Below, one piece after another: positions 1-23,759 of a stretch of DNA of 23,759 nt (its first letter is position 1; each line of letters opens with the position of its first letter). The stretch covers positions 1 to 23,759 of the forward strand of contig JBFMBF010000018.1 in assembly GCA_040755315.1 (NCBI GenBank). Direction: 5' to 3'. The position numbers and the translations under genes are program-made. Source of the stretch: Candidatus Hadarchaeota archaeon (lineage in GTDB: Archaea > Hadarchaeota > Hadarchaeia > Hadarchaeales > Hadarchaeaceae). The notes below the pieces were generated by a model. It saw only the letters and a list, made by a program, of their open reading frames with translations. It did not search any database and was not told the DNA's origin.

Positions 1-80
1 ACGGCGGCGGCAAGGACGAACAAAAACGAGATTAGAAAAGATGAGAACTTCACCCAGCCCAGTTTATCACGCTTTACCAT
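1..80 (-). CDS. 5' part of a membrane/secreted protein gene running off the window edge (MVKRDKLGWVKFSSFLISFLFVLAAA...)
   Basis: ATG at 80 preceded by a GGAGG SD-like motif; open to the window edge; basic N-terminus followed by a hydrophobic stretch. Confidence 0.55.
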   Translation of the reverse strand, partial: MVKRDKLGWVKFSSFLISFLFVLAAA

Positions 81-131
81 TCAACCACGCCTCCACGATT
101 CACTTTGCCCCCTCTGCTATTAAAAATATTC

Positions 132-779
132 TTAGAGATAAATTCTTTTGGTGACCCCTATTATGCATTTTCTGGCCTCGCTAGTAAGGAACGGCCCGTG
201 GCCAGGGTACATCTGCTCTGAATCCAGTTTAGCAAGCCTGTTCAAAGAAGCGACGAGGGCTTTTTTGTCTCCTGTAGGAAGGTCCGTGCGCCCGACCCCG
301 TCGCAGAATATCGCGTCGCCCGTGAACAAGATTTTCTTCGCTGAATCGTAAAGGCTGATGCTTCCGGCAGTGTGCCCCGGGGTGTTGAGCACCTCCAAGA
401 TTATTTCCCCAAGCTTCAGCTTGTCGCCCTCCTTCAGCTCCCTCTGAACGTCCACAGACCCCATCTCCCTGCCGAACATCGAGGCGCATGTGACCTCGTT
501 GTCCCCCCTCCTGAGATAATCCGCCTCAAGCTTGTGAATCGCCACCTCGCACCCGGAAGCCTTGATGAAATCTGAATTCCCGCCCGCGTGATCGAAATGA
601 CAATGGGTATTCACAAGGAGATCTATGTCCTTCGGGCTTAACCCTGTAACCTCCATCCCCCTGACGATTTCCTCAAAAAAATCTCCGGTCCCAGCGTCAA
701 TCAAAGTCACAACCTCGTCGTCGATCAGGTAGACGTTAGAGTCAGCCGCTATGCCGTCCAACTTGTAGATTGGAGCCAC
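132..779 (-). CDS. Metallo-beta-lactamase fold hydrolase (glyoxalase II-like)
   Basis: THCHFDHAGG (HxHxDH), TPGHTAGS, FTGD and YPGHG motifs. Confidence 0.92.
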   Translation of the reverse strand: MAPIYKLDGIAADSNVYLIDDEVVTLIDAGTGDFFEEIVRGMEVTGLSPKDIDLLVNTHCHFDHAGGNSDFIKASGCEVAIHKLEADYLRRGDNEVTCASMFGREMGSVDVQRELKEGDKLKLGEIILEVLNTPGHTAGSISLYDSAKKILFTGDAIFCDGVGRTDLPTGDKKALVASLNRLAKLDSEQMYPGHGPFLTSEARKCIIGVTKRIYL

Positions 780-812
780 AAAAAAAATAAGATGCAGACA
801 ATTAAAATGTTT

Positions 813-1718
813 TCAAACGCCCCGAACCTGCAGCCTCTCCTCCGCTTTCAGTGTCTTCACGTCTATTCCCTTCATTGGCATTGGGAGGTTCTTGCTCGCC
901 TCTAGAACGGCCTCGGGCTCGTCGTAATGCCTTGTGGCCTCCACTATCGCCCGGGCCATCCTGGCGGAGTCGCTCGACTTGAATATCCCTGAACCGACAA
1001 ACACTCCGTCCACGCCCAACTGCATCACCATCGCTGCGTCGGCGGGGGTGGCTATGCCTCCGGCGCAGAACCAGACTACCGGCAGCCGCTGGATGTTCGC
1101 CGTCTCCTCCACTAGTTCAACCGGAACCCTGTACTCTCGAGCCTTGGCTTCCAGCCCATCCCGCTTGAGCCCAGCCAGCTCCGATATCTGGCGCTTGGTC
1201 AACTTTATGTGCCTTATCGCCTCGACTATGTTCCCAGTCCCGGCCTCACCCTTTGTCCTGATCATAGCTGCCCCCTCGTTGATCCGGCGCAGGGCCTCCC
1301 CTAGGTCGCGGGAGCCGCAGACGAACGGCACCTTGAACTTGCGCTTGTCAACGTGGGCCTCCTCGTCGGCGGGCGTCAAGACCTCCGACTCGTCAATCAT
1401 GTCCACACCCAGAGCCTCAAGCACCTGGGCCTCTGCGAAGTGGCCTATCCTGCACTTGGCCATAACAGGAATGGTCACCGCGTTCATTATCGCCTCGATG
1501 ACGGCTGGGTCAGCCATCCTGGCCACGCCGCCAGTTGCGCGGATGTCTGCCGGGACAGCCTGAAGCGCCATCACGGCGACGGCGCCAGCCTCCTCGGCTA
1601 TTATCGCCTGCTCAGGCATGGTAACGTCCATTATCACCCCGCCCTTCTGCATCTTGGCGAACCCGCGCTTCAGCCGCTCCGATCCAAGTACAAGTTCCAT
1701 CTCTATCCCCAACACCAT
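813..1718 (-). CDS. pdxS: Pyridoxal 5'-phosphate synthase, synthase subunit PdxS
   Basis: [50 protein letters not shown] and [11 protein letters not shown] signatures; start could be the ATG at 1700. Confidence 0.97.
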
Positions 1719-1747
1719 CTCCGCCTTTTGAATTAAAAGCTTGGAGG

Positions 1748-2779
<1,032 letters not shown>

Positions 2780-2889
2780 TCACTTTCGCTTCAGGCGGGT
2801 TTTAAGCTTGCGGTCCCAAAACCGAAAATCTGCGTCAATCTACTCAACCGCAAATGTTAAACGAGCACAAATAGTTTTCATTTGATAGA

Positions 2890-4038
2890 ATGCCCATCCA
2901 CATCGGCGAGTGTGTGTTAGGAGTCTTCGCCTTCGATGACGAGGGGAAGCTGCTCTCTTCCAGGCAGTTCCCCAGAAACCCGGCCGAGGTCGCCGGGCGC
3001 TTGGCCACCGTCCAGATGGGCAATCCAACACAAGAGCACAGAGAACTTGTCAAAGAGTTTATCAGGGACGGCATCCGGGAGTTCACACTTGAGTCAAAGC
3101 CGCTGGTCGAAAGACTGAGCAAGGAGTTCCCCAACGCCAAGTTTGAAGCGCTCATGCCAAACAAGGCAGGCTCCATCCTACGGGGAAAGTTGCAGGATGT
3201 TGCCGAGGAAGTAGGCTTCGCGGAAGTGGACGCGCTGCTGCGCGACGTCAACTTCATACTCACGCGGCACAAGCTGAAGAAGGAGGCCGCCCAGAGGGAC
3301 AGGCTGATAATCCAGTCAATCGACATCCTCGACCAGGTAGATAAATTCATCAACATCCTCACGGGGCAGGTCAGGGAGTGGTATTCCACTCATTTCCCCG
3401 AGCTGGACAGGTTGGTGCCCGACCACGAAATCTACCTGAAGCTGGTCCTAACTCTGGGCCACCGCGACAGGTTTACCTTTAGCGCTGTGCAGAGCACGGC
3501 GGGGCTTTCAGAAGACGATGCCAGAAAAATTTCCGATGAGGCTAAAAAGTCCCTCGGGGCGCCGTTCGACGATGTTGACATCGCGGCGGTTCAAGAATCC
3601 ATCCAAGAGATAATGGGTCTGCAGGTGCTGAGAGGCAAGGTGTCCGAATACATTGAGGGGTTGATGGCACAGATAGCGCCGAACATCAGGGCGGTTATCG
3701 GGGGGGCCATAGGGGCAAGACTCATATCAAAGGCCGGGGGGCTCGAGAGGCTGTCCCGCATGCCCGCAAGCACCATACAAGTTCTGGGGGCGGAAAAAGC
3801 CCTGTTCAGGGCAATCAGGACCAAAGCGCGGCCACCCAAACACGGGTTGATCTACCAGCATCCGGAAATCAAGGGGGCGCCCAGGAAGCTGCGTGGGAAG
3901 ATAGCGAGGTCAATCTCCGGAAAGATAGCTATAGCCTCCAGAGTCGACGCCATGTCTGGGGAGTTTGTTGGAGACAAGCTTGCAGCCAATATCAAGGCCA
4001 GGATAGTGAACGTCAGGGCGGCGGAGGAAATAAAATGA
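2890..4038 (+). CDS. nop5: Box C/D sRNP protein Nop5 (Nop56/58)
   Basis: REWYSTHFPEL, IAPN, GARLI..AGGL, PASTIQVLGAEKALF and PPKHGLIYQHP; overlaps the fibrillarin start (ATGA/TAA region). Confidence 0.96.
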   Translation: MPIHIGECVLGVFAFDDEGKLLSSRQFPRNPAEVAGRLATVQMGNPTQEHRELVKEFIRDGIREFTLESKPLVERLSKEFPNAKFEALMPNKAGSILRGKLQDVAEEVGFAEVDALLRDVNFILTRHKLKKEAAQRDRLIIQSIDILDQVDKFINILTGQVREWYSTHFPELDRLVPDHEIYLKLVLTLGHRDRFTFSAVQSTAGLSEDDARKISDEAKKSLGAPFDDVDIAAVQESIQEIMGLQVLRGKVSEYIEGLMAQIAPNIRAVIGGAIGARLISKAGGLERLSRMPASTIQVLGAEKALFRAIRTKARPPKHGLIYQHPEIKGAPRKLRGKIARSISGKIAIASRVDAMSGEFVGDKLAANIKARIVNVRAAEEIK

Positions 4039-4715
4039 AAGCCATCGTGCACGACAAGTTTGGGTCAGTTTACTGGATTGAATTTGACGATGGGACGAAG
4101 AAGCTCGCCACGACCAACCTCGCTCGGGGCAGCCAGGTCTACGGAGAGAAGTTGCTTGATGTCGATGGGCAGGAGTACAGGCTTTGGGACCCATACAGGA
4201 GCAAATTGGCCGCAGCTGTGCTGAAAAACATTAAAGAAATGCCGATAAAAAAGGGAAACTCCATTCTCTACCTCGGAGCCGCAAGCGGGACCACTGCCTC
4301 GCATGTTTCAGACATCATAGGCGACAAAGGCTGCTTGTATTGCGTGGAGGTCTCGTCCCGCCCCATGAGGGACCTTCTGGTAGTTTCCGGACGCCGACCA
4401 AACATGATGCCCATCTTGGCGGACGCGCGGCAGGCCAGCAGTTACTGCTCAATCGTGAAAAATGTCGACGTGATTTATCAGGATGTGGCGCAGCCGGATC
4501 AGACGGAGATTCTTCTTTCGAATGCCCGGGCTTTCCTCATGGAAGGCGGGCACGCAATGCTAGCGCTGAAGGCCAGAAGCATCGATGTGACAAAAGAACC
4601 GCGTGAAATCTTCAGGGATGAGATGGACAAACTGGAGAAGGAGATGGACATCCTGGACGCGAAGACCCTCGACCCGTACGAGAAGGACCACGCGATGGTT
4701 GTGCTCCAGAAGTAA
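4035..4715 (+). CDS. flpA: Fibrillarin-like rRNA/tRNA 2'-O-methyltransferase
   Basis: VYGEK, YRLWDPYRSKLAA, LYLGAASGTTASHVSD, DVAQPDQ, KARSIDVT and LDPYEKDH. Confidence 0.97.
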   Translation: MKAIVHDKFGSVYWIEFDDGTKKLATTNLARGSQVYGEKLLDVDGQEYRLWDPYRSKLAAAVLKNIKEMPIKKGNSILYLGAASGTTASHVSDIIGDKGCLYCVEVSSRPMRDLLVVSGRRPNMMPILADARQASSYCSIVKNVDVIYQDVAQPDQTEILLSNARAFLMEGGHAMLALKARSIDVTKEPREIFRDEMDKLEKEMDILDAKTLDPYEKDHAMVVLQK

Positions 4716-4733
4716 CACTAAAAATAAAACTTC

Positions 4734-5186
4734 ATGGAGAAAAACATGTTCAGGACTGGAAACCCGGTGCTGAAGGACCAGGTGGCCACTTGGGAGAGCG
4801 CGGCAACTCCAGCAGACGCCATGACCATAAGTGGCACAGTAAACAAAACTCTGCTGTTGCTGGGGATATTGGTCGTCGGCGCATTCGTGGCTTGGAGCCT
4901 TACTCTGACGGTAACGGCTTGCGTTTTTTCTGGAGCGATTGTTGCACTGATTTTTGGTTTTGTGACAATCTTCATAAAAAGTTTGGCCTGGATCACCTCA
5001 CCCATCTACGCTTTTGCAGGGGGTTTGGTTCTGGGCGGAATCTCAAAATACTTTGAAATGGTATATCCTGGTATCGTTAGTTTGGTTGTATTTAGAAATA
5101 CTCCGGCTTTTGGCAAAAATAAGAAGAAGATGAGTAGCTCGCGGCTCAGCGGGTGGTTACCTCGCAACCCTGCTCAGTCACGATGA
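4734..5186 (+). pseudogene. Probably truncated Bax inhibitor-1/YccA-like (BaxI_1) membrane protein
   Basis: N-terminal GNPVL...MTISGTVNKTLLLL and hydrophobic helices up to YPGIV resemble the family; the tail is non-hydrophobic and overlaps the map 3' end on the opposite strand. Confidence 0.6.
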
Positions 5187-6054
5187 CAGTGTGCTCGGCC
5201 TGCGCAACCTTCCCATTTCCACGCTCCGCCAGAACGTAGTATGGCCAGAGGGCCGCGCTGCCCACCAGCTCTCTCAGGGTCAGCTCAAGTCTCAGCTTGG
5301 ACATCCTCTTGGCCAGCCACCTTTCTGCGAATGGCAAGCTGTTGTACTCTTTTTTGATGTCCCTCAGAAGCTCTCGCGACATGCGCAGGCGGGTTGGGAT
5401 GTCCCGGAGGTGGCGGTAAATGTAAACTTTCTTCTGATCTTCAACATATCCGGTGCCATCTGTTGCAAAAGGTTCTATGGCCAGAACATCCCCGGCGTTC
5501 AGCTTCACTCCCGTCTCCCCAGCGATGTTTGGGACTGTTATGCCGGCGTGGAGATCCCATCTTGCCAAGCTGTGGCCCGTGAGGTTCCTTATGGGCTTGA
5601 AGCCAGCTGCCGTTATTGTTTCTTCCACGACGCGGCCGATTTCTCCCAAGTCGACGCCCGGCTTCACGACCGTTATGGCCGCCTCCAAGGCTTTCTCTGC
5701 CGCACCGACCATCTCCGCCTTTGTTCCAGCAGCAAAAGTGAAAGCAGTGTCGGCGATGTACCCGTCCAGGTGGGCCCCGATGTCGACCTTCACCATGTCG
5801 CCCTCCTTTATTACAGAATCATCGTTGGCTGTCGGGCTGTAGTGGGCTGCAACGTCATTGAAACAAACGTTGCACGGAAAGGCTGGCTTCGCCCCCTTCT
5901 GCCTGACTAGCTCCTCGGCCTTCTCGGCGATTTCCAATGCCTTGGCGCCCACTTTAACCATCGGCCTTATTTCCTCGCGGACGGCCGCCAGGAGCTTGCC
6001 CACATCACGATATTTCTGCAGCTCTTCTTCACCCAGCACTCGAAACACCGACAT
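5146..6054 (-). CDS. map: Methionine aminopeptidase type II
   Basis: AFPCN, AAHYSP, KVDIGAHLDGYIADTA, NLTGH, AIEPFAT and AQAEHTV metal-ligand motifs, with the type II insertion. Confidence 0.97.
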   Translation of the reverse strand: MSVFRVLGEEELQKYRDVGKLLAAVREEIRPMVKVGAKALEIAEKAEELVRQKGAKPAFPCNVCFNDVAAHYSPTANDDSVIKEGDMVKVDIGAHLDGYIADTAFTFAAGTKAEMVGAAEKALEAAITVVKPGVDLGEIGRVVEETITAAGFKPIRNLTGHSLARWDLHAGITVPNIAGETGVKLNAGDVLAIEPFATDGTGYVEDQKKVYIYRHLRDIPTRLRMSRELLRDIKKEYNSLPFAERWLAKRMSKLRLELTLRELVGSAALWPYYVLAERGNGKVAQAEHTVIVTEQGCEVTTR

Positions 6055-6125
6055 CTGTTAACAACTGCCAGAATAAAAACTCTGGGTGGACCGAAAAGTC
6101 GTTTAATCCCGCGGTTGAATGGAGT

Positions 6126-6530
6126 GTGATGAAAGAAACGTTCCTGACCAGGGCCCAGCAGAAGGTGCTTGAACTGAAAAAGATGGGCATGACCCAGGCG
6201 GAGATAGCGCGGGTTCTGCAGACTTCCAGGGCAAATGTTTCAATACTTGAGAAGCGTGCGAGAGAAAACATCGCGCGGGCTGAGCGGACGGTCAAGCTCG
6301 CGGAGAGACTCAGGGCGCCTGTCGTTATAAAAGTCGAGGCTGGAGCGGACCTTTTCTCAATCCCCAAGCTCCTCTTCAAAGCCGCCGACAGGGGCAAAAT
6401 ACAGGTCAAACTGACGGCTCCAGAGATAATCGCAAAAATTCAGCGCGAGCTTGGCGATAAGATGCGCGGGAGATCCGTTAAAGATTATTTTGAAATGGCC
6501 GTGACTGCTGAAGGCGAAGTCATTTTATGA
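6126..6530 (+). CDS. Tfx-family HTH DNA-binding protein
   Basis: LT..QQKVLEL..MGMTQAEIA..LQTSRANVSILEKRARENI, typical of the Tfx N-terminal HTH; TTTAAT TATA-like box near 6102. Confidence 0.85.
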   Translation: MMKETFLTRAQQKVLELKKMGMTQAEIARVLQTSRANVSILEKRARENIARAERTVKLAERLRAPVVIKVEAGADLFSIPKLLFKAADRGKIQVKLTAPEIIAKIQRELGDKMRGRSVKDYFEMAVTAEGEVIL

Positions 6531-8946
6531 ACTTCTCCAGCCCCGTCTGCTTGTGTTTTTCAAACTTCAGATCACTCTCGTTGTAGCCCAGAACTTCCAT
6601 TATCCTCATGACCGCGGGCAGGATTTGGTTGTCGACATAATAATCGGCGTCGTACTTCATCCCTTTGAAATCATCGACCGGGATGGCTCGCTCACTGATG
6701 CTCCCCGCCCCTTTTGTTTCTATGTATGCTATCATCATTCCCGGCTCGATTGGCACTCCTTTCTCCTTCAGTTTCTTGGCCGCTGCAACATGCGGACCGA
6801 TTGCCCTGTAGCTCTCAATCGGCATCTTCAGCTGTGTGTAAATTATCAGGTCGTCCAACTCTACCTTGTCCTCATAAACATTTTTTGTGACCTCTTTCAC
6901 TATCTTCGCCGCTTTTTCCCTGGAGCCATCGCGCAGGATTGCTTCCAACACGGCCTCCTGCGTGCGCTTGGCGAGGGCCGCCCAGTCGCGCCGCACGAAC
7001 TCCAAACCTTTCACGACCATCCTGCCGTCCTCTCCGATCATGGCGTAGCGCTTCTTTGTGACGAAGACGCCTCGCTTGTAAAAACCCTCCAGCTCTAGCT
7101 CGATGATGCCAGGCAGGCTTTCGTTTATCCGCTTCAAAAATTCAGCGGCGTCATTTTTGCTTTTGCCCTCCAGCTTGCAAAAGAGGGAGTCTGTGTCTCC
7201 GTAAATCACCTCGAGGCCGGCGTTCCGCGCCATCTCGATTGTTTTGTAGATGTAATTCCTTCCGAAGCTCGTGACGCTCTCGGCTGCTTCCTTGGAGTAC
7301 CAGCGCGCCCGCGGGTAGGCCAGCATCCCGTAAAAAGAGTTTGAGAGTACCTTCAGAGCCCACTGCCTGGCGTTCATAGATTCATACTCGCGCGTCCCCT
7401 TCCGGAGATTCTTCAGCTCGGCCTTCAGTTCTGACCTAGCTTTAACGACCTTCTCGACGATGCCTGGGAGGAACCCTTTCCTGCCTTTGCATATGTGGTA
7501 GCCAAGCTCCGGGACAACAATCGCCTCGCTCTTCTTGCAGCAGTTGCAGTTGACGGTCGACGGGTCTATGTTGTGGGTGACGATGATTGAGGGGTACAGC
7601 GACCTGAAGTCAAACACCACGATGTCTTCATGGTATCCTTTGATTGGCTCCATGACATAGGCCCCTACAAACGTTTCCTCCACCCGTTCCTCCAAATCTT
7701 CCGCCACGGGCCTAGCCGGGATGAGCTCGCCCCTCCTGTGGGCCTCCGCCATCAGAAGCCATTCCACAAGCTGCCCCGACGTCATCCTGCTCACGTCGAA
7801 GAGTGACTGGCCCACCAGCTTCGTCAGTTCAATGAAGAGAGGCAGCATCTCCAGCCCCAGCTCTAGGGTGGCGTCCGCGTCAGACATTGAGTACTCGACC
7901 AGCTCCTTCCACAGCTCCCCTCCCTTCTCCCAAGCGTCGACGAACTTTGTGAACTCAAAATCAGGCTTCTTCTTCCCGAGCATGTGGAGGTAGATGTCCT
8001 CGAGGGTGTAGTGGATTAGCCTTATGTTCCCTATCGAAGCCAAGAAGCTCACCATGCTGAAGACGTCTACATGAACCCGCCCCCTTATTCTGGTCGCCGT
8101 GGCGAAGCGCCTTCTTTTGGAAACGACTTCCGAGCCGTCCCTTCCCAGCGTGAGCTTTAGCTTCAGCTGCTTCGCGCGCTCCTTGATGTAAGGAAAGTCG
8201 AAGAGGTCTGTGTTGTACCCCATGAGGATGTCAACGTCCCTTTCCTGGACTATTTGGATGAACCTCTCAAGCATCTCCCGTTCGCTCTTGACGACCTCCA
8301 CATAGCTGGGGCCGGTCTTCACAACTTTCCAGGTTATAACCCTGCGGAACCCCCTGTTGTCTGCCAGGCTCATCATGATTATCGGGTCTTTGCCGGGGCG
8401 GGGGCTTCCAGCCGGATTGTAGACCTCTATGTCAAAGCTCATCACGTTCAGTTTCGGCTCCGGAACCTGGGCTGGCACCGGAGCAGCGTCCAGCATCAGA
8501 GTTTTCAGCCCCCCCCTGGACTCTTCCTTACCAGACGCGTCCACGCCTCCCATAGGGGCGAGGCCGGAAACCATGAGGTACCTTCGGGCGGGAGGGATGT
8601 CGTGCTCATAAATCTCCACCCCAGGAACCTCGTTTCTTATGGCATGGTGGAGGGCCGACACATCATCGGGGTGGTGCATGGAAACTTTCACCACATCAAG
8701 CTCGCGGCCGAGGCGGAACCTCTTGACCACTTCCACCGACTTTGGCCGGACTGCCCTTCCGTGTTCCGCGGGCGCAAGCTTCAAAATAATCTTTTGTGCT
8801 TTTCTCGGATCTTCCGCCTCAACGAAGAAGAACTGCTCAAATGTCTGGTCCAGCGCCGCCCAAGCCGCCTCACCTTTGAAATAAAGGCGGACGACTGGCT
8901 GTTCCTCCTCCTCGGAGCAGTCGACGTCCAGCAGCAGGCCCTTCAT
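6520..8946 (-). CDS. polB: Archaeal family B DNA polymerase (PolB3), intein-free
   Basis: Exonuclease motifs FDIE, YNTDLFD and Y..SD; polymerase motifs DFRSLYPSII, K..SNSFYG, YGDTDS and KKRY; C-terminal PIP-box-like QTGLEKF. Confidence 0.97.
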   Translation of the reverse strand: MKGLLLDVDCSEEEEQPVVRLYFKGEAAWAALDQTFEQFFFVEAEDPRKAQKIILKLAPAEHGRAVRPKSVEVVKRFRLGRELDVVKVSMHHPDDVSALHHAIRNEVPGVEIYEHDIPPARRYLMVSGLAPMGGVDASGKEESRGGLKTLMLDAAPVPAQVPEPKLNVMSFDIEVYNPAGSPRPGKDPIIMMSLADNRGFRRVITWKVVKTGPSYVEVVKSEREMLERFIQIVQERDVDILMGYNTDLFDFPYIKERAKQLKLKLTLGRDGSEVVSKRRRFATATRIRGRVHVDVFSMVSFLASIGNIRLIHYTLEDIYLHMLGKKKPDFEFTKFVDAWEKGGELWKELVEYSMSDADATLELGLEMLPLFIELTKLVGQSLFDVSRMTSGQLVEWLLMAEAHRRGELIPARPVAEDLEERVEETFVGAYVMEPIKGYHEDIVVFDFRSLYPSIIVTHNIDPSTVNCNCCKKSEAIVVPELGYHICKGRKGFLPGIVEKVVKARSELKAELKNLRKGTREYESMNARQWALKVLSNSFYGMLAYPRARWYSKEAAESVTSFGRNYIYKTIEMARNAGLEVIYGDTDSLFCKLEGKSKNDAAEFLKRINESLPGIIELELEGFYKRGVFVTKKRYAMIGEDGRMVVKGLEFVRRDWAALAKRTQEAVLEAILRDGSREKAAKIVKEVTKNVYEDKVELDDLIIYTQLKMPIESYRAIGPHVAAAKKLKEKGVPIEPGMMIAYIETKGAGSISERAIPVDDFKGMKYDADYYVDNQILPAVMRIMEVLGYNESDLKFEKHKQTGLEKFIK

Positions 8947-8991
8947 GTCACCATAGAGAATTCAACCGCGGGGGATAAATGCTCTGTAAGC

Positions 8992-9196
8992 GGCGGGAGC
9001 GAAGGCCCTGCTGTAACAACCGCAAGCCCAGAACGTGGGGATTCCGTTGCCCGCGATTTCCAGAGTGGACCTAGCCCACATCACTACCTCGCACATGGGA
9101 GGTGCTGTTCGCAGTTATCCGTGTCAGCCACGTCGACTGCGTACTCCGAAGTCGTTGGACTCCGGTAAGGCCAGTTATGCGGGTCTTGCTCCCGCC
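8992..9196 (-). ncRNA. Candidate structured non-coding RNA (~205 nt), family not recognised
   Basis: Terminal inverted repeat GGCGGGAGC (8992-9000)/GCTCCCGCC (9188-9196) extends into a long irregular stem enclosing four hairpins. Most G-U wobbles fall on the minus strand. TATA-like ATAAATA lies ~25 nt upstream on the minus strand. Confidence 0.5.
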
Positions 9197-9230
9197 AAAA
9201 TTAATTATCTCTGGAAATATTTATCTCTGC

Positions 9231-9301
9231 TGGTGGGGCGACGGTGTATGCTGAGCATCCGTGCGTCCACAAATATCTGTCCTAGCCAGCCCGGATCGCC
9301 C
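9231..9301 (-). ncRNA. Candidate small structured RNA (~70 nt) ending in ACCA
   Basis: Terminal stem GGGCGA..CGG/CCG.UCGCCC; CTTAAAAG box 20-27 nt upstream; no canonical tRNA arms. Confidence 0.25.
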
Positions 9302-9320
9302 TTGTCCAATTTTCTCCAAG

Positions 9321-9328
9321 CTTTTAAG
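9321..9328. promoter_or_regulatory. TATA box (CTTTTAAG) for the metE operon, possibly bidirectional
   Basis: Lies ~27-34 nt upstream of the ATG at 9355, typical spacing for a near-leaderless archaeal transcript. Confidence 0.5.
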
Positions 9329-9354
9329 ACCAAGTGCCCATCTGAGTTGGTTGC

Positions 9355-10335
9355 ATGGAAATAATGGCCGCCAACCACAGCAGCTACCCGCGGATAGGCG
9401 ACGGCCTGGAGCAGCAGGCCCACAGGCAGGCCTATTCCAAACGAGAAAAAGGAGAAATCTCCGAGGAGGAGTTCGAGCGGGTGCTGGAGAAGGTGGCCAA
9501 AGAGGCGATTGAAGAGCAGGTGGGGGCGGGGCTTGAGCTAGTCACGGACGGCTTGATCAGGTGGTATGACCCCATCTCACATTTCTCCCGAGGGTTCGGA
9601 TGCGATGTCAACGGCCTACTCAGATTTTTCGACACGAACTTCTACTTCAGACAGCCGATTGTGAATGGGAAAGTTTCCTGGAAGGGGCCAACGGTTGTCA
9701 GGGAGTTCAGCTTCGCAAAGGGGGTCTCGCCGAAGCCTGTGAAGGCTGTTGTCACCGGCCCCTACACATTGGCCAAACTTTCGATTAACCGCAGCGGCGC
9801 AGATATAAAATCTCTGGCTGAATCGTTCGCCGGCGCTGTGGCCCGTGAGGTGAAGGAACTCTCCAAGGCCGGCGCCGGAATAATACAAGTCGAGGAGCCC
9901 GCCATACTGAAAAACACGGATGACATTGGAATTTTCACATCGGCAATAGAAGATGTCGCTGATGAAAGAGGGCAGGCCGAAATCATGCTTTGCACATACT
10001 TTGGGGATGCTTCGCCGATCTACTCCGAGCTGGTGGAGCTCCCTGTTGACGGGCTGGGGTTCGACTTCACATACAGCCCCTGCCTGGCTGATGAAATAAT
10101 CATGGAGGGGTGCGACAAGAACCTAGGGTTAGGCGTCATCGATGGGCGAAACACAAAAATGGACCAGACGCGGGAAGTTCTTGGGCTGCTTGAGAAGATA
10201 CTTCCAAAAGTCAGGAGCGCGCGCGTGTATCTGACTCCATCCTGCGGGATAGGGGACTATCTGCCCAGGGAAGTGGCTTTCAAGAAACTTCAAAAGGTGG
10301 CAGAGGTTGCCAAAAAAGCGGAGGAGTTGATATGA
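9355..10335 (+). CDS. Cobalamin-independent methionine synthase, N-terminal-half-like subunit (split MetE)
   Basis: SYPRIG, TDGLIRW.D, RFFDTNFYFRQP, TGPYTLA, QVEEP, TYFGD, GVIDGRNT and PSCG; lacks the HxC zinc ligands. Confidence 0.85.
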   Translation: MEIMAANHSSYPRIGDGLEQQAHRQAYSKREKGEISEEEFERVLEKVAKEAIEEQVGAGLELVTDGLIRWYDPISHFSRGFGCDVNGLLRFFDTNFYFRQPIVNGKVSWKGPTVVREFSFAKGVSPKPVKAVVTGPYTLAKLSINRSGADIKSLAESFAGAVAREVKELSKAGAGIIQVEEPAILKNTDDIGIFTSAIEDVADERGQAEIMLCTYFGDASPIYSELVELPVDGLGFDFTYSPCLADEIIMEGCDKNLGLGVIDGRNTKMDQTREVLGLLEKILPKVRSARVYLTPSCGIGDYLPREVAFKKLQKVAEVAKKAEELI

Positions 10336-11339
10336 GCCGAGAAAAACTCAAGCGGCTCGGGCTGGACCTCCCTCTTCTTCCGACCACCAGCGTTGGGAGC
10401 TTTCCAAAACCACAGTATTTGCTTGAGGCCAGGCAGAAGGCGGCGGCGGGGCAGATGTCTCGCGAGAAGCTTAGGGAGCTTGAGGTCAAGGCCACGAAAG
10501 AGTGGATCGCCACGCAGGAGAGGCTGGGCCTCGACGTGCTCGTGGATGGGGAGATGTACCGGGGGGACATGGCGGCGTACTTTGCCGAAAAACTTGGCGG
10601 GTTCAGGACCAGCGGCCTGGTGAGGAGCTACGGCAACCGATATTACAGGAAGCCGATAATCAGCGGAGAGATTGAGTGGCCCGGACCTGTAACGGTGGAT
10701 TGGTGGAAGTTCACCCAAGGCCTCACGAAGAAGCCGGTCAAGGGGATGCTCACGGGGCCATACACAATGATGGACTGGTCATTCAACGAGTACTACCAGA
10801 GCCGGAGGGACGCCTGCCTTGCCCTGGCGAAAGTGCTCCACAAGGAGGTGGACGCGCTGGTGAAGGCCGGGGCGAAGATAATCCAGGTGGACGAGCCAGC
10901 CATATCGGCCAGGCCAGAAGAGCTCCCTGAGTTCGCGGTTGAAGCCATGAACATCGTCACCAGCGGCGTTGACGCCTACTTCATCTGCCACATCTGCTAC
11001 GGGGCTTTCGAGTTCATTTATCCGAAGATGCTTGATCTGTCGGTGGACAACTTTGACCTCGAGATGTCAAACTCCGAACTTGACCTCGTGGAGCTGTTCA
11101 AAAAACACCCCTTTAGAAAGGACTTGTCCTTCGGAGTAGTGGATGTCCACTCTCACATCATTGAGAGCCAAGAGTTGGTTGAAAAGCGCATCAGGAGGGC
11201 TCTTGAAGTGCTGAAGCCCGAACAGCTCTGGATTGACCCTGACTGTGGGCTGAAGACCAGAAGTACTGAGGAGTCAATTGGAAAGCTTGAGACCATCGCA
11301 AGGGCTGTGGCGGGCGTGAGGAGAGGGCTTGAGCAATGA
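10332..11339 (+). CDS. metE: Cobalamin-independent methionine synthase, catalytic (C-terminal-half) subunit
   Basis: PTTSVGSFPKP, DGE..R.DM, KGMLTGPYT, QVDEPA, zinc ligands HIC / E / PDCGLKT, and GVVDVHS. Confidence 0.9.
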   Translation: MSREKLKRLGLDLPLLPTTSVGSFPKPQYLLEARQKAAAGQMSREKLRELEVKATKEWIATQERLGLDVLVDGEMYRGDMAAYFAEKLGGFRTSGLVRSYGNRYYRKPIISGEIEWPGPVTVDWWKFTQGLTKKPVKGMLTGPYTMMDWSFNEYYQSRRDACLALAKVLHKEVDALVKAGAKIIQVDEPAISARPEELPEFAVEAMNIVTSGVDAYFICHICYGAFEFIYPKMLDLSVDNFDLEMSNSELDLVELFKKHPFRKDLSFGVVDVHSHIIESQELVEKRIRRALEVLKPEQLWIDPDCGLKTRSTEESIGKLETIARAVAGVRRGLEQ

Positions 11340-13135
11340 GAAAACTGGTCTCTGCCGTCGCCATTATCATTATTGCTGCCGCCGTTGCCGCATTGGTCGT
11401 CTTTTTTCAACCTTCTAAAAAGGCGCTTGAGTTTGAGGAATCGGACGTCGTTTACTTTTATTTGGATGAAAACGGGGGCGTGAGTGCGGAGGTATCCATA
11501 CAGGTGCCCCCGTCACAGTTCACCAACTTGCTGAAAAGCCTGATAACACAGATCGGCACGGCCCAGCAGGAAAGGGACTATTCTGAAGCTTTGCGAAAAT
11601 CGTTTGCGAGGTATGGGATGGAGATAGAAAACGTCTCTGTAAATTTTTCTGGATTTTCCGCTAACGAAAACCTGAAAATAACCGCTGCCTGGAGGACGCC
11701 TGGCGTCGCCCGCTGGAGAGACAACAAATGGGTGATAAGGTTCGGATGGGCGGACAACGAAAGCGCGGCCAAGTCCATATGGGCAGAGGAGGAGGTCTCC
11801 TGGACGTACTACAACGGCATAGCACTCATGTACAATTATGATTTTGCTGTTTTCGACCGCAACAGCTGGGTGGCGATAATACTCCCCCAAGGCGCTGCAG
11901 ATGTCAACGCAACATCACTCGGTGAAACAGCAACTACGGATTACGGCGGGGGGAGTTACGGCACTTACTCCTTAGTTCTGTCTCAGGTCGGAGGGAGGCT
12001 GGCGATTGTTGAAAACGGCGCCACCGTGATAAGGACTGAGAAGGAGTTCACGTTCACCTACAGAAACTTGCTTGAAAATAACATAGAATCCGTCATATCT
12101 TACAAGGGGAATCGCCCCGAAAACTTCTCCTTTTTGGACTCCCTTGAACAGGTGAGGCTGGACATCAAGTATGGTCTTGCTGCGCCAGAAAACTACTCAA
12201 TATTCAGTGGGCCGCAGGAGTATTACCTCTTGCCGGCCCAGATTTTGTACTACTCCGCGAAGGCCGTGCTAGAAAATGATGCATCCAAGTTTTCGCTGCC
12301 GCCTGCCGCTGTCACAGTGGGAAGACCAACGAGCGAGAATGGCGACTGGAACGCTTTTTGGAAGAGCATTTCAAAATCGGAGTATCTCAACTTGGCTCAG
12401 CGAATCTTGGATAACGTGCAATCCACTGGCAACGCCCCAGGAAGCTTTGACACATCTGCCGGAAAAATCAGGTACAGAGACGCCCTTTACACCTTGCTCA
12501 GAATCCTTTCAACTTACCGGGATATCGGAAGACTCCCAGACAACATCCTTCTGGCCCCTGTCCCCTCAGACAACCTGCAGTGGGGCTTGACATCCATACC
12601 AGCGAGCCACGCTTACTACCTGCTGCCGGAGACCTATGTCAATACAAACACCGCCACTGTTCTGGAAATCCTTGACAATATCAGAGACAACCACGACAAC
12701 AGACGGCTGGCGGAAGAGATCAACAACTGGACGGGTTCAAACCTCAGTTATGGCCTTTCGTTCACCACACCCACCTCCGAACAGGTCCTTACGACAAACA
12801 GGCGGGGGCAGTGCAGGGACTACACAAATGTCTACCTTGCCATTTCCAGGACAGCCGGGCTGCCCGCGCGGAGGATGACCGGCTGGGTGACCTCTACTTG
12901 GAGGCCGCCCGCTGGATGGGGCTTCACCTCGACGACCACTCCATCTGGCCAGACTGTTGCGCTTCACGCTTGGGATCAGGTTTACGTGCCGGGCTCGGGG
13001 TGGATTCCATTGGAGCCACAATCAAAGAGGCCGGAACTGGTCTTCGGGACTCTTCCATATGCTCCCTACAAAGAGATTGAGCAGACTTGGATGGACGGAA
13101 TGGCCGCCTATGAGGCTGTTGGTGGTGGCCTGTGA
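11336..13135 (+). CDS. Membrane-anchored/secreted transglutaminase-like protein with pseudomurein-binding-repeat-like region
   Basis: N-terminal signal/TM segment; ISKSEYLNLAQRI...GNAP and IRY..ALY.LLRIL..Y...GRLP repeats; GQCRDY, AGLPAR, HAW and W..LEP transglutaminase core. Confidence 0.8.
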   Translation: MRKLVSAVAIIIIAAAVAALVVFFQPSKKALEFEESDVVYFYLDENGGVSAEVSIQVPPSQFTNLLKSLITQIGTAQQERDYSEALRKSFARYGMEIENVSVNFSGFSANENLKITAAWRTPGVARWRDNKWVIRFGWADNESAAKSIWAEEEVSWTYYNGIALMYNYDFAVFDRNSWVAIILPQGAADVNATSLGETATTDYGGGSYGTYSLVLSQVGGRLAIVENGATVIRTEKEFTFTYRNLLENNIESVISYKGNRPENFSFLDSLEQVRLDIKYGLAAPENYSIFSGPQEYYLLPAQILYYSAKAVLENDASKFSLPPAAVTVGRPTSENGDWNAFWKSISKSEYLNLAQRILDNVQSTGNAPGSFDTSAGKIRYRDALYTLLRILSTYRDIGRLPDNILLAPVPSDNLQWGLTSIPASHAYYLLPETYVNTNTATVLEILDNIRDNHDNRRLAEEINNWTGSNLSYGLSFTTPTSEQVLTTNRRGQCRDYTNVYLAISRTAGLPARRMTGWVTSTWRPPAGWGFTSTTTPSGQTVALHAWDQVYVPGSGWIPLEPQSKRPELVFGTLPYAPYKEIEQTWMDGMAAYEAVGGGL

Positions 13136-13503
13136 AGATTTCAAAGATAGAAAAAGAAGCTCTAGAATTCATGCTCGGAATCTGCCGTTCCACCCATCCC
13201 AAGGAGTTCGCCGGGGTGTTGAGGGCCAAGGGCGACACAATCAGCGAAGTGCTGCTGCTGCCAGGCACCCTTTCTTCCGGGAAATCGGCTGTTCTCAGGC
13301 TGCACATGCTTCCGATAGACCCGACCGCGCGCGGAACCATCCACAGCCACCCTGTGCCGGATGCCCACCCTTCATCGGAAGACCTGGGTCTTTTTGACAA
13401 ATTTGGGGAGGTGCACCTAATCGTCGCCTATCCCTATAACAAAAATTCTTGGGCGGCGTACGACCACCGCGGGGATAAAATTGAACTTGAGGTGATGAAG
13501 TGA
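13132..13503 (+). CDS. JAB/MPN (JAMM) domain metalloprotease
   Basis: E(FAGVL)...HSHP......SSED JAMM motif. Confidence 0.9.
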   Translation: MKISKIEKEALEFMLGICRSTHPKEFAGVLRAKGDTISEVLLLPGTLSSGKSAVLRLHMLPIDPTARGTIHSHPVPDAHPSSEDLGLFDKFGEVHLIVAYPYNKNSWAAYDHRGDKIELEVMK

Positions 13504-14225
13504 ACTGGAAGCTCTGGGCGCCATGGTACAGAAAAATCGTGGGGAGGCTCAACATTGATGAAAAGGCGGACAACCTTTCAGCCAGGGCGCTGAACCTGCT
13601 TTTGCCTGAACCAAAAATAGACGAATTAAGGGCAGTCTTGAACGGACGCGAGTGTGTTGTTTTCGGCGCTGGGCCTTCGCTCGATGAAGACCTGGCGAAG
13701 CTCAGCCTAAGCGGGAGGCTGGAAAAAATCTTGATATCGGCTGACGGCGCGACGACTGCGGTGCTCAAATACAAGACACCGGATGTTGTGGTCACGGACC
13801 TTGACGGAAATATCGATGACCAACTGAAAGCCTGGAGGCGGGGTGCATGGCTGGTCGTGCACGCCCACGGGGATAACATGCAAGAAATAGAAAAAGTCGT
13901 TCCTCTTGTGAAAGAGAGAATCATCGGGACTACTCAAATAAAGCCGTTCGAGCGGCTTTTCAACTTTGGCGGTTTCACGGACGGGGACCGAGCGGCATTC
14001 ATGGCACACGAGCTTGGAGCATCTAAAATCTACCTTGCAGGGATGGATTTGGGGGAAAAAATCGGCAAACATTCAGGTAAAAAGGACATGACGCGCAAAC
14101 GCGTCAAGCTTGAAATCTGCAAGGAGCTGCTGGCGTGGCTGGCACTCAAGTCCAGTCTTGTGAACCTGACCAGCCATGGCGAGCCAATCCCCGACGTTCG
14201 CTCGGAAGAGCGGATGGTGAGGTGA
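13500..14225 (+). CDS. mptE: 6-hydroxymethyl-7,8-dihydropterin pyrophosphokinase MptE (DUF115)
   Basis: GAGPSL, ADGAT, VTDLDG, VHAHGDN, NFGGFTDGDRA and AGMD motifs. Confidence 0.88.
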   Translation: MNWKLWAPWYRKIVGRLNIDEKADNLSARALNLLLPEPKIDELRAVLNGRECVVFGAGPSLDEDLAKLSLSGRLEKILISADGATTAVLKYKTPDVVVTDLDGNIDDQLKAWRRGAWLVVHAHGDNMQEIEKVVPLVKERIIGTTQIKPFERLFNFGGFTDGDRAAFMAHELGASKIYLAGMDLGEKIGKHSGKKDMTRKRVKLEICKELLAWLALKSSLVNLTSHGEPIPDVRSEERMVR

Positions 14226-15004
14226 AAGAAATGCTGCCCCGCAAGTTTAAGCTACCATCTCGCGTGATGAAGGATGGCGTCAAAAGGGAGGTCGGGCTTT
14301 TTGCCGGAGTCGCTTTTCTATTTACCGCACTCGCCTGCGGCATTTCAGGTAGCCTCAAACTCTTTCTTTTTTTACCACCACTTTTCCTGCTTGGAGTTCT
14401 TCTGTTAGCGCTCTTCAGCAATCGCAGGTTGTTCGGGGTTGCGCTGATCGTACTGCTTTTTATACCCACGGCCATCGGCGGATCATCAATTGCGTTACTT
14501 TTTTTACCACCCTTCTTGTTCTTGACAATTCCCTATCTTATTATTGCGGCGGTTTTTCTGCTTGGCAAGTCGCCCGGTGGGCCCGTCGAGGGAGCACTAG
14601 TTTTAACATGTGTGTTGCTGCTGTTACCTGGCGTTCCCGGACCAGGCAACTACATCTGGGTGGCGGGCGGGTTCCAACCCGCACTTCTGTCCGCCTTCAG
14701 CAACTCGGCAATCGGCGTCGAGGTGGTGGCACCGGACAACTCACCGCTCGCAGGTCTGGAGGTCGACCTCTGGCTAGAGTCCGCAGGGTATGCGTCGACA
14801 AATTGGAGACCACTACCGGACGCTGGGAAGGGGTTCACTGATACAGGCGGCAGGGTGACCTTCAAAGTAATCGCTGGGGAGTACAGGATCGGCTTCAACA
14901 TGCTGAACTTTCCTCAAGACAACTATCTGCCTACAGAGTCAACCGTTCACGCGACCGCCAAAGGGTCAACCTCGATAACGATTCAGTTGCAGCAAAAGAC
15001 TTGA
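14222..15004 (+). CDS. Membrane protein with several TM helices and a C-terminal beta-sandwich (carboxypeptidase-regulatory-like) domain
   Basis: GTG start overlaps the mptE stop (GTGA); long hydrophobic N-terminal half; PLAG.EV.L...TD..G.VTF.V..GEY.I pattern. Confidence 0.7.
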   Translation: MKEMLPRKFKLPSRVMKDGVKREVGLFAGVAFLFTALACGISGSLKLFLFLPPLFLLGVLLLALFSNRRLFGVALIVLLFIPTAIGGSSIALLFLPPFLFLTIPYLIIAAVFLLGKSPGGPVEGALVLTCVLLLLPGVPGPGNYIWVAGGFQPALLSAFSNSAIGVEVVAPDNSPLAGLEVDLWLESAGYASTNWRPLPDAGKGFTDTGGRVTFKVIAGEYRIGFNMLNFPQDNYLPTESTVHATAKGSTSITIQLQQKT

Positions 15005-15013
15005 GCCTATGGC

Positions 15014-15379
15014 TTAGCTGCCTTCCTGCGTCTCTTGCTTTTCGTTCGCCTTCTTGGTCTTTTCCTGCTGCTCCGGTGTTTGGGCCTGCTCCTGCCGCTC
15101 TGTAAGTCGAGTCTCTTGCTCAGGAAGTTGAGCTTGCTCCTGAGGTTGGATCTCTTGATTGGAAGGCTTGGTTTCAGAAGCACTTTCTTTCGCGGAGAAA
15201 AGCTCAAAATAGAGCTTCTTGAACTCCTCCTCTTTTTCCTTCATGGCCTTCGCGCTTGGTCTGGGGGCAGTCAGGCTGATGCCGGCCTCAGAAAGCTCCC
15301 GCTTAGACATGGCCATCTTCGCCGCCTTCAGCTGCTGTCTGGCCTTCAGCGCGACCTTCCCTGTCTTGCGGGTCATCAA
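15014..15379 (-). CDS. Hypothetical protein; basic N-terminus and Gln/Glu-rich disordered tail
   Basis: Open 121-aa frame with protein-like composition; TTATATAA box just upstream. Confidence 0.6.
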   Translation of the reverse strand: MMTRKTGKVALKARQQLKAAKMAMSKRELSEAGISLTAPRPSAKAMKEKEEEFKKLYFELFSAKESASETKPSNQEIQPQEQAQLPEQETRLTERQEQAQTPEQQEKTKKANEKQETQEGS

Positions 15380-15400
15380 AAAATTAATTAGAAAGAAGGG

Positions 15401-15408
15401 TTATATAA
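15401..15408. promoter_or_regulatory. Palindromic TATA box shared by divergent small genes
   Basis: TTATATAA between the starts at 15379 (-) and 15426 (+). Confidence 0.5.
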
Positions 15409-15425
15409 TTACGTTAGGGGGGAGC

Positions 15426-15608
15426 TTGGGGGGAAATCGCAAAATTTCTGCTGCGGAGGCCGAGTCCATCCTTGGGGAGATAAAGCACATCAAGGAAAGG
15501 CTGGAGGTGATTGAGAAGGCCCTTCAGACCGAGCACACGCCTGCAGAGATATGGGCGTGGTACAAGAAAGATATCAACAAAATCAACTTTGTGGATGTTC
15601 TGGAGTAG
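15426..15608 (+). CDS. Small hypothetical coiled-coil protein (~60 aa)
   Basis: 3' part of the 15219-15608 ORF; TTG start after a G-rich GGAG; ILGEIKHIKERLEVIEKAL heptad pattern. Confidence 0.55.
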   Translation: MGGNRKISAAEAESILGEIKHIKERLEVIEKALQTEHTPAEIWAWYKKDINKINFVDVLE

Positions 15609-15624
15609 GTATAAACCAAGGATG

Positions 15625-15963
15625 TCATGCCGTGGGCGTTGCCAGCCAGTATTCAGCTTCTTTTCTTATCTCCTTTAGGTACTGATTGAAGCCGTCGGAG
15701 CTTAAGTAGTAAACCCGCTTCCCCTCCAGCCGCCTTGTCGCCACCATCCCCATGTCCCTCATCGGTCTCATCAAAACGTAGAAATGCTTGCGGTCAGCGG
15801 CCGCAGCTAGGTCCAATCCCAACACTGCCGCCAGTTCCTCGATCTTCTTTGGCGACTCCCTCAATGTTCTGATGACCTTCACGGCCTCGGGTTTCAGTGC
15901 CGCACTTTTTGGGTGGTTGCCATACGCCAATGCCAGCAGCCTTTGAGGACCTCTATCTTCCAT
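15625..15963 (-). CDS. Winged-helix DNA-binding protein
   Basis: IRTLRESPKKIEELAAVLG...MRDMGMV..RR.EGKRVYYLS wHTH pattern; GGTGA SD upstream. Confidence 0.75.
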   Translation of the reverse strand: MEDRGPQRLLALAYGNHPKSAALKPEAVKVIRTLRESPKKIEELAAVLGLDLAAAADRKHFYVLMRPMRDMGMVATRRLEGKRVYYLSSDGFNQYLKEIRKEAEYWLATPTA

Positions 15964-15965
15964 GA

Positions 15966-16196
15966 CTTCACCTTTTCAAGGTAACTTTCACCTCTTAATG
16001 GGTAATCTAGAGTATTTAAGCCTTTTGATGAGGGATGTATACCCTCTTGAAAGGTAACTTGAGCATTTTGGTGTAAAATCTCGCGCCAACCACATTCCTT
16101 TATAAAAGGTAACTGACCGACATGGGGGGGATGATTCGGCACAACTTTTTGATTTCGTGGGCTCTTGTTTTTGGATTGTTACTTTTAAAAAGTAAT
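15966..16196. repeat. Array of ~5 degenerate ..CC(W)nAGGTAAC/T boxes (putative operators)
   Basis: AAGGTAACT at 15978, 16051 and 16106; GGGTAATCT at 16000; perfect inverted repeat TTACTTTT-A-AAAAGTAA at 16179-16195. Confidence 0.5.
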
Positions 16197-16700
16197 CTAA
16201 ACCTCTGGTGGGTAACCAAAGGTCTCAACCAGAACATCGGAAATCTTCTTAGATAACTTTCTTGCTAAAATAGATATGTTTTTCTGTTTATTATCAAAAT
16301 ATTCTTTTAATTTTAATTTTAAATTATTAAGTTTTTGTTCTACGTCTGTCTTATTTATTTCTTCCCTTAGTTTTGCCTTTATTTCTTTTTCATATAGGAG
16401 ATCTATTTCCCTCTCAATCTCCCCGAGGGCTGCCACCTCAAGAAAAGTCATTAGGGCATCGGTGGCTTCTTCTCCTGTTTCTGTCAGTTTTACGAGTTTT
16501 AATCTTCCAGATTTTCTGAAAACTACTAATTTTAAACTTTCAAGGTCTTTTAACACATTATAAGTGTGAGCATATGTACTTTCTATATTTTTTGCGATTT
16601 TTGTTTGGTAAACTGGTTTATTTTCTTTTTTGAGAAAAATCATTGTATTTACTGGCTTTTCTTGTAAAAAAAGTGCCGTTGCACCTACATTTTTTCTCAA
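16197..16700 (-). CDS. MarR-like winged-helix DNA-binding protein with C-terminal helical extension; AT-rich gene
   Basis: FLQEKP...YQTKIAKNIESTYAHTYNVLKDLE..KLV.F.KSGRLKLVKLTETG; TTG start after a GGGTGA SD. Confidence 0.8.
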   Translation of the reverse strand: MRKNVGATALFLQEKPVNTMIFLKKENKPVYQTKIAKNIESTYAHTYNVLKDLESLKLVVFRKSGRLKLVKLTETGEEATDALMTFLEVAALGEIEREIDLLYEKEIKAKLREEINKTDVEQKLNNLKLKLKEYFDNKQKNISILARKLSKKISDVLVETFGYPPEV

Positions 16701-16953
16701 TTTTTCACCCTCAAATCTATTATTGTTTCAAATATCTATTTAAACATATCTATACTAAAAAATATATTTTAAATTTACGATATTGCAAAAAAGATAAAAT
16801 AGGGTTGAGAGCACGTGAACAAAATTTTGGGTGCTGCAAGAAGCTGGGCTAGAGTGGGCGAAGAGGCTGAAGGTGATGGCGAAGGGTGTGGAGATGTGGG
16901 GAAAACACTTAAAACCCGCAGGGAGAGTGGGGGTGTCAAGCTATGGTGGTGAA

Positions 16954-18300
16954 ATGCAGGGTTTGAAACGTCCAAAAATAGTGGTAACCCCGCCGGGACC
17001 CAAGGCAAAAGAATTCATCAAGCGGGATCACGCGGTAACTTCTCAATCTCTGACCCGCACGGCTCCTCTCGTGGGGGTGGAAGAGGAGGGAGTGTGGGTG
17101 AAAGACATCGACGGCAACGTCTTCATGGATTTCAGCTCCGGAATAGCTGTGACAAATGTCGGGCACAAACACCCCAAAGTGGTCGAAGCCATCAAAAGGC
17201 AGTCGGACAAACTACTTTTCATCAACAGCTGCGACTTTTATACGCTGCCCCAAGTGGAGCTAGCGGAGCGCCTTTGCGAGATAACGCCTGGGAAATTCAA
17301 GAAGAAAGTTTTCTTCGGGAATTCGGGCACTGAAGCTGTGGAAGGAGCTTTGAAAATCGCGCAGTGGCACACGCGCAACTTCTACGTGATTTCTTTCATC
17401 GGGGGATTCCACGGGCGCACGATGGGATCTCTCCAGCTCACCACCACGGGAGTCGCCTCCCGAAGGCATTTCAAGGGGATGATGCACGGAGTTTTCCATG
17501 TTCCCTATGCCTACTGCTATCGCTGCCCATTCAAGCAGGAATATCCTGACTGCGGCATGTGGTGCGTCGGCTACATCGAGGATATCATGCTCAAAAAAGT
17601 AATCCCACCGGACGACATGTCCTGCCTGTTAGTGGAGCCTATCCAAGGCGCGGCGGGTTACATAGTGCCGCCTGACGACTACCTTCCGGCGCTGCAAAAG
17701 CTGTGCAAAAAGAACGGGATAATATTCATCGATGACGAGGTTCAGACCGGCTTCTGCAGGACTGGGAAGTGGTTCGCCTGCGAGCACTGGGGAGTGGAAC
17801 CCGACATCATGACTTTGTCGAAGGCCATTGCCGCCGGGCTGCCGTGCGGGGCGGTCGTGGCCAAAGAAGAACTGATGGATTGGGAAGCCGGGGCGCATGA
17901 GAACACTCTCGGAGGGAACCCGGTCGTTTGCGAGGCGGCCTTGGCCGTGCTGGAGATTTTGAAGAAAGAAAAGCTCGACCAAAACGCGGCGAAAGTTGGG
18001 GCCTTCCTGCTCAAGCGCTTCAAAGAAATTGCGGAGACCAACGAGATTATCGGGGATGTGCGAGGGAAAGGAATGATGGTAGGCATCGAGTTTGTAAAGA
18101 ATCGCGATACAAAGGAGCCCGCGAGAGAAATCCGCGATGTCGTGCTGGAAGAAGCGTTCAAACGCGGACTTGTTCTTCTCGGCGCTGGACCATGTTCTCT
18201 GAGGCTCGCCCCGCCCCTGATACTGACCCAAGAGCAGGCTGAAGTGGGACTTGAGATATTCGAGGAAGTGTTAAAGAAGGTCACCACAAAAACAGAATAG
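16954..18300 (+). CDS. Class III PLP-dependent aminotransferase (4-aminobutyrate/ornithine aminotransferase-like)
   Basis: DIDGN.FMDF, NSGTEAVE, FHGRT, EPIQG, DEVQTG..RTG, LSKA (PLP Lys) and NTLGGNP; start placed at ATG 16954 after the GGTGGTGA SD. Confidence 0.92.
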   Translation: MQGLKRPKIVVTPPGPKAKEFIKRDHAVTSQSLTRTAPLVGVEEEGVWVKDIDGNVFMDFSSGIAVTNVGHKHPKVVEAIKRQSDKLLFINSCDFYTLPQVELAERLCEITPGKFKKKVFFGNSGTEAVEGALKIAQWHTRNFYVISFIGGFHGRTMGSLQLTTTGVASRRHFKGMMHGVFHVPYAYCYRCPFKQEYPDCGMWCVGYIEDIMLKKVIPPDDMSCLLVEPIQGAAGYIVPPDDYLPALQKLCKKNGIIFIDDEVQTGFCRTGKWFACEHWGVEPDIMTLSKAIAAGLPCGAVVAKEELMDWEAGAHENTLGGNPVVCEAALAVLEILKKEKLDQNAAKVGAFLLKRFKEIAETNEIIGDVRGKGMMVGIEFVKNRDTKEPAREIRDVVLEEAFKRGLVLLGAGPCSLRLAPPLILTQEQAEVGLEIFEEVLKKVTTKTE

Positions 18301-18323
18301 GTGAACCCACGCTCGCATTCCTC

Positions 18324-19259
18324 TTGCCGCTGTTGTACATATTCTCCTTCGTCATCCTGGGGATGGCGCTGAGAATCATCTCCGCTCACTTCCGTTTGGG
18401 TATTTTTAACATGGCCTTCAAGTTTCTGAACAACTTCGCCATATGGGTCATACTGCCAGTCGTTGTTTTCATCTCCACGGCCAGGTACACCTCGGGCCAG
18501 ATACTCGGGTTCGGGAACGCCCTGCTTCTCGGATTCATAGGCGCTGGCGTTTGCTTTGTTTCCGCTGTTGTGATCTCCAATATGGCTAGGGAAGACAAGA
18601 AAACAACAGTTGCCATGACCCTGAACTCAACATTCATGAACACGACTTACTTGGGCTTCCCGACGGTATACGTTCTACTTGGCTCCGCTGCCCTGGGGCC
18701 GGCCGCGCTTTATGCGATTGGGATAGGCACCCTCCACATAATTTTCGGCACTGCGATGGCCTCGCTTATTTCCAAACGGCGCCTGACATCGCGCGACGTC
18801 GCCATGACTGTGTTGACTTTTCCAGCCGTGTTTGCGCTTATCGCGGCCCTCGTTTTCGTCGCGTTCCAAGCCCCTCTTCCGGACATCGTGAAAAATACTT
18901 TTGACACATATCTGGCGATGCCTTTTTTTGCTCTCATGCTTTTACTCGTGGGCTACCAGATCCCGCTGGTGAACCCCCGCAGGTACTTCGGGCAGCTTGC
19001 GACAGTTGGATCGCTCAGGTTCCTTGTCTGCCCTCTCGTGTCATATTTATTCATTCTGATTCTCGGGCTGAACCTCAGGACGGACCTGAGCCCAAGGCCA
19101 GCGCTGCTGCTGTCTGCCATGCCTCCGGCAGTGTTCAACATAATTTTGGCGCACAACTTCAAGCTGGACATGAAACTTTATGGTGCGCTGGTGTTCTACC
19201 TGACGCTGGCATTTCTTTTCGTGGCGCTTCCTTTGCTCTACTCGACAATGCTGATTTGA
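18324..19259 (+). CDS. AEC (auxin efflux carrier) family transporter
   Basis: About 10 TM helices; W..LP...F, N...LGFP, RFL..P and AMPPAV motifs. Confidence 0.85.
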   Translation: MPLLYIFSFVILGMALRIISAHFRLGIFNMAFKFLNNFAIWVILPVVVFISTARYTSGQILGFGNALLLGFIGAGVCFVSAVVISNMAREDKKTTVAMTLNSTFMNTTYLGFPTVYVLLGSAALGPAALYAIGIGTLHIIFGTAMASLISKRRLTSRDVAMTVLTFPAVFALIAALVFVAFQAPLPDIVKNTFDTYLAMPFFALMLLLVGYQIPLVNPRRYFGQLATVGSLRFLVCPLVSYLFILILGLNLRTDLSPRPALLLSAMPPAVFNIILAHNFKLDMKLYGALVFYLTLAFLFVALPLLYSTMLI

Positions 19260-19279
19260 TGGCGCTTTCAAACTAATTT

Positions 19280-20806
19280 TTACGCTTTGACAGGCTCCCC
19301 AGCCGACTCGAAAGAAATCTTGCCACAGATGAGCGAATTTATTGTTTCTGGAAGTTTTTTGGCCGGAAGTCTGACCTGCGCCGTCGTGTCCCTTTCTCTC
19401 AGAGTGACGGTGTCGTCCTCCAGCGTTCTGTAGTCCACCGTCACGCAATATGGGGTTCCGACCTCGTCTGCGCGGAGGTAGCGTCGCCCTATCGAACCTG
19501 AATCATCGTATCCCACCACCAGCCCCTCACACCTCAGCATCCCGCAGAGTTCTGAAGCCTTCTCAGGCAGGCCGTCCTTGTTCTGCAGAGGAAAAACCCC
19601 GGCTTGCACAGGAGCCATGCCCTTCTTCAGCTTCAGATAACTGCGCTTACCGTCCGAGAAGTAGGCGTGCTCGAGAAGGCAGTAGAACGGGCGGTCGATT
19701 CCATATGAAGGCTCGACGACATGGCAGACGACCTTCTTCCCGCCGGCAAATGCCGTCAGGTCCTCGCCGCTCTGCTGGATGTGCCTAGAGAGGTCGTAGT
19801 CTGTCCGGTAGGCTATCCCCGTCACCTCTATCCAGCCGAACCTCTTTGTCATTATCTCCGCGTCCCAGGTCTCGCTAGAGTAGTGCGACCTCTGGCCCGC
19901 CCCCTGCTCCCTGAACCTGATGGCCTCGGCCGGGATGCCGAGCTCCTGGATGAAAATCTTGGTCAACGCCATGTAGTAGGCCATGAGCTGGTTGCATATC
20001 ATCTTTTTTTCCACGGCTTCCCCGGCCGCGACTTCGATGAAATTCTCTTTTCCATCGGCCTGGTCCTCAGCCTGCCAGAGCCTGAGCTTCTCCCCGGCCA
20101 TCCTCTCGAAGTTCGGGTGGCGCGGGTCCTCTGGGTCGAAGAAAACCTCGGCCTCGGCCATCGTGAACTCTCTCAACCTTATCATGCCCTGCCTTGGAGA
20201 AATCTCGTTCCTGTAACCCTTTCCAATCTGGACGACGCCGAATGGCAAACGCCCGCGGGCGAGGCGCTGGAGCCTCTTGAAGTTTATGAATATCCCCTGC
20301 GCCGTCTCGGGCCTCAGGTAGCCGACCCTCTTGCTCCCAGGGCCTATCGCAGTCTTGAACATCGCGTTGAAGTCGAAGATTTCACCTAGCCCGCCGCCGC
20401 ACTCCTGGCACTTGACGCCGCGCTCTCTTATGAACTTGTTCATTTCCTCCCTGCCCATGCCCTCGATGTCCTTCCCCGTTTCCTCCTTTGCGATGTCCGT
20501 AGCCTTGAAAGCCGCGCCGCACTTCTTGCACTCGACCATGGCGTCGACGAAATGCTCGACGTGGCCGCTGGCCTTCAGCACTTCCTCCGGCGTGACGGTC
20601 GGGGAGTCGACCTCAAGGAAGCCTTCGCCCAGCACATAGAGGCTGCGCCACTTTTCTATTATCTTGTTCTTCAGGGCGGCCCCCAGGGGACCATAGTCAT
20701 AAAATCCTCCGAGGCCTCCGTAAATCTCGAAGGCAGGCCAGATGAAGCCGCGCCTGAGAGCAAGCTCCATGACATCCTGCTGTTTCACCTTTACACCAAA
20801 ACCCAA
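19280..20806 (-). CDS. glyS: Glycine--tRNA ligase (alpha2, archaeal/eukaryotic type)
   Basis: RRGF.WPAFEIYGG..GFYDYGPLG, YLRPETAQG, RNEISPRQG..RLREF, EPSYGIDR and SGSIGRRY.RADE.GTP; true start may be GTG 20788. Confidence 0.97.
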   Translation of the reverse strand: MGFGVKVKQQDVMELALRRGFIWPAFEIYGGLGGFYDYGPLGAALKNKIIEKWRSLYVLGEGFLEVDSPTVTPEEVLKASGHVEHFVDAMVECKKCGAAFKATDIAKEETGKDIEGMGREEMNKFIRERGVKCQECGGGLGEIFDFNAMFKTAIGPGSKRVGYLRPETAQGIFINFKRLQRLARGRLPFGVVQIGKGYRNEISPRQGMIRLREFTMAEAEVFFDPEDPRHPNFERMAGEKLRLWQAEDQADGKENFIEVAAGEAVEKKMICNQLMAYYMALTKIFIQELGIPAEAIRFREQGAGQRSHYSSETWDAEIMTKRFGWIEVTGIAYRTDYDLSRHIQQSGEDLTAFAGGKKVVCHVVEPSYGIDRPFYCLLEHAYFSDGKRSYLKLKKGMAPVQAGVFPLQNKDGLPEKASELCGMLRCEGLVVGYDDSGSIGRRYLRADEVGTPYCVTVDYRTLEDDTVTLRERDTTAQVRLPAKKLPETINSLICGKISFESAGEPVKA

Positions 20807-20846
20807 CTGTTCTCGGACGATAAAAACTATCGTGCGCTTGCCTTGG

Positions 20847-21201
20847 ATGACATAGCTATGTCATGACATAGCTGTATCACTCTCGGGATGGTGACATAGC
20901 TGTATCACTCGCAAACCACTCGCTTTTCCAGCACCAGCGCTTTTCCGCCAGCAGATTTAATTGAGCTTGCCAGACCCCGCATGTGCTCCAACTTGGTGTG
21001 CTCCCATACCGACTGCTGCAACTTTATGGCTCGAAACTTTCGCAAGCGTCTGCATACCTTTAGCCTAGTCGCGTTGTCCAACTCTTTGATGTCGTAAATT
21101 ATCAGGTACGACATAGCTGTGTCACCCGCCAAGCGTTTGCGTGGGGGCACCTTATAAACGAGAAAAATAGCGCAAATTTTAAGGTGACATAGCTGTGTCA
21201 C
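20847..21201. repeat. Five co-oriented copies of an 18-bp near-palindrome (R/A)YGACATAGCTRTRTCAY
   Basis: 20847-20864 ATGACATAGCTATGTCAT (perfect palindrome); 20863-20880 ATGACATAGCTGTATCAC; 20891-20908 GTGACATAGCTGTATCAC; 21108-21125 ACGACATAGCTGTGTCAC; 21184-21201 GTGACATAGCTGTGTCAC. Confidence 0.93.
20905..21114 (-). CDS. Stand-alone Cas2/VapD/PaaX-ChrB_N-like ferredoxin-fold protein (69 aa)
   Basis: MSYLIIYDI...RLKVCRRLRK..AIKLQQSVWE...LA..I..AGGKA.VLE; ATG follows a GGGTGA SD; TTTATAA box at ~21152-21158. Confidence 0.75.
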   Translation of the reverse strand: MSYLIIYDIKELDNATRLKVCRRLRKFRAIKLQQSVWEHTKLEHMRGLASSIKSAGGKALVLEKRVVCE

Positions 21202-21248
21202 TTCCAATTTCCTGAAAAACGCGGCGATAAAAGGGGCTGCGCCAAAAC

Positions 21249-22085
21249 TCACTCAAGCAGGACGTGGAGAAGGTCAACGTCCCTGACGACGCCAATCAGC
21301 TTCTCTTCGGCTGAAAGAACGGGTGTCTGCTCGGCCTTCTGTTGCTTCATGAGCTGCGCGGCCTTGCTCACGCCGGTTTTTTTAGTTATCGTAACCAGGT
21401 CCTTTTTCATTATCTCCTTTACCGGCTTTTCCGGCACCTTGATCTGGCTCTTCGTGATGTATATGCGGACCTCGCTGTCCCATGTCCAGCTGTCCCCCTC
21501 GCTCCTCCCTGACATTTGGCTCATCTTGGACCCCACCTCTACATCACTGACCTTGATGATGTCCTCGTCGCCAATTGTCCCGACCAGCTTGCCGTTCTCG
21601 TCAATCACTGGGACGACGTGGAACCCTGACAGCTCCATGAGTTGTAGAGCCGCCTTCAAAGGCGTCCCGTCCCACACGGCTATGACGTGGGGGCGCATGT
21701 ATTCGGCCGCAGGTTTCTCGGCTCCAATCTCGGCAATAGCCCGGTAGACTATGTCCCTGACAGTGATTATCCCGGCGAGCTTCCCGTCCTGCAAAACCGG
21801 CAGCCTCCTTGCTCTAGATTTCAGAAAGATATCCGCCGCCGCCTTTATGTCGTCGTCTAGCCTGACCGTTGGAACATCCCTGTCGACAAGCATCGCCAGC
21901 TGATCCTCGTCCGGCTTCTCGAAGAGCCTCCGGGTCGTGACCATACCCACGAGCTCCTCCGTCCCCTTCTTCACGACCGGGACAGCGCTGGCCTTGAGCT
22001 TCCTGAGTAGCTCCATGGCGTCGACCCTGGAGCCGGGTATTTCCACCCACTTCACCTCTTTGGTCATCACGTCTTTGACTTTCAT
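21249..22085 (-). CDS. CBS domain protein (two CBS pairs)
   Basis: VKDVMT, RRLPVL..GKLAGIIT.RD, VPVID.NGKLVG and VKEIM repeats. Confidence 0.92.
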   Translation of the reverse strand: MKVKDVMTKEVKWVEIPGSRVDAMELLRKLKASAVPVVKKGTEELVGMVTTRRLFEKPDEDQLAMLVDRDVPTVRLDDDIKAAADIFLKSRARRLPVLQDGKLAGIITVRDIVYRAIAEIGAEKPAAEYMRPHVIAVWDGTPLKAALQLMELSGFHVVPVIDENGKLVGTIGDEDIIKVSDVEVGSKMSQMSGRSEGDSWTWDSEVRIYITKSQIKVPEKPVKEIMKKDLVTITKKTGVSKAAQLMKQQKAEQTPVLSAEEKLIGVVRDVDLLHVLLE

Positions 22086-22185
22086 CCTTTCATCCTAAAG
22101 TGTCCGGGTTAGTCCCTAAAACACCAGTTCTTATTCTGGTTGTCCATGTTATTAATTATTCTCCTTTTGCAGTCCAATGTACTAT

Positions 22186-22518
22186 TTAGCGCGGCCGTCG
22201 CTCGCGCTGGAGTTCCACAATGTCTTCCGCGCCGTCCAAGACTAGATCAACCAGAGCAAGATAAACGGTGGCGCTCGGCACCGCCGCATTGTAAACCAAT
22301 ACCCAAAGGAGGAACGGCAGGTGGTCAAAAATCGGGTACCCCAGTGATTTTCGCCCGCGCACAATCTTGTGGAGATCGGCCAAATCCTTCACGAAAAAAA
22401 GCGCGACCGCAAGAAGCGGCCCATTTGGAACGCCCACCAAAAGCTGAAATAAAATCCATCCCCATACAAAACCAATGGCATACGCAGCAATTTTAATTTT
22501 GTTCATGTTGTCGCCCAA
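22186..22518 (-). CDS. Small hypothetical membrane protein
   Basis: Several hydrophobic segments; directly downstream of and co-directional with the amidohydrolase gene. Confidence 0.6.
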   Translation of the reverse strand: MGDNMNKIKIAAYAIGFVWGWILFQLLVGVPNGPLLAVALFFVKDLADLHKIVRGRKSLGYPIFDHLPFLLWVLVYNAAVPSATVYLALVDLVLDGAEDIVELQRERRPR

Positions 22519-22524
22519 AGCCGC

Positions 22525-23649
22525 TCACCGAAAGCCCGCAATCACTGCCCGGACATTTTCTGCGCGCGCCCTGTTGACAATCCCTGAGAAAACATCGCGA
22601 ACGTTCGCAAGGTTTTTGCCCCTGGAGATGGCGACAAATGCTGCCGGTTTCCCTTTCTCAACAGGTCCCCACGGAAGCCCAAGCAGCTGGGCCGGCCTCA
22701 AAGTTGCCGAAATCAGCAGCTCCCTGGCCTCATCTCTGCCCGCAGAAGGGTCCGAGCAGCGCAGGATTGCCCAAGCGAAGCGGAGCTCCTCGAACATGTC
22801 TGGCTGGCAGACCATCGCGTTGTCTGTTCCAACGCAAAAAGGAACCCCTAACTCGAGGGCCTTTGCAATCGGCGGAAGTCCAGCGCCGAGCAGGCTGTTC
22901 GCCCTCGGACAGAAGATGACCGGGATGCCGCTTTTCTTCAGGAGTTTCATGTCTTTTTCCGTGGAGTGGGTGACGTGGACGACAAAAGTGGGATTCAGCT
23001 TCAAAGCACTCTCGACTTCCGTCACCCCGGTTTTTTTAACGTGCAACGCTTGGGCCTCTGCCGTTTCCGCCACATGTAAAGCAAAAATCTTCCCGGATTT
23101 TTTTGTCATGCGGCTGGCCTTTGCAAGATTTTTCTGCTCCATGAAATCCAAAGAAGGAAGGCCGAGCCCATCAGCCACAGCCAGAACTTGTTCAATCTCA
23201 TCTAGTGAAGAAGGCCTGCTAAGAATTGAGGATTTCAGTGGCGGCTTTGAAAAACTTCTGAGAATTTTGACCCCCTCAACACCGCCCTCCCTGAAGTCGC
23301 AGTGGGCAAGCGTTCCTGTTTTGAACATGTCTTGAAGGGTGGCCTTGGCGGCGGAGATGAGCGAATTTTTGCCTGCTGACTCGAGCGCTCGGAATTTGAC
23401 TCCTCCCAGCCCAACCACTTCCGGCTGGCTTCTTCCAATGTAGAGCTCCTTGGCGACGGAGTCCATCACGTGTGTATGAGCATTTACGAATGGCGGGATG
23501 ATGAAGCCGTGTTTCAAATTTGTGGCCCTGCCAGAAGGCGACCCCTCAGATATCTCGGTAATCACGCCGTCTTTCACCACAAGGTAGCCCCTAGTGACTT
23601 CCAAATCTTCGCCTTCAAGTATCTCCGCGTTCGCGAACACCTGCCTCAT
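22525..23649 (-). CDS. Amidohydrolase-superfamily metallo-deaminase (cytosine/guanine/SAH deaminase-like)
   Basis: NAHTH, HVAE, VH.TH, CPRAN and GTDN motifs; GGGTGA SD. Confidence 0.9.
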   Translation of the reverse strand: MRQVFANAEILEGEDLEVTRGYLVVKDGVITEISEGSPSGRATNLKHGFIIPPFVNAHTHVMDSVAKELYIGRSQPEVVGLGGVKFRALESAGKNSLISAAKATLQDMFKTGTLAHCDFREGGVEGVKILRSFSKPPLKSSILSRPSSLDEIEQVLAVADGLGLPSLDFMEQKNLAKASRMTKKSGKIFALHVAETAEAQALHVKKTGVTEVESALKLNPTFVVHVTHSTEKDMKLLKKSGIPVIFCPRANSLLGAGLPPIAKALELGVPFCVGTDNAMVCQPDMFEELRFAWAILRCSDPSAGRDEARELLISATLRPAQLLGLPWGPVEKGKPAAFVAISRGKNLANVRDVFSGIVNRARAENVRAVIAGFR

Positions 23650-23759
23650 TTCACCCTGCCATAATCTGCGCGGGGTCTTAAGTCCATAACGTGGTTTTGT
23701 GTTTTCTGAATTCTCTGAAAAATTTGTTATGTGGCAAAACCCGCACGAATTTATTCCTT

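Follow-up and report, generated by a model that had tools for sequence, protein, structure and literature searches.

A small Cas2/ChrB-N-like gene among its own palindromic sites in Hadarchaeota: a probable self-repressing DNA-binding cassette

Described systems closest to the locus

Descriptions of Cas2 present it as a scaffold for spacer DNA; one account ascribes its origin to VapD toxins and mentions a transposon-borne Cas2 homologue as expected but not then found (PMC6452270). ChrB, a chromate-responsive repressor of Ochrobactrum tritici, binds, as a dimer, to an imperfect inverted repeat in its own promoter, and the genetic results reported for it include loss of repression and a constitutive reporter with either R18A or R23A (PMC3817168). 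RAYT genes, which are paired with REP/REPIN sequences, are presented as small genes among their own palindromes with lineage-specific pairing and dispersed orphan copies (PMC3337134). How does the present locus compare with these systems? It lies in a window of 23,759 nucleotides, contig C18 of a 1.21-Mb Hadarchaeota assembly (87% complete; G000 is the window's own genome), where a 69-aa gene is surrounded by copies of a palindrome.

The N-terminal domain of ChrB (PF20229) is homologous to the 69-aa protein (hhalign 96.6%, from a 66-sequence profile against the N-domain of a ChrB protein). A dimer, an inverted repeat at the own promoter and two helix arginines five residues apart would be common to both, as reported for ChrB (PMC3817168) and predicted for the cassette. 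Unlike ChrB, the 69-aa protein has no C-terminal sensor domain, no chr operon or other regulated operon and only unrelated neighbors, and the cassettes, which are mobile, carry two to nine lineage-specific sites on both sides of the gene and keep the Asp of Cas2. Cas2 (PF09827, TIGR01573), BPSL1038 and VapD have the ferredoxin fold and the YD and QxSV motifs in common with the 69-aa protein, and the predicted 69-aa dimer resembles them in placing D8 and S35 near its axis. It differs from Cas2 and VapD in that the model ends after the fourth strand, through which it apparently dimerizes. In contrast to CRISPR-associated Cas2, the gene is accompanied by neither cas1, other cas genes nor a regular array. 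In contrast to VapD, it has no adjacent antitoxin gene (VapX, VapY or VapW) and its neighbors vary, with a constant upstream gene (107 aa, no Pfam family) in the C42-type subfamily alone. Type III toxin-antitoxin systems have tandem structured RNA repeats ahead of the gene; no such repeats precede the 69-aa gene, and its sites lie outside the predicted transcript start. The PaaX central domain (PF20803) and the winged-helix/Cas2-like proteins of Patescibacteria belong to the same domain family at the edge of detection; in the Patescibacteria-type comparison, loci L113 and L116 have palindromes with AGCT/AGGT centers and Q34. Unlike PaaX, the 69-aa protein has no N-terminal winged helix and no C-terminal domain, and the missing winged helix leaves the Cas2-like domain as the sole candidate reader of DNA. 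The likeness to RAYT-REP holds for the family, but the window's own site has no orphan copy, no HUH/Y1 transposase is encoded, the sites are not inverted doublets but direct repeats that show no hairpin bias, and copies number in the tens rather than the hundreds.

The cassette resembles ChrB-type autorepressors in its workings and RAYT/REP in its arrangement, and it belongs to no named system. A literature search of article full texts, few of them from subscription journals, returned no paper on this family and no report of Cas2 or VapD recognizing a specific DNA site. It is highly probable that the 69-aa protein binds its palindrome sequence-specifically, and we favor, with somewhat better than even confidence, the reading that gene and sites form a self-repressing DNA-binding cassette that is a low-cost genomic passenger and neither CRISPR nor toxin-antitoxin. 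The family suggests that a bare Cas2 fold can recognize DNA sequence, and its many natural protein-site pairs and two candidate specificity residues make this testable with a 69-residue protein and 16-bp oligonucleotides. If correct, the proposal would account for a class of 'cas2' genes annotated singly in Hadarchaeota and Aenigmarchaeota and offer a source of very small orthogonal repressor-operator pairs. The analysis adds held-out covariation tied to the dimer axis, the ChrB precedent, tests of orientation and hairpins, and a split of clades by IS66-type ends.

The window locus and its family

The palindrome had been described in a first-pass annotation as an 18-bp repeat in five copies around the 69-aa ORF, with the ATG and TGA each inside a copy and no further copy in the window. 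The five copies deviate from the 18-bp consensus by 2, 1, 0, 2 and 0 mismatches in coordinate order (copies 1-5; Table 1), compared with a mean of 0.02 matches in shuffled sequence; both codons lie where described, and no other copy was found in the window or, at up to three mismatches, elsewhere in the 1.21-Mb assembly. The repeat unit needs revision: the conserved unit is a 16-bp core, and copies 1 and 2 overlap by two bases. All five assembly-wide matches to the core at up to two mismatches are the window copies.

Table 1. Coordinates of the 69-aa gene, its sites and its neighbors in the window
Feature	Position	Strand	Basis or remark
CBS-domain gene, upstream neighbor, outside the module	21249..22085	-	Context
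Palindromic site (copy 5), predicted operator, 26 bases upstream of the TATA box	21184..21201		Similar offset recurs in many homologous loci
Putative promoter: T-tract, TATA box (21158-21152) and conserved 20-base element ending at the next site	21125..21168	-	Function predicted from sequence
Palindromic site (copy 4) with the start codon inside; predicted operator over the transcription/translation start	21108..21125		Position
69-aa basic protein (pI 10.0), Cas2/ChrB-N-like ferredoxin fold, predicted homodimer	20905..21114	-	ORF, profiles, models
Palindromic site (copy 3) with the stop codon inside	20891..20908		Sequence match
Palindromic site (copy 2) of the downstream array	20863..20880		Sequence match
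Palindromic site (copy 1), last of the downstream array, perfect palindrome, abuts the preceding copy	20847..20864		Sequence match
T-rich element native to the glyS upstream region, undamaged beyond the cassette (context)	20820..20829	-	Similar stretch in most cassette-free relatives
glyS, downstream neighbor, outside the module (longest ORF given)	19280..20806	-	Context

The frame of the gene is open back to a GTG at 21252 (115 aa); the ATG is preferred because most close homologues start at ATG and the TATA box, which lies between copies 5 and 4, falls within the extension. The overlap of start codon and site recurs at L002, L006, L075-L078, L091, L092 and L095. Because one site adjoins the TATA box and another covers the start codon, the protein probably represses its own gene. 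However, pure self-repression does not explain the retention of D8 and S35, the persistence of downstream sites or the selection on the ORF.

The window promoter belongs to a genome-wide class (21 matches with a TATA box, mostly ahead of unrelated genes). It was considered as a cassette signature and rejected, as the element precedes about 20 unrelated genes. At the window position and about 20 places in G000, the class consists of a T-tract, TATA, six bases and a fixed 20-base element; such conservation downstream of TATA seems unusual. Four of these promoters (C5:40193, C13:6304, C17:13123 and C24:10930) run into a common stretch of about 45 bases without a clear ORF, possibly a small RNA or repeat family. 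Elsewhere in the window, two small ORFs on the reverse strand (15625-15963 and 16197-16700) have weak winged-helix/HTH matches below cut-off.

The 69-aa gene had been called an orphan Cas2-like gene, a term that applies locally, as a Pfam scan of 23 window proteins gave no cas gene and the spacers are irregular. It does not apply to the genome, in which the true cas1 and cas2 are adjacent on contig C24 and three more cassettes of the same build carry different palindromes, namely a paralogue on C42 and WE genes on C8 and C30. That the locus is a CRISPR remnant or an assembly artefact is scarcely credible. The Pfam Cas2 match to residues 1-42 exceeds its cut-off (24.0 bits versus 23.8) and some databases label homologues Cas2, but TIGR01573 stays below threshold (21.5 versus 24.5), no cas gene accompanies the locus, and repeats of 16 bp with spacers of 0 to about 60 bases are unlike a CRISPR array. 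An assembly artefact is ruled out because the same layout, with different palindromes, recurs in many independent assemblies. As for a viral or plasmid origin, viral contigs and plasmids contained no relative, and no viral structure matched at E <=0.001.

A profile of the 69-aa family matches 31 of 66 Hadarchaeota genomes, and named database homologues come from Hadarchaeota and Aenigmarchaeota; a search around one other archaeal genome found nothing. From 34 places, 30 loci were taken, comprising 25 stand-alone genes and five N-domains of 390-480-aa ORFs. The first-pass annotation had suggested looking for palindromes beside homologues, and they do co-occur: under a uniform rule, at least two related palindromes are present at 19 of 25 stand-alone loci and 3 of 29 control regions, and at least three at 17 of 25 and 0 of 29, respectively. 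Each lineage has its own palindrome sequence, and the loci lie at unrelated genome positions. Six of the 25 stand-alone loci have no cluster by this rule, among them three intact genes with no recognizable site (L023, L027 and L028). Two of the five fused loci score, on GC-rich matches unlike cassette sites.

Several side groups accompany the main family. The domain is fused to longer proteins at L018, L020-L022 and L025 and in P0092 and P0105, two with DUF2117, without flanking site clusters. The WE cassettes of G000 (C8:27425-27805 and C30:6001-6440; L065, L066) encode 83-aa proteins without a Pfam match, and each cassette carries its own palindrome in four copies. WE proteins model as Cas2-like (best Foldseek E 2.9e-3, to Cas2), have mostly Glu at the Asp position and are accompanied by site clusters at 17 of 22 loci; hhalign of the WE subfamily against the 69-aa protein is not significant, and the fold alone links them. 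The C42 paralogue (C42:163-800, L029) lies behind the conserved 107-aa gene at a locus fixed in many relatives. A third subfamily with AT-rich palindromes precedes a probable cdc48 gene (L136-L141, L147; C25:14449-14598), and its Arg at the residue-34-equivalent position accompanies ATAT centers. The AT-rich distant loci L106, L108 and L111 have one site each, close to the promoter. L160-L162, detected only at the edge of the profile search, represent further distant subfamilies with their own non-TG palindromes.

Protein fold, covariation and the nature of the sites

The 69-aa protein is a stand-alone ferredoxin domain without a helix-turn-helix and without a Pfam match or motif of an HUH/Y1 transposase. 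In its AlphaFold model (pLDDT 91), four strands and two helices follow the ferredoxin order, with an Asp after strand 1 (D8) as in Cas2. The best Foldseek match is Cas2 SSO1404 (E 5.3e-4), and a wide structural search gave middling scores only (Z 7.5 to a Cas2 and 6.5 to PaaX). The Pfam models ChrB_N (16.4 bits versus a cut-off of 23) and PaaX_M stay below threshold. Pfam, Foldseek, the structural search and hhalign together bear out the Cas2/VapD fold with ChrB-N/PaaX likeness that had been recognized at the outset. Homodimer prediction scored 0.45 versus 0.08 for the best control, with contact agreement of at least 83% and pLDDT of at least 86 across runs; 20 of 30 solved homodimers and 1 of 23 single chains attain the mark set for a homodimer, which the protein may pass by likeness, because Cas2 dimers are already solved. 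The predicted contacts (34-34', 35-34' and 8-33') would place residues 34, 35 and 8 at the two-fold axis. Across 66 homologues, conservation reaches at least 90% at D8, R22, L24, A29, S35, W37 and G57, with R22 nearly invariant; among 22 close homologues, R17 never varies. Of 105 pairs, 38 are unsaturated, and their median dN/dS of 0.13 indicates that the gene is under purifying selection.

The palindromes covary with two residues of the protein. Among 32 curated loci (one row gapped), L18 occurs with TGA arms in 12 of 12 cases and Q, R or K18 with TGT arms in 19 of 19. Q34 occurs with AGCT or ACCT centers (20/20), which H, K or R34 never accompany; H34 goes with ACGT or AAAT centers (9/9), and K or R34 with all-AT centers (3/3). 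These alignments pair the outer bases with residue 18 and the central four with residue 34, which lies at the predicted dimer axis. The rules were found after the fact on these loci and were then written down before new loci were scored. Under a phylogenetic control, which leaves three concordant changes per trait and one independent pair on well-supported branches, the covariation is not significant (p = 1). The held-out set comprised 14 unseen loci, 12 of them named in advance and one without a site in the DNA at hand; the residue-34 rule holds for the majority center in 12 of 13, with seven of these 12 coming from a single clade that the training loci had already sampled. The residue-18 rule holds in 9 of 9 loci where it could be scored. 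Reference sites for one held-out scoring were picked after a first look at those loci. The informative held-out loci are L149, L152, L160 and L161; at L149, Q34 and mostly AGGT centers accompany a protein resembling the K/R34 all-AT group. L162 breaks the residue-34 rule, with K34 and ACCT at four of five centers.

R17 and R22 have the same spacing as R18 and R23 of ChrB, and we infer from this spacing and the ChrB homologue match that the two pairs correspond. On the basis of the covariation, the dimer model and the ChrB genetics, we propose that a dimer of the stand-alone Cas2/ChrB-N domain would bind the duplex form of its own 16-bp palindrome. In each subunit, helix 1 (R17, residue 18 and R22) would read one outer arm, and the central four bases would be read by residue 34, which lies on the predicted dimer axis.

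Are the sites DNA elements or RNA hairpins? Among 111 sites from 26 loci, arm mismatches on the sense strand divide evenly between G-T and A-C (39 versus 43, p 0.74), and 22 of the 111 sites contain both types. Such a pattern indicates that a hairpin is kept on neither strand, and it fits loose half-site recognition in duplex DNA. The sites are co-oriented at all 15 loci with at least two asymmetric centers, a count that overstates independence since the loci are related. A symmetric dimer does not require co-orientation, for which local copying is the explanation; as judged from mismatches and orientation, the sites are direct repeats and not RNA hairpins. Helical phasing of the sites gave no clear pattern.

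These observations bear on a VapD-like RNase toxin that is neutralized by repeat RNAs in the logic of type III toxin-antitoxin systems. The VapD/Cas2 fold with its conserved Asp would suit such a toxin, and some stand-alone VapD proteins are described as RNases (PMC11980593). However, it is very improbable here, given the even mismatches that keep a hairpin on no strand, irregular 16-bp sites that lie partly upstream of the promoter and partly after the stop codon, the intact genes without sites (L023, L027 and L028), common broken genes and sites without genes, and an Rfam search without a match. Of the three options first raised for the locus, a predicted autoregulated DNA-binding protein fits best, and an RNase paired with repeat RNAs is not supported.

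Insertion, loss and movement of the cassette

Gene and sites form a cassette of 310-520 bp with no fixed neighbor. The view that a module was inserted between the CBS gene and glyS agrees with the relatives: neither gene nor site is present at the glyS locus in any of 29, and the distance from the CBS gene to the glyS match is 45-238 bases in 24 of them versus 505 in the window; one of the others has an unrelated insert and four have no CBS gene upstream. The neighbors of other cassettes are unrelated housekeeping genes, none recurrent. An 8-base direct match near both ends of the window cassette was judged to be chance.

An empty site with one repeat, which had been suggested as a further sign, is not seen at glyS (0/29) but occurs between a 4Fe-4S protein gene and hycI. 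There, G004 has a full cassette, three other genomes have exactly one site, and a fourth has a worn remnant of the cassette; these gene-less footprints indicate deletion between sites. As local direct repeats, the sites would allow crossover to expand or shrink arrays, delete the gene and leave solo sites. Movement by recombination at the repeats, the third option, is therefore supported for gene loss but not shown for gain. At L179:1480-1580, a cassette-type promoter is followed by one site and no gene, as expected from crossover between start- and stop-codon copies.

A sister metagenomic lineage points to one route of gain. It comprises 18 loci, some being the same site in two assemblies and five frameshifted, in which an element of 495-555 bp, ending in 14-bp terminal repeats, encloses the cassette; of 10 complete copies, 8 are flanked by perfect 8-bp target duplications. 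The ends match those of an intact IS66-family transposase element in the window's genome, which also has an 8-bp duplication. This lineage thus matches a non-autonomous IS66 derivative (MITE or passenger-carrying), unlike the window copy and most other lineages, which have no detectable terminal repeats: these were found in 3 of 21 tested cassettes, all of the TGT clade, and the best candidate at the window copy has 6-7 mismatches of 14, which is chance level, although worn ends are possible. The comparison of ends shows IS66-type carriage as a mobilization route for the sister clade, not for the window copy. Capture between IS66-type ends looks secondary, because midpoint rooting nests the TGT clade among TGA-type proteins and the start codon of L079 retains a relic half-site of the TGA type; erosion of older ends may account for their absence elsewhere. 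We propose that new positions would be reached at least partly via capture between IS66-type terminal repeats and transposition in trans, and that the cassette would be a passenger, sometimes fixed at one locus. If so, it would be an example of a Cas2-like gene carried among repeat arrays by a derivative of a DDE transposon.

The intact element (C6:8545-9958, L217) lies just upstream of one promoter of the conserved class, and three more IS66-type ends are found near contig edges in G000. Two WE loci also have IS66-type ends.

Sites also occur away from any gene. The C42 paralogue's site has 13 orphan copies at seven places in the window's genome; three relatives contain 17 (G003), 9 and 23 (G005) orphan sites; and a TGA-type site is present in 24 of 66 genomes, compared with none for the reversed pattern. 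Gene remnants lie beside 2 of 27 orphan regions. In two orphan pairs of G003, the left part of the IS66-type element is joined to its right end and the promoter and gene are gone.

The orphans raise the possibility that the protein is also an enzyme. A Cas2-fold dimer that reads its 16-bp site by a residue code would nick or recombine double-stranded DNA at the site axis with a D8/S35 center, copying sites, building arrays and moving its own gene without Cas1 in a RAYT-like manner. We regard both the enzyme and this extended scheme as unlikely. D8 and S35 are conserved at the level given above, and their equivalents in Enterococcus Cas2 are described as holding Mg2+ against the prespacer DNA backbone (PMC10491678). 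In addition to the scattered sites of the paralogue, G003 and G005, the co-oriented arrays, an orphan array that has spacers in common with a cassette's downstream array, and a cassette (L002) bounded by sites within about 20 bases of both neighbors' stop codons would be in line with such activity. However, an enzyme of this kind would cut its own sites, which are intact, neither an HUH motif nor another integrase is present, the window's site has no orphan copy, and some orphans are mere deletion relics of the IS66-type element; moreover, the WE subfamily has mostly Glu for the Asp, and the ChrB homologue examined has Gln there. If true, such an enzyme would make the cassette a self-propagating element of a new class, and an extant model for how an ancestor of Cas2 became tied to repeat arrays and transposons before CRISPR.

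A host transcription factor with a small regulon, for which the scattered sites are operators and the downstream sites tune the glyS promoter, is less probable still. Purifying selection, a gap of about 18 bases between the last site and the T-rich element ahead of glyS, two subfamilies at fixed loci (behind the 107-aa gene and before the probable cdc48) and orphan clusters kept between two species of one genus are what such a regulator would predict. Against this, neighbors differ at nearly every locus and have no common function, all 29 relatives are cassette-free at glyS, many orphans lie between convergent gene ends, pseudogenes are common, no sensor domain is present, and operators of a symmetric dimer need no co-orientation. 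The self-repressing passenger remains the preferred reading.

Two further observations concern sites near or inside host genes. In a probable queE (by motifs; C12:16994, L187-L216), two different cognate palindromes lie in frame in several genomes, where codon conservation has its highest window in the gene (0.42 versus a mean of 0.23), not clearly beyond other windows. The orphan sites of L180 and L181 directly precede small genes resembling GIY-YIG nucleases by motif.
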